Below are positions 1 through 64,000 of a stretch of DNA of 64,000 nucleotides, one piece after another (positions within the stretch are counted from its first letter, which is position 1; every line of letters starts with the position of its first letter). The DNA is taken from contig OZ252243.1 in assembly GCA_965249555.1 (NCBI GenBank), forward strand, positions 288,001 to 352,000, read 5' to 3'. The translations under genes were made by a program, and so were the position numbers. This DNA comes from Nitrosopumilus sp. GTDB taxonomy: Archaea; Thermoproteota; Nitrososphaeria; Nitrososphaerales; Nitrosopumilaceae. Below the pieces are notes generated by a model, which was not told the DNA's origin, searched no databases, and saw only the letters and a program-made list of their open reading frames with translations.

Positions 1-3000
1 TCAAATTTGTCATAAGGCTCAATTGGTTCTCTAGTAGTTTCATTATCTTTGAGCCACTCCAGAGTCTTTACAAAAGAATCAGCTAATTCAATAGTTGTCA
101 AAACAGGAATTCCTAGTTCTAAAGATTTTCGCCTAATTTGAAATTCATCATCAAGCATTCCAACATATTTTTCTAATGTAGTAGTACTTGGAATGTTTAT
201 GATGAAATCAATCTTTCGCTCATATAGAAGATCAGAAATATTTGGTTTTCGTTCAGGTTCTGAAATTTTATGAACTATTTCTATTTGACCTATTTTTTCT
301 TCAAAGAATTCTGCAGTATGTTCAGTTGCCAAAATTTTGAATCCAAGATGTTTGAGTTTTGCAATAGCTGCAACAAGTTTTTGTTTATTTTGTTCACCGC
401 CAACAGTTACAAGGGCAGTTCCTTTATCAGGCAGATGATAACCAACTGAAATCAAACCTTTTGATAGTGCATCATGGAAACTATTTCCAAAACAGGCAGC
501 CTCGCCAGTGGATTGCATCTCAACTCCCAATGTGATATCTGCACCTTGTAGTTGCATAAAGGAGAATTGCGGAACTTTGATTCCATAGTTGTGAATCTTT
601 TGCCACTTATTTTCAGGTATTTTAGGTAGAGGTTTATCCAAAATAGCCTTTGATGCAAGAGAAATCAGGTTCATTTTAACAAGTTTTGAGACAAAGGGCA
701 TGGAACGTGATGCTCTAATGTTTAGTTCAATTACATAGACATGATCATCATGAACCAAATATTGGAGGTTAAACGGACCTTTGACATTAAAGGTTAGGGC
801 AATCTTTTTTGTATATTCATTAATGGTCTCAATGATTTTGTTACTTAATCTCCATGGTGGGATACACATCATAGCATCGCCTGAATGAACCCCGGCACTA
901 TCAATGTGCTCAACAATTGCACCAATGATTACTTGTTTTCCATTACTGATTCCATCAACATCTACTTCAAGGGAGTTTAACATGAATTTTGAAATTACAA
1001 CCGGATGATCAGGTGAAATATCAGCTGCTGCCTTGACATATGTCTTTAGTTCTGTTTGAGACCAAACAACTTTCATGGCGGCACCAGAAAGAACGTAAGA
1101 CGGCCTTACAATTACTGGAAATTCAACTTCTTGTGCAAAGGTTTTAGCTTCACTAAGATTTGAGAATGCTTGCCAACGTGGTTGTTGTATGTGAAGTTTA
1201 TCAAGCTCTGCACTGAACTTTGAACGATTTTCTGCCCTATCAACATCATATGCACTAGTTCCCAAAATATTTACACCGTGTTTAGCAAGGCCAGGAGTTA
1301 AGTTATTTGCAGTCTGTCCTCCAACACAAGTAACTATTCCTTTAGGATTTTCAAATTCAGTGATATCTAAAATTCTTTCTTGAGTTAATTCTTCAAAGTA
1401 TAATCTTGTGCAAATATCATAATCAGTAGATACTGTTTCTGGATTACAGTTCACTACAGAGATATTTTTTTCACCATTTTCTTGTAAACCCCAAACCATA
1501 TTGACAGTGCCCCAATCAAATTCTACGCTACTTCCAATTCTATACGGTCCAGCTCCCAATACAACAATTCCTTTTTCATCAGATGGAATTTCAATGTCAT
1601 GAGAATGGCCACCATATGTGAGATACAGATAGTTTGTGACTGCAGGCCATTCTGCTGCAAGCGTGTCAATCTGCTTTACAGAGGGCAAAACACCCAATTT
1701 CTTGCGTAAATCACGTACTTCATCAGGTGTTTTGCCTTTAACACGAGCGATTTGCTTATCTGAAAAACCCATTTTTTTGGCTTCCCAAAGGAGGGGTTCT
1801 CCTAGTTCAGAATCTTTTAATTTTGATTCAATATTTACAATATTTTTTATCTTTTCAATAAACCAAGGATCAATTGTAGAGAGTTTGTAAATTCGCTCAA
1901 CTGAAATTCCCATCTTTAATGCAATTGCTACATTGTACAAAATATGATCATCATGATAAGTGAGTTTGTTCTCAATTTCTTCTTCGGTGTAGGCTTTCCC
2001 ATCAACACGATTAAGAACTAAACCATCGTTTCCAATGTCTAACATTCGAATTGATTTTTGAAGTGACTCCTCAAAAGTTCTACCTACTGCCATTACTTCT
2101 CCTACTGATTTCATTGCGGGTCCAAGTTCTCGATTTACAAGTTCAAACTTTTCAAAGTCCCACCGAGGATGTTTACATACAATATAATCAAGTGATGGTT
2201 CAAAACAAGCAGTGGTACTTTTTGTAATTCTATTTACTAGTTCGGATAAATTATAACCCAATCCAATTTTTGCAGACATATATGCTAGTGGATATCCTGT
2301 TGCTTTGCTTGCAAGAGCAGAAGAACGTGAAAGTCTTGGATTTATTTCAATTGCAGCATACCTGTCAGAGTTTGGTTCAAGTGCATATTGAATATTGCAT
2401 TCACCAACAATTCCCACATGTTTGGTTGCACGCAATGCTGCAGAACGTAACATGTGGTATTCATGATTATCAATTGTTTGTGATGGAGCAACTACGATAT
2501 TATCACCAGTGTGAGCTTTCATGGAAAGAACATTTTCCATGTTACAAACAATGATATTATTTCCACCATAATCCTGCATTACTTCATACTCGATTTGTTT
2601 CCAGTGTCCAATGTATTCTTCAATTAGGACTTGGCCAACAATACTTGCTCTGATACCTCGCTCAACAATCTCATGAAGTTCAATTTCATTATAGGCAACA
2701 CCGCCACCTCGTCCGCCCAGAGTATATGCAACACGAACTATTACAGGGTAGGATAATTCTTCAGCCGCTTTTTTAGCATCCTCAAAGTTAGTCACAGTTT
2801 TGCTTCTCAAAACAGGGACGCCTGATTCATTCATTGAATCCTTGAAGAGTTGCCTATCCTCAGTTTTTTGAATTCCTTGAACTGAGGTTCCAAGTACGCT
2901 AACACCATATTTTTGAAGGATGCCAGATTCATCTAGCTTAACCCCACAATTAAGAGCAGTTTGACCACCATATGCCAGCATAATTCCATCTGGTCTTTCT

Positions 3001-3239
3001 TTTTCGATAATTGATTCTACATACTCTGGGTTTACTGGAAGGAGATACACTTGGTCTGCAAATCTAGTATCTGTTTGGATTGTTGCAATATTTGGGTTGA
3101 TTAGAACACTTTTCAATCCATCCTCATGTATTGCTTTGAGGCATTGACTTCCAGAGTAATCAAATTCACCAGCTTCTCCAATTTTAATAGCTCCACTCCC
3201 CAATACAAGAATTTTCTTTAAGGATTCATTCTTTGGCAT
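1..3239 (-). CDS. carB: Carbamoyl-phosphate synthase large subunit (runs off the left edge)
   Basis: Manual translation from ATG at 3239: MPKNESLKKILVLGSGAIKIGEAGEFDYSGSQC; second half has LGAGPYRIGSSVEFDWG and VRPSYVLSGAAM; directly downstream of carA. Confidence 0.97.
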   Translation of the reverse strand, partial: MPKNESLKKILVLGSGAIKIGEAGEFDYSGSQCLKAIHEDGLKSVLINPNIATIQTDTRFADQVYLLPVNPEYVESIIEKERPDGIMLAYGGQTALNCGVKLDESGILQKYGVSVLGTSVQGIQKTEDRQLFKDSMNESGVPVLRSKTVTNFEDAKKAAEELSYPVIVRVAYTLGGRGGGVAYNEIELHEIVERGIRASIVGQVLIEEYIGHWKQIEYEVMQDYGGNNIIVCNMENVLSMKAHTGDNIVVAPSQTIDNHEYHMLRSAALRATKHVGIVGECNIQYALEPNSDRYAAIEINPRLSRSSALASKATGYPLAYMSAKIGLGYNLSELVNRITKSTTACFEPSLDYIVCKHPRWDFEKFELVNRELGPAMKSVGEVMAVGRTFEESLQKSIRMLDIGNDGLVLNRVDGKAYTEEEIENKLTYHDDHILYNVAIALKMGISVERIYKLSTIDPWFIEKIKNIVNIESKLKDSELGEPLLWEAKKMGFSDKQIARVKGKTPDEVRDLRKKLGVLPSVKQIDTLAAEWPAVTNYLYLTYGGHSHDIEIPSDEKGIVVLGAGPYRIGSSVEFDWGTVNMVWGLQENGEKNISVVNCNPETVSTDYDICTRLYFEELTQERILDITEFENPKGIVTCVGGQTANNLTPGLAKHGVNILGTSAYDVDRAENRSKFSAELDKLHIQQPRWQAFSNLSEAKTFAQEVEFPVIVRPSYVLSGAAMKVVWSQTELKTYVKAAADISPDHPVVISKFMLNSLEVDVDGISNGKQVIIGAIVEHIDSAGVHSGDAMMCIPPWRLSNKIIETINEYTKKIALTFNVKGPFNLQYLVHDDHVYVIELNIRASRSMPFVSKLVKMNLISLASKAILDKPLPKIPENKWQKIHNYGIKVPQFSFMQLQGADITLGVEMQSTGEAACFGNSFHDALSKGLISVGYHLPDKGTALVTVGGEQNKQKLVAAIAKLKHLGFKILATEHTAEFFEEKIGQIEIVHKISEPERKPNISDLLYERKIDFIINIPSTTTLEKYVGMLDDEFQIRRKSLELGIPVLTTIELADSFVKTLEWLKDNETTREPIEPYDKF

Positions 3240-3243
3240 TTGT

Positions 3244-4383
3244 TCATTTCTCCATAAGATGTTTTAGCTCTTCAAAGACGAACTTGCAATCAAAAGGGCC
3301 CGGTGCAGCTTCTGGATGAAACTGTACTGCAATGCAATTTTGTTTTTTGTGTTTTATTCCTTCAACTGTTTTGTCGTCTGCATTTGTAAACCATAAATTA
3401 AAGTCAGATTTTTCTAAAGACTCGGGAGTAATTCCGTATCCATGGTTCTGACTAGTGACATAGACTTGATTATTTTCCAAATTGACACAGGGTTTGTTTT
3501 GTCCTCTATGTCCATACTTTAGTTTGTAAGTTTCTGTATTTCCTGCAATTCCAATAATTTGAGCACCCAAACAAATTCCCAATGTAGGAATATTGTTTTC
3601 AATTAATTTTTTAGCAGTATCAATCGTATCAGGACATTTTTGTGGATCACCAGGACCACTACTAAGCACAACCCCTTTAGGATTGTAAGACATTATTTTC
3701 TCATAGGTAGTATCCCAAGGAACTAAAATTGCTTTGTAACCAAGTTCAAGAACATTTCTTAAAATTGCATTTTTTGCACCAGTATCAATTACAACGACGG
3801 ATTTATCACCATCACCATAAACTTGTTCTTGTTTTGTAGATACCACATTCATGAATTGCTCAGAGTCATAATGGACCGCTGATGCAAGTTCTTTTTTGAC
3901 TTGCTCAACATCAATTTCAGAATCAGATACCACAAGAGCTGCCATCATAACACCTCCTGTCCTGAGTTTCTTTGTTAATTCACGAGTATCAATTCCAGAT
4001 ATTCCAGGTACCTTTTCGTTGTACATCCACTCATCAAGAGTCATTGAGAGATTCCAATGACTGGCAGTTAGAGACAACTCATGTACCACCAAACCGCGAA
4101 TTTGTATTTTATCGGATTCAAAGAATTTTGGGATGCCATCATCATCTTTGATCGAAGGATCAGGGACCCCATAATTCCCAACTAGCGGATACGTTAGTGT
4201 AAGAATTTGACCATTATATGATGGATCAGTTAGAGCTTCTGGGTATCCAACCATCCCGGTGTTAAAGACAATTTCACCAAAAACAGTTGTAGAATAACCA
4301 AAGCCTTGACCATCAAGAACAGTACCATCATCAAAAACCAGCTTTCCAAACTTGTTTGCGTGTTTTGATTTTTTGGTAGTTAT
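3244..4383 (-). CDS. carA: Carbamoyl-phosphate synthase small subunit
   Basis: GEIVFNTGMVGYPEALTDPSY, LSSGPGDP, LGICLG, QNHG and VQFHPE motifs; the conserved N-terminus extends upstream of the ORF-track ATG at 4254; true start uncertain. Confidence 0.95.
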   Translation of the reverse strand: MTTKKSKHANKFGKLVFDDGTVLDGQGFGYSTTVFGEIVFNTGMVGYPEALTDPSYNGQILTLTYPLVGNYGVPDPSIKDDDGIPKFFESDKIQIRGLVVHELSLTASHWNLSMTLDEWMYNEKVPGISGIDTRELTKKLRTGGVMMAALVVSDSEIDVEQVKKELASAVHYDSEQFMNVVSTKQEQVYGDGDKSVVVIDTGAKNAILRNVLELGYKAILVPWDTTYEKIMSYNPKGVVLSSGPGDPQKCPDTIDTAKKLIENNIPTLGICLGAQIIGIAGNTETYKLKYGHRGQNKPCVNLENNQVYVTSQNHGYGITPESLEKSDFNLWFTNADDKTVEGIKHKKQNCIAVQFHPEAAPGPFDCKFVFEELKHLMEK

Positions 4384-4474
4384 TGTTACCCTCGTAGAGT
4401 CCGAATGAATATTAATTTAAGTTTTTGTTCGGAAAAGAAATGAAAAAGTATTGATCGCAATAAAATTTGTCTGA

Positions 4475-5668
4475 TCAGAGTGCTTTGAACTCTTCGCTCC
4501 ATTTGTGATAAGCACGAATCATTTCAGTAGAAACACTTGGTTTTCTTCTTGCCATAATGTCCTTGAAATCAGAAGGGGTAAGTTCTCTTGGTTGGACAGG
4601 TGTTTCACCCTCTATTGGTTCATGATAATCTGGAGAGTTGAATATTTCATGCACTGTTTTAATTTGTGCTGCTTGACAGATATCTTTGATATCACTTGCA
4701 CTATATCCATCAAACAGTTTTGCCAAGTCAGCGGGGTTTACTTTGAAATCTTTTCTTAATGGAGCAGTATATTCCTCAAACAGGTGTTGGCGGGCTTCTT
4801 GTGATGGTAGTGAAACATAAATTCTCTTTTGAAATCGTCGTAAGAAGGGCCAATCAAGACTCCATGGTTTGTTTGTTGCTCCAATTACATAGAGCATCAA
4901 GTCTTTTCCCTTACCATTAACACCGTCCATCTCAGTTAGAAATTGATTTTTGGTTCTTACTTCTCCACCTACTTCACTAGTTCTTGAACCCAATAAAGAA
5001 TCAACTTCATCTACAAACAAAATAACTGGTTTGCCTTCTTTTTCAGCATATTGTCTTGCCATAGCAAACAATTTTGAAACATTCTTTTCTGCTTCACCTA
5101 ACCATTTGCTCATCATAGACGATGCATCAACATTGATAAAGTAACCATCCATCTCATTTGCAGTAGCTGCTGCAAGCATTGTTTTTCCAGTACCAGGTGG
5201 TCCGTATAGTAACATTCCTTTTGGCCATCCAAGAGGAAACAAGTCAGGTCTTTTAGCAGGATATATGATTGATTCACGTAATGCACTTTTGGCATCTTCC
5301 AACCCAATTACTTGGGCCCATGTAACATCTGGCTTTTCTTTCATTACAAGTTCTTCAAAGTCATTTTCTGCTTCCTGTCTTTGTACAGATGCCTTTTGAT
5401 CTTTAGATGATGCTTTTGGATCAACTGCAGGCTCTACACCATGAGCCTGTTGTAATGCATTAATTCGATTATGATAAGAGTTACATCTTTCTTTGTAAAT
5501 TTGGTTTAGTTTGCTGTTGGGATACAGTTGTAATAGTTTTACAAGTGCGTCAATTGCATGCTGATAGTGTGAAATTGCCATACCACGAGCACCTTGAGAA
5601 TCATACTTGATTGCCTCTGAGGCATATTTACTAGCAGTATTTTCTAATTCTTGCGGGGCTAAACTCAT
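4475..5668 (-). CDS. cdvC: Vps4/CdvC AAA+ ATPase (ESCRT-type cell division)
   Basis: N-terminal MIT-like helices, Walker A GPPGTGKT, Walker B FVDEVD, SKWLGEAEK, ATNKPW and RRFQKRIY. Confidence 0.93.
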   Translation of the reverse strand: MSLAPQELENTASKYASEAIKYDSQGARGMAISHYQHAIDALVKLLQLYPNSKLNQIYKERCNSYHNRINALQQAHGVEPAVDPKASSKDQKASVQRQEAENDFEELVMKEKPDVTWAQVIGLEDAKSALRESIIYPAKRPDLFPLGWPKGMLLYGPPGTGKTMLAAATANEMDGYFINVDASSMMSKWLGEAEKNVSKLFAMARQYAEKEGKPVILFVDEVDSLLGSRTSEVGGEVRTKNQFLTEMDGVNGKGKDLMLYVIGATNKPWSLDWPFLRRFQKRIYVSLPSQEARQHLFEEYTAPLRKDFKVNPADLAKLFDGYSASDIKDICQAAQIKTVHEIFNSPDYHEPIEGETPVQPRELTPSDFKDIMARRKPSVSTEMIRAYHKWSEEFKAL

Positions 5669-5673
5669 CGTAA

Positions 5674-6171
5674 TTACCTACGCATATGTCCTTGAGAATT
5701 TTGTTGGTATTCAGCGGTGTTAACCTCTGTGGCAAAATTGGTTAAATTAATTGCACTTGTCTCAGCCTCAGAATAATCAGGTCCATCATGATATCGCTTT
5801 TTAAAATCAGATTTTTCAGAGATATGCATATGCATGTCTTTTACTTTGTTTATAGAGTCTTCAGCGGAAATTATCAATTCAGAGATTTCATCATCTAAAT
5901 TATCTAGTGAATGAGCAGTATCAGAGATAATTGATACAAAGTGCTTTAGAATTGAGCGCATCTCTTTTTTGTCATCATACTTGCATAGCATAAAATCAGC
6001 AATTCCAACAATTTTATCTAAATCTTGCAGTTCCTCTAGTGTGAGTTTATCTATTTTATCAGAGGATTTAGTTTCTGATAGTTTTTTGTCGATTTTTGAA
6101 GAAAGTGAACGTATACGTTCAATATCTTTTGAAAAGTTTCGTTTAGAATTTAGTGCTATCAAGTGTTGCAT
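5674..6171 (-). CDS. Hypothetical helical protein in the cdv cluster
   Basis: 165-aa ORF packed between the CdvB-like gene and cdvC. Confidence 0.7.
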   Translation of the reverse strand: MQHLIALNSKRNFSKDIERIRSLSSKIDKKLSETKSSDKIDKLTLEELQDLDKIVGIADFMLCKYDDKKEMRSILKHFVSIISDTAHSLDNLDDEISELIISAEDSINKVKDMHMHISEKSDFKKRYHDGPDYSEAETSAINLTNFATEVNTAEYQQNSQGHMRR

Positions 6172-6767
6172 ACTTTGAAAAAATCAAGATTAGGGTACTG
6201 CTTACTTAATTTAGAGTCTACCATCAATTTTACTTCATTAAGCAAAGTTGAGGATTCTTCATTTGAGCGACTAAAGTCAAATCTTGCCTTTGTGAGGGTG
6301 GCAGAATCCAACACAATACTACCCAAGTGTACAGACAATTCAGATAGTTTTTGACTGCAATGAGGAATGATATCAAATAATTGTGCACTAATAGTTCTAA
6401 TCATGGGGATAGTTGCAGGGAGAACCTCTGGAATACTGTTTACATTTGATATTCTTCCAGTTCTTTTTTTTATTTGGGAGAGAACTTCCAAAGAAAAGGT
6501 CATAATTTGTTCTAGTTTAATTGCCTTAAGATGAATATCATTAGTTTCATCAAAATCAATGACTAAAGATTTGTTTGATTTTCTCAAGTCATGTCTTTTT
6601 TTTGCAAGAATCTCAACAATCTCATCTAATAGAGTTAGAGAATATTCCAATCTAGGAACAAGAGCAACTGAATGAGAAGCGATTGAAGATTCTAACGTAC
6701 AAACATTGCATTTAACCAACATACCATTTAGTGGATCTAGATTTTGTATTTGAGGGCATTGTAACAA
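6159..6767 (-). CDS. Divergent ESCRT-III/CdvB-like protein
   Basis: Helical pattern IPMIRTIS..IP..SELS..FDF..NEE..L.E...K...YP.L resembles the CdvB C-terminal half; two genes from cdvC. Confidence 0.65.
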   Translation of the reverse strand: MLQCPQIQNLDPLNGMLVKCNVCTLESSIASHSVALVPRLEYSLTLLDEIVEILAKKRHDLRKSNKSLVIDFDETNDIHLKAIKLEQIMTFSLEVLSQIKKRTGRISNVNSIPEVLPATIPMIRTISAQLFDIIPHCSQKLSELSVHLGSIVLDSATLTKARFDFSRSNEESSTLLNEVKLMVDSKLSKQYPNLDFFKVCNT

Positions 6768-6881
6768 TTAATCCAGTAACCACAGTTACACCTGTCTGCA
6801 GATACAATTTTGATTTTTTTTGAGCAGTTGTTTAAAGGAATTTAGCTCTCAATTTTACCTAATAACAAATCAAGTAAAAAC

Positions 6882-8042
6882 ATGGTAAATGAGCATGCAT
6901 TAACAGTCAGTTTAGAAGAATTTGGATTAAGCAAATACGAGGCACAGGCATATGTATCCCTAATTGCCAAGGGAACAATTTCTGCAGGTGAATTGGCATA
7001 TTATTCGGAGATTCCACGAACCAAAATTTATCCAACTTTATTAAAACTAGAAAAAAAGAAGCTGACAATAATTTCAAAGAGTAAGCCAATAATGTGTACA
7101 GCAATAGCACCTGAAGATGCATTTGATGGAATCATTCATGAACAAATCAACAAGGTAAATGCAATGAACACGTTAATTTCAAATTTGAAGAAGGCAAGTG
7201 AAGAAAGTAGAAAGTCAAGAGGATCTGAAGAAAAAAGATATTTTCAACTTGGTGCAAACAATGTTTTAGCTCAACTCCAAATTATGATTGAAGGTTCCAA
7301 ATCATCAATTAAGATAATGGTAGACCCATGGGGTTTTGGATTACTAGCTGAATGCAAAGAACAGCTACTATCAGTTTTACGTCGAAATCTAGATGTCAAA
7401 GTACTTGTTTTGCCAACACAGATTTGCTCTGAATCATATAGAGCAATTCCTGAAGGAGTAGAAATTAGAGCATCAGAGATTACCCAAAATTGCTTCATCT
7501 TTGATGAAACTGAATTATTAATGGTAAACAACACCAATGGTGAAGGGGCAGTTTTTTCATCAACTGAAATTCTAGGAGTTAATCAAGAAAGAGTGTTTTC
7601 TAATATTTGGAAAAATGCAACAAGAACTAAAGCTCTTGCAGACATGACAAAAACAGAAGCACAGGAGATTTACAAAATCATCAAGACTGTTAATGAAACT
7701 GGTTTGATGCATGTCCTAAATTCTTTAATGGTATCAAAAAAGCAGGAATCAGACATACTAAAACTGTTGGAGAAAAATGGAATTTCTTTCAAATCAAAAT
7801 CACTTGATGAAGTCATAGAGATAATGGATGCCATAATGCAGATTACATGCTCAGGACACGTAAACTTTGAAGCAAGCACAAAAAACATTACAATCGAATC
7901 AAAACTAAACAGTGGACATTCTCTACCTTGGGTCTCTATTTTGGACGGATGTCTTCAAAGACAAGGCTACAAAACCAGAACAGTTTATCAAAATAATTCT
8001 AACAAAGGCGAAAAAGTCCACATTAAGATAACTAGAAAATAA
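6882..8042 (+). CDS. TrmB-family transcriptional regulator
   Basis: FGLSKYEAQAYVSL..ISAGELA..SEIPRTKIYPTLLKLEKK TrmB HTH signature. Confidence 0.9.
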   Translation: MVNEHALTVSLEEFGLSKYEAQAYVSLIAKGTISAGELAYYSEIPRTKIYPTLLKLEKKKLTIISKSKPIMCTAIAPEDAFDGIIHEQINKVNAMNTLISNLKKASEESRKSRGSEEKRYFQLGANNVLAQLQIMIEGSKSSIKIMVDPWGFGLLAECKEQLLSVLRRNLDVKVLVLPTQICSESYRAIPEGVEIRASEITQNCFIFDETELLMVNNTNGEGAVFSSTEILGVNQERVFSNIWKNATRTKALADMTKTEAQEIYKIIKTVNETGLMHVLNSLMVSKKQESDILKLLEKNGISFKSKSLDEVIEIMDAIMQITCSGHVNFEASTKNITIESKLNSGHSLPWVSILDGCLQRQGYKTRTVYQNNSNKGEKVHIKITRK

Positions 8043-8052
8043 AGAGTCAAAA

Positions 8053-8309
8053 GTCAGAAATTACATTCTCAGGGAAAAATATCAATTGAAGCACTCTTTG
8101 AGATAATCAAGGATACGTTTAGCATTAGGACAGTTCTGGTGAAAGGATTTGAGAACGTACAATCATTCGTGCTGATTTGCGTGTTGGTGTATCAGTTGGC
8201 AGTGTATTGTAACTGTAATTAAAAGTGAGAATCCAAGGACTGTGAAAAGAATGCTTTGCTGTTAGAGAAAAGTTTTGGTTTTTTTGTAAATCATTATGCC
8301 CAAGTCTCA
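8053..8309 (+). mobile_element. Truncated IS copy (transposase 3' end plus terminal inverted repeat)
   Basis: Close reverse complement of 44334-44589, ending in ATTATGCCCAAGTCTCA. Confidence 0.9.
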
Positions 8310-8494
8310 AATAACTATAATGTATTAGTGTTTTTCCAAGATATCTTAAGATCAACAATATATGTGGAGATCCATGTTTTATCAAATATTTTGATTTTTA
8401 AAATAAAATAGGCTCACAAAGGGTAATTCGAATTGATCAACAGATACTGATCTTAAACTACCTAACTCCTAAATATAAGATGATCATAATTACT

Positions 8495-8552
8495 GTACGG
8501 TCTTGTACTTCGTATGGGGTACTGTGAGGCAACTCACAGAGACCGCCTTTTT
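8495..8552 (+). ncRNA. Candidate DUF3800-associated structured small RNA
   Basis: CGGTCT (8498-8503) pairs with AGACCG (8540-8545); hairpin CTGTGAG-GCAA-CTCACAG; short GTAC hairpin; TATA-like AAATATAA at 8471-8478 and a T-run at 8548-8552. Confidence 0.6.
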
Positions 8553-8554
8553 AA

Positions 8555-9298
8555 TTAAAATGAACAGTTCCCTCTAAGGTATGTGTTAGGATGATTAAGG
8601 TTGAAATATTTATGATGGATAGATAGCCACCGATCTTGTTTCGCACCTTTACTTTTTGCTCTAATCAGTACAGAATATGCAAAAAAATCACTGAATTGTA
8701 AGATAGGTTCTTTTGCAACTTTTGCAAAAATAATTCTATCTGCAACATTATCAAATTCCACTTTTTTTGGCAGATTATGTGTCAGATGTAGTTTTCCATA
8801 GTTTGTCTGCATCGCTTTGTTTAGTTCAGATGTAACATATTCATGAATAATCTGTCCAGTATCATTATTTTTACGTAAAAAATATTCAAATCTCTCAGTT
8901 ATGAAATTTAAGGCTATTATTCTCTGATGGATTTCTTTAACATATCTATTATAGATATAATTCAAATCAATATGACATGAAATTAAAGTACACTCACAAT
9001 CATTAATCCCATCAAACATTCTATCGGCAATATTGATTTTCTGCTTACCTGTCAACTTGTCATAGGGAAATTTTACACCTTGTCTCAGTTTGTGATAATG
9101 TAGTTTAAAATTATCTTGTAACTCTAAATGCCCAAAATTATCTTGTATGATTTCACTGACGATTTTTTCTAACTGTTGCTTCTTTGTGTTTTCAACAATG
9201 ATACCCCCTAAAACAAAGTATTTGTTATCTGGTAAATGATGTGTATTTTTACGATAATTTTGGACATAACCACTTTCATCAATGAATAACTCAAACAT
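8555..9298 (-). CDS. DUF3800 domain protein (RNase H-like fold)
   Basis: N-terminal LFIDESG, YFVLGGII and C-terminal ILQFSDFFAY motifs. Confidence 0.85.
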   Translation of the reverse strand: MFELFIDESGYVQNYRKNTHHLPDNKYFVLGGIIVENTKKQQLEKIVSEIIQDNFGHLELQDNFKLHYHKLRQGVKFPYDKLTGKQKINIADRMFDGINDCECTLISCHIDLNYIYNRYVKEIHQRIIALNFITERFEYFLRKNNDTGQIIHEYVTSELNKAMQTNYGKLHLTHNLPKKVEFDNVADRIIFAKVAKEPILQFSDFFAYSVLIRAKSKGAKQDRWLSIHHKYFNLNHPNTYLRGNCSF

Positions 9299-9934
9299 AG
9301 ATAGTGTATAGAAAATGACTTTGACATATATTCATGATTCCAATACATTATATCGCATTATGATGGAAAATCATATAATACTTTTACATGTAGTGGAATG
9401 TGTTTTATTACTGAATAATTTCAAAACCAACTTTTACATTATAGTTGTGGGAGACATTACTAGAAGATGGAAACTTGTGGTGGGTGCGAAGAGTAATTTG
9501 AGAATAATGCAAAGTTATCGGTCCATCAAATGCTAAGAAATGACGGTACAACATCCAACTGCCCAAAACATCCTGATACTATACAAAATACACAGGTAAC
9601 TGAGAGGTATGAGATAAATGAAAATATATGATATTTGGTTAATTATTTATAAAAATTGTATCTATTTTTGCATAATTTAGTCCATTTAGACAAAATTTAA
9701 AGTTATTAACAATATGGAAGTGTCAAGATTGAGTTCATAATATTCTAATACAACAGGTGCTGCATTTACGAAAATATGTATTTTGAATTTGTATGCCGTT
9801 TATCTTGGTTCATCCACTACGGTTACTTTTTAATCCTTTTGTAGGATAATTTAATTCACATGTGTTTTCACATGATCGTATAGGCATCATATTGTGTTGA
9901 TTGTAGCGTTATAAAAATTAGATTATTATTTAAT

Positions 9935-10520
9935 TCAAGCATATGTAAACAATTTATTATACAATTCTTCGATTGCATATGGAGTTTTACTGTTTAATAT
10001 TACATCTGCTTTTGATTTTACAGATTTATTAGAATTTGCTACAGCATAACTAATATCACAAAATTCAAACATAGGAATATCTAAATCACTATCTCCCATG
10101 GCTATTGTTTCGTGATCCTTGCCTAAACCCAATCATCTTGACTTGTTACATATTCAATAGCAGTTCCTTTATTGATTCCTTTTTTGCTAATATGATATGT
10201 ATTTTTACTTGCATGAACTTCTACAGATAATTTTGAGTTTTTAATATATTTTAATAATTTTGATTTTGTAATAGATTTTTTTTATGAGTACATTTTCAGT
10301 TTTTCTACTTTGTTGATTTATATCATTTTGATAATTTATTCATGATCTGATAGATATTTTATTAATTTATCAGGCTCTGTTCTATCTCCAAATTTGTCAT
10401 TTATTAAATTAGAGTTTATTATAATTCCTCCATTTTCTGCTATTCCATAAGGAGATGTCTTGTATTGTTTGATTAATTTTTTAACATCTTGTGATGATCT
10501 GCCAGTACAAAAATACAAAG
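9935..10520 (-). pseudogene. Cof/HAD-IIB phosphatase remnant (5'-truncated, frameshifted)
   Basis: FCTGRS..IAENGG, then NKGTAI, then IAMGDSDLDIPMF..AVANS..ADVI across broken frames; no DxDGT motif. Confidence 0.8.
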
Positions 10521-10743
10521 AGAAAAAAGCAGATCTTGTAACTATGGACATAGATATGCCAGAAATGAATGGACTTGATGCTTCAAGACAAATCAAATTA
10601 TTGGATTCCAAAGCAAAGATAGTGATGGTAACATCTTCAGATAGACCAGAATAGAAGCAGAGAAAATTGGCGTAATGGGATGGATCGGAAAACCATTTAA
10701 CCGTGACGAGATAAAAAAAGCAATTGCAGATCTTTCAAAATAA
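10505..10743 (+). pseudogene. CheY-like response regulator remnant (5'-truncated, frameshifted)
   Basis: ADLVTMDIDMPEMNGLDA..IVMVTS, then AEKIGVMGWIGKPF after a break. Confidence 0.8.
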
Positions 10744-10982
10744 TAAACAGTTTTAACTATAATTTTTTTTCTTTGACATTAGTTATTTTCATACTCTTGT
10801 CTGATTAATTCAAGAGTGTTAGGATCTAATTTCTCAAAATACTTTTTTAATTCTTCTTCATTTAATTCTTCATCATGAAATAACATTCTATTTTAAAATT
10901 ATAACTTCAATATTCATTGTTAGCAGATAACAAACATGTACTAAATGCTCAAAATCTAACGATTTTAGTAAAGAAAAGTTTC

Positions 10983-11477
10983 ATGAAAAAACTAAAATCA
11001 GACAAATTAGGCACAATAGTCCTGATTGAAGAAAAACTAGAGTCATTAGGAATAAAACTTCCAAATCCCCCAACGCCAGCAGGATCATATGTTCCTGTAG
11101 TAAGGACTGGAAATTTACTCTACATTTCAGGACAAATCCCCATGGAAGATGGCAAAGTGATCTTTACTGGAAAAGTTTCAGATAATAACTTGGAAATTGC
11201 CCAAAAATCTGCAAGAATGTGTGCAATTAACATTCTAGCACAAATCAAAAGACAAGTTGGAGATTTGGATAAAGTTTCCAAAATAGTTAGATTGTCAGGA
11301 TTTGTAAATTCTGTTTCAGAGTTTTCACAACAACCCAAAGTCATCAATCCAGCTTCAGATTTATTTTTTGAAATATTTGGTGAGAAAGGAAAGCACTCCA
11401 GAATTGCAGTTGGAGTGTCTAGTTTACCATTAGACTCTATGACAGAAATTGATGCAATCGTTGAAATTTCAGAATAA
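10983..11477 (+). CDS. RidA/YjgF family protein
   Basis: LGIKLP..PAGSYVP..LYISGQIP..GKHSRIAVGV; start uncertain (ATG 10983 or CTG 11022). Confidence 0.9.
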   Translation: MKKLKSDKLGTIVLIEEKLESLGIKLPNPPTPAGSYVPVVRTGNLLYISGQIPMEDGKVIFTGKVSDNNLEIAQKSARMCAINILAQIKRQVGDLDKVSKIVRLSGFVNSVSEFSQQPKVINPASDLFFEIFGEKGKHSRIAVGVSSLPLDSMTEIDAIVEISE

Positions 11478-11520
11478 GATTTGGAAATTGTCTTAAATAG
11501 ATTTTTTGACTACAGTGTTC

Positions 11521-11718
11521 ATGGTTCAGATGTGCCGTGGATTGTGTGAGCGTCTAAAATCAACTTCATTTACAAACAATCTACGTTACAAAATTGGTCA
11601 AAAATGGTGTTCATTGTGTGCATTGTTTTTCTTTACTGAAGAAAACTCATGTCCGTGCTGTAAAACCAGATTAAGAACAAGGGCAAGGAGTAAAAAAGAT
11701 GACTTGCCAAGAATGTAA
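11521..11718 (+). CDS. Small Cys-rich (zinc-finger-like) protein
   Basis: CRGLC..KWCSLC..CPCCKTRLR pattern. Confidence 0.7.
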   Translation: MVQMCRGLCERLKSTSFTNNLRYKIGQKWCSLCALFFFTEENSCPCCKTRLRTRARSKKDDLPRM

Positions 11719-11880
11719 TCATGAAAAAGGAAAATGTCAGTGTTTTTGTTGTTGTTCAATATCACAGATAGGATGTATTTACTGTGTTCTTCCAGTTTTA
11801 GGATATAGGCAGGTTAAGAAAATTAGTAGAAAAATGAGAGATAGAAATAAACCTAAATGATTTAAAAAGTACAACAGCAC

Positions 11881-12249
11881 ATGTACAATTTAGAAGAGAT
11901 AGAATCAGAAAAATGTATTTCACTTGAAACATATAGAAAAAATAATCAACCAGTGAGAACCCCTGTTTGGTTTGTAGTTAAAGATGATTTGGTTTATGTT
12001 GTCACTCGAGATCAAACGGGTAAAGTGAAACGTCTTAGAAATAATCAACAAGTAAAATTTGCAACATGTAATTTCAAAGGAAAAGTTAAAGGTCAATGGA
12101 TATCAGGAACTGCTAAAATTTTAACAGAAGACGAAACCATAGAGATGGTAAAATTGAGAGACAGAAAGTATGGATTTATGGCTAAAATTGCCAAATTTCT
12201 AAGCAAAGGCAAAGGCGAGCTTTTAGCATTCTCAATTAAAACAGACTAA
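11881..12249 (+). CDS. PPOX-class F420-dependent oxidoreductase
   Basis: ISLETYRKN..VRTPVWF..GKVKRLRNN signature. Confidence 0.85.
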   Translation: MYNLEEIESEKCISLETYRKNNQPVRTPVWFVVKDDLVYVVTRDQTGKVKRLRNNQQVKFATCNFKGKVKGQWISGTAKILTEDETIEMVKLRDRKYGFMAKIAKFLSKGKGELLAFSIKTD

Positions 12250-12592
12250 CAGTTGATATTCTTAGAGATCCATAACAATTAACTCTGTCTAAACTTTCAT
12301 AATCCTATACAAAAATAAATCATAATTCATAATCTGTAGTTGGATTACGCAAAAAGTAACTGACATATTTTATTGATATGTAATTAAAAGAAAAATTACA
12401 GAGTACGAATTACCTTGGTTGACTGTATCAAACTAGCAAATAACACACAACATACATTTCATCCAGCAATTCATGACTTGATTAAATGTTATAGTTTCAA
12501 GCATGGGACTAGAGAACATTATGATGATCTATTAAATCTGACTCGTAAACTTGATGATTTCATCAAAGTACCATAATCTAGGTTAAAACAGA

Positions 12593-13071
12593 TTAAACAA
12601 TTTTTTGTAACTTTATCTCTCGCTTTAGTTTGAAAGCAGTCAATCCTGCAAATCCAAAAATTATTCCTAATCCCACATAAGCCAAAACTTGACTATACTC
12701 AATTAGTACTGCAGACACACCAGTTCCAACAACACTTGGAAGTAAAGATAATGCATACAACCACCAGCCACAACAACCAAGAGGCACCAGAGAGAAAAAT
12801 GAGAAAAAGGATGTAGTAACAACACTCCCTGAACTTCCTCCTAATGCTTTTTTCTTTACTTCAAGTTTGCATCCTAACAATTTACTTTTCTCAGATAAGA
12901 AACTTGCAAACCAATTCCTGTTCCCATTCCAATTATCACTATAGAGTTTAGTTGGAATGCAGCACTAATTGCAGCTAGTGGTTCTAATGCAGGGGTTGTA
13001 ATTACAACTACTGAAAGATACACAACTATTGTAATAATTCCAACAAGGATTGCTTTTTGAATTGGTTTCAT
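12593..13071 (-). pseudogene. Membrane protein split by a frameshift near 12900
   Basis: Two hydrophobic ORFs (12874-13071 and 12593-12880) join if one base is added in the T-run; contains a GCCGWW motif. Confidence 0.65.
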
Positions 13072-14179
13072 CTATTCATCACCATAAACTAGAGTTTGGG
13101 GATGAAATGCAATCCATTCAAACCAAAATCCGGGCTCAATTGACATCCTGTCTAATTGTTCTCCTTCATACTCGCCAGATATTGATAATCCATCATAGTT
13201 CCATTCAGAGTTTGTCTGAGAATCAAAAATTTTTCCATCCACATATTCAAAATCCAATACCACACCATTAACGGTTCTCTCAAAAGCACGAGAGTTTTCA
13301 GAATACAATGAAATCAACATTACAGAAGTGCCTCCAATAGAGTCATTGATAATAACATTTGATTCAATGTCATTTTGTTTGTATGCTTTGTAGATGTTAT
13401 TTTGATTAAATCCGATGATTATTTCTTTGGTATGCATTCTGTCATCACTATGCTCTACTGGGAACATTATTCTGGGTTCTGTGTAATAATTACCATAAGG
13501 ATCAGTGGCATACGAACGAATGTAACCAGTATCAGTTGTTAATACCAGTGTCAGGATGAAGTTTCTTCCAATCGCCCCAAGTAATAACATCAAAAGGAAT
13601 CAAATTCAGTTGATATCCAGTTAGTGTACCTTTAACTGCCATTCCAAGTGCTTGACTCCAATAAGATTCAGTAAATCTATCATACATCAATAAATTACTG
13701 TTGTATAATTTACCCGAAGTTCCAAATTCTACTTCTTGTCCATCAATAACTCGCTCAAAAACTTGATTTGTGTAACATAGCGGGCAGTAAGTAACAGATA
13801 CAGGAGTTCCACCAACTTTATCATTAACTATTTCATGCCAAACCAAAATAAAGATAGGATAAGCTTTTGCCTCCCCATTAATCTCCAGTCCAACAACAGT
13901 ATCAGAATCAGACATAAATTGAGAACCTGAAATATCAGCAAATACAGGATTATCAATTGATGGGATTCCATCTTTTGGAGGACCGCCACCTCTTATCTTA
14001 TCAAGTGGAATACTATGTTTTACACCATTTGTCTCCATTATACTAAAAACAGAAGATTTTGAATCATCTCCAGTTGAAACAGGAGTAACAACAGTAATTT
14101 CAGTAGATGCAACCTGAAATGAAACAGCCAAGACTACAAGTGCAATACCAATTACAGACGCAAGAATCTTTAGATTCAA
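13072..14179 (-). pseudogene. DUF3179-family secreted protein split by a frameshift near 13547
   Basis: GGPPKDGIPSID, HEIVND, TYCPLC, GTSGKLYNSNLLMYD and FWFEW..FHP motifs; HPDT|VLTTDTG broken across frames. Confidence 0.85.
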
Positions 14180-14274
14180 TTTTAAATAATTTTGGGTTGT
14201 AAAATATTAAAAAATTACTCCAACTATTTTGGATTTGGGTGAATCCTTTTAATAAGTTTCAAAAATGTCTATCC

Positions 14275-14683
14275 ATGAATACAGAAGCAACTCTAAAGGG
14301 AGATGTATTACATGATATTACTCACTGGGGAATCAGAGCATCAATTGGAGCAATATTCATAGTTTGAAGAAATTTGATCCTAGTTGGCAAGAATGGTGGG
14401 TCACTATTGGGATTCCACCTGAAATGCAATTGCATTAGCAGAATTCATTGGAGGAGTATGTCTAGTTGTAGGAGTATTGAGAAGAGTAACAGGTTCTATA
14501 TTTGCAGTGATTTTACTTGGTGCAATATTTCACATTAGATGGGAAAATGGATTTTTTGTTTCTCAAGGAGGATGGGAATGGGATTTGGTAATGTTAACCG
14601 CAGTTCTTGCAATTATTGCTGCAGGTCCAGGAAGAATATCAATTTCACATATAGCAAAAAAAATCCCTAGATTTTTACAGTGA
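14275..14683 (+). pseudogene. DoxX family membrane protein, frameshifted
   Basis: MNTEATLKGDVLHDITHWGIRASIGAIFIV, then frame breaks; C-terminal GWEWDL..AGPGRIS. Confidence 0.8.
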
Positions 14684-15769
14684 TTATTTAATTTTTTTAT
14701 TTAATTCTGTAATGAATTTTTTTATTTTTGGTTTTGGAATAACACATCCACATGCCTTATCATGTCCACCACCAGAACCTCCAAGGTCAGTTGCCAAAAT
14801 ATTAACAATCTTACCCAAGTGAACTTTGCAATTTTTTGAACCTCGAACTGAAACAGCATAGATACCATGATCAACTCTTTCTTTGTATGCAACACCTACA
14901 TCTTTGCCAGATAATCCCATCACAAAATTAACAGCACCACTTGCGCCAGCATCTAGAATTTCCATATATCCAAGATTTTTCATAGTTTTCATTCCTTGTT
15001 TTACTTTGGCAATCATACGAGAGAGTTTTTCGACTTGGATTTGGGCAAACTCAAAAGTATTTGGAATATCATGTGGAAATTTAGAGTCTGCCAATTCCTC
15101 AACTAAATACAACAAATAATCTGGTTCTTTTTGATGCCCAACAATATTGTAGGTAAGTACTGTAGCACTAATTAGTGCAAATTGTCTATCATAAATTTGA
15201 AGTAATTTTGAACCAATTGGTCTATCTTCCATATAATCAGTAATGGCTGCACATGTTGCAACAAAAGAAGCATGATCATTGAGCTTGGATTTGAATGCAG
15301 TATAAACCTGAACAGCAGTGCATTCATGGATATCATGAATAACTTTGACTTTGATTTTCTTTAATGATTTTAGAACAACAGGATCAATGTCATGATGATC
15401 AATGTAAGTAACTGCAATTTTATTTTTTCTAAGAGTAGTCATAATGTCTACAAATTCATCTTGTGTTTTTTTGCTTAATCCCAGATCACAGATGTACAAA
15501 GATTTTAGTTTTTTATCTAAAACCACTTGCTGCAGCGCTTCCATTTGGCCAGGATAATCAACAAGAATTGCATCCCCGCCAAAGGCTTGTCTAATTAATG
15601 CAGCAGAACTAATTCCATCAGCATCCTCCTTGTGAGAAATACAAATAACTTTTGTTCGTTGTTTCTTTACAGTTTTTTTAGCTGTAGGTTTTTTGGTGCT
15701 AGATTTTTTAGTTGTAGACTCTTTCACAGTTTTTTTACTTTTAGATTTCTCAGTTTTAGAAACTGCCAT
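14684..15769 (-). CDS. DHH/DHHA1 family phosphoesterase
   Basis: HKEDADG, ICDLG, IDHH and GGSGGGHDKACG motifs. Confidence 0.9.
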   Translation of the reverse strand: MAVSKTEKSKSKKTVKESTTKKSSTKKPTAKKTVKKQRTKVICISHKEDADGISSAALIRQAFGGDAILVDYPGQMEALQQVVLDKKLKSLYICDLGLSKKTQDEFVDIMTTLRKNKIAVTYIDHHDIDPVVLKSLKKIKVKVIHDIHECTAVQVYTAFKSKLNDHASFVATCAAITDYMEDRPIGSKLLQIYDRQFALISATVLTYNIVGHQKEPDYLLYLVEELADSKFPHDIPNTFEFAQIQVEKLSRMIAKVKQGMKTMKNLGYMEILDAGASGAVNFVMGLSGKDVGVAYKERVDHGIYAVSVRGSKNCKVHLGKIVNILATDLGGSGGGHDKACGCVIPKPKIKKFITELNKKIK

Positions 15770-15813
15770 TACGATTGGAAAATTACGCCCTCATTTAAAT
15801 GAAGAATGAAAAA

Positions 15814-16029
15814 TTAAGATTTTCTAAAAGACTTTTTGATGCTTTGGTTAATCAAAGAACTAGAATCAAGATAAACATCATAAAATGATAACCCTTCCAT
15901 CTGAGTTTGATGATCAATTTCTTGAATTTTTTTTAGTTCTTCTGTGGATGCATCAAGTACCAAATCATCTAATTTTTGCAAGTGTTTACGCTCGGCTGGA
16001 GACATTAATTTTTGATTAAAAATTTTCAT
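15814..16029 (-). CDS. Hypothetical protein
   Basis: 71-aa ATG ORF with plausible composition. Confidence 0.6.
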   Translation of the reverse strand: MKIFNQKLMSPAERKHLQKLDDLVLDASTEELKKIQEIDHQTQMEGLSFYDVYLDSSSLINQSIKKSFRKS

Positions 16030-16315
16030 TTATGACCAAAAGTTGGCAATTTAGACTAATTGAGTAGCAAAATGTCAGTAGTTATAGTTACAACATTGTC
16101 TGCTTGAAACGATCAAACAGCTATAAAATAATGAACAGTGGTTAAATAACTCAATGATTGGTGGGTATCATTGTTTTTCATATGCACTTCTCCATTATAT
16201 CACCCACCAGATCAAATTTGAATATTAGTAAAATCAAGTCATAACTTACTACAAATGGTGTTTGTGTACACTATTTTGGCGAAAATATAATAGAAGATTT
16301 TTTGATATGCTAAAT

Positions 16316-17479
16316 ATGGAAACTAAAAACATTGGCTTGCGTGGAATTGAGATTGCAGATACCAAAATCTCAAATATAGACGGAGAGCAAGGCAAGCTCA
16401 TTTATCGAGGATATGACATTTTAGATCTTGCAAAAAATTCAACCTTTGAGGAGACAGCATATTTGCTGCTTTATGATAGTCTACCAAACAAACATCAACT
16501 AAATGAATTCAATGCAAAACTGATTGATGCTAGAACCATTCCAAAACAAATGCAAAAGAACATGGGGAATTGGAGAAAAGATGCAGATCCTATGGATATG
16601 CTTCAAGCATTTGTTGCTGCACTTGCAGGATATTTTGATGAGGAATTTTCAAATAAAGATGCTAGCTATGATAGAGCCATCAATCTAGTTGCAAAAGTTC
16701 CCACAATCATTGCAAGTTGGCAGAGAATTAGAAATGGGTTAGAGATTATAGAACCTGATCCTTCTCTAAGTCATGCTGCAAATTTTCTATACATGATGTC
16801 TGGTAAAAAACCAGATCCTAAAGTTAAGAAAATCTTTGATGTATGTTTAATTCTTCATGCTGACCATACTTTCAATGCATCTACATTTACAGCAAGACAA
16901 GTTGCATCAACAAGAGCACACATGTATTCAGCAACTAGTGCTGCAATTGGTGCATTAAGTGGTGAATTACATGGAGGGGCAAATACAGAAGTTATGAAAA
17001 TGTTAGTAGAGATTGGAGAAATAGAAAAGGTTCAACCATGGATTAAAGAAAAAATGGGCGATGGAGATAGAATTATGGGAATGGGTCATGCAGTTTATAG
17101 AACATACGATCCACGAGCACAGGTTCTAAAAGAATTATCAAGAAAACTTGCAGAAGAAACCAAAGAGATATGGTTTGCTTTAACAGAAAAAGTGGAAACA
17201 GTAACTATTTCTGAGATGAGATTACAGAAAGATAGAGACATTTATCCAAATGTAGATTTGTACAGCGCATCAATTTACTATATGTTAAAAATTCCAGTAG
17301 ACCTCAATACACCAATTTTTGCAATTTCAAGAGTTGTTGGATGGGCAGCCCACATCATTGAAGAAAAATTTGCAGAAGCAGCACCAAAACCAGCACTGTA
17401 TAGACCAAAAGCAGCCTATGTTGGGAAATATTGTGGCCCAGAAGGGTGTGAATATAAAACTCTAGATTTGAGAAAATAA
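16316..17479 (+). CDS. gltA: Citrate synthase
   Basis: GLRGI..GKLIYRGY, HADHTFNAST, LHGGAN, MGMGHAVY and YPNVD motifs. Confidence 0.96.
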   Translation: METKNIGLRGIEIADTKISNIDGEQGKLIYRGYDILDLAKNSTFEETAYLLLYDSLPNKHQLNEFNAKLIDARTIPKQMQKNMGNWRKDADPMDMLQAFVAALAGYFDEEFSNKDASYDRAINLVAKVPTIIASWQRIRNGLEIIEPDPSLSHAANFLYMMSGKKPDPKVKKIFDVCLILHADHTFNASTFTARQVASTRAHMYSATSAAIGALSGELHGGANTEVMKMLVEIGEIEKVQPWIKEKMGDGDRIMGMGHAVYRTYDPRAQVLKELSRKLAEETKEIWFALTEKVETVTISEMRLQKDRDIYPNVDLYSASIYYMLKIPVDLNTPIFAISRVVGWAAHIIEEKFAEAAPKPALYRPKAAYVGKYCGPEGCEYKTLDLRK

Positions 17480-17482
17480 TTT

Positions 17483-17689
17483 TTAATTTCTTGTACTAAG
17501 CCACTCTTTTGCTTTAGAGTTCACATCGTGTTTGTACAGCACTTCAAAAACCATATCATAAAATGTAATGCCTTTTTTCTGTGCCTGATCATCGAGCCAC
17601 TTTATTCCATCTGCTAATTCAGGATCATACTCAGAAAATTCAACTAGCTCATCTACCATCTTTGAGAAGAATGTGTGAGATTCAAGCAT
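17483..17689 (-). CDS. Conserved small hypothetical protein
   Basis: MLESHTFFSKMVDELVEFSEYDPELADGIKWLD ORF. Confidence 0.65.
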   Translation of the reverse strand: MLESHTFFSKMVDELVEFSEYDPELADGIKWLDDQAQKKGITFYDMVFEVLYKHDVNSKAKEWLSTRN

Positions 17690-17789
17690 GAATACACCTT
17701 TCAATCTATGATCATAAATAGCGTATTCACAATATATTGACAAAAAAGGTAAATTTTTCGGGACTGTAGACTAGTTTTGATCTAATAGA

Positions 17790-18232
17790 TCACAACTATA
17801 GAAAAGTTTGCAGAAATAATCGTTCAAAATTCATATCTTTATCAGTAGAAACTAAAAGAATATCGTCGTCTATTGGAAAACTTGTAACTAAGACATTCTC
17901 TTGCAGTGGATTAATGCGTGATGATAAAGATATTCATGAATATTGAAAAACTTGTAACTAAGACATTCTCTTGCAGTGACATTGAAAATTTAACCTTATC
18001 CAGTTCTTCATCAAATTCACGTCGCATTTGTACGCGGAGTGCAAGATCCATAAATAACATCTCTTCTTTTTTCACTACCTTCAAGAGATGCTTTACTTAA
18101 TTTCATCCCCCTAGCAATTAGTCGTCCTCTGTCATTTATGATACCTGTAAATCTTACCTCTTTTTCCTCTAGTATCTGTTCACAAATGGATTCATAATGA
18201 TTTTGATCTTGTGAAACTTGAAATGTTGACAT
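17790..18232 (-). pseudogene. Thaumarchaeal roadblock/DUF6659-like protein, disrupted
   Basis: CEQIL..VRFTGIINDRGRLIA..G, then EMLFMDLALRVQMRREFDEEL..V in another frame; contains an internal duplication. Confidence 0.65.
17871..17978. repeat. 38-bp direct repeat with a 32-bp insert
   Basis: TATTG(G/A)AAAACTTGTAACTAAGACATTCTCTTGCAGTG at 17871-17908 and 17941-17978. Confidence 0.9.
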
Positions 18233-18761
18233 GTAATAAAATTAGAATTTATCTCGATAACATTATGTTTTCAGTATTTGAACAAGCTGGAAAACAATAT
18301 TCTTTAAAAAATTAGTTTCATATTTTGAATATTTCAATCCATTTGTCCTATCACCACAATTTTTGCAATGAGTATCTATTTTGATATAATCATATTTGTA
18401 AGTTTTAATATATTGTACTATCAATGCAAAAGAGCTTAAGACCAAAAACTGGTAGTTACTTGGTGACAGCTCATTTGTGATGCCAATAGTAGTACGCACC
18501 AGATTCATAAAAGAAGGAACTGTTCAACATCATTGACAACACTTTATGTTCGATTAGAGCGATCATGTGAAATTTTCAATGGATTTCTGAAATTTTTGCA
18601 AATATTTGAAAAATATTGAAAAACAGAGGTTTTAGAAATTAAATCGACACCAAAAAAACAAGGAACCAGTTAATAAAATTCTAAATGTTTGTAAAATCGA
18701 AATTATCAACGTAATTGTAACGATTAGATTTATTTAGCATGTAGAAAGTCATGGATCAATT

Positions 18762-20162
18762 ATGGCAGGTATAGACAAAGCTGCAATTGGATTTACAATG
18801 GCAATTGTAGCTATAGCGTTAGGATTTACAGCCTCAGGAGGCGCAATCCAAGATGCCGGTCCTACTGTCTCCGCTCCAATGGTTTCACCTGAAACTTTAG
18901 AGTCAGAAGCATCATCAGGTTTTGGTGCAGATTTGGCTGCAGAAATTAGGGAGAAAGCAGGAAACCCATTAAAATCAGGTTGGGATAGAGCCACATCTAT
19001 GGTAGACCCAGGTGTTGGACATGAATCACACCAACTTGCAATACTTTTGGCACCAAGTGACAAAGTATATTCAGGTACACTCAATTATGATGCATCTGAA
19101 AATATTCAACTAGTTACATTACATGGTCCATTAGCAGATGGTGAAGACAAAGGACAAGCAATTTGGACTCCAGACGGTGAAACAAAGTTTGCATTAACAT
19201 TTGTTGATCCAAATAACGCAAAAGGCGAATGGCAATTTGCCGGAAATGCTTTAGCAGTACATACAATGAATACTGAACCATTCACAGTTGATTACAAAAT
19301 AGACTATATGAAAAAACCAATGTCTGATACTGTAATGACTGGTACAACCATGTCAATGTTAGATCCAGGTATGGGTCATGAATCACATCAACTTGCAATA
19401 CTACTTGCACCATCAAGTGATGTATATTCAGGAATTCTCTCATACTCTGCTTCTGAAAATATTCAACTAGTTACACTTCGAGGACCAGTAGGTGCTGATG
19501 AAAAACCAGCAAAGACTTGGACTCCAGACGGTGAAACTATCTTTGAATTGACATTTGTTGATCCAGATAATGCAATGGGTTCATGGGAATTCTCAGGTAA
19601 TGCTTTAGCTGTTCACACAATACACACAAACCAATTTACTGTCAGTTATTCTGTAAGTGCAACTGCAGAAGAAACTGTAGAACTTGAAGAGGAAGTCATG
19701 ATGGAAGAAACCATGATGGAAGAAACCATGATGGAAGAAACTATGATGGAAGAAACTATGATGGAAGAAACCATGATGGAAGAAACTATGATGGAAGAAA
19801 CTATGATGGAAGAAACTATGATGGAAGAAACTATGATGGAAGAAACTATGATGGAAGAACCAACAACAATCCATGTTGAAATTCCAATAGGAACTTCAGT
19901 TCCAGGATGTGAGGAAACTAATTCATGCTTCACACCAGCAGATATCTCAATTAATGCTGGAGATACAGTACATTGGATGAATGTAGACACAGCCGCACAT
20001 ACAGTAACTGGCGGAAGCCCAGCTGATGGTCCATCAGGCGTATTTGATAGCAGTCTAGTCATGGCTGATGCAACTTACGAATTCACCTTTGATGAGGCAG
20101 GAAGTTACGATTACTTCTGCATGGTTCATCCATGGATGCTTGGCAGTGTTACAGTGAACTAA
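18762..20162 (+). CDS. Membrane-anchored or secreted blue-copper (cupredoxin) protein with a duplicated N-domain and Met-rich linker
   Basis: N-terminal hydrophobic helix, two DPGxGHESHQLAILL domains, C-terminal HTVT..YFCMVHPWM type-1 Cu site. Confidence 0.9.
   Translation: MAGIDKAAIGFTMAIVAIALGFTASGGAIQDAGPTVSAPMVSPETLESEASSGFGADLAAEIREKAGNPLKSGWDRATSMVDPGVGHESHQLAILLAPSDKVYSGTLNYDASENIQLVTLHGPLADGEDKGQAIWTPDGETKFALTFVDPNNAKGEWQFAGNALAVHTMNTEPFTVDYKIDYMKKPMSDTVMTGTTMSMLDPGMGHESHQLAILLAPSSDVYSGILSYSASENIQLVTLRGPVGADEKPAKTWTPDGETIFELTFVDPDNAMGSWEFSGNALAVHTIHTNQFTVSYSVSATAEETVELEEEVMMEETMMEETMMEETMMEETMMEETMMEETMMEETMMEETMMEETMMEETMMEEPTTIHVEIPIGTSVPGCEETNSCFTPADISINAGDTVHWMNVDTAAHTVTGGSPADGPSGVFDSSLVMADATYEFTFDEAGSYDYFCMVHPWMLGSVTVN
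19698..19862 (+). repeat. 15-bp tandem repeat, 11 units (10 MMEET plus MMEEP)
   Basis: ATGATGGAAGAAAC(C/T) repeated. Confidence 0.98.
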
Positions 20163-20183
20163 CCAAAACTTTTTCCTTTTTTC

Positions 20184-21770
20184 TTATTTTATCTGATTTT
20201 TTTGGATGGTTCTATTATATGCCACTCCGAATCTATGGGTTTCATCTCGTGCATGCTGCAAAATTTTCAAAGATGCGTGATTTTTTGGAATTACTATTGA
20301 ATTTTTATTTCTTGGAACATAGACTTCTTCATTTTCTTTGGCCAAAGAAATACACGGAAGCTTTAATCCCAAAGATTCTAAAGATTTCATAGCTGCATTT
20401 AGTTGTCCTTTACCGCCATCAATTAGTATCAGATCAGGAAGTTCAGAATTTTCTTCAAGCAGCCTATAGTATCTTCTTTTTATGATTTCTCCAATCATTG
20501 CAAAATCATCCCTTCCAGATACTGTTTTAATTCTGAATTTTCTATATCCTGATTTGTTTGGTTTTCCATCTACAAATCTAGACATTGAACCTACAGCAAA
20601 GTCAGTACCATGATTTGAAATATCAAAACATTCAATGACATTAGGAATTACAGGTAGATTTAGAATTTCTTTTAATTCAACTAATCCGGGTTCTCCACCT
20701 TTTGAATGAATTAATTTGATATTTTTTAAGATCAAATTTATGATATCTCGTTTCTTTCCTTTATTTGGAGATAAGATTTTTACAACAAATCCAGCTTGCT
20801 CTGAAAGTAATGACTCTAATAATTTTGGATTATCAGGAAGTATACTAACAAGAATGAATTTGGGGATTTTATGTGTAGAATAATACTGATAAAGAAAGTT
20901 TGAAAAAGAATTATCTCCAACTAGATCAAAAAAGAATTTGTCACTATCTCGGATCACACCATTAATCATTCTAAAATTCATAACTGTGGCAGTCTGGTCT
21001 TGGATGCCAATTCCAAAATACTCCTCATCAGAATTTTTGACATATTCCATTTTTTGCTTGGTTTGAAGACTTCCAAGTCGGATCAAAGTATCACGTATGT
21101 CTTTTGCACGCTCAAATTGTTGGATTTTAGCGGCTTGATGCATTTCTTCTTCTAATTTTTTTGCAAAAATTTTAGCCTGGTTTTTGCCTTTGAGGACGTC
21201 TTCTAATGCAGAAACATGTTTCGGATATCTGTCTTGTGCATCTTTGAATTCACATGGACCCTCACAATTTCCCAAATGATATTCCAGGCATACTTTTTTT
21301 GGAAGGGTTTTACAGATTCTAATTTGAAATGCTTTTCTTAATGTACCAATTGTAAGTAATTTTGAGCTGCCTTGAGTAAACGGACCAAAAGTTTTTCCTT
21401 TACCTAAAAATTTTCCATCCCTAGTTCTTCTTGCCACTAAAAGTCTCGGATATTTTTCATCAGAGATTCGAAGATAGGTGTATCTTTGTTGATCTTTTAA
21501 TTCAATATTGAATCTTGGGCGATGTTTTTTGATCATATTTGATTCTAAAAGAAAAGCTTCACTCTCATTATCAGTCAAAATGAATTCAATATCCGAAATA
21601 TTTTCTACCAGTTTTTGGGTCTTGTAATTCTGATTTTTTAGAAAATATGACTTTACTCGATTTTTTAGATTCTTTGCTTTTCCAATATAGATGATTTTTC
21701 CTCCAGAATCTTTCATCAAATAGATTCCAGGATTAGTAGGAATTGTAATTTTTGAGATATGAAAAGTCAT
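20184..21770 (-). CDS. uvrC: Excinuclease ABC subunit C
   Basis: GIY-YIG domain (PGIYLMKD..IYIGKAKNLKNRVKSYF), ECFDIS, LIDGGKGQL and RDETHRF. Confidence 0.97.
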   Translation of the reverse strand: MTFHISKITIPTNPGIYLMKDSGGKIIYIGKAKNLKNRVKSYFLKNQNYKTQKLVENISDIEFILTDNESEAFLLESNMIKKHRPRFNIELKDQQRYTYLRISDEKYPRLLVARRTRDGKFLGKGKTFGPFTQGSSKLLTIGTLRKAFQIRICKTLPKKVCLEYHLGNCEGPCEFKDAQDRYPKHVSALEDVLKGKNQAKIFAKKLEEEMHQAAKIQQFERAKDIRDTLIRLGSLQTKQKMEYVKNSDEEYFGIGIQDQTATVMNFRMINGVIRDSDKFFFDLVGDNSFSNFLYQYYSTHKIPKFILVSILPDNPKLLESLLSEQAGFVVKILSPNKGKKRDIINLILKNIKLIHSKGGEPGLVELKEILNLPVIPNVIECFDISNHGTDFAVGSMSRFVDGKPNKSGYRKFRIKTVSGRDDFAMIGEIIKRRYYRLLEENSELPDLILIDGGKGQLNAAMKSLESLGLKLPCISLAKENEEVYVPRNKNSIVIPKNHASLKILQHARDETHRFGVAYNRTIQKNQIK

Positions 21771-24586
21771 TTTTTTAATAATTTTTTCAAATATTTTCCA
21801 GTATAGCTTCCTTGCGCCTTTGCAACATCTTGTGGAGTTCCAGTAGATACAATTTCACCTCCTTCATCACCTCCTTCTGGTCCAAGATCAATTAGCCAAT
21901 CTGAATTCTTGATTACATCCATGTTGTGCTCAATTACTACTACGGTATTTCCCAAGTTTACCAATCGATTAAGTACGTCTAGTAATTTTTTGACATCTGC
22001 AAAATGCAAGCCAGTAGTAGGCTCATCTAGAATATAGAGTGTCTTTCCAGTACCTCGTTTTGATAGCTCAGAGGCAAGTTTTACTCTTTGAGCTTCACCA
22101 CCGGACAGTGTAGTAGATGATTGCCCTAGTTTGATATAGCCCAACCCAACATCATAAACTGTCTGTAATTTTCGTTTTATAGCAGGAATGTTCTCAAAGA
22201 AATTCAATGCCTCATAAACTGTCATATCTAAAATATCTGAGATGTTTTTACCTTTGAATAGCACAGATAATGTTTCAGAGTTGTATCTTTTTCCTTTACA
22301 TTCATCACATTTTACATACACGTCAGACAGGAATTGCATTTCAATTTGTTTCACCCCATCACCATCACATGCAAAACATCTTCCATCAGCTACATTAAAT
22401 GAAAATTGTCCTGGAGCATATCCACGCTCTTTTGATAATTCAGTATGGGCATAAAGTTCTCGAATAGGAGTAAAGGCACCAATATAAGTTGCAGGATTTG
22501 AACGTGGGGTTCTGCCAATTGGAGACTGATCTATTGCAATTACTTTATCAATATTTTCTAAACCAATAATCTCTTTGTGACTTCCAGGTCTTACATTTGA
22601 TTTGTAGAAATGGTTTTCCAAGGTCTTAAGTAAAACATCATTAATCAATGTAGACTTGCCAGAACCAGAAACACCAGTTACAGCTACAAAAAGACCTAGG
22701 GGAATTTCAACATCAATTTCTTTTAGATTATTTTCTGATGCTTTTGTAATAACTAATGAACCAGAACGATTACGAACTTTGTTTTGTAGATGTATCAAGG
22801 ATTTATTTTTTAGATAGTCACCAGTAACTGATTTGTGCCCATTAAGGATTTTGTTTACTGTCCCCTCAAAAACTACATTTCCACCATGCACACCAGCACC
22901 AGGACCTAAATCTATTAGCCAATCTGAATTTCGTATAATTTCTTCGTCATGCTCTACAACAATTACAGTATTTCCAAGATTTCGTAGCTTTGTTAACGTT
23001 TTAATGAGTCGTTCATTATCACGTTGGTGCAATCCAATTGTGGGTTCATCAAGAACATACAAAACACCAGTGAGATTAGAACCAATTTGAGTTGCTAGTC
23101 TAATTCGTTGAGATTCGCCACCAGACAGTGTGGAACTTGACCTGTTTAATGTAAGATAATTCAACCCAACATTCATTAAAAATTCTAGTCGTTCTTTGAT
23201 TTCTTTGAGAATATCTCTTGCAATGTATTGTTCATTTTCAGTCAATTCTAATGTAGAGAAAAAATCATAACAGTGATCAATTGATAGATCACAAACATCT
23301 ATGATTCCTTTATCATTGATTTTAACTGCAAGTGATTCTGGTTTTAGTTTTTTACCGTTGCATGTATTACAAGGAGTATCTCGCATGAATTGCTTTAGCC
23401 ACTCACGTTTAGATTCAGAATCAGTTTCCATAAAGACACGTTGTAGGTTTGCAAGAACACCTTCAAATGCATTAGTAGATTGCCAAGATGAATCTCCTGA
23501 TTTTGAACGATATTGAAAATCAATCAAATCATCTGTTCCATTTAATATAATCTTTAGATGTTTTGACTTTATTTTTTCAATTGGAGTCATTAAATCAAAA
23601 CCAAATTTTTTTCCAACAGCTCTTAATGCTTGTCTTCTAAATGATGAAAACCGTCCACTCCATGGAACAATAGCGCCATCTAAAATGGACTTTGTTTTAT
23701 CTGGAATTACCAAATCAGCATCAAACTCCATTTTTACACCTAGACCATTACATGTTTTACACATTCCAAATGGAGAATTAAAAGAAAAGGTTCGGGGCTC
23801 TAGATCACCCACAGTTAATCCACAATAAGGGCATGCATTGTTTTGTGAGAAAATTTTTTCTGTTTTATCAAATGCTATCATCACATCTCCCTTTGATGCT
23901 TTAATTGCAGTTTGAATTGCTTCAAAAAGTCTAGATCTTTCAGATTTTTCAGTTGTGATCCTATCAACTACTATCTCAATATTATGCCATTTTTGCCTGT
24001 CTAATGATGGAATTTCATCATCTAGGCTCAAAATATCCCCATTTAGACGTATTCTAGAGTAACCATCTTTTTTGATTTGTTCAAATAGTTTCTCATATGT
24101 TCCTTTTTTTCTCTGAATTATAGGAGATAGAATCAAAATCTTTTTTCCTTTAAAATCTTTGAGAACAGAATCACAAATTGTTTCAATAGACTGAGTAGAA
24201 ATTTTTCTTTTACAATTAGTACAATATGGAATTCCAATCCTTGCAAAGAGCAATCTCATGTAATCAAAAATCTCAGTAGTTGTACCTACAGTAGAGCGAG
24301 GATTTTTGTTAGTGGTTTTTTGCTGAATGGAAATTGCAGGAGACAAACCTTCAATAGAATCAACATCGGGCTTGTCCATCATTTCTAGAAATTGGCGTGC
24401 ATATGCGGAAAGCGATTCAACATACCTTCTCTGACCTTCTGCATAAATAGTATCAAAAGCCAAAGTAGATTTTCCAGAACCAGATAAGCCACTAATAACA
24501 ACTAGTTTATTTTTTGGAATATCAATATCTAGATTTTTTAGATTGTGATGTCGTGCTCCACGAATCTTTAGCTTATTTTCTGGCAT
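21767..24586 (-). CDS. uvrA: Excinuclease ABC subunit A
   Basis: Two ABC modules ([13 protein letters not shown] and [13 protein letters not shown]) with zinc fingers. Confidence 0.98.
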
Positions 24587-26525
24587 TTTTTAGTTGAATC
24601 TCCTTTTCTATTCTTTTTATTCGATCTCTGCATTCTATTGCTCGCTCAAAGTCTAAATCCTCAGAGTATTTTTTCATTTGTGCTTCTAAATCAATAATAT
24701 CAGTGGTGAGATCATAAGTAGACTTTAGTTTTGATTCATCTAATGTTGTTGTTTGTTCTGGAACTGATTTTATTATAGTTCTAGGAATAATGTTATGTTT
24801 TTGATTATATTGCATTTGTTTTTCTCGACGACGTTTAGTTTCATCTATAGCATTGGTCATTGATTGTGTAATATTATCAGCATACATTATCACAGTTCCA
24901 TGTTCGTTTCTTGAAGCACGGCCAAATGTTTGAATTAAGCTAGTAAAGTTTCTTAAAAATCCTTCTTTATCAGCATCCAAAATTGCTACTAAAGAAACTT
25001 CAGGTATATCCAATCCCTCTCGCAGAAGATTAATTCCAACAAGAACATCAAATTCCCCTAAACGTAATTGTCTAATTATCTCAGTTCGTTGCAACCCCTC
25101 AATTTCTGAATGCATATAGCGTACTCTAACTTGTTTTTTTGATAGATATTCAGCCAAGTCTTCGGCCATTCTTTTGGTTAGAGTAGTAACTAAAACACGC
25201 TCAGAATTCTCTACTCTTTTGTTGATTTCTTTGATTAAATCATCCAGTTGACCATTAGTGGGCCTAATCTCAACAGGGGGATCAAGTAGGCCAGTGGGCC
25301 TTACTAGTTGTTCAGCAATTTTTGAGGAGACTTTTCGCTCATATTCAGAAGGAGTGGCAGATACAAATATTGTATTTTTAATGTACTCCTCAAACTCTTC
25401 GAATTTTAATGGACGATTGTCATATGCGCTTGGAAGTCTAAATCCATAAGTTACTAGTTCTTTTTTTCTAGAATAATCACCCTTGTACATTCCATGGAGT
25501 TGTGGTAGAGATACATGGGATTCATCAATTACCAAAAGATAATCATCTCCAAAAAAATCCATCAAACAAAATGCTTTTTCTCCAGCTTTTCTTCCATCAA
25601 AATGCCTGGAGTAATTTTCAATTCCAGAGCAGTAACCTAATTCCTCAATCATTTCTAAATCATATTTTGTTCGCATCTCAAGTCTTTGATTTTCCAATTC
25701 ATTTAATTCAGGTAAACGTTTTTTTAATTCTTCTTTTATAGATTTAACAGCTTTTTCTCTAATATCTTTTGCAATAAGATAATGTTTGGCAGGAAAAATT
25801 TTAATTTGCGAGATTTTCTTCTTTTCTTTTAGTGACACATGATCAAGTATAGTAATTTTTTCTACTTCATCACCAAACAGAGAAATTCTAATTAGATCTT
25901 CAGAATATGCAGGAGTGACATCAATGGTGTCACCTTTAACCCGAAAGTTTCCTGGTGCAACCTCAGTATCATTTCGTTCATATCTAGCATCAATAAATTT
26001 TCGAATAATTTCATTTCGTTTAATTGTATCACTAGTGTTAATTGTTATTGCCAGGTCTTCCCAATCTTGAGGATTCCCAAGAGAGTAAATACAAGAAACT
26101 GTTGATATAATTATTGTAGGCTCTCCTGAAAGTAGCATTGCAGTTGCCTCTAGTCGCAATTTTTCAATTTTCTCATTGATTTGAGTATCTTTTTCGATAT
26201 AGGTATCTGTTTGGGGAAGATAACTTTCGGGTTGATAATAGTCATAGTATGATACAAAATATCCAACATTGTTTTTTGGAAAAAATTGTTTCAATTCGGA
26301 ATAAAGCTGTGCTGCAAGAGTTTTGTTATGAGATATTACCAAAGTATTTTTGCCAGTCCTAGCAATAACATTTGCAACCGAAAAGGTCTTGCCACTTCCT
26401 GTGACTCCAAGTAATGTTTGAACTGTTCCTTTTTTAACGCCTTCAACTAGTGTATCAATTGCTTGCGGTTGATCTCCAGTAGGATCAAAATCAGATGCTA
26501 GTTCAAATTGGGATATTTGTTCCAA
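24573..26525 (-). CDS. uvrB: Excinuclease ABC subunit B
   Basis: PTGDQPQAI, GVTGSGKT, YYDYYQPE, DESH and GINLLREGLD motifs. Confidence 0.98.
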   Translation of the reverse strand: MEQISQFELASDFDPTGDQPQAIDTLVEGVKKGTVQTLLGVTGSGKTFSVANVIARTGKNTLVISHNKTLAAQLYSELKQFFPKNNVGYFVSYYDYYQPESYLPQTDTYIEKDTQINEKIEKLRLEATAMLLSGEPTIIISTVSCIYSLGNPQDWEDLAITINTSDTIKRNEIIRKFIDARYERNDTEVAPGNFRVKGDTIDVTPAYSEDLIRISLFGDEVEKITILDHVSLKEKKKISQIKIFPAKHYLIAKDIREKAVKSIKEELKKRLPELNELENQRLEMRTKYDLEMIEELGYCSGIENYSRHFDGRKAGEKAFCLMDFFGDDYLLVIDESHVSLPQLHGMYKGDYSRKKELVTYGFRLPSAYDNRPLKFEEFEEYIKNTIFVSATPSEYERKVSSKIAEQLVRPTGLLDPPVEIRPTNGQLDDLIKEINKRVENSERVLVTTLTKRMAEDLAEYLSKKQVRVRYMHSEIEGLQRTEIIRQLRLGEFDVLVGINLLREGLDIPEVSLVAILDADKEGFLRNFTSLIQTFGRASRNEHGTVIMYADNITQSMTNAIDETKRRREKQMQYNQKHNIIPRTIIKSVPEQTTTLDESKLKSTYDLTTDIIDLEAQMKKYSEDLDFERAIECRDRIKRIEKEIQLKNARK

Positions 26526-26545
26526 TACATAAGATTCTCAAAAAC

Positions 26546-26746
26546 TGAACTTATAGCTAACGTTTGTCAAGTAAAAACCAGAGATCAAATCTAATTTTAA
26601 TCACAATTACATTTTGAACCATATTTTGGATTACAAATTTCACAATCTAAAAGACATTTGTCGACTGGACAATATCTACAAACCTGTTTTTTGGGTTTTG
26701 ATTCATCCAACTACTATTTACAACTAAATTGAACTTTTAGCTAACG
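26546..26746 (-). promoter_or_regulatory. Duplicated 17-bp promoter motif CGTTAGCTA(T/A)AAGTTCA
   Basis: Copies at 26546-26562 and 26730-26746, each about 20 nt upstream of a TTG start. Confidence 0.6.
26597..26710 (-). CDS. 37-aa Cys-rich metallothionein-like peptide (below ORF-track cutoff)
   Basis: TTG-start ORF MDESKPKKQVCRYCPVDKCLLDCEICNPKYGSKCNCD with 7 Cys; shares an upstream motif with uvrB. Confidence 0.6.
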   Translation of the reverse strand: MDESKPKKQVCRYCPVDKCLLDCEICNPKYGSKCNCD

Positions 26747-26778
26747 AATATCGAGTAACCCGTGATATCAAACTGAGA

Positions 26779-27414
26779 TTACCATACAGGTTCATCAACC
26801 ATTTTCAGCCCATTATCAGTTACTTCAAAACCCATGATTTTCAGAGTTTGTTTAGAGGATGAAGAATTTTTTTTCAAAATCTTTTTTGCTAAATCCATTC
26901 TATCTGCAGAATTCAGGTCTTGACCAATTTTGTATTTACCATGTATCGTTTCTGGAATTATTTTAATCACAATAACAGCATCTAAAACTCGCATATCAGA
27001 TTTAATTGGATCATATTGTCCCTCTGGTTGATATTTCTCCATTAACCCATTAAGCGCAAGTGTTTTTTCTTCTCTATCAGTAACAAAAGAGGCAGTTCCT
27101 TTGATTACAACACTAATGTACAAAGTATCTGCCAAAGATGCATCAAGAGGATCCTCAAAATAAGAGGGAAGAAATTCCAGTTCTCTATCTACCTCAAAAC
27201 CAACTTTGTTGTTGCGAGAAATATTATCTAATTTTTCACCTTTAACATGAGAGTGTATGTAAATAGCATCATTTAGAAAAACAAAATTCATCGGAATTAT
27301 TTGTGGAAACCCATTTCCATCAATGCTGGAAATTCTACCAACATGTTCTTCTCTAAGAAATTCTTTAATTTTTTCAAATGAATTAATTTTCAAGATTCCA
27401 ATTAGTTTCAACAA
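26779..27414 (-). CDS. Pyridoxamine 5'-phosphate oxidase-like (NimA-type) flavin-binding protein
   Basis: GRISSID..PQIIPMNF..IHS..GEKLDNI..NNKVGFEVD..YISVVIKG. Confidence 0.85.
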   Translation of the reverse strand: MLKLIGILKINSFEKIKEFLREEHVGRISSIDGNGFPQIIPMNFVFLNDAIYIHSHVKGEKLDNISRNNKVGFEVDRELEFLPSYFEDPLDASLADTLYISVVIKGTASFVTDREEKTLALNGLMEKYQPEGQYDPIKSDMRVLDAVIVIKIIPETIHGKYKIGQDLNSADRMDLAKKILKKNSSSSKQTLKIMGFEVTDNGLKMVDEPVW

Positions 27415-27737
27415 CTAAATTACAAAAAATCATTTTATAAATCCAGAGTACAAATACTCAAAATACGACAGCAGGTAAATGAAAAAACATACTCAAACTA
27501 GAAGAAAAGGGTCTAAATCAAAAAAAAGTCTAATCTATTTCGTCTAGTTCTTTTGCCAATGCTTTGATTTCTAAAATTTTGCATTCTAATTCTGTGCATT
27601 CACTTTTTAATTCTGTGCTCATAGCAAATTATGACAAAAATAATCAAAAAGGAGGAACATTCTAAAACTTGACTTGGTTCATCCAAACTTTTCATTAATG
27701 AAAACTGATAAAATATAGGAATATCTCAAGACAACCA

Positions 27738-28157
27738 ATGTATGAAAGAGACCAAGAACGAGAAGGCATCACACAACAAGTTTTAGATGTTTTAGAAAAA
27801 TGGGGTTCTGAATCAAGATTTATCTGGTTTAGAGAATTACATAGAATTACAGATATTGACAAAGGCTTACTTCGAAATATTATCAGTGATCTAAAAAAAT
27901 CAAAAGAAGTTAAAGATATGCATGGAACAAATAATAGAATATTTTTTTGTCTTAAAAAATATTACATCAAATGCAGAGATGTAGAATTTAGATACAAAGG
28001 AAAAGCAATTATGTTAAGGGACGGAAGTAAAACAAAAATTATTCAAGGTGAAACAAAATCCACAAAACGTACAAGAAAAAGATTAGTAAAGCAACAAAAT
28101 AAACGCAGAGCTAAATCATTTACAAAAGCAAAAAACAAAAGACCACACAAGTCATAA
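27738..28157 (+). CDS. Hypothetical protein, possible winged HTH with basic tail
   Basis: WFRELHRITDIDKGLLRNIISDL helix pattern. Confidence 0.55.
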   Translation: MYERDQEREGITQQVLDVLEKWGSESRFIWFRELHRITDIDKGLLRNIISDLKKSKEVKDMHGTNNRIFFCLKKYYIKCRDVEFRYKGKAIMLRDGSKTKIIQGETKSTKRTRKRLVKQQNKRRAKSFTKAKNKRPHKS

Positions 28158-28158
28158 A

Positions 28159-28392
28159 TTAGAAAGAATCTTCAGCTTGTCTTCTAACAAGATTAGATTC
28201 GGCACGTTTGAGTTTTGCAGATTCAGTAACATCTTCAGTCAGATCATATAGTTGATAAAGTTCCATATTTGGAGTCAATTCATCTTCCTTTTCAGATTCT
28301 AAATCAAGTTCAATATTTGCCAAGATTTCAACATTTTCTTCTAAAATATCAAGACATTTTTTTACGGATTCTGGAAGTTCGTCATCCATCAT
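28159..28392 (-). CDS. Hypothetical acidic protein
   Basis: MMDDELPESVKKCLDILEEN ORF. Confidence 0.55.
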   Translation of the reverse strand: MMDDELPESVKKCLDILEENVEILANIELDLESEKEDELTPNMELYQLYDLTEDVTESAKLKRAESNLVRRQAEDSF

Positions 28393-28448
28393 ATTTACCA
28401 ATAACAAGTAAAGTAAATGATTTGCTGTATGTAATAGAACAGAACGTC

Positions 28449-29555
28449 TTATTGTTTGGCTATTTCTCTGAGTTTTGGCATTACATGAGTTGCAAATTTG
28501 TCAATAGAGCCAAAGTAATTCTTACCCCAGAATCGAATTACAAAGTGATTGACACCAGCTTTCATAAATCTCTCAAATACTGGAATTATATCTTCAGGAG
28601 TGCCAACTGCAGTTGAAGAGCGAGCAATTGGATCTGGAATCTTTGTTGCTGCTTCTCTCATCTTTATAATCCAAGATTGATCAGACATTGAATATTCTGT
28701 AAAGTATTTGACAAAATCAAATCCTTCAATTTCTTTTAATCCATGAACTCTAAGTACTTCAGGCTTGAACAAGCTTACTTTGACTGCCTCTTTCATTTTT
28801 GCCCAAGATTCTTCTGCATCTTCAGAAAAGTATACATCAATATCAAGTGCAAATTGGAAGTTGTCTTTTGCTTCTTGTGTTCGGTTATTTTCATCCATTG
28901 ATTTTGTAATTTGTGCTTTATGATCTACAAAGAGTTCTGGAGTATAGCCAATTGGCAACCAACCGTCACCAAGTTTTCCAGTTAATGCAAGTGTACGTTT
29001 ACCACCAGATGCCATGTAAGTTGGTGGGCGTGGTTTTCTAATCGGGGGTGCTTGCAAGCATGCACCTTCAAGTTTGTAATATTTTCCTTCGTAACTTACT
29101 ACGTTATCAGGAGTTGATTCATACAATTTATGAATGAGTTCAATTTGTTCTGCCCATTTTGAAACTGGTTTTTCAAATGGAATGCAAAATTCTTTTAGAT
29201 TTTGAGCCTCACCAGCGCCAATACCAAGAATAGCCCTACCTTTTGAAACTCTATCAAGAGAAATAGCAGCTAGTGCAATGTTGGATGGATGTCTTCGGAT
29301 TGCATCAGTTACACATGTTCCTAGCTCTACATTGTTTGTAACTGCAGCAATTGCAGACAACATAACCCAAGGATCCAAAACAATTGCGTTTTTCCATTGG
29401 GGTACATTGGTGTGATCCATATAGAAAATAGAATCATAACCGGTTTTATCGGCAAGTATACAAGCTGTTAGAATTTGATCTTCAGTATATCCGGCTCTAG
29501 CTACATTTAGTCCGTTTTGAATACCAAATTTTAGCTTTTTTTCAGTCACGTACAC
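28449..29555 (-). CDS. LLM-class (F420-dependent) oxidoreductase
   Basis: LDPWVMLSAIAAVT..LGTCVT..RRHP..SKGRAILGIGAG and GDGWLP motifs. Confidence 0.9.
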   Translation of the reverse strand: MYVTEKKLKFGIQNGLNVARAGYTEDQILTACILADKTGYDSIFYMDHTNVPQWKNAIVLDPWVMLSAIAAVTNNVELGTCVTDAIRRHPSNIALAAISLDRVSKGRAILGIGAGEAQNLKEFCIPFEKPVSKWAEQIELIHKLYESTPDNVVSYEGKYYKLEGACLQAPPIRKPRPPTYMASGGKRTLALTGKLGDGWLPIGYTPELFVDHKAQITKSMDENNRTQEAKDNFQFALDIDVYFSEDAEESWAKMKEAVKVSLFKPEVLRVHGLKEIEGFDFVKYFTEYSMSDQSWIIKMREAATKIPDPIARSSTAVGTPEDIIPVFERFMKAGVNHFVIRFWGKNYFGSIDKFATHVMPKLREIAKQ

Positions 29556-29648
29556 TTACGACAGAATGTTAGAATAAATAAGTTTAATCAGCTGCCAATT
29601 TCGCAGTTTATCAAGAAAATAGAAGAAAGGTAAAAAAAATTGAATTTT

Positions 29649-30593
29649 TTACAAATTACCTGCTTTGATACCTTCAAGACATTGAATGACATCATCTTTT
29701 GATATTGGAATTGGGTTTGGATCCAAATGTCCTCTATCAGTCATAACAACATCTGCAGCTTCTGAAACATCAGCTTTGAGTTCTAATTTATCAAAACCAA
29801 GTTTTTCCATAGCTTCTTTGAATTTATCATAAAAGATTGACTTGTTATGCTTGTGCGCAATTGTAGTACAAGAAGACAGTGAATAGCCATGCGGTACACC
29901 TTCATTTGAGAATACATAGGACAAAGCATGTCCAAGTGTTGTAGAGCAATTTCCAAATCCCATTCCAGACAACATTGAACCATATGGATAATTTTCTGGT
30001 TTGTCATTCATAATTGCATCATAAAGAATCTCAAATGCTTGTTTACATAGAGTTCTAGTCAAGTCATTACCAAGTTTGCTATCATATCCCTCAGTAGCCT
30101 GAGCACATGCATCACAAACAGAATTTTTGAGGACTTGATCTGGAGTTCCATTCATAAAATATGAATCAACTACAGCCATGTCAGCCAAGAATCTGTCTTC
30201 GTGTAACAATTTCTTTTTTCCATCAAATTTCAGAACGCAATAAGTTGTCATTTCAGCTCCAGTTCCAAAGGTTGTTGGAATTAAGATCTTTTCTACTCCA
30301 AAATCTTGGGCAGCATATTTTACTACATCCATTGAACTTCCACCACCTAATCCAATTAGGACAGATGGCTTTTTGTCTTTGAATTCTGAAATCAAATTAT
30401 TGACATCATCAATTGATGGTTCAGGCTTTACTTTATCATACAGCATGTAATCCTTAATTCCCATTTTTGCTAACCATTTGTCAGAAAGTTCCGGAGGAAC
30501 TGTTGTGACAACAAGGGCATTTTTAGGATACTCTGTTTGACCAAGTGCATCTTCTCCAAAGTTGATAACTTTTGGAATGCGTACTGTGTGCAT
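29649..30593 (-). CDS. Iron-containing alcohol dehydrogenase family; probable malonic semialdehyde reductase of the 3HP/4HB cycle
   Basis: GLGGGSSMDVVK, PTTFGTGAE and GHALS..HG motifs; specific role inferred from recalled resemblance to N. maritimus Nmar_1110. Confidence 0.8.
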   Translation of the reverse strand: MHTVRIPKVINFGEDALGQTEYPKNALVVTTVPPELSDKWLAKMGIKDYMLYDKVKPEPSIDDVNNLISEFKDKKPSVLIGLGGGSSMDVVKYAAQDFGVEKILIPTTFGTGAEMTTYCVLKFDGKKKLLHEDRFLADMAVVDSYFMNGTPDQVLKNSVCDACAQATEGYDSKLGNDLTRTLCKQAFEILYDAIMNDKPENYPYGSMLSGMGFGNCSTTLGHALSYVFSNEGVPHGYSLSSCTTIAHKHNKSIFYDKFKEAMEKLGFDKLELKADVSEAADVVMTDRGHLDPNPIPISKDDVIQCLEGIKAGNL

Positions 30594-30646
30594 AAGTCAA
30601 AGACATTATTGATTATTATTATATCTTGCATTATTGAGTAAGTGGT

Positions 30647-31924
30647 ATGATCATCCAGAATTTCAATGATTTAGCAACTACTGATAAGAAAAAGGATTGT
30701 CTAGAAATTTTGGAAGCAGGTCTTCAAGCAGCAAACCCAGAAAACATCATTTCAAAATATGTGACACCTAATGAAATCAAGATTGGGAATAAACCAATCA
30801 ACATTGAAAAATATTCTAATATCTATTCTGTTGCATTTGGAAAAGCTGGCGATTCCATGACAAGCGCACTTAACGCAATAATTCCCATAAAAAGTGGAAT
30901 TGTGGTAATTCCCAAAGGTTCTAAATCGATAATCAAAGGTAAAAAGTTTCAAATTTTTAATTCCAGGCATCCTAAACCAGACCAAACAAGCGTAAAGGCA
31001 GCAAAAGAAGTCATGAAGTTTGTCCAAAATAAGCGAAGTGATGAATTAATAATTTTTCTTGTTTCAGGAGGAGGATCATCGCTTCTTGCAATGCCAAATG
31101 AAATAACACTTGATGATAAAATTCACGTTACAACTGTACTGTTAAAATCAGGTGCAACAATTCAAGAATTTAATTGTATTAGAAAGCATCTATCAAAAAT
31201 CAAAGGTGGTAAATTAGTTGAGAATATGAAATGCCAAGGAATAGGTCTGATAATGTCAGATGTGGAAGGAGATGATCTCTCATCTATTGCATCAGGAACA
31301 ACATACATGGATGATACTACATACACAGATGCATTAAAAATTATAGAAAAATATAAAATAAAATGGAAAATGCCCATAGAAGTTTTACAAATTCTAGAGA
31401 AGGGTAAAATAAAAGAAAGTTCAGAAACACCAAAGAAAGCAAAAATTAAAAATCAAATTATTGCAAACAATAATGATTGTCTAGAAGCAATGCAAAGAAA
31501 AGCTAAAGAAATAGGATATGAAGTTTGCACAATGCAGGTTTTTGGTGACATTAAAGATGTAGTGACAAAAATTCTTGAGAATATTTCAGAGAACCAAAAA
31601 AGATGTCTTATTTTTGGTGGTGAGCCAACAGTAAGAGTTCTTGGAAAAGGAATGGGAGGAAGAAATCAAGAACTGGTTTTACGAATATTAAAAAATACTC
31701 AAAAACTAAAAAAAATAGTCATTGCATCCATGGGTACAGATGGAATAGATGGAAATTCTATTTTTGCAGGAGCCATCACAGAGAACACCAGAATAGATTC
31801 ATCAGTAATGAAAGAATTTCTTAAAAATAGTGATTCAGGTAGATTCTTTCAAAAACAAAAAGGAAGTATCATAACTGGTTTTACTCACACAAATCTTATG
31901 GATATAGGCGTGATTTTGAGCTAA
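30647..31924 (+). CDS. Glycerate 2-kinase (MOFRL/DUF4147)
   Basis: FGKA, HPKPD, SGGGSSL, RKHLSKIKGG, GGEPTV, GGRNQE, TDGIDG and THTNLMD motifs. Confidence 0.92.
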   Translation: MIIQNFNDLATTDKKKDCLEILEAGLQAANPENIISKYVTPNEIKIGNKPINIEKYSNIYSVAFGKAGDSMTSALNAIIPIKSGIVVIPKGSKSIIKGKKFQIFNSRHPKPDQTSVKAAKEVMKFVQNKRSDELIIFLVSGGGSSLLAMPNEITLDDKIHVTTVLLKSGATIQEFNCIRKHLSKIKGGKLVENMKCQGIGLIMSDVEGDDLSSIASGTTYMDDTTYTDALKIIEKYKIKWKMPIEVLQILEKGKIKESSETPKKAKIKNQIIANNNDCLEAMQRKAKEIGYEVCTMQVFGDIKDVVTKILENISENQKRCLIFGGEPTVRVLGKGMGGRNQELVLRILKNTQKLKKIVIASMGTDGIDGNSIFAGAITENTRIDSSVMKEFLKNSDSGRFFQKQKGSIITGFTHTNLMDIGVILS

Positions 31925-32106
31925 AAATCATCATGGAAGAAAATTTTAAAAATATAGGAGAATCCCAATCGGGACATTTTTAATTTCAACAATCACAATG
32001 GCTACTATTTTTATAGTAAAAGTAGTTCTTCCTTAATTTAATAAAATTATGATGTATTGGATGATCTTTTAATAGAATAAAGCCGTATCATACAACAGAT
32101 ATTCCC

Positions 32107-32343
32107 ATGTTAGAAAAACAATTCAGCCCAGATTTACTATACAATAGAATTGTTCATTTCTATATTGACAAAAAAGGATATTCAAAGGACCAGGCAAATT
32201 CAATTGCCCAAAAAGTTGTTCAGAAAGAAGCACAAAGAAGAATATGCAAAAATGAAAAATGCAAACATTTCTCTCATGATCATATTAGAAACGCAGAAAC
32301 ATGTCTAGTTGCAGATTGTGAATGTATTGAATTTACGAAGTAA
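32107..32343 (+). CDS. Small hypothetical protein with C-terminal Cys/His cluster
   Basis: CxxxxCxH...H....C....CxC pattern. Confidence 0.7.
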   Translation: MLEKQFSPDLLYNRIVHFYIDKKGYSKDQANSIAQKVVQKEAQRRICKNEKCKHFSHDHIRNAETCLVADCECIEFTK

Positions 32344-33331
32344 AATCATCTAAAGAGTTTTCAAGTAATGGTTGTGCTTTAATTCCTATTTTTTGTAAAT
32401 GTTCTGCAAACTCATCAACAAAACCATGTATCGTGTAAACTTGTTCAGCTCCTGATTGTACCACCATATCTACAAGCTCATTAAAATCACAATGATCACT
32501 CATAGGAATTGAGTAGTCAGTTCGTCGTCCAAAAGAGAATCGAGAAGATTGCGCCCATCCACTAAATCCTATTGTTACTGCGCCATATTTTGATTTCATA
32601 TCCTGAATGAATTTATTTTTGCTTGACATCATTGGCGCAACCATCACCCAAGGTTTTCGATCCAATAGACCATTTTTTTCAGCCTCAGAATGACCAATTC
32701 CATCCTTTAGAGGAATTCCTAATTTTTGATGAAGTGAGTTCATCTCTTTTACAGAATCATGAAAATAAAGCGGATCCCAATGACCAAAGAGTTGAGTAAT
32801 GGTTTGTGCTTTACCTAATTGATACCCCATTAAAATTACAGGAATGCCTTTTCCATAAAGTTCAGAAATCAGCTCATTTACTCGTTTTTGTATTTCATTG
32901 GTTTTGGGAAAAACAAATTCTGGCAAGCCAAATGTACATTCAGTTATCAGGATTTTGCATTTTGGAATTTTTGCACCTTGAAGAAACCCACGTTTTCTAG
33001 TACAGATATCTCCAGTATAGAAAATATCATCAAAAAGTAGTCCTTTTGCACCAAGAATATGACCACTGTCAATTAAAGAAAAATCATCAAGGGATTCAAT
33101 ATGACTTTTCATCTCAAATCCACGAAGACTAGCTATTTTGTTTGTCTCAAGTGAAGATAAAATAATTCCACCATTTTTTGAGGGAAGATGATCAGAGTGG
33201 GCATGAGAGACAAAGTTGATTCCCGTAGAATCAGTATTTTTTGGATCCAAGTAAACGCGTTTATCATTAGCCACACACAGGATTCCATTTTTACTCATCC
33301 CGACTTGTCTTGGCAATGAAGGTGAAGACAA
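32333..33331 (-). CDS. Metallo-beta-lactamase/beta-CASP nuclease
   Basis: SHAHSDH, GHILG, YTGD, ECTFG and SDHCDF motifs. Confidence 0.88.
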   Translation of the reverse strand: MSSPSLPRQVGMSKNGILCVANDKRVYLDPKNTDSTGINFVSHAHSDHLPSKNGGIILSSLETNKIASLRGFEMKSHIESLDDFSLIDSGHILGAKGLLFDDIFYTGDICTRKRGFLQGAKIPKCKILITECTFGLPEFVFPKTNEIQKRVNELISELYGKGIPVILMGYQLGKAQTITQLFGHWDPLYFHDSVKEMNSLHQKLGIPLKDGIGHSEAEKNGLLDRKPWVMVAPMMSSKNKFIQDMKSKYGAVTIGFSGWAQSSRFSFGRRTDYSIPMSDHCDFNELVDMVVQSGAEQVYTIHGFVDEFAEHLQKIGIKAQPLLENSLDDFTS

Positions 33332-33374
33332 TTGGATTTGATATAAATTGCAGGTTTGATCTAATATTGACTAG

Positions 33375-33992
33375 TTGCCAAATCTAGGAATTTTAATCTC
33401 AGGTCGTGGAAGCAACATGGAGTCTATTCTAAAGTCAATTAAGAGAGAGAAAATTCCAATTAATCCAGCAGTGGTGATTTCAAACAATCCTAATGCAAAG
33501 GGATTGAAAGTAGCAGAAAAGTTAGGAGTTAACGTAGAAGTTGTGGATAGTAAGGGCTTCAAGGGAAGTAGGGAACAATATGACAAAAAAGTAATCGCAG
33601 CTCTAACAAAACATGGAGTTACCCCTAGAAATGGCCTTGTATGTCTTGCAGGATTTATGAGAATCATCAGTCCAGAATTTGTAAAAAAATATAAAAACAG
33701 GATCATCAATATTCATCCAGCATTATTACCAGCATTTCCAGGATTGGATTCTCAAAAACAAGCATTAGAACATGGTGCAAAATATTCAGGGTGCACAGTA
33801 CATTTTGTAGATACAGGAATGGATGCAGGTCCCATAATTATTCAAGCAGTAGTCAAAGTAAGAGAAAGAGATACTGAAGAGTCATTATCAAAAAGAATTC
33901 TAAAAGAAGAGCACAGAATTTATCCTGAAGCAGTTAATTTGTTTGCTAGAAAAAAGATTAGAATCTCTGGAAGAAAAGCAATTATCAGCTAG
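33375..33992 (+). CDS. purN: Phosphoribosylglycinamide formyltransferase
   Basis: ISGRGSNM, LAGFMRI, NIHPALLP and GCTVHFV motifs. Confidence 0.96.
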   Translation: MPNLGILISGRGSNMESILKSIKREKIPINPAVVISNNPNAKGLKVAEKLGVNVEVVDSKGFKGSREQYDKKVIAALTKHGVTPRNGLVCLAGFMRIISPEFVKKYKNRIINIHPALLPAFPGLDSQKQALEHGAKYSGCTVHFVDTGMDAGPIIIQAVVKVRERDTEESLSKRILKEEHRIYPEAVNLFARKKIRISGRKAIIS

Positions 33993-34309
33993 GTATCAGG
34001 CCCACCAAAAAAATACAAAACTTTGAGTTCTTTTTTGTTTCCATGAAAATGATGCTCAACATCCTTTGCTACAAAAAATACTTTGTCTTTTGAAACTTTG
34101 TAATCTTTTTCTTTAATTTTCAAAAAACCATCACCAGAAATTACATAGTATACCTCATCTGTGTCATGGGGTGTTTGGGTATCTTCTTCTCCAGGCTTTA
34201 GAACCAAGACTCCAACAGCTAAACTTGATTTATTGATAAAAGTATGAAAATATATACTACTTTTTTTGATTTTGTCAATTGAATTATTAATATCAAAATC
34301 AAGTTTCAT
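33989..34309 (-). CDS. Cupin domain protein
   Basis: PHDTDEVYYVISGDG..VEHHF cupin motifs. Confidence 0.85.
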   Translation of the reverse strand: MKLDFDINNSIDKIKKSSIYFHTFINKSSLAVGVLVLKPGEEDTQTPHDTDEVYYVISGDGFLKIKEKDYKVSKDKVFFVAKDVEHHFHGNKKELKVLYFFGGPDT

Positions 34310-34364
34310 TAGTGTACAACCAATGAAATTCAAGTATTAAATATCTACTAATCAAAAACAGATT

Positions 34365-35234
34365 ATGGCAGGTACCAAAATTGATGGAAAAGTTATTGCC
34401 CAATCAGTTAAAGATAGAGTCAAAAAAGCAGTTGAAGAGCTAAAGTCTCAAGGAATCAATCCATGCCTAGCCACAATTCTAGTAGGAGACAATCCAGCAT
34501 CAGATACCTATGTTAGAAACAAGCATACATCTTGTGATGAGACAGGAATTATTACCAAAGATCATAAACTTGATGTAAATATTTCACAAAGACAACTTGA
34601 TGAAATTATTGAAAATTTAAACAACGATAGTTCGGTTCATGGAATTCTAGTCCAGCTTCCATTACCTGAACAATTAGATGAGTTTGCCACCACATCAAGA
34701 ATCTCACCACTAAAAGATGTGGATGGTTTAACGCCACACAACACAGGATTGCTTGCAATGAAAAAAGCTGCACTAGTTGCATGTACTCCATCAGGAATAA
34801 TGGAGATGTTTGATTATCATGGAATTGATTTGGACGGAAAAAATATTGTATTAATTAATAGAAGTAATCTTGTTGGAAAGCCACTATATCATTTATTATT
34901 AGAAAAAAATGCAACTGTAGTTACATGTCATTCTAGAACCAAAAACCTGACAGAGCTTTGCCAAGCTGCAGATATTATTATTACTGCAGTAGGGAATAGA
35001 AACAAGTTCACCCTAACACCTGAGATGATTAAAGAGGGTGCAATTGTAATTGATGTTGCAATTTCAAGATTCCAAGAAAAACTAGTAGGTGATTCAGACT
35101 TTGATGAAATTATCCAGAAAGCATCTTTTGCAACACCGGTTCCAGGAGGGGTTGGTCCAATGACTGTCGCCATGCTATTAAAAAATACAATTACCGCAGC
35201 ATCTTTGAGTAGTCAAATTGGAAGACAGTGCTGA
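34365..35234 (+). CDS. folD: Methylenetetrahydrofolate dehydrogenase/cyclohydrolase
   Basis: GILVQLPLP, KDVDG, CTPSG, RSNLVGKP and PVPGGVGPMT motifs. Confidence 0.96.
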   Translation: MAGTKIDGKVIAQSVKDRVKKAVEELKSQGINPCLATILVGDNPASDTYVRNKHTSCDETGIITKDHKLDVNISQRQLDEIIENLNNDSSVHGILVQLPLPEQLDEFATTSRISPLKDVDGLTPHNTGLLAMKKAALVACTPSGIMEMFDYHGIDLDGKNIVLINRSNLVGKPLYHLLLEKNATVVTCHSRTKNLTELCQAADIIITAVGNRNKFTLTPEMIKEGAIVIDVAISRFQEKLVGDSDFDEIIQKASFATPVPGGVGPMTVAMLLKNTITAASLSSQIGRQC

Positions 35235-35781
35235 AAGAAAATCACTTAGAAGTCATCTTTTAGAAAAAAGAGACAACACGTCTTTTGATTTTATGAAGAT
35301 TGCAAGTGAAAAGATACAAAAGAGATTAAAAAAAATTAATGCATTCAGAGATGCTCAAAAGATTGGAGTGTATTATCCAATTGGAAGTGAAATTCTAACA
35401 CAGGACATTATTCAAGAATTACTCAGTAATGGGAAAGACGTGTTTTTGCCAAAAGTAGTGGGGGAAAAAATGGAATTTAGAAAAATTGTTGGTTTTTCAA
35501 GCCTAGAAAAAGGCAGTTTTGATATTATGGAGCCCAAAGATGACTGCCAAACAGATAATGATCTTGATGTAGTTTTAGTTCCAACTGTAGGCATATCAGA
35601 AATTGGAGTCAGGTTAGGATACGGTCACGGGTTTTATGATAGATATCTTGCAGAATACAATACTGTAACAATATCATTAACTTTGGAAAAACAGATTGTA
35701 AAAAACATTCCAAAATCAGAACATGACATTGTGATTAATTGGATAGTAACTGAAGACCGAATTTTAAATACTTGGAGATAA
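35218..35781 (+). CDS. 5-formyltetrahydrofolate cyclo-ligase
   Basis: LPKV..EP..DVVLVP..RLGYGHGFYDR..HD motifs. Confidence 0.93.
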   Translation: MEDSAERKSLRSHLLEKRDNTSFDFMKIASEKIQKRLKKINAFRDAQKIGVYYPIGSEILTQDIIQELLSNGKDVFLPKVVGEKMEFRKIVGFSSLEKGSFDIMEPKDDCQTDNDLDVVLVPTVGISEIGVRLGYGHGFYDRYLAEYNTVTISLTLEKQIVKNIPKSEHDIVINWIVTEDRILNTWR

Positions 35782-36808
35782 GTTAGGCCTTTTTGACCAA
35801 TATCTTTTCTACAATATTTGTGAGACCATGAAATTTTTTCAGCTGCTGCATATGCATTTGTAATTGCAGAATCCAAAGAGTCACCTAATGCTGTAACTCC
35901 CAAAACACGAATCCCCCATTTGAGAGGATTTTTTCATCAATCTTTTTTGTTCCAGCATGAAAAACATATGCTTCATCAGAAAGAGTCAAACCAGGAGATC
36001 TCTTCGTTTGTTGGATAGGATTCGGGATATCCCTTGGATGCTAAAACAACACACACTGCAGATTGATTTTTACAAGAGGTTGAAGGCATTGATGATAATT
36101 TTCCATCAACGCTTGCAACAAAATAATCATACAAGTCAAAGTTCATTCTCATAGTAATTGGCTGACATTCAGGATCACCCTTGACTTGTTGCCATAGGAA
36201 TGGCAATCTCACCATCAGAAAGTGCAATGTATGAAGCCTCAATCCCATCTATTCTTTCTTCAATGATGATGCGATTTCCAGCATCGCCAAATGTCTTTTT
36301 GACTAGAATTGTCTGAATTGCAGAAAATGCTTCATCGTTACTGTTGCAAACAATAACACCCTTTCCTGCAGCAAGACCATCAGCCTTCACTGCAACATTG
36401 TAATCAAGTGATAAAACATAGTCTTTAGCTTTTTGAGCATCATCAAATATTTCAAATTGTGCTGAAGGGATATCATTTCGTTTCATGAAATTCTTAGCCC
36501 AAATCTTACTTGATTCAAGCTGTGCGGCTTGCTGAGAGGGACCAAAAACTTTGAGATTGAGTTGGTTAAATTTATCAACAATTCCTGCAGCCAAAGGAGC
36601 CTACAGGTTCAACTACAGTAAAGCAATTATTTTTTTGAGCAAAATCAGATAATCCATCTAAATCATCCACGCTTATTGGAACATTATTTTCAGTGCCACC
36701 ATTTCCAGGAGCAGTAAAAACAGTATCAACTTTAGGGCTTTGAGATAGTTTCCATGACAATGCATGTTCTTGCCCACCAGAACCAACTACCAGAACATTT
36801 ACCAACAA
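35773..36808 (-). pseudogene. purD: Phosphoribosylamine-glycine ligase, multiply frameshifted with an internal deletion
   Basis: GSGGQEHAL, KADGLAAGKGV, GDPECQ, SKGYP and FHAGT in different frames; the DHKR..GPNTGGMG segment is missing. Confidence 0.92.
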
Positions 36809-36891
36809 AAATTATCCTTTACCCAATTATATATTCCAAGTCTCAGAAAACCAATTTAGCTTTATAATGTCACCTACATATCAAAATCCAG

Positions 36892-39800
36892 ATGGAATTT
36901 TCTGCAAAGTTTGATGCAAAAGCAATAGAATCTCAAATAAAAGAATACATCAAATCAATTGATTTAGAAAAACAGATTTTTTCATCGGACAAGCCGGAGA
37001 AAATTAGATTCATCGAAGGGCCGCCAACAATGAATGGAATTCCACATGCAGGACATCTAAGAGGCAGAGTCATCAAAGATTTGTGGTATCGATTCAACAC
37101 ATTGCAAGGGAAGAAAATTGAATTCAATGGAGGATGGGATACACAAGGACTTCCAGTGGAATTACAGGTTGAAAAAGAGTTAGGAGTTACAGGTGGAAAG
37201 ACTGAGGCCATAAAACAATTTGGAATTGAGAGAATTGTATCTGAATGCAAAAAAGTAGTAGGAAAATATAACAAGGCATGGATAGAAGTTGATGACTTAC
37301 TTGGCATGTCATTTAATCATGACAAAGCATACTGGACTTTTAGAGATGAATTTATTGAAAGAGAATGGCAAGTGCTAAAAAAAGCATATGAAAATGGAAT
37401 TTTAGAAGAAGACTTTACAGTAATTGCATATTGTCCAAGTTGCCAAACATCACTTAGCCATGCAGAAGTAAATCAAGGATATGAAGAAGTTAAAGACCCA
37501 TCACTATACTACAAAGTAAAACTAGTTGATGAAGATGCATTTTTGATAGTATGGACTACTATGCCATTTACTCTAATTACAGATGCAATGGTTGGTTTAC
37601 AACCAAAAGAAGATTATGTTTACGTCAAAGTAGAAAATGAGACATGGGTTGTTGGAAAGACAAGACTAGAAGAATTCATGACAGAGGTAAAGATGGATAA
37701 TTATAAAATTGAAAAAACTATCAAGGGTTCAGAATTTGAAGGAAAAAAATACATTCATCCATTGTTGAATTTAGTTCCAGAATTAAGTGAATGTGCAAAG
37801 CTAGACAATTATCATGTTGCAGTCTCTGAATCGTTTGTTGATGTTACTGCAGGAAGTGGATTAGTACATTTATCTCCTGCAAACGGAGAGGAAGATATCA
37901 AAATAGCAAACAAAAGAAATGTCAAAATTTTCAATCCTATTGATGACGAAGTAAAATTCACTTCCCAGGCAGGCAAATACAAAGGAATGTTTGTCAGAGA
38001 TGCAGATAGGACAATTGTAGAAGATCTAAAAGAATGTAATGCTCTTGTAAAGATTGGAAAAATAAAACACAAGTATCCCTTATGCTGGAGATCACACCAT
38101 CCAATTGTATGGCTTGCCAGAAGAGGTTGGTTTTACAAGCTAGATCGTCTTGAGAACAAAGCAATTGATGCTGCAGAAAGTGTAGAATACTTTTTTGAGC
38201 AACCAAAAAATAGATTCTTGGGAATTATCAAAGAAAGGCATCCATGGTGTATTTCGCGAGAAAGGATTTGGGGTTGTCCATTACCTGTTTGGAATTGCGA
38301 AGATTGCGGTGAAAAAAATTGGTTCTTTACAAGAAAAGAGATAGTTGATGCTGCAGATAACTTGCCGGATGGGCCAGACTTTGAATTACATAGACCATGG
38401 ATTGACAACATCACCGTAAAGTGCAAAAAATGCAGCAGCACCAAAACAAAGAGAGAAGAGTATGTTTTAGATACGTGGCACAATAGTGGCTCTGCACCAT
38501 ATTCATCATTAACTGATGAAGAATATTCAAAAGAAATTCCGGCACCGTTTTTCACGGAAGGAATTGATCAAACTAGAGGGTGGGCATATACTCTACTCAT
38601 TGAAAATGTTATTTTAAACAATTCTCCAACCCCTCCTTTCAAGTCATTTTTGTTTCAAGGACACGTCCTTGATGAAAAAGGAGGTAAAATGAGTAAGAGC
38701 AAAGGAAATGTGTTAGACGGAGCAGACTTGCTTCAGAAATACCCCGTAGATTTAGTACGGTTCTATTTCATGTGGAAGGCAAGCCCAATTGAGCCACTAA
38801 GTTTCAGCACTGATGAGTTAATGTCAAGACCATATCAGATAATCAACACACTATACAATCTGCATCTGTACTTTAAGCAAAATAGTGAATACGATAATTT
38901 TGAACAATCAAAGACAATTGAATGGGCAAAACAAAATGATTTGTTAACATCTCCAGATATTTGGCTCTTATCAAAACTTCAAAAATTGATCCGTGAAATT
39001 ACAGAAAGGAACCAAACATGCAAGTTCCATGAAGGTGCCAAAGCAATTGATGAATTTATCATAAATAATCTAAGCCAAGTATACATTCCAATTACCAGAG
39101 GAGAACTATGGGATGAGGATGAGAAAAAGAAGAACAGAAGGCTTGCAATCTATGCAGTACTAAGTAAAGTGCTCAAAACACTGGATATTTTGATTCATCC
39201 GTTTTGTCCATTTACTAGTGAGTATCTATACCAATCAGTATTTGATGGAAAACAAAGTATTCTACTTGACAAATGGCCTCAATACCAAGAACTACTTGTC
39301 AATGAGGAAGTTGAGGAATCATTTGATATTATGAAAGATGTTGTATCGATATCTTCTGCAGCAAGAATGAAAGGAAAACTAAAACGACGATGGCCACTAA
39401 ATGAAGCACAGATTTGTGTAGGAAAAGATCAGAAAAGTAAACTAGAGTCATTATCTGATTTGCTACGGTCCCAGTTAAACATAGAAAAATTCAGTATTGT
39501 TGAAACAGAAAAAGAATCAGGACTAGAACAAATTTTAGAATTAAAACAATTAGGATTACCTGTTAAAGCAGTTATCGAACTAGAAAGAAAAAAGATAGGG
39601 CCCAAGGCAAGACAACACATGGGAAAACTAGTTGCAACATTTGCAGAGACTAATCCTGAAGAGATAATTTCATTATTGCAAAAAGATGGGAAATATGATT
39701 TTGATATTGATGGCGAGATAATTTCATTGGATAATGAAGATTTTGTTGTAGATTTTGATGCAGATGAAAACTTTGCAGTAGCAAAAAGAGACAACTATGT

Positions 39801-40089
39801 CGTATTCATCTCAACAGCACGAAACAGGGAGATGACGGCAAAAGGATTAGTAAAGGATGTTGCAAGAAGACTCCAAACTCTAAGAAAAGAAAGAGGGTAC
39901 AATCCAACTGATGTTTTAGGTGTTGCATCAATTCTTGATTTGGATGAAGAATCACTTGAAATGATTAAAGAGAGGGCAGATGAATTGGCATTTTTGGTTA
40001 GAGTAAAGCAGGTAGATTTTACAGAATCCTGCAAAGAATACAAAGATGACGATATTGATGGACAAAAAATAAGAATATCAGTAGAATAG
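36892..40089 (+). CDS. ileS: Isoleucyl-tRNA synthetase
   Basis: GPP..NG.PHAGH, WCISR, EGIDQTRGW and KMSKS motifs. Confidence 0.97.
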   Translation: MEFSAKFDAKAIESQIKEYIKSIDLEKQIFSSDKPEKIRFIEGPPTMNGIPHAGHLRGRVIKDLWYRFNTLQGKKIEFNGGWDTQGLPVELQVEKELGVTGGKTEAIKQFGIERIVSECKKVVGKYNKAWIEVDDLLGMSFNHDKAYWTFRDEFIEREWQVLKKAYENGILEEDFTVIAYCPSCQTSLSHAEVNQGYEEVKDPSLYYKVKLVDEDAFLIVWTTMPFTLITDAMVGLQPKEDYVYVKVENETWVVGKTRLEEFMTEVKMDNYKIEKTIKGSEFEGKKYIHPLLNLVPELSECAKLDNYHVAVSESFVDVTAGSGLVHLSPANGEEDIKIANKRNVKIFNPIDDEVKFTSQAGKYKGMFVRDADRTIVEDLKECNALVKIGKIKHKYPLCWRSHHPIVWLARRGWFYKLDRLENKAIDAAESVEYFFEQPKNRFLGIIKERHPWCISRERIWGCPLPVWNCEDCGEKNWFFTRKEIVDAADNLPDGPDFELHRPWIDNITVKCKKCSSTKTKREEYVLDTWHNSGSAPYSSLTDEEYSKEIPAPFFTEGIDQTRGWAYTLLIENVILNNSPTPPFKSFLFQGHVLDEKGGKMSKSKGNVLDGADLLQKYPVDLVRFYFMWKASPIEPLSFSTDELMSRPYQIINTLYNLHLYFKQNSEYDNFEQSKTIEWAKQNDLLTSPDIWLLSKLQKLIREITERNQTCKFHEGAKAIDEFIINNLSQVYIPITRGELWDEDEKKKNRRLAIYAVLSKVLKTLDILIHPFCPFTSEYLYQSVFDGKQSILLDKWPQYQELLVNEEVEESFDIMKDVVSISSAARMKGKLKRRWPLNEAQICVGKDQKSKLESLSDLLRSQLNIEKFSIVETEKESGLEQILELKQLGLPVKAVIELERKKIGPKARQHMGKLVATFAETNPEEIISLLQKDGKYDFDIDGEIISLDNEDFVVDFDADENFAVAKRDNYVVFISTARNREMTAKGLVKDVARRLQTLRKERGYNPTDVLGVASILDLDEESLEMIKERADELAFLVRVKQVDFTESCKEYKDDDIDGQKIRISVE

Positions 40090-40141
40090 ATTTTGAGAAT
40101 TAATGTAATACTTTTATTAGAATCATAAATTTCATAAGGAA

Positions 40142-40729
40142 ATGTCTAAATCAGAAACCCCAAATGTTGTTGGAATTAACGTTCTAAAACAAAATGGCCT
40201 TGATGTGGATGAGTTGTTAAAAGAATTAATCAAAAATGCTGCAGTTGAATTTACGGCATACTACTACTTTACCAATCTCAGAGCACATTGTACAGGCATG
40301 GAAGGAGAAGGACTCAAAGGAATCATCGAGGATGCAAGATTAGAAGATCTTAGCCACTTTGAAGCATGTCTTGAGAGAATCTATCAATTAGGAGGTACTC
40401 TTCCAAATGATGCAAATGAATTCATCAAGATGTCAGGTTGTGAATTTTTACAGCTTCCAGCAAATCCAACAGATCATAAAGAGATCCTGGAAAAATGTCT
40501 CAAAGCAGAACAGGGTGCACTAGTCAACTGGAATAAAATTTGCCAGATGACATTAGGAAAAGATCCTACAACATATGACATTGCAAAAGATATCCTAGCA
40601 GAAGAGATTGAACACGAGTCATGGTTCCTAGAACTAATCTATGGAAGACCATCAGGACACATGAGAAGAAAGTATGCCGGTGAAAGACCACACACCAGAA
40701 AACACTCTAGAGCACTAGATATGGCATGA
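40142..40729 (+). CDS. DPS-like (DpsL) ferritin-family protein
   Basis: EFTAYYY..EDARLEDLSHFE..RIYQLGG..EEIEHE ferroxidase motifs. Confidence 0.88.
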   Translation: MSKSETPNVVGINVLKQNGLDVDELLKELIKNAAVEFTAYYYFTNLRAHCTGMEGEGLKGIIEDARLEDLSHFEACLERIYQLGGTLPNDANEFIKMSGCEFLQLPANPTDHKEILEKCLKAEQGALVNWNKICQMTLGKDPTTYDIAKDILAEEIEHESWFLELIYGRPSGHMRRKYAGERPHTRKHSRALDMA

Positions 40730-40840
40730 ATATCAAATCATTTTCTTTATTTTAGATTCATCAAGGTTACTTTATTGACGACAAATAGTGAACATGCGTT
40801 GTTTTATCACGGTTAAATAGAAAAATCACGTATTAAGAAT

Positions 40841-41170
40841 ATGGTAAAGCAGATTAGTCTTGATGCTTGGCAAATTCAACAGTTATCAGATCTGTTAGAA
40901 AAAGGTTCAAGTATTGTTGCAAAGACTAACAAGCCAATTATTCTGTATAGACAGACACTAGAAGAAGAGGATGAATCATATGAAGAAATTGTATGCACCC
41001 TTACCAAAGGATATGTCATTGAGCAGATGGTGACATCAGGAGGAATTTTGGTGCCAAGCTTTCATCAACAGTTTGTATTTACAATTGAAGAGTATCCTCA
41101 AGAATTATTGAGAAAAAGTAAGGATCGTTTTTTGGAGATGATTGATTTCCTTGAAGAACAACTAAGATAA
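40841..41170 (+). CDS. Conserved hypothetical protein
   Basis: 109-aa ATG ORF upstream of sucC. Confidence 0.7.
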   Translation: MVKQISLDAWQIQQLSDLLEKGSSIVAKTNKPIILYRQTLEEEDESYEEIVCTLTKGYVIEQMVTSGGILVPSFHQQFVFTIEEYPQELLRKSKDRFLEMIDFLEEQLR

Positions 41171-41210
41171 CATCATAATTAATAAGGATCGTAAAGTCCA
41201 GAATTTTTGC

Positions 41211-42317
41211 ATGCAGTTATTAGAGTTTCAAGCAAAGGAGTTATTTCGAGAATATGGGATTAATCTCCTTGATAGCAAATCATCAACCAACATAGAAGAA
41301 GGAAGAAAGCATGCAAAAGAATTAGGATATCCATTTGTGATTAAAATTCAGGTCCCTGTAGGAGGGCGAGGAAAGGCAGGAGGCATCCAAATGTGTCATA
41401 ATGATGATGAATTTGAGCTAAAGTATCCTCAAGTTATGGACTTGACAATCAAGGGAGAAAAAGCAAGAGCAATTTTGTTAGAAAAGATGGCAGACATTAA
41501 AAAAGAATTATACTTGTCAATATTTTTGAATCGCTCTAAAAGATGCTATACAATTATCGCATCAGCAGAAGGAGGTGTTGAAATTGAATCAGTAAAAAAT
41601 CAAATCATCAGAGAAGTTGGAATGGGTGATGTTTCAGATGAGATTGCAAGTGATGTTGCAAAAGAGATGGGATTGGTTGGAAAAACAGCAGATGGATTGG
41701 TTGATACTTTGAAAAAATTATCAAAACTTACAATTGAAAAAGAAGCAGAGCTTGTAGAGATCAATCCACTTGCAATCATGCAAGACGATTCTATAATTGC
41801 ACTTGATGGTAAATTTGTCACAGATGACAATAGTAATTTCAGACATGATGAATTACAAAAGTACCAAGAAAAATCAGCAATAGAAGAGAGCGCAGAAAAA
41901 AGTGGATTCTCACTAGTTGAGTTGGATGGAAACATTGCAGTTGTTGGAAACGGTGCAGGACTTGTAATGTCTACACTTGATATGTTATCAGACAATGGAG
42001 GAAAACCTGCATGTTTCTTAGATGTAGGTGGCGGTGCAACTACAGAATCAGTTTATGAAGCATTGACTTTGATTAGTAAAATTAGCAGAGTAAAAGGAAT
42101 TTTAGTAAATCTTTATGGAGGAATTGTAAAAACAACAGTAGTAGCTGAAGCATTTCTAAAAGCATATGAAAATAATTTGATTGACTTGCCAGTATTTTCA
42201 AGACTGAAAGGTACTGAATCAGAAAAAGCAAAAGAGATGCTCAAAGACTCTAGAACTAATATTTATGATTCAATTGAAGAGGCAATTAATGCTGCAGTAA
42301 TGGGAATAAAAAATTGA
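41211..42317 (+). CDS. sucC: Succinyl-CoA synthetase beta subunit
   Basis: LLEFQAKEL, GGRGKAGG, EINPL, GNGAGL and FLDVGGGA motifs. Confidence 0.96.
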   Translation: MQLLEFQAKELFREYGINLLDSKSSTNIEEGRKHAKELGYPFVIKIQVPVGGRGKAGGIQMCHNDDEFELKYPQVMDLTIKGEKARAILLEKMADIKKELYLSIFLNRSKRCYTIIASAEGGVEIESVKNQIIREVGMGDVSDEIASDVAKEMGLVGKTADGLVDTLKKLSKLTIEKEAELVEINPLAIMQDDSIIALDGKFVTDDNSNFRHDELQKYQEKSAIEESAEKSGFSLVELDGNIAVVGNGAGLVMSTLDMLSDNGGKPACFLDVGGGATTESVYEALTLISKISRVKGILVNLYGGIVKTTVVAEAFLKAYENNLIDLPVFSRLKGTESEKAKEMLKDSRTNIYDSIEEAINAAVMGIKN

Positions 42318-43231
42318 CTGACATTTTTGGACTACTCAAAGGGACTCCGGAAGATTCAGACTATATGAAAAAAGGAGTAATCGTTCAGGGAATAACTGGC
42401 GCATACGGCACTATTCATGCAAAAAGTATGATTAAAGATGGAACCAATATTGTTGCAGGAGTTACTCCTGGAAAAGGTGGTCAAAAATTTGAAGACAGTA
42501 TTCCAATTTACAATACAATGCAAGAGGCAGTGGATGCCACTAGTGCAAAAATTTCAATTATCTTTGTTCCAGCAAAATTCTTTCTTGGAGCGGCAAAAGA
42601 TGCACTAGAAGCTGGAATCAAGCTACTAGTTGCAATCCCAGAACATGTTCCAATCAGAGATACTATGGAAACACTAGAGTTGGCAAAACAGAAAGGAGCA
42701 ATAGTCATTGGACCAAACACTCCTGGAATTATAATTCCAGAATTAATCAAGATTGGAATCATGCCAGTAACTCCATTTATGGCAGGAAAGATTGCAGTTC
42801 TATCAAAGAGTGGAACACTACTCTATGAAATTTCAGATGCACTAACCACTGCAGGCTTTGGACAATCAATTACAATCGGTATTGGAGGAGATCCAGTGAA
42901 TGGGACAAGACTTGTTGACGCATTTGAGATGATAAAAGACATTTCAGAGTTGGAAGGATTGGTAATTGTAGGAGAAATTGGTGGCGATTCTGAGGAAATT
43001 TTAGCTCAAAAAATTATTGACAGTGGATTTAGCAAACCAACTGTAGCATACATTGCAGGAAGAGCAGCACCAAAAGAAAAGAGAATGGGGCATGCAGGTG
43101 CAATAGTCATGGGAACTTATGGTTCTGCAGAATCCAAGATATCGATGTTTAACAAGGCAAATATTCCAGTAGCAAAGAGACCTGCAGAAGTACCAGTGTT
43201 ACTAGCAGGGAAGATTGAAAAATCCGATTAG
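42314..43231 (+). CDS. sucD: Succinyl-CoA synthetase alpha subunit
   Basis: VQGITG, GVTPGKGG, IGPNTPG, SKSGTL and RMGHAGA motifs. Confidence 0.96.
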   Translation: MTDIFGLLKGTPEDSDYMKKGVIVQGITGAYGTIHAKSMIKDGTNIVAGVTPGKGGQKFEDSIPIYNTMQEAVDATSAKISIIFVPAKFFLGAAKDALEAGIKLLVAIPEHVPIRDTMETLELAKQKGAIVIGPNTPGIIIPELIKIGIMPVTPFMAGKIAVLSKSGTLLYEISDALTTAGFGQSITIGIGGDPVNGTRLVDAFEMIKDISELEGLVIVGEIGGDSEEILAQKIIDSGFSKPTVAYIAGRAAPKEKRMGHAGAIVMGTYGSAESKISMFNKANIPVAKRPAEVPVLLAGKIEKSD

Positions 43232-43262
43232 AATAAAAGAGAGAGATTTTGGAGTGAATTAA

Positions 43263-43430
43263 ATGCCAATTACGGATCCTGAAAAGAAACGCATTGCACA
43301 ACAAGCACGTCTTGTAATGAGAATCTGCTTCAAGTGTGGAGCCAGAAACGACATCGGAGCTACAAGATGCAGAAAATGCAGAAACCCATACTTGAGACTA
43401 AAGAACAGAGCCCTCGGCGTCAAGAAATAG
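43263..43430 (+). CDS. rpl40e: 50S ribosomal protein L40e
   Basis: MPITDPEKKRIAQQARLVMRICFKCGARNDIGATRCRKC (55 aa, below ORF-track cutoff). Confidence 0.92.
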   Translation: MPITDPEKKRIAQQARLVMRICFKCGARNDIGATRCRKCRNPYLRLKNRALGVKK

Positions 43431-43432
43431 AA

Positions 43433-43681
43433 CTAATAATTCATCAAACTTTGCCTATACTCTACAATTGCAAATTTTAACTCAGAACTGTATTGTGTAA
43501 TGAATGATTTCGCAGAATCAGGACTTTCTAATTCCTCAAGAGTTAGTTGGATATCATCAGGTAATTCTTCATTCATTTGAAAAAGAATTTTGGCTGCATC
43601 CACATATTGTCCAAGATTTTCGGCATATTCAAATGCCAATGTCATTTTATCAATTAATGTATTAAATTCCTGCAGGGACAC
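43433..43681 (-). CDS. Hypothetical protein
   Basis: 82-aa ORF convergent on rpl40e. Confidence 0.6.
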   Translation of the reverse strand: MSLQEFNTLIDKMTLAFEYAENLGQYVDAAKILFQMNEELPDDIQLTLEELESPDSAKSFITQYSSELKFAIVEYRQSLMNY

Positions 43682-43775
43682 AGATAATATTTTAAAAATC
43701 AGTACAAAAGAGGTTGGTAATTACGAAATATCCAAAATCTAAAGACAAAAAAGCTTGTGTTTTTGTAAATTTATT

Positions 43776-43870
43776 GGACCGGTCGTCTAGTTTGGTTTGG
43801 ATGACGCACTCACACTGCGTAAGGAGAAATCCCGCAAAGGTCGTGGGTTCAAATCCCATCCGGTCCACCA
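43776..43870 (+). tRNA. tRNA-Val(CAC) with a 17-nt intron at about position 44/45 (43822-43838)
   Basis: Acceptor stem GGACCGG/CCGGTCC, anticodon arm ACGCA-CTCACAC-TGCGT, T arm GTGGG-TTCAAAT-CCCAT, bulge-helix-bulge motif, encoded CCA. Confidence 0.93.
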
Positions 43871-43905
43871 CTTTATTGGTTCTTAAATAAAATTCACAGG
43901 TAACT

Positions 43906-46043
43906 ATGACATTGGATGATTTTGATGAACCCTTGAACGTCTTTTTTGATGCTTTGGAAAATCGTACAACAAGGGATCATTATCAAAGATATCTAAAGTA
44001 TTTCTTCAAATTCTTGAAATTAGATGGAGATTCATTAGAAAGTCATTGCAGATCTAAACAATGCAATAAATGATATCAAAAATCAATTCAAAATTAATCC
44101 TATGAATGAAGATAATTATTATCCTAGAGACCTTGCAGATAAACTAAATCCTGAACAAAGAGAATATTTCAGATATGGTATAATTCTTGGAAGAAGATAC
44201 CCAGGATTAAATTTTCATCCTGATTCAAAAATTTATTCTCTAACAGGTGATAAAAAAATATTTTATTGTTGGTGTAATACTAGGTAGAAAATTTCCTAAC
44301 AAGAATTTTAGGTATTTATAATGAATGGGTATGTGAGACTTGGGCATAATGATTTACAAAAAAAACCAAAACTTTTCTCTAACAACAAAGCATTCTTTTC
44401 GCAATCCTTGGATTCTCACTTCCAATTACACAGTTACAATACACTGCCAACTGATACACCAACACGCAAATCAGCACGAATGATTGTACGTTCTCAAATC
44501 CTTTCACCAGAACTGTTCTAATGCTAAACGTATCCTTGATTATCTCAGAGTGTTTCAATTGATATTTTTCTCTGAGAATAATTTCTGACCAACTGCTGAA
44601 TTGTAAAACCCTGTCAACTTTGTTCTGTCTGGTGTGGCGTAGAATAGTATTTTTTGACTGGACAGATTAATCTCATGGTATTATTCTTAGTTGACTCGTA
44701 TAGTTTAGAATCATCATATGCCGGATCACACCATATACTATTCATCAATCCAGAAAGTGACTCTCAATTTTTCATATGGCTTGCTATCATAGACATTTGC
44801 AGTAGTTACACATGGCAGATAATGGAACAACTAGTCTTTCCTGTGCTACAACTCATGTGTAGTTTGTATCCATACGCCCAACCCTTTGATTTGGAGAATC
44901 CCCACTTGACATTTGTGTCAATTCCTGCAATTGGTAAGTGATTCTTTTTGATGTCCGATTTGTGCCATACTGGACCTGAAGCTTTTAGCATTGAATTATC
45001 AACTGCTGCTGATTTACTATTCACCAATCCTTCTGAGACAAACAAATCTTCTACAGTGTTAATAATTTCATTGATTGGTAAGCATTGAAATCTTCTGTCA
45101 ATTGTCCTTCTGTCAGGAATTTAATCTGCAAACCTTGCGTAATTTGTCATTGGTACATTTGATTGAGAGAAAATAATGCAGTGTGTTGTTACTTGGAATT
45201 CTCATCCATGACTTTACGATGAATAATTGAACCATTAGAACAGTTGAATGGACATATGGTCGTCCTCGTCTCATTGCATTCTCATACAGATATAGTATTC
45301 CAACCAGATACAAAATACCAATAAGAAATGACTTACATAGAATCTTGCTAGGGATTTTTATTTGTTTTGTAATCATTACAATGAACAAAACATGATGAGA
45401 TCCTTTGCTTTTTCTATTTGAATAATTTGAGAAATCGGTTAAAAATGAGAATTGATTATGCCCATGTCTCATTGTAAATGAAAATTCATGTGTTTTACGA
45501 GATGAGTTTGATGTTTCAAAATCAAGTAAAGGATTAGCAACAGTTCCAAAATAGCTAAAAAGTACAGGTTTGAAGAGTTTAATTGAACGTGCTCTTTTTG
45601 CTGAAGGAATAGGAAAGCCTCTTTCAAAAGGTCAGAAAAGACACGAATTCAAAACAGACCATAGTTTTAGAAAATTCTTTAAGACAATTGTTGAACGAAA
45701 TATGAAGTCATTACACGTAGAAATACTAATGGGTCATTCTACTGGATTAGCCAACAACTACTATAGAATTCCAGAAAAAGAACTACTAGAAGAATATACC
45801 AAAGCTATTCAAGATCTCAGCATCTATGAATCCACACCACAAGAAGATAAAATACAGTATTTGGAAAGAGAGATTCGAGAAATGAAAATGAACTTGGCTG
45901 ATCTTATGATAGATTATGGAAAAGAACGTTCTGGAGAATTGATTTCTAAACATCCCAAACTATTGAAAGGCATGAAATTTTCTACTGAATCAGATGCAGT
46001 AATAATCAAAGACTTTTTAGATGATTCTGACATATTATACTGA
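43906..46043 (+). pseudogene. Tyrosine recombinase/integrase, split by an IS and deletion
   Basis: N-terminal MTLDDFDEPLNVFFDALENRTTRDHYQRYLKYFF near 43906; C-terminal HSFRKFF..LMGH..YY catalytic box in 45570-46043; in-frame stop near 45552. Confidence 0.85.
44334..45471 (-). mobile_element. IS element with a DDE transposase pseudogene (about 44379-45376), IS5/IS982-like
   Basis: 17-bp terminal inverted repeats TGAGAC(T/A)TGGGCATAAT; fragments RRGRPY, DRRTIDRR, AVDNSML and GWAYGYKLH in broken frames. Confidence 0.9.
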
Positions 46044-46236
46044 TTTTGGCAAACAAAGTAATCATCGATAATGACATTCAGATTTAGTATAAAATTGGCA
46101 TAATTGGGTTTTACTGTTGACATATAGGTATGTAGGTATGTGGTAATATAGTACCAATTATATGTTAATTTTATGCATAATTTCTTTAATAATTGGTTAG
46201 ATTATAATTACTAATTATTCAAAATACCATAATATT

Positions 46237-46263
46237 TATATACTATCTTATATATAGTATATA
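46237..46263. promoter_or_regulatory. Palindromic operator candidate over the TATA region of the HTH operon
   Basis: TATATACTAT-N7-ATAGTATATA, ending 14 nt upstream of ATG 46278. Confidence 0.55.
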
Positions 46264-46277
46264 TAGAGAAAAATTAG

Positions 46278-46499
46278 ATGGTAAAAATAGAAGATCAAAA
46301 CATTAAAAAAGAGTTGCAAATCATAATTGGGATATTGCTTAATCAATCAAAGATTCAAGAAAAAAGTCTAGGTGAGAAAATAAGGTATCTTGCATTAATG
46401 AAATACGAAAATCAGGAAATTGCAGATATGTTAGGAACAACATACAATATGGTGGCAAAAGAAAAGTCAAAAGCAAAAAAGGGGAAAAAAGATGAGTGA
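46278..46499 (+). CDS. Small HTH protein 1
   Basis: KSLGEKIRYL..YENQEIADMLGTTYNMV HTH pattern. Confidence 0.8.
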   Translation: MVKIEDQNIKKELQIIIGILLNQSKIQEKSLGEKIRYLALMKYENQEIADMLGTTYNMVAKEKSKAKKGKKDE

Positions 46500-46722
46500 A
46501 GACATTTTAAAAGTAATTGATAGAAGATTAGAAACCATAATCAATCTAATTGCAATTGATGTAATTAAAGACAAATCTCTTAATGAACAGATAGATATTC
46601 TTTCTAGTGCACGTTTAACAGTTAATGAAATAGCAACTATACTAAACAAGTCACCAAATAACATCAGTGTTAGATTACACTTAAAAAAAATCAAAAAAGA
46701 AAGAGGTAAAAAAATTGAATGA
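46492..46722 (+). CDS. Small HTH protein 2
   Basis: KSLNEQIDILS..LTVNEIATILNKSPNNI; 8-nt overlap with gene 1. Confidence 0.8.
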   Translation: MSEDILKVIDRRLETIINLIAIDVIKDKSLNEQIDILSSARLTVNEIATILNKSPNNISVRLHLKKIKKERGKKIE

Positions 46723-46915
46723 AAAGCAATTCAAAATATTAACTGAAAAATTAGATTTTATTTCTAAAATATTATTACTTAATATTGTAAAAGATCTAGA
46801 ATTCAACAAGCAAGTTACACAATTATCTAATTTAGGACTAAGAGAAACAGATATTGTAAAAATATTGAATTCGACCAGAAACAAAGTTCATTTAATTATG
46901 AGGAAAATTAAATGA
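46715..46915 (+). CDS. Small HTH protein 3
   Basis: KQVTQLSNLGLRETDIVKILNSTRNKV; 8-nt overlap, TTG start. Confidence 0.75.
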   Translation: MNEKQFKILTEKLDFISKILLLNIVKDLEFNKQVTQLSNLGLRETDIVKILNSTRNKVHLIMRKIK

Positions 46916-47175
46916 TTGAAAAAAAAGAAATACCAGATACAGAAATAATTAAGAGATTATTGATAGTACAATTAGTTAGGAATGAGATATCAATTAGAGA
47001 CATTGTAAAAATTACGTGGATTGGAACTAAAAAATTGTATGAATTTTTACCAAAAAATATAGGAAATGGAGAACAAATTCCAGTTAAACGTGGCATGAGA
47101 TTCAAACATTCTTTTGATTTAAGTGATTTTGGTTTGCTACCTACATCCAGTAAAAAGGAGACAAAACATGGGTGA
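46912..47175 (+). CDS. Small HTH protein 4
   Basis: IKRLLIVQL..ISIRDIVKITWIGTKKLYEFLPKN; ATGA overlap. Confidence 0.75.
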   Translation: MIEKKEIPDTEIIKRLLIVQLVRNEISIRDIVKITWIGTKKLYEFLPKNIGNGEQIPVKRGMRFKHSFDLSDFGLLPTSSKKETKHG

Positions 47176-47344
47176 CAAGATACAGGTTGAACTGGAATCT
47201 ATAAAAAAATTATTGATTTTAAATTTGATTTCTCAAGGAATACCTCATGCTGCTGTTGCAAAAGCAGCTGGCATGAGTACTAAAACACTTTACAACTTCA
47301 TTCCAAAAAATCTTTCTAAAATATCTCGTAATGGTGATGAATAA
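47168..47344 (+). CDS. Small HTH protein 5
   Basis: IKKLLILNLISQGIPHAAVAKAAGMSTKTLYNFIPKN; AAGGAG SD before ATG 47168. Confidence 0.8.
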   Translation: MGDKIQVELESIKKLLILNLISQGIPHAAVAKAAGMSTKTLYNFIPKNLSKISRNGDE

Positions 47345-47346
47345 AC

Positions 47347-47718
47347 ATGGGTGACATGTTAAATCGAGATGTAAGAGAAATTAAGAATCGTATTGATGGA
47401 ATCGACAAATCAATGGATCTACTTCTTCGTGCAAATCGAAAAGAAATAACTGATGATATACTAGTTTTCTTTGGAAAATCAAAGAATCGTGTGAACGTGT
47501 TCTTGGCAGTTGATGGTAGAATCACAGTCAATCAAATTGTAAATAAGTTAAAACCTATGAAACAACCTAATGTGTCTACAAGAATATCTGAACTGTTTGA
47601 TGAAGACCTGATTTATGTAAAAAAAACAACGAATAAAGGCAAAGTTTATGAAAAAACAAAAAAGGTAAAAATTTTGAATTTAGAAAAAATTCTTAGGAAT
47701 ATATTTAAAATAAAATGA
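47347..47718 (+). CDS. Winged-HTH protein with N-terminal coiled coil
   Basis: VFLAVDG..TVNQIV..MKQPNVSTRISELFDEDLI..GKVY ArsR/MarR-like pattern. Confidence 0.8.
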   Translation: MGDMLNRDVREIKNRIDGIDKSMDLLLRANRKEITDDILVFFGKSKNRVNVFLAVDGRITVNQIVNKLKPMKQPNVSTRISELFDEDLIYVKKTTNKGKVYEKTKKVKILNLEKILRNIFKIK

Positions 47719-48248
47719 CTTTTGAAGAACTTAAGGCTGCAATTCAATCACGAATATGGGATATTTTTAATCAAAATAGCTGGACTGAATTAGATGATTT
47801 TTCATTAAGACTTTCTGAAAAAATTACAAAAAAAATGATTAGTTCTCCTTCTAAAACCAATATTCAAAAAATCATAGATTCCACTAGAACAAATTTTTTT
47901 ACTGTAAACAAGATTAAAAAAATTTCTCTTGCAAAGTCTCTGGAAAACGATTTACGTGAAATCCATGATTTGTATAAACCGAGTAAAAGAATATTTAAGA
48001 AAAAATCTGCATCTTCCTCTAAATCTAAACCTCGAAATGATTTCTCAGATGATGCAAAAATCCAAGCACTGAGAAAACAAGATCATCGTTGTGCTAAATG
48101 TGGACGAATTTTAGGGGTTGTGGATTATGATCATGAAGATGGAGACAGATCCAATGATGATCCATCTAATTGTAGGGCAATATGCCCATACTGTCATGCT
48201 GTTGTTTCTAGACGTAGACAAAGTCTTAAGAGAATGAAAATGAATTGA
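47715..48248 (+). CDS. HNH endonuclease with an unknown N-terminal domain
   Basis: QDHRCAKCG..DYDHEDGDRSNDDPSNCRAICPYCH. Confidence 0.88.
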   Translation: MTFEELKAAIQSRIWDIFNQNSWTELDDFSLRLSEKITKKMISSPSKTNIQKIIDSTRTNFFTVNKIKKISLAKSLENDLREIHDLYKPSKRIFKKKSASSSKSKPRNDFSDDAKIQALRKQDHRCAKCGRILGVVDYDHEDGDRSNDDPSNCRAICPYCHAVVSRRRQSLKRMKMN

Positions 48249-48663
48249 ACCGTCGATTTTTTGGAATCTGCTTTTTGAACCTATATCAGCACGGAAACCA
48301 TCCGGTCCACTCCATTTTAGTTACTAAATTAGTTTCAGAATTGCTTTAAGGAAATCCCATTGTGTTTGGTCATAGTCAAAAATACTCCTCCTACTATTGT
48401 TATTTCAGTGAACTCTTGATTTCCTATGTTCATCAATTAAGAGTCTTACTTTATCTAAAAATCACATGTTATCTAAAAGTATGAATAATTGTTATATAGT
48501 ATTTTGACGTATATGATATAACGAGAAGCCTTTGTTCTGCGTCGTAGAATAATAGGTCTGGAAAACACCTCATGTTAAAAAAACGTCCTAGAATCATGTG
48601 TTTTCCATGTATCTCGTTGTTCTAAAAGGAAACAATTTAGAATAGTCCATAATAGGAACGAAT

Positions 48664-49482
48664 ATGGATTCCAAAGACGTTATAGATAATGTAAATGCGT
48701 TATTGAAACTCGGGGTGGGGGATCCATACAGACTAGAGCACATCAAACAATCATACATCCTAAACAGCACTATTTGGAAGAGTGATGACAAATACCTAGA
48801 ACAACTAAAAGAGAAATACCTAGTCAGACATCGCATAGACCAACCAAGCATAGAACCAGAAATTGATGAAAAGACAGAAAGTGAGTCTGAAGATAAGGAC
48901 ATGATTCATTGCTGGAAATGTGGAAAAAAGAGTCCAACAAGAGCTAATTTTTGCATGATTTGTGGCTCTTCTATTTTTGAAGTTGGTGAAGAACCTAAAA
49001 CAGCTGATGTGCAAATGGCATCTACTCGATCAAAAAATCAGACAAAAAGGATTAGATTAAAAATTCCCATTTTAATTGGCATTCCTGTTTTAATTTTAAT
49101 AATAATTGGTGGTGCATATAGCCAAGGCTTTTGGGACAACTCGCTAGAAAGACAGGGTACAGGGGATTCAACAAGTGGGGTGATGGTATCTACTGAAGAC
49201 AATTCAAAATGTGGTCCAGGAACAGTCTTTGATCCGGATGCTAATGCATGTGTTTTAGGAAGTGCAATAGGGTCTAAAGATTCAACAAGTGGGGCAAGTA
49301 CTGAAGACAATTCAAAATGTGGTCCAGGAACAGTCTTTGATCCGGATGCTAATGCATGTGTTTTAGGAAGTGCGATAGAGTCTAAAGATTCAACAAGTGG
49401 GGCAAGTACTGAAGACAATTCAAAATGTGGTCCAGGAACAGTCTTTGATCCTGATGCTAATGCATGTGTTTTAGATAAATGA
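48664..49482 (+). CDS. Membrane protein with a zinc ribbon and three C-terminal Cys-pair repeats
   Basis: CWKCG..FCMICG, a transmembrane helix, then repeated CGPGTVFDPDANAC. Confidence 0.8.
   Translation: MDSKDVIDNVNALLKLGVGDPYRLEHIKQSYILNSTIWKSDDKYLEQLKEKYLVRHRIDQPSIEPEIDEKTESESEDKDMIHCWKCGKKSPTRANFCMICGSSIFEVGEEPKTADVQMASTRSKNQTKRIRLKIPILIGIPVLILIIIGGAYSQGFWDNSLERQGTGDSTSGVMVSTEDNSKCGPGTVFDPDANACVLGSAIGSKDSTSGASTEDNSKCGPGTVFDPDANACVLGSAIESKDSTSGASTEDNSKCGPGTVFDPDANACVLDK
49191..49475 (+). repeat. 108-bp tandem repeat (about 2.6 units, 36 aa each)
   Basis: Units start at 49191, 49299 and 49407 and are nearly identical. Confidence 0.95.
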
Positions 49483-49545
49483 AAACAGGAATCACAAGAG
49501 ATTTCAAATTAGTTAGTTAAAATTGGATAAAGTTGACAAAAATTT

Positions 49546-49677
49546 GTGAAAGCCAGATTTAATGGAAAATGCGTAGAATGTGGAGGAGAAATTAAAGTGG
49601 GTAAAGAGATCATAAAAAACTCTAAAGAAAAATGGGTTCACAAGGCATGCTCAGATTTAGAAGACGAATTACCATAA
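49546..49677 (+). CDS. 43-aa zinc-binding peptide
   Basis: GTG-start ORF MKARFNGKCVECGGEIKVG..WVHKAC. Confidence 0.6.
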   Translation: MKARFNGKCVECGGEIKVGKEIIKNSKEKWVHKACSDLEDELP

Positions 49678-49739
49678 ATCATAAAGTTGGAACAAATTAG
49701 TAACAAAGTTTTAAAGGGCTTGCAAAAAAAGGAGAATAG

Positions 49740-50168
49740 ATGAATACAAAATCAAGCATATTTTTGATTGCATCAATTACGACAGTATTTGCCATAATGA
49801 TGATTCCAGGAGATATTTCTGCTGAAACCAGTCAAAATATCATTACTGTAACTCCAATTAATGAGGAGATAAGTTTGCAACAGACTGTCACTGCAATGAG
49901 TATCCCTCAAGAGAATAAACTTCCTTGGGGAACAGTCATAGGAGCGGCATCAGATTATGTTGAAAGATATCCAGTTATCATCCAATTTTACAAGGGAGAA
50001 GATCCAGTTCACTTTTCACAAGTGGATGTAAGAGGAGATGGCTCTTATGAATACAAATTTAGAGTTAGAAGTCTTGATACAGCCACAGGAGAGGTTGTAA
50101 ATGTCTTTGAAGGAGATTATACTGTAAAAATCTTTAGAGTGATTCCCAACACCAATCAAATAGTTTAG
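49740..50168 (+). CDS. Secreted hypothetical protein
   Basis: Signal peptide followed by a beta-rich domain. Confidence 0.75.
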   Translation: MNTKSSIFLIASITTVFAIMMIPGDISAETSQNIITVTPINEEISLQQTVTAMSIPQENKLPWGTVIGAASDYVERYPVIIQFYKGEDPVHFSQVDVRGDGSYEYKFRVRSLDTATGEVVNVFEGDYTVKIFRVIPNTNQIV

Positions 50169-50170
50169 AG

Positions 50171-50740
50171 TCAATAGGGCGTACCAGATTCTCTTTGTTT
50201 TGCCAGAGCTGTAACATACCATTCAAACTCATCTAGAAATCTTGAAAATCTTCTATCATAGTTTTCATCAAGTAGATTTCCATCATTATCAAAGGTTTCA
50301 TGGACTTTGGAGATTGGAAGTTGTGATGGAATAGCAGATGCACCCATCTCTGCTAATATTTGACGAAGATGGTTTCCTGCAACAACACCACCAAAAGGAC
50401 CCACAGAATAAGAAATGATAGCTGAAGGCTTGAAAAAATACTCCTCTAAGAAATAATCCAATGTATTTTTCATCGCAGAGGATATACTGTGATTGTACTC
50501 TGGAGTTATTGGGATGTACCCATCTGCATCTTTAATGATTTTTTGAAGTTCCTGTAATTTTCTAGGCGGGGATTTCATCTCTTTGTACATTTTATCTAAT
50601 AATGGCAAGTCTAATTCTACAGGGTCTACTAGTGAAACTTGATGTCCTTTCTCTTTTAGTTTACCTATAACCCATTTCGCAACTTTAATTCCATTTCTTT
50701 CAGATCTTACAGAACCAAGAATTACCACAATTTTTGCCAA
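50171..50740 (-). CDS. NADPH-dependent FMN reductase
   Basis: GSVRSER, TPEYNHS..KNTLD and SYSVGPFGG motifs. Confidence 0.9.
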   Translation of the reverse strand: MAKIVVILGSVRSERNGIKVAKWVIGKLKEKGHQVSLVDPVELDLPLLDKMYKEMKSPPRKLQELQKIIKDADGYIPITPEYNHSISSAMKNTLDYFLEEYFFKPSAIISYSVGPFGGVVAGNHLRQILAEMGASAIPSQLPISKVHETFDNDGNLLDENYDRRFSRFLDEFEWYVTALAKQRESGTPY

Positions 50741-50837
50741 TAAGCATACATAATAAAACAAGATAAAATATTTTTTCTAAATTTACAAAATTATTCATAG
50801 AATTCATATACTAAATAAGTTGTTGAAGAGCTAGAAA

Positions 50838-51377
50838 ATGAGCAAGAATTTTTGGCATGATATTGAATCAGGAGTAGATATTCCGGAAATCATCAATGTA
50901 ATTGTAGAGATTCCAAAAGGTTCAATGAACAAATACGAATATGACAAAAAGCACAATATGATAAAGCTTGACAGAGTATTATTTTCACCATTTCATTATC
51001 CAGGAGATTACGGGCTTGTTCCTCAAACTTTATCGGAGGATGGCGACCCACTTGATGCACTAGTACTTGTAACCAATTCTACATATCCAGGAATTCTCAT
51101 TGAAGCAAGGCCAATAGGACTACTTCAGATGAAAGATGATGGAGAACCAGATGACAAAATTATTTGTGTATCAACAAATGATCCTAGATATCTACACACT
51201 ACAGACATTACAAATATTGAGGATCACTATCGCTCAGAGATTGCACACTTTTTCCAAGTCTACAAAGATTTGGAAGGAAAGAAAGTAGAAATTTTAGGAT
51301 GGGGGACTGCAAAAGATGCAAAATCAGTAATTATTGACTCGGTTAAGAGATACAAGGATACTCTAAAAAAATACTAA
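50838..51377 (+). CDS. ppa: Inorganic pyrophosphatase (family I)
   Basis: EIPKGS.NKYE, YPGDYG, DGDPLD and DDKII motifs. Confidence 0.96.
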   Translation: MSKNFWHDIESGVDIPEIINVIVEIPKGSMNKYEYDKKHNMIKLDRVLFSPFHYPGDYGLVPQTLSEDGDPLDALVLVTNSTYPGILIEARPIGLLQMKDDGEPDDKIICVSTNDPRYLHTTDITNIEDHYRSEIAHFFQVYKDLEGKKVEILGWGTAKDAKSVIIDSVKRYKDTLKKY

Positions 51378-51378
51378 C

Positions 51379-51636
51379 ATGTCAAAACAATGTGAACACT
51401 TTTCTCAAGAAAAAAAAGGAATTTCTCCAAACACAAAGAGTTGTGAAGAGTGTGAAAAAGAACATCTGCCAGTAGTTGCCATTAGAATGTGTTTAACATG
51501 TGGACATGTTGGTTGCTGTGATTCATCAATTGGAAAACATGCGACAAAGCACTTTCAAGAAACTGGACATTCAGTGATGAAAGCAATTCCAGGGGATATT
51601 TGGAGGTGGTGCTATCTTCATGAAGAGTATTATTGA
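51379..51636 (+). CDS. UBP-type zinc finger protein
   Basis: CEEC..RMCLTCGHVGCCDSS..HATKHF..GH. Confidence 0.9.
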   Translation: MSKQCEHFSQEKKGISPNTKSCEECEKEHLPVVAIRMCLTCGHVGCCDSSIGKHATKHFQETGHSVMKAIPGDIWRWCYLHEEYY

Positions 51637-51772
51637 GTTTGAGACAAACAGGTAAAATAATTTTTGAGCAAGATGATAATTGTACTATGGTTATCCAAAA
51701 TTTTAGGCCTAAAATTTAATGAGTCATAATGTATTACAGAGTCACTTTAACCAGATAATGATATTATTGAAT

Positions 51773-52054
51773 ATGAGTTCGGAGTATTTCGATGAGGAAG
51801 GTCTGCTTAAAGTCGTCAAATCCTTTGAATTATCTGAGGCAATAACAAAGCTAAATTGGAATTGGAACAACTATGCAAATCCCATCAAAGAAGCACATAT
51901 ACTAATTTCCACTAGTCAAAAACTTTTGGTTGAAATTTCAGAGTATGATCAAAGATTAGGATCAGAACTTAGTGAGGATCAAAAAAAGAAAATTAATGAT
52001 TCAGTAGAAGAGTTAGGAAAACTAATTTCATATGTTAAAAATAAAACCTACTGA
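51773..52054 (+). CDS. Hypothetical protein
   Basis: MSSEYFDEEGLLK ORF; start uncertain. Confidence 0.6.
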   Translation: MSSEYFDEEGLLKVVKSFELSEAITKLNWNWNNYANPIKEAHILISTSQKLLVEISEYDQRLGSELSEDQKKKINDSVEELGKLISYVKNKTY

Positions 52055-52205
52055 AAGTTTAGAGATAATGAATTAAACTGAAAACTCTTTAGTTTGATCT
52101 TGGTAATTTATACAAAATTAATCTTCTTATTCAATTAATTTCGTAGGTAATAGTAATTTTTTGGAAGGTATTGATTTTTTAATAGTTACAAAATGATATT
52201 ATCAA

Positions 52206-53978
52206 ATGGTAGAATATCAGCTTGGAGGATGGGATTTATCAGAACTTGCAAAGAATCCAAAGAGCCAAGCATTTCAAAAACAAATTAAAGAATTAGAGAA
52301 TCAGGCAAAAAAGTTTGAAAAAATAAAATTAAAACTAGATCCCAAAATGTCCTCAAAAAAATTTATGAGTATTCTACAGGATGTTGAAAAAATTTCTGAA
52401 AAGATGAGCAAGATTGGAGGATATGCATCATTATCATATTCTTCAGATACTCAATCAGATGAAGCAACATCCCTAATGACAAAGATGTCAAAATTAGGTT
52501 CTGAGATTTCTAACAGGATTTTATTTTTTGATTTATGGTGGAAAACACAAGTAGACGAGAAGAATGCAAAGAGACTCATCAAAGATGCAGGAGAACTCGC
52601 AGAATATTTGTCACACAAGAGACTATTTGCAAAATATGCTCTTAGTGAACCTGAAGAGAGAATCATCAACACATTAGATGTTACAGGCATATCTGCACTT
52701 GTAAAACTGTATGACAAGATAACTAATGCCTATGAATACAAAATGAAAATAGGAAGCAAAACAAAAAAGATGACAAGGGAGGAACTCACAAACTATGTAC
52801 GAAGTACAAGTCCAAAGATTCGCGAGACTGCCTACAAAACCATTCTAACAAAATATACGGAAAACAAAGGAGTGATAGGCGAGATATATCAGAACATTGT
52901 TCTTAATTGGAAAGATGAGGGCATCGAAATAAGAGGATATGATTCTCCAATATCAATGAGAAACATTGGAAACAATGTGGATGACAAAACCATAGAATCT
53001 CTTCTTTCAGTTTGTAGGAAAAATTCTCCTATTTTTCAAAAGTTCTTTGTTCAAAAAGCAAAGATGTTGAAAATTAAAAAGCTGCGAAGATACGATGTAT
53101 ACGCCCCAGCAGCAGCCAATATCAAGGAAAAAAATTATACATACAGCAAATCAGTAAAACTAGTCTTTGAGTCACTTGGAAAGTTTAGTGAAACATTAGA
53201 AGAATTTGCAAGAAAAGTTTTCAATGAAAACCATATTGATTCATCTGTAAGACAAGGAAAAAGAGATGGGGCATTTTGCAGTACTCTTACACCAAAAATT
53301 ACACCATATGTACTGGTAAATTTTACAGGCAAATCAAGAGATGTTTTTACTTTAGCACATGAATTAGGTCATGCAGTACACAGCCAAGCAGCACAAGATA
53401 GATCAATTTTGGTTCAAGATGCCCCACTGCCTCTAGCAGAGACAGCGTCTACTTTCTCAGAGTTGCTATTGTACGATAATCTATCTGACAAAATTTCTGA
53501 TGATGAAAAGAAGATTGTGTTATCAGAAAAAATTGATGATTTGTATGCAACAATTCTAAGGCAATCATTTTTTACAATCTTTGAAGTTGATGCTCACAAG
53601 CAAATTGGAGAAGGAACCACAGTAAATGAAATTTCAAAGACATATCTGCAAAATCTAAAAGAACAATTTGGAAATTCGGTGAGTCTTTCTGAAGATTTTG
53701 CAATAGAGTGGAGTTGTATCCCACACTTTTACCATACACCATTTTACTGCTATGCATACTCTTTTGGAAACTTGCTTGCGTTGTCTCTATTTCAGAGATA
53801 CAAAAAAGAAGGCAAAGACTTTGTTTCATCATACATTAACATTCTTGCAGCAGGCGGTGCCAAAAAACCAGAAAAACTTCTCTCAGAATATGGATTTGAT
53901 ATCAGATCTCCAAAGTTTTGGCAAGAAGGTTTTGATTATGTGAATGAGCAAGTAAAAGCACTATCATCATTGAACTAG
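52206..53978 (+). CDS. pepF: M3B oligoendopeptidase F
   Basis: WDLS, GKRDGAFC, HELGH, AETAS and HFY..PFY.YAY motifs. Confidence 0.92.
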   Translation: MVEYQLGGWDLSELAKNPKSQAFQKQIKELENQAKKFEKIKLKLDPKMSSKKFMSILQDVEKISEKMSKIGGYASLSYSSDTQSDEATSLMTKMSKLGSEISNRILFFDLWWKTQVDEKNAKRLIKDAGELAEYLSHKRLFAKYALSEPEERIINTLDVTGISALVKLYDKITNAYEYKMKIGSKTKKMTREELTNYVRSTSPKIRETAYKTILTKYTENKGVIGEIYQNIVLNWKDEGIEIRGYDSPISMRNIGNNVDDKTIESLLSVCRKNSPIFQKFFVQKAKMLKIKKLRRYDVYAPAAANIKEKNYTYSKSVKLVFESLGKFSETLEEFARKVFNENHIDSSVRQGKRDGAFCSTLTPKITPYVLVNFTGKSRDVFTLAHELGHAVHSQAAQDRSILVQDAPLPLAETASTFSELLLYDNLSDKISDDEKKIVLSEKIDDLYATILRQSFFTIFEVDAHKQIGEGTTVNEISKTYLQNLKEQFGNSVSLSEDFAIEWSCIPHFYHTPFYCYAYSFGNLLALSLFQRYKKEGKDFVSSYINILAAGGAKKPEKLLSEYGFDIRSPKFWQEGFDYVNEQVKALSSLN

Positions 53979-53992
53979 ACTTTATGATAAAT

Positions 53993-54065
53993 GGGGCTGA
54001 CAGTCCAACGCATGGACTGCCAGCTTGTTCCCCGAACGGTTTGAATTCGATGTCAAAGTCCAAAC
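53993..54065 (-). ncRNA. Candidate GC-rich structured intergenic RNA
   Basis: Minus-strand hairpin GCTGGCAGTCCA-TGCGT-TGGACTGTCAGC with flanking GGGG and CCCC; TTTAAA near 54080. Confidence 0.4.
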
Positions 54066-54093
54066 AATGACAATCCGATTTAAACGTTTGAAA

Positions 54094-54666
54094 TTATTTT
54101 AGGTCTATTTTTTTTGGTTTAATTTTTCTGATTGTACCAGCTAGAATACCAATGGTGATTCCTAACTGATAAAGAAAATACAAAAGCACCTCAAATGTGC
54201 TAGGAGTAAGATCCGTAAATCTACTTAGACCAGTTAGTAATAGTATGAGAACGCTGAAAAAGATAACAAATGCTTTTGCTATTCCATGAATGTCCGTATA
54301 TTTCAAAAGGACAAAAGTCATCACAGTGACAGAAATAGCCAGTACAGTTAGAAACCCAGTATTCATTCCAAAAATCAAAAAGACTGAAGAGATGACTTCA
54401 CCTGTACTTTCTGCAGATACACTAGAGAGATCAATTTTCTCAGAAGAAGCAAAACGTGGAACACTCAAAATGGCATTTACCAAAAATACGATAAACAAAG
54501 AAATGGATACTGTCTTTACATGATTTTGAAGACGGGGAAATCGCACAAGAATAGCTCGCCCTAAAATAATTCCTTGAAATATACCAATGCAAAAAGCACT
54601 CAAAACTGCAATTAATTGAATTATTGGATCTTGAAAAACTTCAACAAGAAATGGGATTAGAGCCAT
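54094..54666 (-). CDS. Multi-pass membrane protein
   Basis: About five hydrophobic helices. Confidence 0.75.
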   Translation of the reverse strand: MALIPFLVEVFQDPIIQLIAVLSAFCIGIFQGIILGRAILVRFPRLQNHVKTVSISLFIVFLVNAILSVPRFASSEKIDLSSVSAESTGEVISSVFLIFGMNTGFLTVLAISVTVMTFVLLKYTDIHGIAKAFVIFFSVLILLLTGLSRFTDLTPSTFEVLLYFLYQLGITIGILAGTIRKIKPKKIDLK

Positions 54667-54814
54667 TACTAGCTAGGTTTGATACAAGTGGCAATATTAG
54701 CTAGTGGATAATGTATTTTCGTAAAAAAAACAAAAAAAGTTCATCTAATCACAGTGTTTTACGATGTACAAAATAAGAATAAATTTAATAATTTCATTTC
54801 TAGAGTAGCAACCT

Positions 54815-55957
54815 ATGCAAAAAAAGATATTTTTCTTAACATTAATTGTGTTAGCTGGAATTTCAACAAATTATGCCTATTCACAAGAAGTGGGTCTTGC
54901 AACTTTTCAGGAAACTGCACAAATAATCATAGACAAAAGCATATCTCAAAATGTTACAGCATCAATTACATTACAAAGTACTAGCATTCAAGAAATTAAA
55001 ATTCCTACAGAATTAGAGCAAAAAATCAGAGAAGACGAAAGGGTAAAGGCCATAATTTTGACTAACCAAGAGCAATGCGTTCTAGGAGTAGTAAACCAGT
55101 CATGTATTATGATAAATGTAGAAAGAAATCCTGAAGATAAGGGCATTATTGCTATTCAAGATTCTTCAAAGGAGCTTGCAGAATTGTATATTGATGAAAT
55201 TAACCAAGCATTTGATACAGATGCCAAATTCTGGGCAGTTTACCTCCATACTGGTGATGAAACAAACAAAGCTCTTGAAACTTCAGGAGTAGTTTCAGGT
55301 AGAGGTATAGTTTCAGTAGTTTACACAATGCCTATGGAAGACACTAACTCAATGTATGAAAAGATTTCAGCAATGCTTGTTCCCAAAATAATTAGAGATG
55401 GGGGGGGATTCTATGATGTTGCAAAGGATTTGTCGTTTGATAAAAGAGCAAAAATGACATTTTCATTGATTCCATTAGATTCAAAATCACTCTTACAGCT
55501 AAAATTATCAGTAGATTACCCAAACAAAGCCTCAACAATTTCAGATATTAGTCCATTAGAGTTTCTTAAAATTGAGAATCTCAAAAGATCAGATTACTTT
55601 TCAACAGGATTTTATCCTTTGAATTCCATAATTCAAGTAGTAGTTTTATCACCTGAAAATACAAATGTTTCAGATGTCAAAGGAAACATCATCCCAACAC
55701 AAATCATCGATAATGAAGAGATCCCCACAGACATTACAAAAGAAGGATGGATTTTTGATCCTGACGAAGGGCAGAGAATTCAAGGCAAATACATTTTTGG
55801 TGAAAAAACATCAGTAAACAAAGAAGGCCTGAAATTTTCACTTGGAGGAACACAACTTCAAAGCACGGAATTTGATGAATCAATTATTGTGGTAATTATA
55901 ATCACAATAGTTGCAATTGCTGCTGCAATGTATTATCTTAAAGGGTATAAAAAATAA
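54815..55957 (+). CDS. Secreted protein with a C-terminal membrane anchor
   Basis: Signal peptide ending AYS and a C-terminal TM helix followed by YLKGYKK. Confidence 0.8.
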   Translation: MQKKIFFLTLIVLAGISTNYAYSQEVGLATFQETAQIIIDKSISQNVTASITLQSTSIQEIKIPTELEQKIREDERVKAIILTNQEQCVLGVVNQSCIMINVERNPEDKGIIAIQDSSKELAELYIDEINQAFDTDAKFWAVYLHTGDETNKALETSGVVSGRGIVSVVYTMPMEDTNSMYEKISAMLVPKIIRDGGGFYDVAKDLSFDKRAKMTFSLIPLDSKSLLQLKLSVDYPNKASTISDISPLEFLKIENLKRSDYFSTGFYPLNSIIQVVVLSPENTNVSDVKGNIIPTQIIDNEEIPTDITKEGWIFDPDEGQRIQGKYIFGEKTSVNKEGLKFSLGGTQLQSTEFDESIIVVIIITIVAIAAAMYYLKGYKK

Positions 55958-56509
55958 TTACAATATGAGTACTGCTGCTGCAAATACAGTTGTCCATTTA
56001 CCATCCTTGTCACCTTTTGTTGATTGAGTAATGTTTTGGGTTTTGTAAATTTCGCCTGAAATAGACCACTGTTGTCTTTTTTCATTCCAGGCTTTGTCAA
56101 CATCAAATGGAATCCCCAAAGAGGATGCCAGCATTTGTGCTGCAATATCTTCAGCATAGTCCCCTGCTTGAATTTCATTTTGACCAAAAGACTCGTATTC
56201 AGAGAGATAACCATATCTGCTCTTATCTTTTGGTTGTGCAATACCTACTGATGCAGCACACATTCTATGCGGTTCATTGGTTTGATTTTTTGAATAAATT
56301 GTAAACATTATCTGGCCTGGTTTGATTAGTTTTAGACCTTCCTTTCTAGAGATTAATTTAGCATTGGGTGGAAAGATACTTGAAATCAATACAATATTTG
56401 TTCCCGCCACTCCAGCATCTCTTAGAGCATATTCAAAACTCGTCAACTTATCTTCATGAACACCTTTACCTTTGGTAAGAAACAATTTCTTGGATACTAG
56501 ATCTAACAT
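55958..56509 (-). CDS. pdaD: Pyruvoyl-dependent arginine decarboxylase
   Basis: SFEYALRDAG..NIVLISSIFPP cleavage site, GYLSE and WTTVFAAAV. Confidence 0.9.
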   Translation of the reverse strand: MLDLVSKKLFLTKGKGVHEDKLTSFEYALRDAGVAGTNIVLISSIFPPNAKLISRKEGLKLIKPGQIMFTIYSKNQTNEPHRMCAASVGIAQPKDKSRYGYLSEYESFGQNEIQAGDYAEDIAAQMLASSLGIPFDVDKAWNEKRQQWSISGEIYKTQNITQSTKGDKDGKWTTVFAAAVLIL

Positions 56510-56667
56510 TTCTGAATTGATGAAAGAGAGTTATTATTTATACTTTAGTTGAGAGAAATATTTTTCATAATTGATTTAAAAAATTTACAATATCATAACT
56601 TGTTCAAATACGTTTATGACAAAAAAGGAATCAGATATTCGCATACAAAGTATTTGAAACAAATGTT

Positions 56668-56901
56668 CTAGTCGTGTTTCTTTTTTTTCTTTCTTTTATC
56701 AGGATCCTTACGTGTCTGGGTTAAAAAGGTAAATGTGAAAAATGCAGCCAATCCAATATTGACTACGCCCATGAAAGTAAGAATCAGGGTCATTGAGGGA
56801 GGAGCAAATTGTAGCCCCATAATCAAACCCATTATGCCTGTTCCAAGAAACATCATCATCAAAACCTTTAGCCTATTTGGCTCGATGTACCTTATTCTCA
56901 T
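56668..56901 (-). CDS. Small two-helix membrane protein
   Basis: Two hydrophobic helices and a DKRKKKK tail. Confidence 0.7.
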   Translation of the reverse strand: MRIRYIEPNRLKVLMMMFLGTGIMGLIMGLQFAPPSMTLILTFMGVVNIGLAAFFTFTFLTQTRKDPDKRKKKKKHD

Positions 56902-57021
56902 CAAAGGTATCAAAATTGGGATTATTATAAACTGACGGTTAATTCAAACATACGAGATCAAGTGAATATCTTTTAGATTCTTGGTAACATTTTAAACCTG
57001 AAAAATTTCATTTTACTTTGT

Positions 57022-57096
57022 GCCAATGTAGCTCAGCCTGGTTAGAGCAGCTGATTTGTAATCAGCAGGTCGTGGGTTCGGATCCCGTCATTGGCT
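57022..57096 (+). tRNA. tRNA-Thr(TGT)
   Basis: Acceptor stem GCCAATG/CATTGGC, anticodon arm GCTGA-TTTGTAA-TCAGC, T loop TTCGGAT. Confidence 0.95.
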
Positions 57097-57175
57097 TTTA
57101 AATTTCTCAAAAATGAAGAATAATTCTAAAATTTGGCAATACGAATAAGTATGCTAAGATTTGGAACAAATTCAA

Positions 57176-57979
57176 ATGAGTTCTGATGATTTTGAATTGA
57201 ATCAAAATAATGAAAAAATATCTGTAAAAAAATCAACATTTCGTGGATTAATCATAGGAGTAATTATAGCAGTAGGAGTTGCAGCATTTTTTGCAGGCGC
57301 ATACACATCAAATCTAAATTCTAACCAAATTTCTGAAGAAGATCTTCAAGATGCAATTGCCAAATTAGAACTCAAGGTATTGCAAAATCAATTACCTACT
57401 AGCCAACCAAACCTTCCAATAAAAATTTCAGCAGATGATGACCCAATGATTGGAAACCCAGATGCACCAATTACAATAATTGAGTTTACAGATTTTCAAT
57501 GTCCGTTTTGTGCAAGATTCCATACTCAAACACTCCCATTAATTATTGAGGAATACATAGAACCAGGTAAAGTGAAACTAGTAGTCAGAGATTTCCCAAT
57601 TCAGAGTATTCATCCAAATGCAGTACCTGCATCTGTTGCATCAGAGTGTGCAAATGAGCAAGGTAAAGCCAAAGAAATGCATGACATGTTGTTTTACAAC
57701 CAAAATGAATGGAGCAGACAAGAAACTGCGGATGCGTTATCTTTGTTTAGTCAATATGCTACAGAAATCCAATTAGAGCAAGAGACATTTGATTCCTGTC
57801 TCATCAATGGCAAGTATATTGACGAAATCAAAAAAGATCTTGACGATGGACGAGAATATGGAGTTTCAGGAACACCAGGATTCTTTGTAGGAAATGATCA
57901 AATAGGATATGTAGAGTTGAAAGGGGCTCAGCCATTTGATAGTTTCAAAAAAGTTATTGATGCTCAACTAGATGCGTAA
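57176..57979 (+). CDS. DsbA-family thioredoxin-fold protein
   Basis: TM anchor, EFTDFQCPFC, RDFP and GVSGTPGFF motifs. Confidence 0.92.
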   Translation: MSSDDFELNQNNEKISVKKSTFRGLIIGVIIAVGVAAFFAGAYTSNLNSNQISEEDLQDAIAKLELKVLQNQLPTSQPNLPIKISADDDPMIGNPDAPITIIEFTDFQCPFCARFHTQTLPLIIEEYIEPGKVKLVVRDFPIQSIHPNAVPASVASECANEQGKAKEMHDMLFYNQNEWSRQETADALSLFSQYATEIQLEQETFDSCLINGKYIDEIKKDLDDGREYGVSGTPGFFVGNDQIGYVELKGAQPFDSFKKVIDAQLDA

Positions 57980-58083
57980 AAATAACAAGCGTTTATTAGA
58001 CCTAAATCAAGAGTCGCAAATATCGGAATAACGACGAGTGAGCAATGAGCTTTTTCGTTGTTGCTTAAGAGAAGAAAACAAAA

Positions 58084-59400
58084 ATGACAGAATTTAAAGA
58101 ATTAGGATTAAACGAGGACATACTGAAAGGAATTAATGATCTTGGGTATAAAGAAGCATTTCCAATACAAGAGGCAGCAATTCCAGTATTACTTTCAGGA
58201 AGAGATGTCGTAGGACAAGCTCATACAGGTTCTGGTAAGACTGCAGCTTTTGCATTAGCAATGCTACAAAAAATTCAACCAAAAAATGGAATTCAAGGAT
58301 TGATCATGGCCCCTACAAGAGAGTTGGCAATGCAGATTTCAGAGGAAATAAAGAAATTTGGAAAATATACCAAAATCAGAGTAGCAACAGTTTATGGAGG
58401 ACAAGGAATGGGAATCCAGCTAGACGCTCTTGATAGAGGAGTAGAGATTGTCGTAGCAACACCAGGTAGACTAATAGATCATCTCAAAAGAGGTACAATA
58501 GAACTAAGGGACATTACCCACATCGTTCTGGATGAAGCAGATACAATGTTAGACATGGGATTCATTGACGATATTCAATTTATTTTAGATTTAGCACCAG
58601 AAGAGAGAGTAATGTCATTGTATTCAGCAACAATGCCAACTGAGATTCTAAGACTCTCTGAGGAGTATCTGAATAATCCAAAACAGTTTCTATTAGATGC
58701 AGATGATCTGAGTGGGGAAGGAATAGATCAATCATATTTAGTGATTAAAGACCGAGACAAATTCAAGTATCTAATTGATTTTATCAAACCAGTAAGACAC
58801 CAAGCCATTGTATTTTGTTCAACAAAATACAGAACTAGGGATGTTGCAAAGTTCCTTCATCAAGAGAAATTCAATGCAGTAGCAATAGAAGGCGACATGT
58901 CACAGCACAGAAGAGAGCAAGCAATGGGAAAATTCCGAAGTGGAAAAGCTGACATCCTTGTAGCAACAGATGTAGCCTCAAGAGGCATAGATGTGCCAAG
59001 AGTAGAACTAGTGATTAATTATGATGTTCCAAATCAAGAACTAGTATACTTTCATAGAATTGGAAGAACAGCTAGAGCAGGTGCAAAAGGTAAAGCAATA
59101 ACATTTGTGTCATATTCATCTGTTGGAGATTGGAATCTTATCAAACGTCAAATCAAAGTTCCACTCGAAGATTTGAATCAAAAAATGGGAATTCAAATTT
59201 CAATTCCAGATCCTCTAAAAAGACAAATGCCATCAAGAAGATATGGAGGTCAATCAAGGTCTAACTATTCCAAAGGAGGACGTTCTGGAGGATATGGAAG
59301 AACAGACAGAGGCCGAGATTCAAGAGATGATAGAGGCGGTAGAAAAAGATTCAACGACAAAGGCGGTAAAAATAGTTACGGCGGTCGTAGTAGATGGTAG
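58084..59400 (+). CDS. DEAD-box RNA helicase
   Basis: GSGKT, PTRELA, TPGR, DEAD, SAT and HRIGRTAR motifs with an RG-rich tail. Confidence 0.96.
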   Translation: MTEFKELGLNEDILKGINDLGYKEAFPIQEAAIPVLLSGRDVVGQAHTGSGKTAAFALAMLQKIQPKNGIQGLIMAPTRELAMQISEEIKKFGKYTKIRVATVYGGQGMGIQLDALDRGVEIVVATPGRLIDHLKRGTIELRDITHIVLDEADTMLDMGFIDDIQFILDLAPEERVMSLYSATMPTEILRLSEEYLNNPKQFLLDADDLSGEGIDQSYLVIKDRDKFKYLIDFIKPVRHQAIVFCSTKYRTRDVAKFLHQEKFNAVAIEGDMSQHRREQAMGKFRSGKADILVATDVASRGIDVPRVELVINYDVPNQELVYFHRIGRTARAGAKGKAITFVSYSSVGDWNLIKRQIKVPLEDLNQKMGIQISIPDPLKRQMPSRRYGGQSRSNYSKGGRSGGYGRTDRGRDSRDDRGGRKRFNDKGGKNSYGGRSRW

Positions 59401-59451
59401 TAATTGTAAAACTTAAAGGCTTGAACTGCGTAATTGTTGTAAGATAAGGTA

Positions 59452-59685
59452 ATGATCAAAGGATTCATTTTATTAAATTGTGATCTGGGTGCTGAAGAAT
59501 ACATTGTAGATAAATTAAAACAGATGCAAGAAGTTAGAAATGCATATCTTACTTTTGGAGCATATGATGTAATTGCAGAAATCCAAACAGAAAGTCAAGA
59601 AGAATTTGAAAAAGCAATTGCAACAATTAGAAAACTCTCCAGAGTGGTTAGTACAATGACACTAAATGTGATTGTGCCCGAATAA
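59452..59685 (+). CDS. Lrp/AsnC ligand-binding (RAM) domain protein
   Basis: FILLNC..AYLTFGAYDVIAEI..IRKL..V.STMTL. Confidence 0.88.
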   Translation: MIKGFILLNCDLGAEEYIVDKLKQMQEVRNAYLTFGAYDVIAEIQTESQEEFEKAIATIRKLSRVVSTMTLNVIVPE

Positions 59686-60020
59686 TTGTTTAGGGCGTGA
59701 TTTTTGCATAAATTAGTTTCAGACAGTAGCCAAGTTTGTTCCTAGTTTTCAGTTTTTCGTCTTCTACTTGAACGTAATCTGGTGTTACATTGGTCAAAAC
59801 TAGGCAGATTCTAAACTGATGGCCAATCCAGTACCAGTATTATTATCGGGCTATCTGATACAATGTGCTTGATTTCAAGAAATTGTCTTTTACTGTAACT
59901 TGCACTAAATAATCTGCAGCCAGCCCCCATCATCCTTGTATCAAAAGTTACCTAATGTCAGTAATGAATCTAGTTTTATTATGTTAGATTAGTTAATAAT
60001 AGTTGCAAAATTATTCATGC

Positions 60021-60302
60021 CTATTTTTTTGACAAAGTTGGAATTACATTACGTAGAACAAAGATCCCAGGAATTAAAAACATCAAAACAGCTACAACTT
60101 GTATCCACAAAACCTTATGAATTGCCATATCTAAAGCAATTTCTCTAAACAAACCAAATGTAGCAAGTATCATAATTACTAATGGATATGCAGACCAAAT
60201 AACACCACCAAATAAAATAATCACTAAAATTATTTTAAATATTTTTAAAAATAAAAAGAGAGAGGGATTAGTTTGCATAGTGCCAAGCAATGACATATCC
60301 AT
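60021..60302 (-). CDS. Small membrane protein downstream of secreted protein A (start uncertain)
   Basis: Two to three hydrophobic segments directly after the stop at 60268. Confidence 0.55.
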   Translation of the reverse strand: MDMSLLGTMQTNPSLFLFLKIFKIILVIILFGGVIWSAYPLVIMILATFGLFREIALDMAIHKVLWIQVVAVLMFLIPGIFVLRNVIPTLSKK

Positions 60303-61032
60303 CCCACCACCAAACAGGTGCAGTATATTCCAGAATTTCAGGATTTGGTTCAGGACCTTGGGAATTAAATGAATTGTAAGTTTGGACTATCCCTTGCATT
60401 CTCATTTCACCACGATAACAACCATACGCATTTACTTCTTTGGCATAATCATTTCCATAATTCCCACTGGCATAAATAGGAACTTGATGATATCCATCAC
60501 CTAGTAGATAATCTACAGCACTACCAATTGTATATAATAAATATACTTGAGGTGCAGGTAATGGATTCCAAGGAGCGCCACCACAAACTTCACCCCATGC
60601 AAAGGCTTCAGGTAATATCCAATCAAAACCAATAATATCATTTATTAATTCTTTAGATTTTGTTTTTTTATCTTGAATATCTTTAGTGAATTCTGAGAAC
60701 TTTTCAGTTAACTCATCACTAACGACTGGTTTTTCATCGGGGTTGTTTTGTGCTTGACTACGGAAAGAGTTTTGCATTTCAATGTAATCAGAAGCAATTT
60801 GTATTGTTTCTAGATCTAATGGAATCTCACTAATGTCTTTTGTGAATTGTACTAAACCATTTTCATCTAAGATCACATATGGTGTAATTGCTTTAATTGT
60901 ATCTGATACTTGTGTTGGTGAATATCTTTGAGTTTCTGCATCACCTTGTGCTGCATTCATACCAGAGAATGGTAGAACCATTGCAACAATGAGTGATGCA
61001 AACAGTGTTGTTTTTGCGTTCTTATACGTCAT
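60268..61032 (-). CDS. Secreted precursor-like protein A
   Basis: Signal peptide, internal WILPEAFA motif, and a Trp/Tyr/Gly-rich C-terminal domain with two Cys. Confidence 0.8.
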   Translation of the reverse strand: MTYKNAKTTLFASLIVAMVLPFSGMNAAQGDAETQRYSPTQVSDTIKAITPYVILDENGLVQFTKDISEIPLDLETIQIASDYIEMQNSFRSQAQNNPDEKPVVSDELTEKFSEFTKDIQDKKTKSKELINDIIGFDWILPEAFAWGEVCGGAPWNPLPAPQVYLLYTIGSAVDYLLGDGYHQVPIYASGNYGNDYAKEVNAYGCYRGEMRMQGIVQTYNSFNSQGPEPNPEILEYTAPVWWWDGYVIAWHYAN

Positions 61033-61246
61033 TGTACTATATACAACACCTTGTTATAATACAATTGATAATGACTTGCGGTATGCCTTAAAATAATAAA
61101 CAAGTTTATGGCAATTTACTATCTTACAAAGTATACGTAATGCCTGCAGCCCACAAATTGTACGGTTATACCAATAAAACAAAATCAAAGCACCAAAAAA
61201 GGTTCTATTAGATTTACGGGATCTATCCAAACTGCTGTAAACTTGA

Positions 61247-61720
61247 GGCTCTGATCTATTCTTTGAGACAGATGATGTCTTTATTCACATTGACCTAAAG
61301 ACCGTCCAAACAAGAAATATTGGCGACTACAAGTGAATGATAGTCAAGACAGGCAAAGCAAAAAATGAGGAATATGCGGATGTATTGCCTGTAGAATATC
61401 AAAACGAGGGAAATCCAAAACCATGCCTGACATATTTTGTTACCATTCTTTATGATGAGGGTAATTTGGATATTCTAAACATCAACTTGTTGTGTATGCC
61501 TAACGGTTCTCTTAGTTCTGTTTATGGCTCTAGACCACTACAGGCAGGAAAGAATCCAGGTAAAATCAGATTTAACATAAAGGATGCAGGCACTTTTGAG
61601 TTGTTAGATAAAAAACCAAAAAGAATTAAAGTTGTATATTTCAATGAAAAAATGAATGATGAATGCAAGAAACAACTTTGCTATATCAAATCAGTTTATG
61701 ATAAACAGCCTAAACTTTAA
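61247..61720 (+). pseudogene. BglI-like type II restriction endonuclease remnant
   Basis: GSDLFFETDDVFIHIDLKT (PD-DxK), in-frame TGA at 61334, then LPVEY..KPCLTYFVTILY..CMPNG..AGKN..IRF. Confidence 0.65.
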
Positions 61721-61825
61721 CACCTCCAGACACTTTCCAGTTCTGAATGAATCTTTAGAAGATCAGGTCTCTATAACTTCACAGAGCCGAAATACATTAG
61801 GTATTTCTAACCTCTTTTTTTTATT

Positions 61826-62137
61826 TTGACATTAAGGAAGATTTTATTATATGTTGGATTGCCTGTATGTGGAATTTTATCACATCTTTATTTCTCATTA
61901 TTACTTTCAATATTCAACATTGAATTTGATGACATTAAAATATTAATCATGTTTCAACCAAGTTATCTAATTATAGTAAATACACTTCCATATTTTGCAT
62001 ATGAAAAAGATTTGTTACAATATCAGTGGTTTATGCTTCCATTTTTAATTATAATTTCAAATATAATACAATGGCTTCCAATTGCATATATTATCAATAA
62101 AGTGTGGTTAAAACGAAAATATATTAACAAATCTTAA
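61826..62137 (+). CDS. Small membrane protein, long form
   Basis: 103 aa with about three hydrophobic segments; N-terminus lies within the inverted repeat. Confidence 0.65.
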   Translation: MTLRKILLYVGLPVCGILSHLYFSLLLSIFNIEFDDIKILIMFQPSYLIIVNTLPYFAYEKDLLQYQWFMLPFLIIISNIIQWLPIAYIINKVWLKRKYINKS

Positions 62138-62139
62138 AA

Positions 62140-62325
62140 TCATGGATTACATTTACTACATAATTTAATATTTGGATTATTTCTCCATGAAGGTTGAAAC
62201 ATGATTAATATTTTAATGTCATCAAATTCAATGTTGAATATTGAAAGTAATAATGAGAAATAAAGATGTGATAAAATTCCACATACAGGCAATCCAACAT
62301 ATAATAAAATCTTCCTTAATGTCAA
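62140..62325 (-). CDS. Short form of the same membrane protein, downstream of secreted protein B
   Basis: First 46 aa identical to the long form, then an unrelated 15-aa tail. Confidence 0.5.
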   Translation of the reverse strand: MTLRKILLYVGLPVCGILSHLYFSLLLSIFNIEFDDIKILIMFQPSWRNNPNIKLCSKCNP

Positions 62326-62340
62326 AATAAAAAAAAGAGG

Positions 62341-63222
62341 TTAGAAATACCTAATGTATTTCGTTAACTCTGAATTGTGGTCGTATATATCAAGTGCATG
62401 ATTCCAAGTATTTGCATAAATGCTTACACCACTATACCAAGTTCTTGTTTTATCACCATGAGCCGATATACCGTACCCATTTCCTCGATCCCAAATATCA
62501 TCAAACTGTATTTGACCATTCAAAATTACAAATGTTTCAACATCTGTAATTCTACCATGATGGACTAATCTATACTGATCATAAATAGAATCAAGTATTG
62601 GACTTGGATCATCTTCATCTTGCCATTCTAAGACATATCTAGTTGTACTTTGACTGCTTGAAACTATTTTATCAACACTGATTAGTTGATTTCCACCATT
62701 GACATTATAATACACATGACTTGTCCAACCAGTACCACCAAAAACATCTACAGATGGTTGAACAAATCTAGATATTTGATATTGATTAGTTGTGGCCTGA
62801 GCTTCAGGAATTAGATTCCACATTCCATCAACTTCTACAGTTTCATTTATGACTTGGACATCATCTTTCAAATATGCTTGTTCAATTTCAGCACGTTTTA
62901 TGATTTCACTCATCACATAATCTTTGAATTTAGATATTTGTTGATCATCTAATGTATGACCAACAACACGTTCTATTTTCTCTAATGTTTTATCAAGTGC
63001 CTCATCATATTTTGTCTTTAATTCAACTTTTTTCTCGTCTTTAGATTTGTCTTTTTGATCTTGCTTGACATATTGTTTTACCTCTTTATCTACATCTTTG
63101 AGTAAATCCTTGACAGATTTTTCATTTGATTTGGCATCTGCACTATCCATCATTGAAAATGGTAAAATTAATGCAGTCATCAAAGATGCAAACAGTATTG
63201 TTTTTGCGTTCTTGTACGTCAT
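62341..63222 (-). CDS. Secreted precursor-like protein B
   Basis: Same signal-peptide start as protein A, charged helical region, WNLIPEAQA motif, distinct C-terminal domain. Confidence 0.8.
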   Translation of the reverse strand: MTYKNAKTILFASLMTALILPFSMMDSADAKSNEKSVKDLLKDVDKEVKQYVKQDQKDKSKDEKKVELKTKYDEALDKTLEKIERVVGHTLDDQQISKFKDYVMSEIIKRAEIEQAYLKDDVQVINETVEVDGMWNLIPEAQATTNQYQISRFVQPSVDVFGGTGWTSHVYYNVNGGNQLISVDKIVSSSQSTTRYVLEWQDEDDPSPILDSIYDQYRLVHHGRITDVETFVILNGQIQFDDIWDRGNGYGISAHGDKTRTWYSGVSIYANTWNHALDIYDHNSELTKYIRYF

Positions 63223-63497
63223 TGTATTGTATACAACACCTTGTTATAATACAATTGATAATGACTTGCGGTATGCCTTAAAATAATAAACAAGTTTATG
63301 GCAATTTACTATCTTACAAAGTATACGTAATGCCTGCAGCCCACAAATTGTACGGTTATACCAATAAAACAAAATCAAAGCACCAAAAAAGGTTCTATTA
63401 GATTTATGGAATCTATCCAAACTGCTGCAAACTTGAGTGACCTGTACAATTTTGGTGATCCGGACTCAGAATTCTAAACAGACGTTTCTGACCTTTC

Positions 63498-63746
63498 TTG
63501 ATAGGCTTTTTGTTTTTACCAGTAGATTTTTTGGAATTTCTTAGCCTTCAAGACAAAATTGATGAAAATTCTTTTGATCTTTTAATGGAACTAAAAAGAA
63601 AGCGTAACAAGTTTTATCATAATGGAAAGCCTGTAGCAAAAGATTATGCCGATCGCTGTCTCAAATATGCCATGAGGCTACTTGTTGAGAAAATTCATCC
63701 GTGCATTCATTTATCAGATAATCTGATGCTTACCAAGGTAGCATAA
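63498..63746 (+). pseudogene. HEPN-domain protein remnant (5'-truncated)
   Basis: RKRNKFYHNG (RxxxxH) motif in a helical context; no intact N-terminus. Confidence 0.55.
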
Positions 63747-64000
63747 AGAATAAAGTTAAAATTCTCATTCTATTATTCTATTTAGAAAATATGTTGAGAC
63801 CTGATGACCTGTTCTATCAAATTAAACTAATTTCGAATTTTCAAATGAATTGAAAAAAATAAATTAATTTCCAAGTAAAATTTAATTTTCAAACAAGGGG
63901 GCTTAATTTTGGACTCATTTTAATTTTCATAATTATGATTCTTCTAAAGTATAAAATCACATCTTTGGTTTGATTTAATGGCTCAAAATAGAGGAATGTT

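Follow-up and report, generated by a model that had tools for sequence, protein, structure and literature searches.

A seven-gene operon (g1 to g7, all on the + strand, 46278-48248) in the 64,000-nt window, that is, in the whole stretch of DNA that was analysed, appears to belong to a family of cassettes of Nitrososphaeria and Bathyarchaeia that would combine a set of small HTH proteins (g1-g5), a conserved winged HTH (wHTH) protein (g6) and an effector (g7). The effector would consist of a helical N-terminal domain of about 90 aa carrying an exchangeable toxic domain, here an HNH domain. The seven genes would be the entire cargo of a minimal integrative element of about 3.3 kb without its IS, which presumably entered the 3' end of a tRNA-Val gene and has since lost its integrase. 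We see about an even chance that the cassette is a mobile conflict module, expressed as one transcription unit and serving either anti-invader defence with abortive infection or addiction and stabilisation.

Ammonia-oxidising archaea are among the most abundant microbes of oceans and soils. Little is known of their mobile elements or of how they defend themselves, and we know of no genetic system for them. A compact (2 kb) candidate system with modular logic would be testable in heterologous hosts.

The operon is tightly packed. The junctions g1/g2, g2/g3, g3/g4 and g4/g5 are overlaps of 8, 8, 4 and 8 nt, g5 and g6 are separated by a 2-nt gap, and g6 and g7 overlap by 4 nt; the ORF coordinates confirm in every respect the arrangement described in the initial annotation, namely seven co-oriented genes with five overlaps of 4 or 8 nt and one 2-nt gap. 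That annotation had the operon run from 46237 to 48248. The end holds; position 46237 is not a start codon but the first base of an inverted repeat, and the ATG of g1 lies at 46278 (Table 1). For g5, the ATG at 47168 is favoured over an upstream GTG at 47123, its relatives beginning at the equivalent position. The inverted repeat (46237-46263) lies 15-41 nt 5' of the g1 ATG and overlaps an A+T-rich, TATA-like stretch, and 18 nt including its left arm are identical upstream of a g1-clade gene in locus L035. It is a candidate operator/promoter of a leaderless transcript, a function that we infer. A sigma-70 promoter and terminator scan did no better than on shuffles, the model being bacterial and not applicable to archaea.

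Table 1. Features of the cassette and its island (positions in the window; ".", no strand).
Feature	Coordinates	Strand	Basis
tRNA-Val(CAC), intron-containing, integration target	43776-43870	+	ARAGORN
attL, 13-nt direct repeat within tRNA-Val 3' end	43857-43869	.	repeat search
integrase pseudogene, fragmented N-terminal part	43906-44333	+	position and C-half beyond IS
decayed IS within integrase gene	44334-45471	-	22-nt terminal inverted repeats, fragmented transposase frame
tyrosine integrase C-terminal half, one in-frame stop	45471-46043	+	tblastn, jackhmmer
inverted repeat, perfect, 10-nt arms, 7-nt spacer	46237-46246 / 46254-46263	.	repeat search
g1, small HTH, family A, 73 aa	46278-46499	+	ORF; in-frame TAG directly before ATG
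g2, small HTH, family A, 76 aa	46492-46722	+	ORF; AF2 model
g3, small HTH, family A, 66 aa	46715-46915	+	ORF; paralogy with g2
g4, family B HTH, wing-like C-terminal tail, 87 aa	46912-47175	+	ORF; alignments to relatives
g5, minimal family B HTH, 58 aa	47168(ATG)-47344	+	ORF; relatives' start position
g6, winged HTH, 123 aa	47347-47718	+	ORF; 34 homologues
g7, N-domain + predicted HNH nuclease domain, 177 aa	47715-48248	+	ORF; AF2 model; 18-homologue alignment
attR, exact 13-nt copy of tRNA-Val 3' end	48299-48311	.	repeat search; 51 nt past g7 stop

The cassette lies in an island of 4.45 kb that is delimited on either side by the same 13 nt of the tRNA-Val 3' end. The integrase gene is split by the decayed IS, whose 22-nt inverted repeats occupy 44334-44355 and 45450-45471. 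Its N-terminal part persists as short ORFs (43906-44073 and 44102-44287) broken by stops, and integrases of intact relatives gave no tblastn match to 43906-44333. The C-terminal half begins exactly at the IS end, aligns with residues 196-396 of the 397-aa integrase of the L036 element (tblastn, E 1e-16) and matches its family at 1.5e-54 (jackhmmer); relatives carry PF00589 (E 3e-12). Judged by eye, the IS is of the DDE type, and a second copy elsewhere in the same genome is 94% identical and likewise fragmented. The IS aside, the island contains no genes beyond the integrase and the cassette operon.

The cassette is foreign DNA: its region (46-48 kb) has a GC content of 24-29%, the flanks one of 33-37%. 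The island flanks match 96 of the 101 genus genomes. Among the matches listed, left-flank homology stops at 43865-43898, at the tRNA 3' end, the right flank resumes at 48379, and 43899-48378 is covered only by the genome itself and the second IS copy. Pfam and PHROG searches with the seven proteins and the integrase fragments gave HTH- and HNH-type matches only, revealing no viral, conjugative or casposon hallmark and no recognisable replication, packaging or transfer protein. When the genes are compared with their copies in locus L034, dN/dS is 0.15-0.38 in five of six pairs, with dS near saturation overall; the dS of the g3 pair is saturated, hence this pair has no ratio. The cassette genes are real and have been kept under purifying selection in a dead element.

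This island has the characteristics of the cryptic integrated elements (CIEs) of Thaumarchaeota, of which the 2.6-kb NitUzo-E2 is an example (Krupovic et al., 2019; PMC6563490): an integrase (here a pseudogene), att repeats, no counterpart at the same site among the genus matches listed and no hallmark genes. In the passages of that work that concern CIEs, att repeats have a median of 17 bp and go down to 8, and the elements share with this island a small size, a tyrosine integrase, a tRNA 3'-end site, a short att repeat and an inserted IS, as well as a content of (w)HTH and hypothetical proteins that lacks recognisable replication or transfer genes. The same passages describe no signature genes, no arrays of small-HTH paralogues, no pair of g6 with an N-domain protein and no exchangeable effectors; this element or a relative may be among those in the supplementary tables (PMC6563490). 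The cassette suggests why some CIEs consist of almost only an integrase and HTH genes. For the related elements in L033, L035 and L036, a search for att repeats returned only 11-12-nt matches, which were unconvincing.

The five small proteins fall into two families, as the initial annotation had proposed on the basis of shared residues: genes 1-3 are paralogous (family A; g1/g2, E 4e-5; g2/g3, E 7e-9), and so are genes 4-5 (family B; g4/g5, E 7e-10). The two families are not linked by hhalign (probability 2%); their HMMs cross-match weakly in relatives. All HTH matches of the small proteins in Pfam are under the curated cut-offs. In the AF2 model of g2 (pLDDT 92.9), helices span residues 3-25, 30-39, 44-51 and 55-75; the first of these is long and is predicted to precede an HTH made up of the other three. 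The initial annotation had placed a helix before the HTH in each small protein; in family B, on a reading of the alignment by eye, that helix is probably the first one of the HTH itself. The g4 protein matches a 59-aa relative (E 5e-17) and, tail included, a 119-aa winged relative (E 9e-11). Foldseek with g2 against the PDB gave no match at E<=1e-3, the top rows being AsnC/MarR/ArsR/LuxR-type HTH proteins at E 0.45 or more. In a PDB profile search with family A, the best-scoring matches were designed repeat proteins, taken by us as spurious; real HTH regulators appear only from E 0.002.

The paralogues keep to their places. All six members of the g1 clade (support 99/99) are first in their operon, all five members of the g2 clade sit directly after a g1-clade gene, and a separate clade of small HTH proteins has its four members directly upstream of a Hypoth_Ymh/HEPN gene. 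Phylogeny and position indicate that the small paralogues are old, position-specific clades and not recent duplicates.

The initial annotation saw in g1-g5, with or without g6, the subunits of a heteromeric complex, joined through their N-terminal helices, that would read a composite site and recruit or license the HNH protein, the whole acting as a DNA-targeting nuclease of split, modular design. Five of the six junctions are translationally coupled, which fits such a complex, the distinct orthologous clades in fixed order are compatible with non-redundant subunits, and the N-terminal helix of g2 is long and exposed in the model; moreover, HNH-class homing endonucleases string together several small HTH-like DNA-binding modules. 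We nevertheless consider a multi-HTH complex improbable. Small HTH genes number from 1 to 7 per locus across the 27 loci tabulated in all, which is hard to reconcile with one fixed complex, the same arrays precede RNases, a TIR domain and proteases that need no DNA address, and the helix that would join the family B subunits is probably part of their HTH.

The g6 protein seems to consist of an ArsR/MarR-like winged HTH with a helix on either side, one at each terminus. Its 34 homologues share 53-100% identity with it. Relatives at 57-58% identity occur in Bathyarchaeia MAGs of 48-50% GC. ArsR/MarR profile matches of g6 are sub-threshold, and 5 of the 34 homologues carry PF01022, PF12802, PF12840 or PF13545. 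When g6 was compared with family A by hhalign, the HTH motif alone matched (E 0.0094), with no link beyond it to the small HTH families.

According to its AF2 model, g7 has a helical N-domain (residues 1 to about 90, pLDDT about 88), a basic disordered linker (93-103) and an HNH domain (about 110-170). The latter matches PF01844 at E 0.017, under the cut-off, eight PHROG HNH families at 2.6e-6 to 7.6e-5 and the PADLOC ZorE models at E 7e-7. An alignment of 18 homologues shows residues C126, C129, D139, H140, N147, N152, C157, C160 and H161 unchanged in all 18, and we take the corresponding CxxC...DH...N...CPxCH residues to be the catalytic and zinc positions of the HNH family. The C-terminal domain is assigned from these matches to the HNH (beta-beta-alpha-Me) nuclease superfamily and is a predicted nuclease, in agreement with the view that the operon ends in an HNH gene. 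Foldseek with g7 against the PDB gave no match at E<=1e-3. HRDC domains reach Z 5.2-7.2 over the N-domain (VIA-align wide with g7; best Z overall 8.1), values to be expected of any helical bundle, and the fold is left uncalled.

The N-domain and g6 travel together. An N-domain protein follows directly after a g6-family gene in 11 of 11 loci drawn from three sources, and an HMM search of all ORFs of the fetched loci placed the N-domain in exactly one gene per locus (11 loci). In metagenomes, four loci encode a full-length relative of g7, each time with a g6-like gene immediately before it; the remaining 50 metagenomic loci have only an HNH domain in common with g7, and no arrays. The data point to the g6 wHTH and the g7 N-domain, not a small-HTH complex, as the conserved coupling.

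A classical type II toxin-antitoxin (TA) operon with extra, redundant antitoxins, in which a small HTH protein or g6 would neutralise g7 directly, seems to us very unlikely. As in type II TA modules, small HTH genes are translationally coupled to, and overlap, a downstream gene for a toxin-type enzyme, the set is mobile, and it has outlasted its element in a decayed island, much as an addiction module would; in four loci, an HTH gene of a clade of its own and a Ymh(HEPN) gene even form a two-gene pair. Unlike such modules, the cassette has seven genes rather than two, with five to seven ordered DNA-binding genes in place of one antitoxin; the paralogues are old and ordered rather than redundant, the effector has its own adaptor domain and always a conserved wHTH partner, and the small proteins are too short to accommodate, besides the HTH, a separate domain that binds a toxin.

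Beyond the window, the family-A profile has matches in 26 of the 401 genomes searched from the same family, spread over 6 of 27 genera, a tally that includes three unpublished genomes (G263, G285 and G137); locus counts overstate the number of separate events because kin genomes are not independent. Small HTH genes occur mostly in tandem arrays and are also found in other Thermoproteota, including Bathyarchaeia, and each of the 15 fetched loci contains arrays made up of family A genes, family B genes or both. The tails of these arrays differ in their domains, which comprise TIR_2 (3e-20), HEPN_AbiV (1.7e-22), HEPN_Swt1 (7e-12, 3e-12 and 1.5e-6), Hypoth_Ymh (1.9e-10), DprA-like SLOG (3e-51), canonical HNH (7.5e-12) and a Schlafen AlbA_2 fused to a wHTH (7.9e-17); for HEPN families, see the relevant parts of Anantharaman et al. 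(2013; PMC3710099). The neighbourhoods bear out the expectation that HTH arrays with a wHTH recur with variable effectors.

The g7 N-domain itself has 84 representatives among 1.84 billion proteins (E<=1e-3), nearly all of them bearing it N-terminally. In 63 of the 84, the C-terminal part measures at least 60 aa, and these parts form nine multi-member groups and eight singletons. Pfam recognises CHAT in six of the 84 proteins, HNH in four, and a nucleotide cyclase and HEPN_Swt1 in one each; their C-terminal parts also include several nuclease-like domains. Profile searches against the PDB yielded no significant match for the cl4 group, for the cl2-long C-terminus or for the largest N-domain group, and hhalign of the cl2-long C-terminus against Ymh was likewise negative. 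The ESM Atlas offers HEPN-type clusters for the cl2-long C-terminus (0.91-0.93) and, for that of cl4, unnamed bacterial clusters (0.97) and Mrr_cat (0.82). Effector calls for the cl4 and cl2-long C-termini and for the largest N-domain group are motif and language-model leads only. The effectors are polymorphic across the recurring cassettes.

The genomic setting of the relatives brings in a further explanation, in which a cryptic integrative plasmid or virus would use the operon to control its life cycle. Repressor, anti-repressor, excisionase and copy-control functions would fall to the small HTH proteins, and g6 would be a wHTH replication initiator or partition-type binder; the HNH protein would nick, resolve or package the DNA of the element, and the toxic-looking genes of relatives would be exclusion or moron cargo, co-transcribed with the repressor in the manner of rexAB and cI in phage lambda. 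Of 16 same-family loci, 7 contain or adjoin a tyrosine integrase of a single family, and the arrays could therefore belong to the life cycle of the element. Apart from an integrase, a pair of divergent HTH arrays and a single tail gene, the elements in L035 and L036 contain almost nothing, the palindrome sits at the promoter and, the integrase and operon being all that the present island holds, some of its genes should serve the element. Several observations make us rate this explanation as rather unlikely. No plausible part in replication or packaging can be assigned to TIR, HEPN RNase, CHAT protease and cyclase tails, L034 and L095 have the operon but no detected integrase, and purifying selection persists after the death of the integrase. 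Nor has a replication, packaging or transfer protein been recognised, and viral relatives are lacking in the collections searched: g2, g6 and g7 have no tblastn match in 50,697 phage/virus records, and scans of viral contigs with alignment A5 and with g6 found no relative.

The loci are not in obvious defence islands. Among ten larger neighbours scanned at the fetched loci, one is GmrSD, four lack any Pfam family, and the remaining five carry domains that are host-type or otherwise unrelated to defence. Class I aaRS genes near the arrays in four loci were considered as a part of the system and rejected, being host Ile/Val/Leu-tRNA synthetases.

Known systems account for parts of the cassette at most. 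The g2, g3 and g4 proteins have no match in PADLOC-DB v2.0.0, and the matches of g1, g5 and g6 are weak (E 0.0015-0.047), those of g1 to 'HEase' (E 0.0015) being the one lead towards an HNH homing endonuclease; beyond the domain-level HNH match, the PADLOC-DB models cover none of the seven proteins. Zorya type II comprises ZorA, ZorB and ZorE; g7 resembles ZorE in the HNH domain only, and no match to ZorA or ZorB was found among the seven proteins. The PADLOC candidates PDC-S66 and PDC-M34B, single-protein or two-gene Abi candidates (wHTH-HEPN or TIR), strongly match the tails of some related cassettes (a TIR tail, 2.5e-46, and one HEPN_Swt1 tail, 3.8e-47, respectively), whereas g6 and g7 of the window do not match them, and these models cover the effector only and not the HTH arrays. 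No PDC-M34A-type match was obtained with the ten array proteins scanned. Keyword searches of open-access text returned no paper describing these HTH arrays. Given the recurrence of the cassette and the lack of a PADLOC model and of a phage match, both the intact operon in a decayed island and its status as something other than a named system hold as tested.

The g7 N-domain recalls the EAD-coupled polymorphic-effector conflict systems (Kaur, Burroughs, Iyer and Aravind, 2020; PMC7159879). As with the EADs in the parts of that paper that define them, the N-domain is small, non-enzymatic and all-helical, heads many effectors and lies next to a core gene, and the effectors attached to it are likewise HNH, REase-like, CHAT/caspase-like, HEPN, cyclase and TM. 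Homotypic coupling, as defined there for EADs, is excluded because the core protein has no second copy of the N-domain (11 loci). Unlike in the EAD systems of those same parts (PMC7159879), Pfam reveals no MoxR-vWA, GTPase or STAND NTPase as a core among the seven proteins of the operon; the core is here a wHTH and an HTH array, and the hosts of the cassette are unicellular archaea.

As a mobile conflict module, the cassette could work as follows. The g7 protein would be a killing or DNA-cutting effector and g6 its DNA-binding partner, coupled to it through the g7 N-domain; at other loci, a wHTH and an effector domain are directly fused. The small HTH proteins would form a regulatory layer, in the simplest case by repressing the palindromic promoter, so that the effector stays silent as long as there is no trigger. 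Physical interactions, the operator, the trigger and the beneficiary (the host in the case of defence, the element in that of addiction) are all matters that we infer. The term defence reflects guilt by association with effector-type domains, because no small HTH protein matches a defence model; mobile elements also carry effector-type domains as addiction or exclusion genes.

More tentatively, and with some doubt, the cassette may represent an undescribed archaeal immune or addiction family in which the wHTH recruits at least a dozen exchangeable effectors through a new adaptor, while the small HTH paralogues constitute a combinatorial DNA-reading or self-marking device that decides on firing. 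Its effectors would be HNH, REase-like, CHAT protease, HEPN, cyclase or membrane proteins, and it would often be the sole cargo of the smallest known integrative elements. The N-domain, as a putative new adaptor domain, offers a marker for effectors in metagenomes of archaea. Should the small HTH proteins turn out to be a combinatorial sensor or licensing device, this regulatory design would, to our knowledge, be absent from known defence or toxin-antitoxin systems.

Sequences matching the island were also encountered among contigs of sequencing runs. None of these contigs displayed a circular junction or an unoccupied site, an absence that carries no weight where contigs are concerned. Those of runs X1 and X2 match 45444-48700 without differences and possibly derive from the source sample itself. 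Three X4 contigs, from another study, are identical over 46727-47441, 47440-47674 and 47813-48583, the last of which spans attR.

We propose that the seven-gene cassette would act as a mobile conflict module, for defence or addiction, with the HNH protein g7 as its effector, the winged-HTH protein g6 as the partner of g7, and the small HTH proteins g1 to g5 in a regulatory role. The cassette has a GC content of only 24-29% in a window of archaeal DNA at about 34%. With the start of g5 placed at the ATG at position 47168, the successive junctions from g1 to g7 are overlaps of 8, 8, 4 and 8 nt, a gap of 2 nt and an overlap of 4 nt; the ORF coordinates thus reproduce the layout of the initial annotation, which had described seven co-oriented genes with five of six junctions overlapping by 4 or 8 nt and one 2-nt gap. 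The start given there, 46237, coincides with no start codon; it is the first base of the inverted repeat upstream of g1.

In g6, an ArsR/MarR-like winged HTH sits between an N-terminal and a C-terminal helix; a set of 5.8 billion clustered proteins contains 34 homologues of this protein. Only 18 homologues of g7 are of similar length (49-98% identity), and its CxxC, DH, N and CPxCH residues are invariant in all 18 sequences. In the structural model, g7 has a confidently predicted helical N-terminal domain (N-domain, residues 1-87, pLDDT about 88), which a basic, disordered linker (93-103) connects to the HNH domain. A related locus, L034, carries the same operon with one gene fewer (g6 match, 3.4e-52; g7 match, 6.5e-59). 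Relative to this copy, dN/dS lies between 0.15 and 0.38 for five of six gene pairs, with dS near saturation throughout; that of g3 is saturated and yields no ratio. In the closest relatives of g7 in the genus that share the HNH domain only, at L005 (genome G021) and L004 (G050), N-terminal signal or transmembrane regions replace the adaptor domain, and one of the two adjoins an integrase-like gene.

The association of g6 with the N-domain extends beyond the genus. The N-domain profile gave one match per locus, always in the gene immediately 3' of a g6-family gene, in each of 11 loci, namely the window, L031 and L034, two loci from other families of the phylum (L088, L089), three from metagenomes (L093, L095, L096) and three from Bathyarchaeia MAGs (L149-L151), where g6 is still 57-58% identical at a GC content of 48-50%. 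L089 and the Bathyarchaeia loci bear a non-HNH C-terminal domain. Among 54 metagenomic loci retrieved with the g7 alignment, four hold a full-length relative, each with a g6-like gene directly upstream, and arrays of small HTH genes occur in all three with sufficient upstream sequence; the other 50 have the HNH domain alone in common and are devoid of arrays. Searched against 1.84 billion representative proteins (E<=1e-3), the N-domain was found in 84 proteins, nearly always at the N-terminus, and at least 60 residues follow it in 63 of them. These C-terminal parts form groups of 22, 12, 6, 3, 3, 3, 2, 2 and 2, plus 8 singletons; the domain of the 12-member group is also that of the array-ending proteins of group cl4. 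Pfam recognized CHAT (6), HNH (4), nucleotide cyclase (1) and HEPN_Swt1 (1) domains among the 84. Because it is attached to so many different C-terminal parts, the N-domain behaves as a carrier of exchangeable effectors.

The Bathyarchaeia locus L150 (5270-10532) holds two back-to-back cassettes: the first consists of an array, g6 and an N-domain/nuclease-like protein, and the second of an array closed by a wHTH-Schlafen(AlbA_2) protein closely resembling that of L032 from ammonia oxidisers. In L031 (4667-7371), genes for a DprA-like SLOG protein (3e-51) and a weakly PRTase-like protein come after the g6/N-domain pair, a combination that recalls nucleotide-centred conflict systems.

Which gene closes the array varies between loci. 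Tails include a TIR_2 protein (3e-20; PADLOC PDC-S66, 2.5e-46), HEPN_Swt1 proteins in three loci (7e-12, 3e-12 and 1.5e-6; PADLOC PDC-M34B, 3.8e-47, for one), a wHTH-Schlafen AlbA_2 fusion (7.9e-17) followed by HEPN_AbiV (1.7e-22), Hypoth_Ymh proteins in four loci (1.9e-10), the DprA-like SLOG protein (3e-51) and a canonical HNH protein (7.5e-12). Two further tail families have no Pfam match, and motifs and ESM-Atlas leads suggest that they may be nuclease- or HEPN-like. The g1-g2 head alone is combined with at least four different tails. HTH arrays with a winged HTH do recur with variable effectors, a question raised by the initial annotation.

The small HTH proteins form two paralogue sets, as first perceived by eye: g1-g3 (family A) are related at E-values of 4e-5 and 7e-9, and g4-g5 (family B) at 7e-10. 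No link between the two was detected by hhalign, and every HTH match in Pfam fell under the curated cut-off. The AF2 model of g2 (39-sequence alignment, pLDDT 92.9) displays a long helix (residues 3-25) followed by helices 30-39, 44-51 and 55-75; its nearest PDB entries are AsnC/MarR/ArsR/LuxR-type HTH proteins, none at a significant level. g4 has a wing-like tail in common with relatives of 119-153 aa. Of 401 genomes in the same family, 26 (in 6 of 27 genera) were matched by the g1-g3 profile, mostly in tandem; the unpublished G263, G285 and G137 enter into this count only. Family A and/or family B arrays were present in 15 of 15 loci examined among these matches. In such counts, related genomes cannot be taken as independent. 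Outside the family, four more genomes of the phylum hold full-length relatives, and the remaining matches in the phylum search were confined to the HTH motif in larger regulators.

A maximum likelihood tree computed from 40 family-A proteins separates old clades that occupy fixed operon positions, hence the arrays are not recent duplications and the homologues are not scattered without conserved order. Members of the g1 clade come first in the operon (6/6), those of the g2 clade lie directly 3' of a family-A gene, which belongs to the g1 clade in every locus (5/5), and those of a separate clade lie immediately upstream of a Hypoth_Ymh gene (4/4). The small HTH proteins might assemble into a heteromeric DNA-targeting complex, as initially modelled. 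Loci differ in having anywhere between 1 and 7 small HTH genes, which speaks against one fixed complex. In the simplest reading, the small proteins would be layered repressors acting at the palindromic promoter. Eighteen nucleotides of this putative promoter are identical 5' of the g1-clade gene in L035, despite diverged proteins. Farther upstream, a motif of about 25 nt (TTATGC.TA..TTCTTTAA-like), located some 80-100 nt 5' of the first array gene, is common to the window and L034, with a looser version in L042, and is a candidate second regulatory site.

Features of the island and its surroundings (window positions)
Feature	Position	Strand	Description
PurD-like ORF	36175-36594	-	138 aa
tRNA-Val(CAC)	43776-43870		Intron-containing
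attL	43857-43869		13 nt within the tRNA-Val 3' end, repeated at attR
IS	44334-45471		22-nt terminal inverted repeats; transposase frame fragmented
Integrase remnant	45471-46037		Aligns to residues 196-396 of a 397-aa relative; one in-frame stop
Upstream motif	46170-46200		Candidate regulatory site
Inverted repeat	46237-46246 / 46254-46263		Perfect, 10 nt; covers A+T-rich TATA-like stretch immediately 5' of g1 ATG
Cassette g1-g7	46278-48248		Seven ORFs, all in one orientation
attR	48299-48311		Second copy of the 13-nt repeat, 51 nt past the g7 stop codon
ORF beside attR	48335-48436	-	33 codons
Tandem repeats	49191-49514		Three units of 108 nt (98% and 69% identity)

The island measures 4.45 kb, including 1.14 kb of IS. 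DNA searches matched its flanks in 96 of 101 genus genomes; among the matches listed, the left flank stops at the tRNA 3' end, the right flank starts again at position 48379 or later, and the interior is covered only by its own genome and by a second IS copy. The latter, elsewhere in the genome, is 94% identical and likewise fragmented. The tyrosine integrase is interrupted by the IS and its N-terminal part is in pieces; integrase and IS alike were correctly recognized as broken at the outset. In sequencing runs X1 and X2, the summed contig depth of the IS is about 100 times that of the flanks, with many variants: the IS is a highly multiplied family in the community or genome. The short att site and tRNA target match those described for thaumarchaeal integrated elements by Krupovic et al. 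(2019; PMC6563490). Other genomes hold different, unrelated inserts of about 1.3, 0.9, 5.5 and 19 kb at the same tRNA-Val (seen in G007 [L092], G294 [L047], G036 and G073), which makes its 3' end (43857-43870) a hot spot of integration in the genus. The 0.9-kb insert seemingly terminates with another partial copy of the tRNA 3' end, as judged from an antisense ORF.

In the main rival explanation, the arrays would control the life cycle of a family of minimal integrative elements, with the toxic genes as cargo. Of 16 same-family loci, 7 have an integrase of a single family within or next to them, and most of the larger neighbours are ordinary host genes, not defence islands. The two readings are not exclusive, as both would be satisfied by an addiction or exclusion module that a 3.3-kb element carries as its only cargo. 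The main argument for a conflict module is the combination of three features that typically mark biological conflict systems: a conserved DNA-binding core, an adaptor domain and, on mobile, low-GC DNA, a polymorphic set of putatively toxic domains. In concept, the cassette comes closest to the effector-associated-domain principle of Kaur et al. (2020), but it lacks two features that define this principle: it has neither a second copy of the domain on the core protein nor an NTPase core. By analogy, it would work like an effector-associated-domain system, yet it is no member of that class. Neither Zorya, nor any PADLOC v2 system, nor a two-gene toxin-antitoxin pair accommodates it, in line with the first impression that the architecture corresponds to no named system.

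Several observations concern the neighbourhood of the island. The ORF beside attR fuses the first and last residues of a 210-aa membrane protein, intact in G007 (L092 1730-2362); this host-side gene has therefore undergone a large internal deletion. The tandem repeats lie within the gene for a 272-aa zinc-ribbon/TM protein, and their units match the chitin-binding CBM_14 profile. The PurD-like ORF matches the ATP-grasp domain of phosphoribosylglycinamide synthetase and is overlapped by a second short ORF; the gene may carry a frameshift. An HTH gene and a wHTH-effector pair adjoin the orthologous IleRS neighbourhood in G036.

Follow-up and report, generated by a model that had tools for sequence, protein, structure and literature searches.

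What are two genes doing that begin alike and then part company, each with a small hydrophobic ORF behind it? The window (the whole 64,000-nucleotide stretch of Nitrosopumilus DNA that we analysed) contains such genes, here called A and B, and a preliminary description made from the letters alone proposed that they are secreted toxins with adjacent membrane immunity genes. We asked how far the locus, its paralogs in the genome and its relatives elsewhere bear this out.

Gene layout and the repeated upstream block

The features of the two cassettes are as follows.

60021–60302, minus strand: sA, a small membrane ORF of 93 aa with 3 predicted TM segments; candidate immunity or partner protein
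60268–61032, minus strand: gene A, 254 aa, N-terminus MTYKNAKTTLFASL; signal peptide at about aa 1–30, helical N-domain at about aa 33–130, disordered linker at aa 128–150, C-domain at aa 146–254
60598–60618, minus strand: ILPEAFA motif of A, aa 139–145, within DWILPEAFAWGEVCGG; AxA-type candidate processing site in the linker
61033–61247, minus strand: upstream block, copy at A, with a core of about 173 nt (61033–61205)
62341–63222, minus strand: gene B, 293 aa, N-terminus MTYKNAKTILFASL; signal peptide, charged helical region, LIPEAQA motif and a C-domain of about 150 aa
62794–62814, minus strand: LIPEAQA motif of B, aa 137–143, within MWNLIPEAQATTNQ
63223–63437, minus strand: upstream block, copy at B, 99% identical to the A copy over 173 nt

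Both products bear predicted Sec-type signal peptides and would be exported. Congruently with the preliminary description, A and B share a leader and then diverge; the shared block also exists, but as a gapless direct repeat (60965–61247 against 63155–63437) of 283 nt and 94% identity and not of 253 bp. It comprises ~215 nt upstream of the ATG and ~68 nt of signal-peptide coding sequence, beyond which the two genes diverge. When aligned, A and B were nearly identical over ~205 nt 5' of the ATG, a similarity far above chance. The block is a putative promoter, with a TATA-like TATTATAA that ends ~22 nt 5' of the gene A ATG. It had no Rfam match at E ≤ 1 and no excess of RNA structure (folding z-scores of −0.26 and 0.05).

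The 2.23-Mb Nitrosopumilaceae genome holds 8 full and 2 partial copies of the upstream block at 93–100% identity, and block or leader is present at 10 sites. Of 80 further genomes from the same genus, 78 lack a conserved copy; the "constant promoter" first proposed is a repeat specific to this genome and not a conserved regulatory element. Pairs of a secreted-protein gene and a TM ORF, complete or degraded, were found at 348 (A), 350 (B), 357, 659, 1928–1930 (two), 2094 and 2125 kb. A and B are thus members of a paralogous set, as had been suggested, of at least eight two-gene cassettes, some of them degraded, among which the promoter-plus-leader block has recently been homogenised. Because they have this block in common, the cassettes probably have similar expression and are able to recombine.

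The leader is not a toxin marker, since it also precedes many other unrelated, unannotated secreted proteins and one trypsin-like protein. This breadth lends itself to another explanation, in which A and B are non-toxic surface or secreted proteins (adhesins, S-layer-associated proteins or extracellular enzymes) that depend on the small membrane protein for anchoring, docking or assembly. We regard it as rather unlikely, and the distribution of the cassettes, which is patchy, multi-copy and island-like, speaks against it. Among 301 genomes searched across the phylum the A family turned up in 8, none of them outside a single taxonomic family, where the count was 7 of 43; for the B domain, 201 genomes from the family gave 11 with a match. 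In the window, the cassettes adjoin transposase-like and other accessory genes.

An inverted repeat behind gene B

Downstream of B the layout is more complex.

61788–61959: inverted-repeat arm 1, 172 nt, 100% complementary to arm 2
61826–62137, plus strand: sB, a full-length small membrane ORF of 103 aa
61960–62191: segment between the arms, 232 nt, containing the 3' part of the small ORF
62140–62325, minus strand: small ORF 3' of B, 61 aa, truncated, beginning 15 nt past the B stop codon
62192–62363: inverted-repeat arm 2, 172 nt, a perfect inverted match of arm 1

That a small hydrophobic ORF follows each gene holds fully for A, where the start of sA overlaps the 3' end of the gene by 35 nt, and only in part for B, whose 61-aa ORF is a truncated inverted duplicate of sB; the first 44–47 aa match and the two then diverge. 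The truncated duplicate exists because of the perfect 172-nt inverted repeat, in which arm 1 reproduces the final 23 nt of gene B together with the start of the small ORF. In other genomes the homologues of sB lie directly 3' of B-type genes and in the same orientation, among them those of L057 and L059, which are 98 aa long and sit at +8 and +15.

In the Logan contigs the inverted-repeat arm has ~2 times the depth of the middle piece. The contigs of three runs end at the arms; the perfect repeat is longer than the 31-letter word, so that both orientations of the middle segment give the same words. Between the B stop codon and the small ORF lies a T-rich tract that may terminate transcription, a point against the toxin reading. 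A toxin gene should not tolerate a truncated immunity partner; the ORF behind B therefore speaks against a toxin unless sB is expressed from the opposite strand.

The A family and its predicted structure

Searches with A outlined a family that has no annotation and spans Archaea and Bacteria; clustered at 50% identity it has 292 clusters, of which 139 match at E ≤ 1e-10. Its named members, from Nitrosopumilus MAGs, one Actinomycetota MAG and Mesobacillus boroniphilus, are all labelled "hypothetical". When the 150 best-scoring of the 292 clusters were inspected, the match covered both the N-domain and the C-domain in most. A further scan, over genome contigs, gave only four loci. AlphaFold2 modelled A with a pLDDT of 88 and a pTM of 0.81 as a helical N-domain, a disordered linker and a C-domain of ~105 aa; in an earlier run with 15 sequences the C-domain had been poorly modelled (pLDDT 53). 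C150 and C205 of the C-domain are invariant. The conserved cysteines, two in A and four in the bacterial-type members, would fit an extracellular, disulfide-bonded domain. An internal lipobox (L-[ST]-A|C), which some members could have before the invariant cysteine, was considered and rejected: the site is ~150 aa from the N-terminus and no membrane helix precedes it.

Neither A nor B had any match in a Pfam scan at E ≤ 1, and the A C-domain had none in Pfam, NCBIfam, PDB sequences or fold searches. With the A model as query, Foldseek returned nothing from the PDB at E ≤ 0.001 (lowest E 0.65), the top Z in VIA-align was 4.0 among 48,161 chains, and the lowest E in BFVD was 0.17. Nor did the ESM Atlas offer a lead worth following, its top scores being 0.77 (A) and 0.78 (B). 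The C-domains likewise match no known non-toxic fold in sequence searches of both and fold searches of A, which favours the preliminary description. On the other side, searches of Pfam, NCBIfam, PADLOC and PDB sequences, together with the fold comparisons, brought up no recognisable toxin domain in A or B. This argues against a toxin and is what a non-toxic surface protein would give, although a toxin fold of an unrecognised kind may be present.

The linker motif

The internal motif reported to separate two regions is present in both proteins as [IL][IL]PEA.A, positioned at the domain boundary, and it recurs at the same boundary in their relatives. Among 15 A orthologues, 11 have [IVL]LP[EQ]AFA, 2 have VPKAYA and 2 lack the motif; 9 of the 10 full-length secreted B-type proteins carry a hydrophobic-[PQ]-x-[AV]-x-A variant. 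In the AlphaFold2 model of A the pLDDT falls below 50 at aa 140–145, within a linker of pLDDT 57–62 overall. This predicted placement, in a disordered linker between two folded domains, is as expected of a processing site. PEAxA was not found in the wider A family and is limited to a Nitrosopumilaceae subset; this absence, like that from two A orthologues, counts against the toxin reading.

The idea that payloads are exchanged at PEAxA found no support in the regions before the motif. These are family-specific, and only the promoter and leader are common to A and B; no constant N-terminal trafficking region was found between the A and B types beyond the leader of ~30 aa. Homology of the N-regions was rejected on the A N-domain HMM, which scored at most 3.5 bits on all B-, C- and D-type proteins. 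Homology of the two C-domains was rejected as well (hhalign probability 23.8% over 25 columns).

A pro-protein layout with a candidate processing site is also what an extracellular signalling pair would display, with the processed ligand sensed by its cognate small membrane protein in kin recognition or quorum sensing. Partners that are diversified and specific agree with such a pair, and a similar self/non-self proposal was made for VARTIG of the Thermococcales by its authors (PMC8416519). The partners, mostly 60–130 aa long, have no recognisable signalling or output domain, no regulator is linked at the loci examined, and the invariant charged residues of the C-domains are more typical of enzymes. 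We judge a signalling role very improbable.

The B family

The B family is rarer than the A family and has the same layout. Thirteen residues of its C-domain are invariant (D159, N178, D202, E203, D211, R218, D227, E229, H255, N271, N274, H275 and N283). Residues 173–233 of B matched positions 50–112 of 202 in NF047489, the Leptospira adhesin Lsa23 model (E 1.5e-9), with 37.5 bits against a curated cut-off of 270 bits. Both this sub-threshold match and the sets of invariant polar residues in the two C-domains, which suggest enzymes, lean towards the non-toxic surface or secreted protein described above; the score is, on the other hand, far under the cut-off for an adhesin. On this score B would be at most a distant relative, and the adhesin label is uninformative on fold or role.

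Membrane partners downstream of the secreted proteins

We collected 59 A-domain loci (48 non-redundant, 44 of them assessable) and scored as a partner any downstream ORF of ≤200 aa with ≥1 TM segment. A partner was present at 40 of the 44 loci, 31 with ≥2 TM segments. When 1077 long ORFs of this genome were scored in the same way, 137 (12.7%) had a neighbor with ≥1 TM segment and 38 had one with ≥2. Many partners overlap the A-family stop codon, at offsets of −10 to −119 nt. They form 19 unrelated BLAST clusters and have 1–5 TM segments. Some are polytopic, others cross the membrane once and bear an ectodomain with Cys residues, and others again resemble lipoproteins; a charged C-terminal tail is frequent (...PTLSKK, ...LKRKYINKS, ...KKRIDKTRA). 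Homologues of sA stand 3' of A orthologues at 62, 36, 36, 24 and 23% identity. Secreted-type B loci have a small TM ORF in 9 of 10 cases, and non-secreted B homologues in 0 of 3. Among non-redundant truncated A remnants, 8 of 9 keep their TM ORF and so resemble, by analogy, orphan immunity genes.

The expected co-variation of downstream genes was also found, the type of partner tracking the subtype of secreted protein, B subtypes included; this correlation may come from shared descent only. Within one genome, homologous A-type C-domains are paired with non-homologous partners, and the eight small ORFs of the genome studied here are single-copy with no mutual BLAST similarity. Such pairing is unusual for cognate immunity, though known in colicin M-like systems.

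The linkage would be expected just as much if the membrane partner were an anchor, receptor or holin-like protein. An anchor for a surface protein is hard to reconcile with partners that are unrelated in sequence and topology (the 19 clusters) beside homologous A-domains, which do not readily fit one docking interface, or with partners kept beside a broken A, where an anchor without cargo has no obvious use. As for the holin-like protein, small size, TM segments, extreme diversity and a charged tail are textbook holin features. The partners are small, membrane-spanning and extremely diverse, many of them have such a tail, and genes overlap here as they do in lysis cassettes, so that A and B could be secreted, envelope-degrading, lysin-like proteins whose activation or release a holin-like partner controls. 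Several observations make this improbable: the surroundings of the cassettes inspected in this genome showed no phage genes, Sec or Tat signals are present on the secreted proteins themselves, single genomes carry several paralogous cassettes, and the lipoprotein-like partners with Cys-rich soluble domains (L083, L101 and L111) are unlike holins. Domain searches detected no muralytic or other lytic domain either, although a lytic activity may lie in an unrecognised fold.

Proposed mechanism and significance

Taken together, toxin plus immunity is the best reading of the cassettes, one to which we give slightly less than an even chance. The sequences themselves show the gene structure, the repeats, the family memberships, the predicted two-domain architecture with its disordered linker, the linkage to very diverse membrane partners, their survival beside broken genes and the patchy occurrence, whereas export, cleavage at the motif, toxicity, target and immunity are steps that we infer. 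Under a toxin-immunity mechanism, the pro-protein, made of signal peptide, helical N-domain, exposed linker and compact C-domain, would be exported by Sec and lose its leader. A cut in the linker, whose [IL]P.A.A motif resembles a second signal-peptidase-type site, would then detach the N-domain, and the freed C-domain would attack the envelope of a competitor cell from outside. The cassette-specific small membrane protein encoded directly 3', often in overlap, would shield the producer, and the whole would amount to a bacteriocin- or archaeocin-like toxin-immunity pair.

A bolder version, which we put forward as speculative and rather doubtful, is that A and its 292-cluster family are undescribed Sec- or Tat-secreted pro-toxins with a new fold, found in Archaea and Bacteria, and that each is neutralised by a membrane immunity protein drawn from many unrelated kinds. 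In ammonia-oxidising archaea they would join B-type and other payloads in a multi-copy arsenal driven by a single homogenised promoter-leader block, and the 172-nt inverted repeat at B would be a recombination switch moving the intact immunity gene between two expression contexts. No earlier competition system would then have been described for Nitrosopumilaceae.

Few microbes of the ocean and soils are as abundant as the ammonia-oxidising archaea. If the cassettes are toxin-immunity pairs, they offer a handle on strain-level competition in these organisms, and at least two protein families without a known fold would join the secreted toxins, one of them common to Bacillota and Actinomycetota. 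Even if they are non-toxic, a 292-cluster secreted family with a confident, unmatched predicted structure and a near-obligatory, hypervariable membrane partner is testable genomic dark matter. Our literature search, whose scope did not extend to the survey of Makarova et al. 2019, found no protein-based antagonism system for ammonia-oxidising archaea, and a word search of the available text of a bacteriocin/archaeocin survey (bioRxiv 10.64898/2026.07.27.741052) gave no occurrence of "Nitroso", "Thaumarchaeo" or "Thermoproteota".

Comparison with known systems

Halocin C8 offers an archaeal precedent. According to bioRxiv 10.64898/2026.07.27.741052, ProC8 is a secreted precursor of 283 aa that is cut, by a mechanism stated there to be unknown, into an N-terminal part (ProC8 comprises HalI and HalC8), itself protective, and a small Cys-containing active C-terminal domain. 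A and B resemble it as two-part secreted precursors of similar length (254 and 293 aa). They differ from it in having no sequence relation, Hac8_like_N (PF22862) and the halocin C8 domain being absent in Pfam at E ≤ 1, in a Sec-type and not a Tat leader, and in a C-domain of 105–150 aa where that of ProC8 has 76 aa. They also have a separate membrane ORF, whereas halC8 is followed by ABC-transporter genes in the same source and none were seen at A or B.

Polymorphic toxins share with the A and B families a small 3' partner gene, paralogous cassettes, C-terminal remnants with partners, patchiness and islands, as PMC6393860 and PMC8416519 describe them. By the criteria of Zhang et al. 2012, which we took as recounted in those two papers, cognate small 3' genes and orphan cassettes are found in the A and B families, with a putative role in immunity. 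In contrast to polymorphic toxins, only the signal peptide and promoter are constant in A and B while the N-regions differ by type, the partners are membrane proteins and not cytoplasmic ones, and A and B have no known toxin domain, dedicated secretion system or pre-toxin domain.

VARTIG of the Thermococcales is presented in PMC8416519 as an archaeal module in which a secreted, variable protein precedes predicted membrane proteins specific to each subfamily, with a proposed role in conflict. VARTIG is large and Ig-rich and comes from another lineage; A and B are small, consist of two domains and gave no Ig hit in Pfam.

Finally, colicin M-type bacteriocins differ from A and B in that the latter have no Pfam homology and no receptor-binding or translocation domains, and in that the A family occurs in Archaea and monoderm Bacteria. 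In PMC5277000, colicin M is a secreted toxin that acts on the envelope from outside and has a linked immunity gene, a scheme that A and B would share under the toxin reading. Its immunity proteins are described there as membrane-anchored periplasmic or integral membrane proteins depending on the lineage, and the partners of the A family span the same range.

Results

The two cassettes and their shared upstream block

The genome is a single contig of 2.23 Mb with 34.4% G+C, and the window (genome 288001-352000) carries two genes for secreted proteins that begin with the same residues, each with a small membrane ORF beside it:

60268-61032, minus strand: gene A, 254 aa, start MTYKNAKT(T/I)LFASL
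62341-63222, minus strand: gene B, 293 aa, start MTYKNAKT(T/I)LFASL

A direct repeat of 283 nt at 94% identity (60965-61247 versus 63155-63437) comprises ~215 nt upstream of each gene plus its first 68 coding nucleotides. The upstream parts are near-identical, and divergence begins directly past the signal peptide. The public record for the gene B product (P0019, 279 aa) starts at Met15 and thereby lacks 14 residues at the head of the conserved leader; paralogues and orthologues conserve the longer form, which opens with MTYKNAKT.

We found the block, whole or in part, at 11 places in this genome, and its 173-nt core in eight full copies (93-100% identity) and two partial ones. Only two weak partial matches to the core turned up in 80 other genomes of the genus, so the block looks like a repeat of this lineage that was recently spread or homogenised; conservation as a regulatory element was not seen across those 80 genomes. 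The constant promoter and leader of the preliminary description are correct for this genome. A TATA-like TATTATAA ends ~22 nt before the ATG and the final ~40 nt of the block are kept even in partial copies; judging from the sequence, the block may act as a promoter whose mRNA has a short leader or none. It had no Rfam match, and folding revealed no excess RNA structure. Block and leader are separable: at two sites, genome 1930 kb and 2093 kb, the block stands before a gene whose signal peptide is another one (MTLK...).

Besides A and B, this genome holds two further secreted-protein genes, C and D, and several related loci; those that carry the leader or the block are tabulated with their small neighbours.

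Cassettes and related loci of this genome (locus: secreted gene; small ORF downstream)
Cassette A: 254 aa; 93 aa, downstream
Cassette B: 293 aa; 103 aa full-length, 61 aa truncated copy
Cassette C, genome 2125853: 303 aa; TM ORF of ~105 aa
Cassette D, genome 2123973: 256 aa; no small ORF, transposase-like ORFs next
Genome 2093665: 305 aa, C-terminal tail like that of C; 91 aa
Genome 1929387-1930289: A-type paralogue, 300 aa; 98 aa
Adjoining 1929387-1930289, convergent: broken B-type gene with FIPKAHA; 93 aa
Genome 659513-660064: A-type fragment; 66 aa
Genome 357372-357599: A C-terminal remnant; 85 aa
Genome 661864, 672415, 669855: truncated leader ORFs

Eight small ORFs of this genome are each single-copy and share no mutual BLAST similarity at E<=0.01. 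There is good support for regarding the cassettes as accessory elements that occur in several copies and readily decay or rearrange.

Small ORFs and the inverted repeat at cassette B

The 93-aa ORF downstream of A has three predicted membrane segments and overlaps the end of A by 35 nt. Behind B the arrangement is more involved: the 61-aa ORF corresponds to no more than the initial portion of a membrane ORF of 103 aa encoded on the other strand (61826-62137). The two copies form the arms of a perfect inverted repeat of 172 nt (61788-61959 and 62192-62363), which encloses a 232-nt segment holding the 3' part of the small membrane ORF. Arm 1 also duplicates the terminal 23 nt of gene B. Loci L057 and L059, from two other genomes, each have a B-type gene with a 98-aa homologue of the full-length small ORF immediately 3' of it and in the same orientation, which indicates that the ancestral layout was B followed by an intact small gene. 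If the arms recombined, the intact small ORF would leave the plus strand and come to lie immediately after gene B. Logan contigs from three runs, in which the arm had ~2x the depth of the middle piece, are compatible with either orientation of the 232-nt segment.

Two plus-strand ORFs lie nearby. The 127-aa ORF between the cassettes (61337-61720) points toward arm 1 and the 103-aa membrane ORF, and had no match in Pfam, NCBIfam or PADLOC. The 82-aa ORF adjoining cassette B (63498-63746) gave weak HEPN-like matches, all below cut-offs (Pfam HEPN_Swt1, E 0.0026; PADLOC CARF_HEPN and PDC-M05B, E 0.0014). A 310-aa transposase-like ORF (L147 2846-3778, genome ~354.2-355.2 kb) and several small unannotated ORFs separate cassette B from the A remnant at 357 kb, suggesting that everything from 348 to 358 kb forms one variable island. 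Elsewhere, tblastn located a short stretch with an in-frame stop, MIYKKTKTFL*QQSILF..., at more than 20 places genome-wide (e.g., 296226-296294, 373211-373279 and 547027-547095), and another pair of repeats, LMTALSL / ALMLPYHL, is present at ~10 places; both are probably insertion-sequence or other repeat families.

Families and structure of the secreted proteins

A word-indexed search returned 14 full-length A orthologues at 44-61% identity, and a profile search of 1.84 billion representatives placed A in a family of 292 clusters at E<=0.001 (139 at E<=1e-10). Its members are mostly 230-300 aa long, bear Sec- or Tat-like signals and in most cases match both profile halves; in longer members a conserved ~105-aa domain is always C-terminal. 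Those with names come from Nitrosopumilus MAGs (high-G+C ones included), an Actinomycetota MAG and Mesobacillus boroniphilus, and all are labelled hypothetical. Near-invariant positions are C150, C205, R211, E228-P-N-P-E232, Y236, P239, W243, Y246, W250 and H251, and a bacterial-type subset has four conserved Cys. One high-G+C member (L014 in G031:C17, P0040; 299 aa) has behind it an ORF of 187 aa with three predicted membrane segments, and several MAGs bearing the label Nitrosopumilus sp. carry the same protein cluster, on contigs of up to 2.2 Mb, so the high-G+C relatives have the cassette too.

In the AlphaFold2 model of A (150-sequence alignment; pLDDT 88, pTM 0.81) the N-domain (aa 38-130) is helical, a linker of low confidence follows (aa 128-150), and the C-domain contains four strands and two helices. 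The model matched nothing in the PDB by Foldseek (best E 0.65) or among 48,161 chains by VIA-align (best Z 4.0); searches of A against Pfam, NCBIfam, PDB sequences, BFVD and the ESM Atlas (score 0.77) were likewise without a match.

Close relatives of B are few, its C-domain occurring in 11 of 201 Nitrosopumilaceae genomes and 7 of 27 genera. The secreted B-type proteins have in common an N-terminal helical region of their own, a boundary motif of AxA type and a domain of ~150 aa, with D159, N178, D202, E203, D211, R218, D227, E229, H255, N271, N274, H275 and N283 invariant. Three Nitrosopumilaceae homologues of the C-domain (L061 970-1911, L062 1417-2361 and L063 1348-1878) have another N-terminal region and no signal peptide, which implies that the domain also exists in a probably cytoplasmic form; none of the three has a small membrane ORF downstream. 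B had no match in Pfam or the PDB, the sole lead being the Leptospira Lsa23 family of NCBIfam, which it matched at 37.5 bits, below the cut-off of 270. Kinship between A and B was detectable neither for the C-domains (hhalign, 23.8% over 25 columns) nor for the N-regions (3.5 bits or less).

It is well supported that the cassette products are two-domain proteins bearing export signals. The motif proposed as a second AxA-type processing site (ILPEAFA, aa 139-145 of A; LIPEAQA, aa 137-143 of B) is a plausible candidate: it lies in an exposed linker, with pLDDT below 50 at 140-145 of A, and resembles the ILPFS...A.A cleavage region of the leader. Cleavage there would put the mature N-termini at W146 of A and T144 of B (C-domains aa 146-254 and 144-293), with the leader predicted to be removed near residue 28-30. 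Against it, the motif is confined to a Nitrosopumilaceae subset and absent from 2 of 15 A orthologues. The idea that payload and immunity are exchanged at this motif was not supported, since between types the whole mature protein differs, including the region before it.

Membrane partners

We pooled 18 genome and 41 metagenome A-domain loci (59 in total, 48 non-redundant at 95% identity), of which 44 had at least 150 nt of downstream sequence and could be assessed. A partner was defined as a same-strand ORF of at most 200 aa, starting -120 to +200 nt from the stop codon, with at least one predicted membrane segment. Forty of the 44 loci had one, with two or more segments in 31; the same procedure on 1077 long ORFs of this genome gave 137 (12.7%) and 38 (3.5%), respectively, and because it takes the most hydrophobic candidate ORF it inflates both sets of figures equally. 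The exceptions were L027 and L099 (no such ORF), L104 (a 257-aa ORF with two segments) and L115 (no ORF with a membrane segment). Homologues of the 93-aa ORF stand behind A orthologues at 62, 36, 36, 24 and 23% identity, showing that it is a real gene. A small membrane ORF also accompanies 9 of 10 secreted-type B loci. In five other genomes, 30 leader matches led to 20 leader-bearing ORFs, 15 of them with a small membrane neighbour (at least two segments in six); none of the 15 scanned against Pfam had a match at E<=0.001 above cut-off. There is good support for a genetic coupling of each secreted gene to a cassette-specific small membrane protein.

A-family partners fell into 19 BLAST clusters, among them polytopic proteins, single-pass proteins with a Cys-containing ectodomain, and lipoprotein-like proteins. 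In both families the partner type tracks the subtype of the secreted protein, a match that shared descent could also explain. Membrane ORFs were kept in 8 of 9 non-redundant truncated A remnants. A membrane protein that anchors or assembles the secreted product would equally be coupled to it, and we consider this rather unlikely; the extreme partner diversity for one conserved domain and the partners kept beside broken genes point instead to a toxin with its immunity protein. A holin-like role for the small protein, to which the same pairing applies, seems improbable.

Discussion

The best fit to the whole pattern is a secreted putative toxin with a membrane immunity protein, a tentative reading whose chances we put a little short of even. 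The patchy distribution and the pro-protein layout argue for it together with the partner evidence; no toxin fold is recognisable in A or B. We regard a signalling pair of secreted protein and membrane partner as very unlikely.

The closest analogies are two known systems. Immunity proteins of colicin M-type bacteriocins are described as either membrane-anchored or integral (PMC5277000), and the halocin C8 precursor as split into an N-terminal part that protects and a small toxin from the C-terminal end (bioRxiv 10.64898/2026.07.27.741052). A and B, having no Pfam match, belong to neither family.
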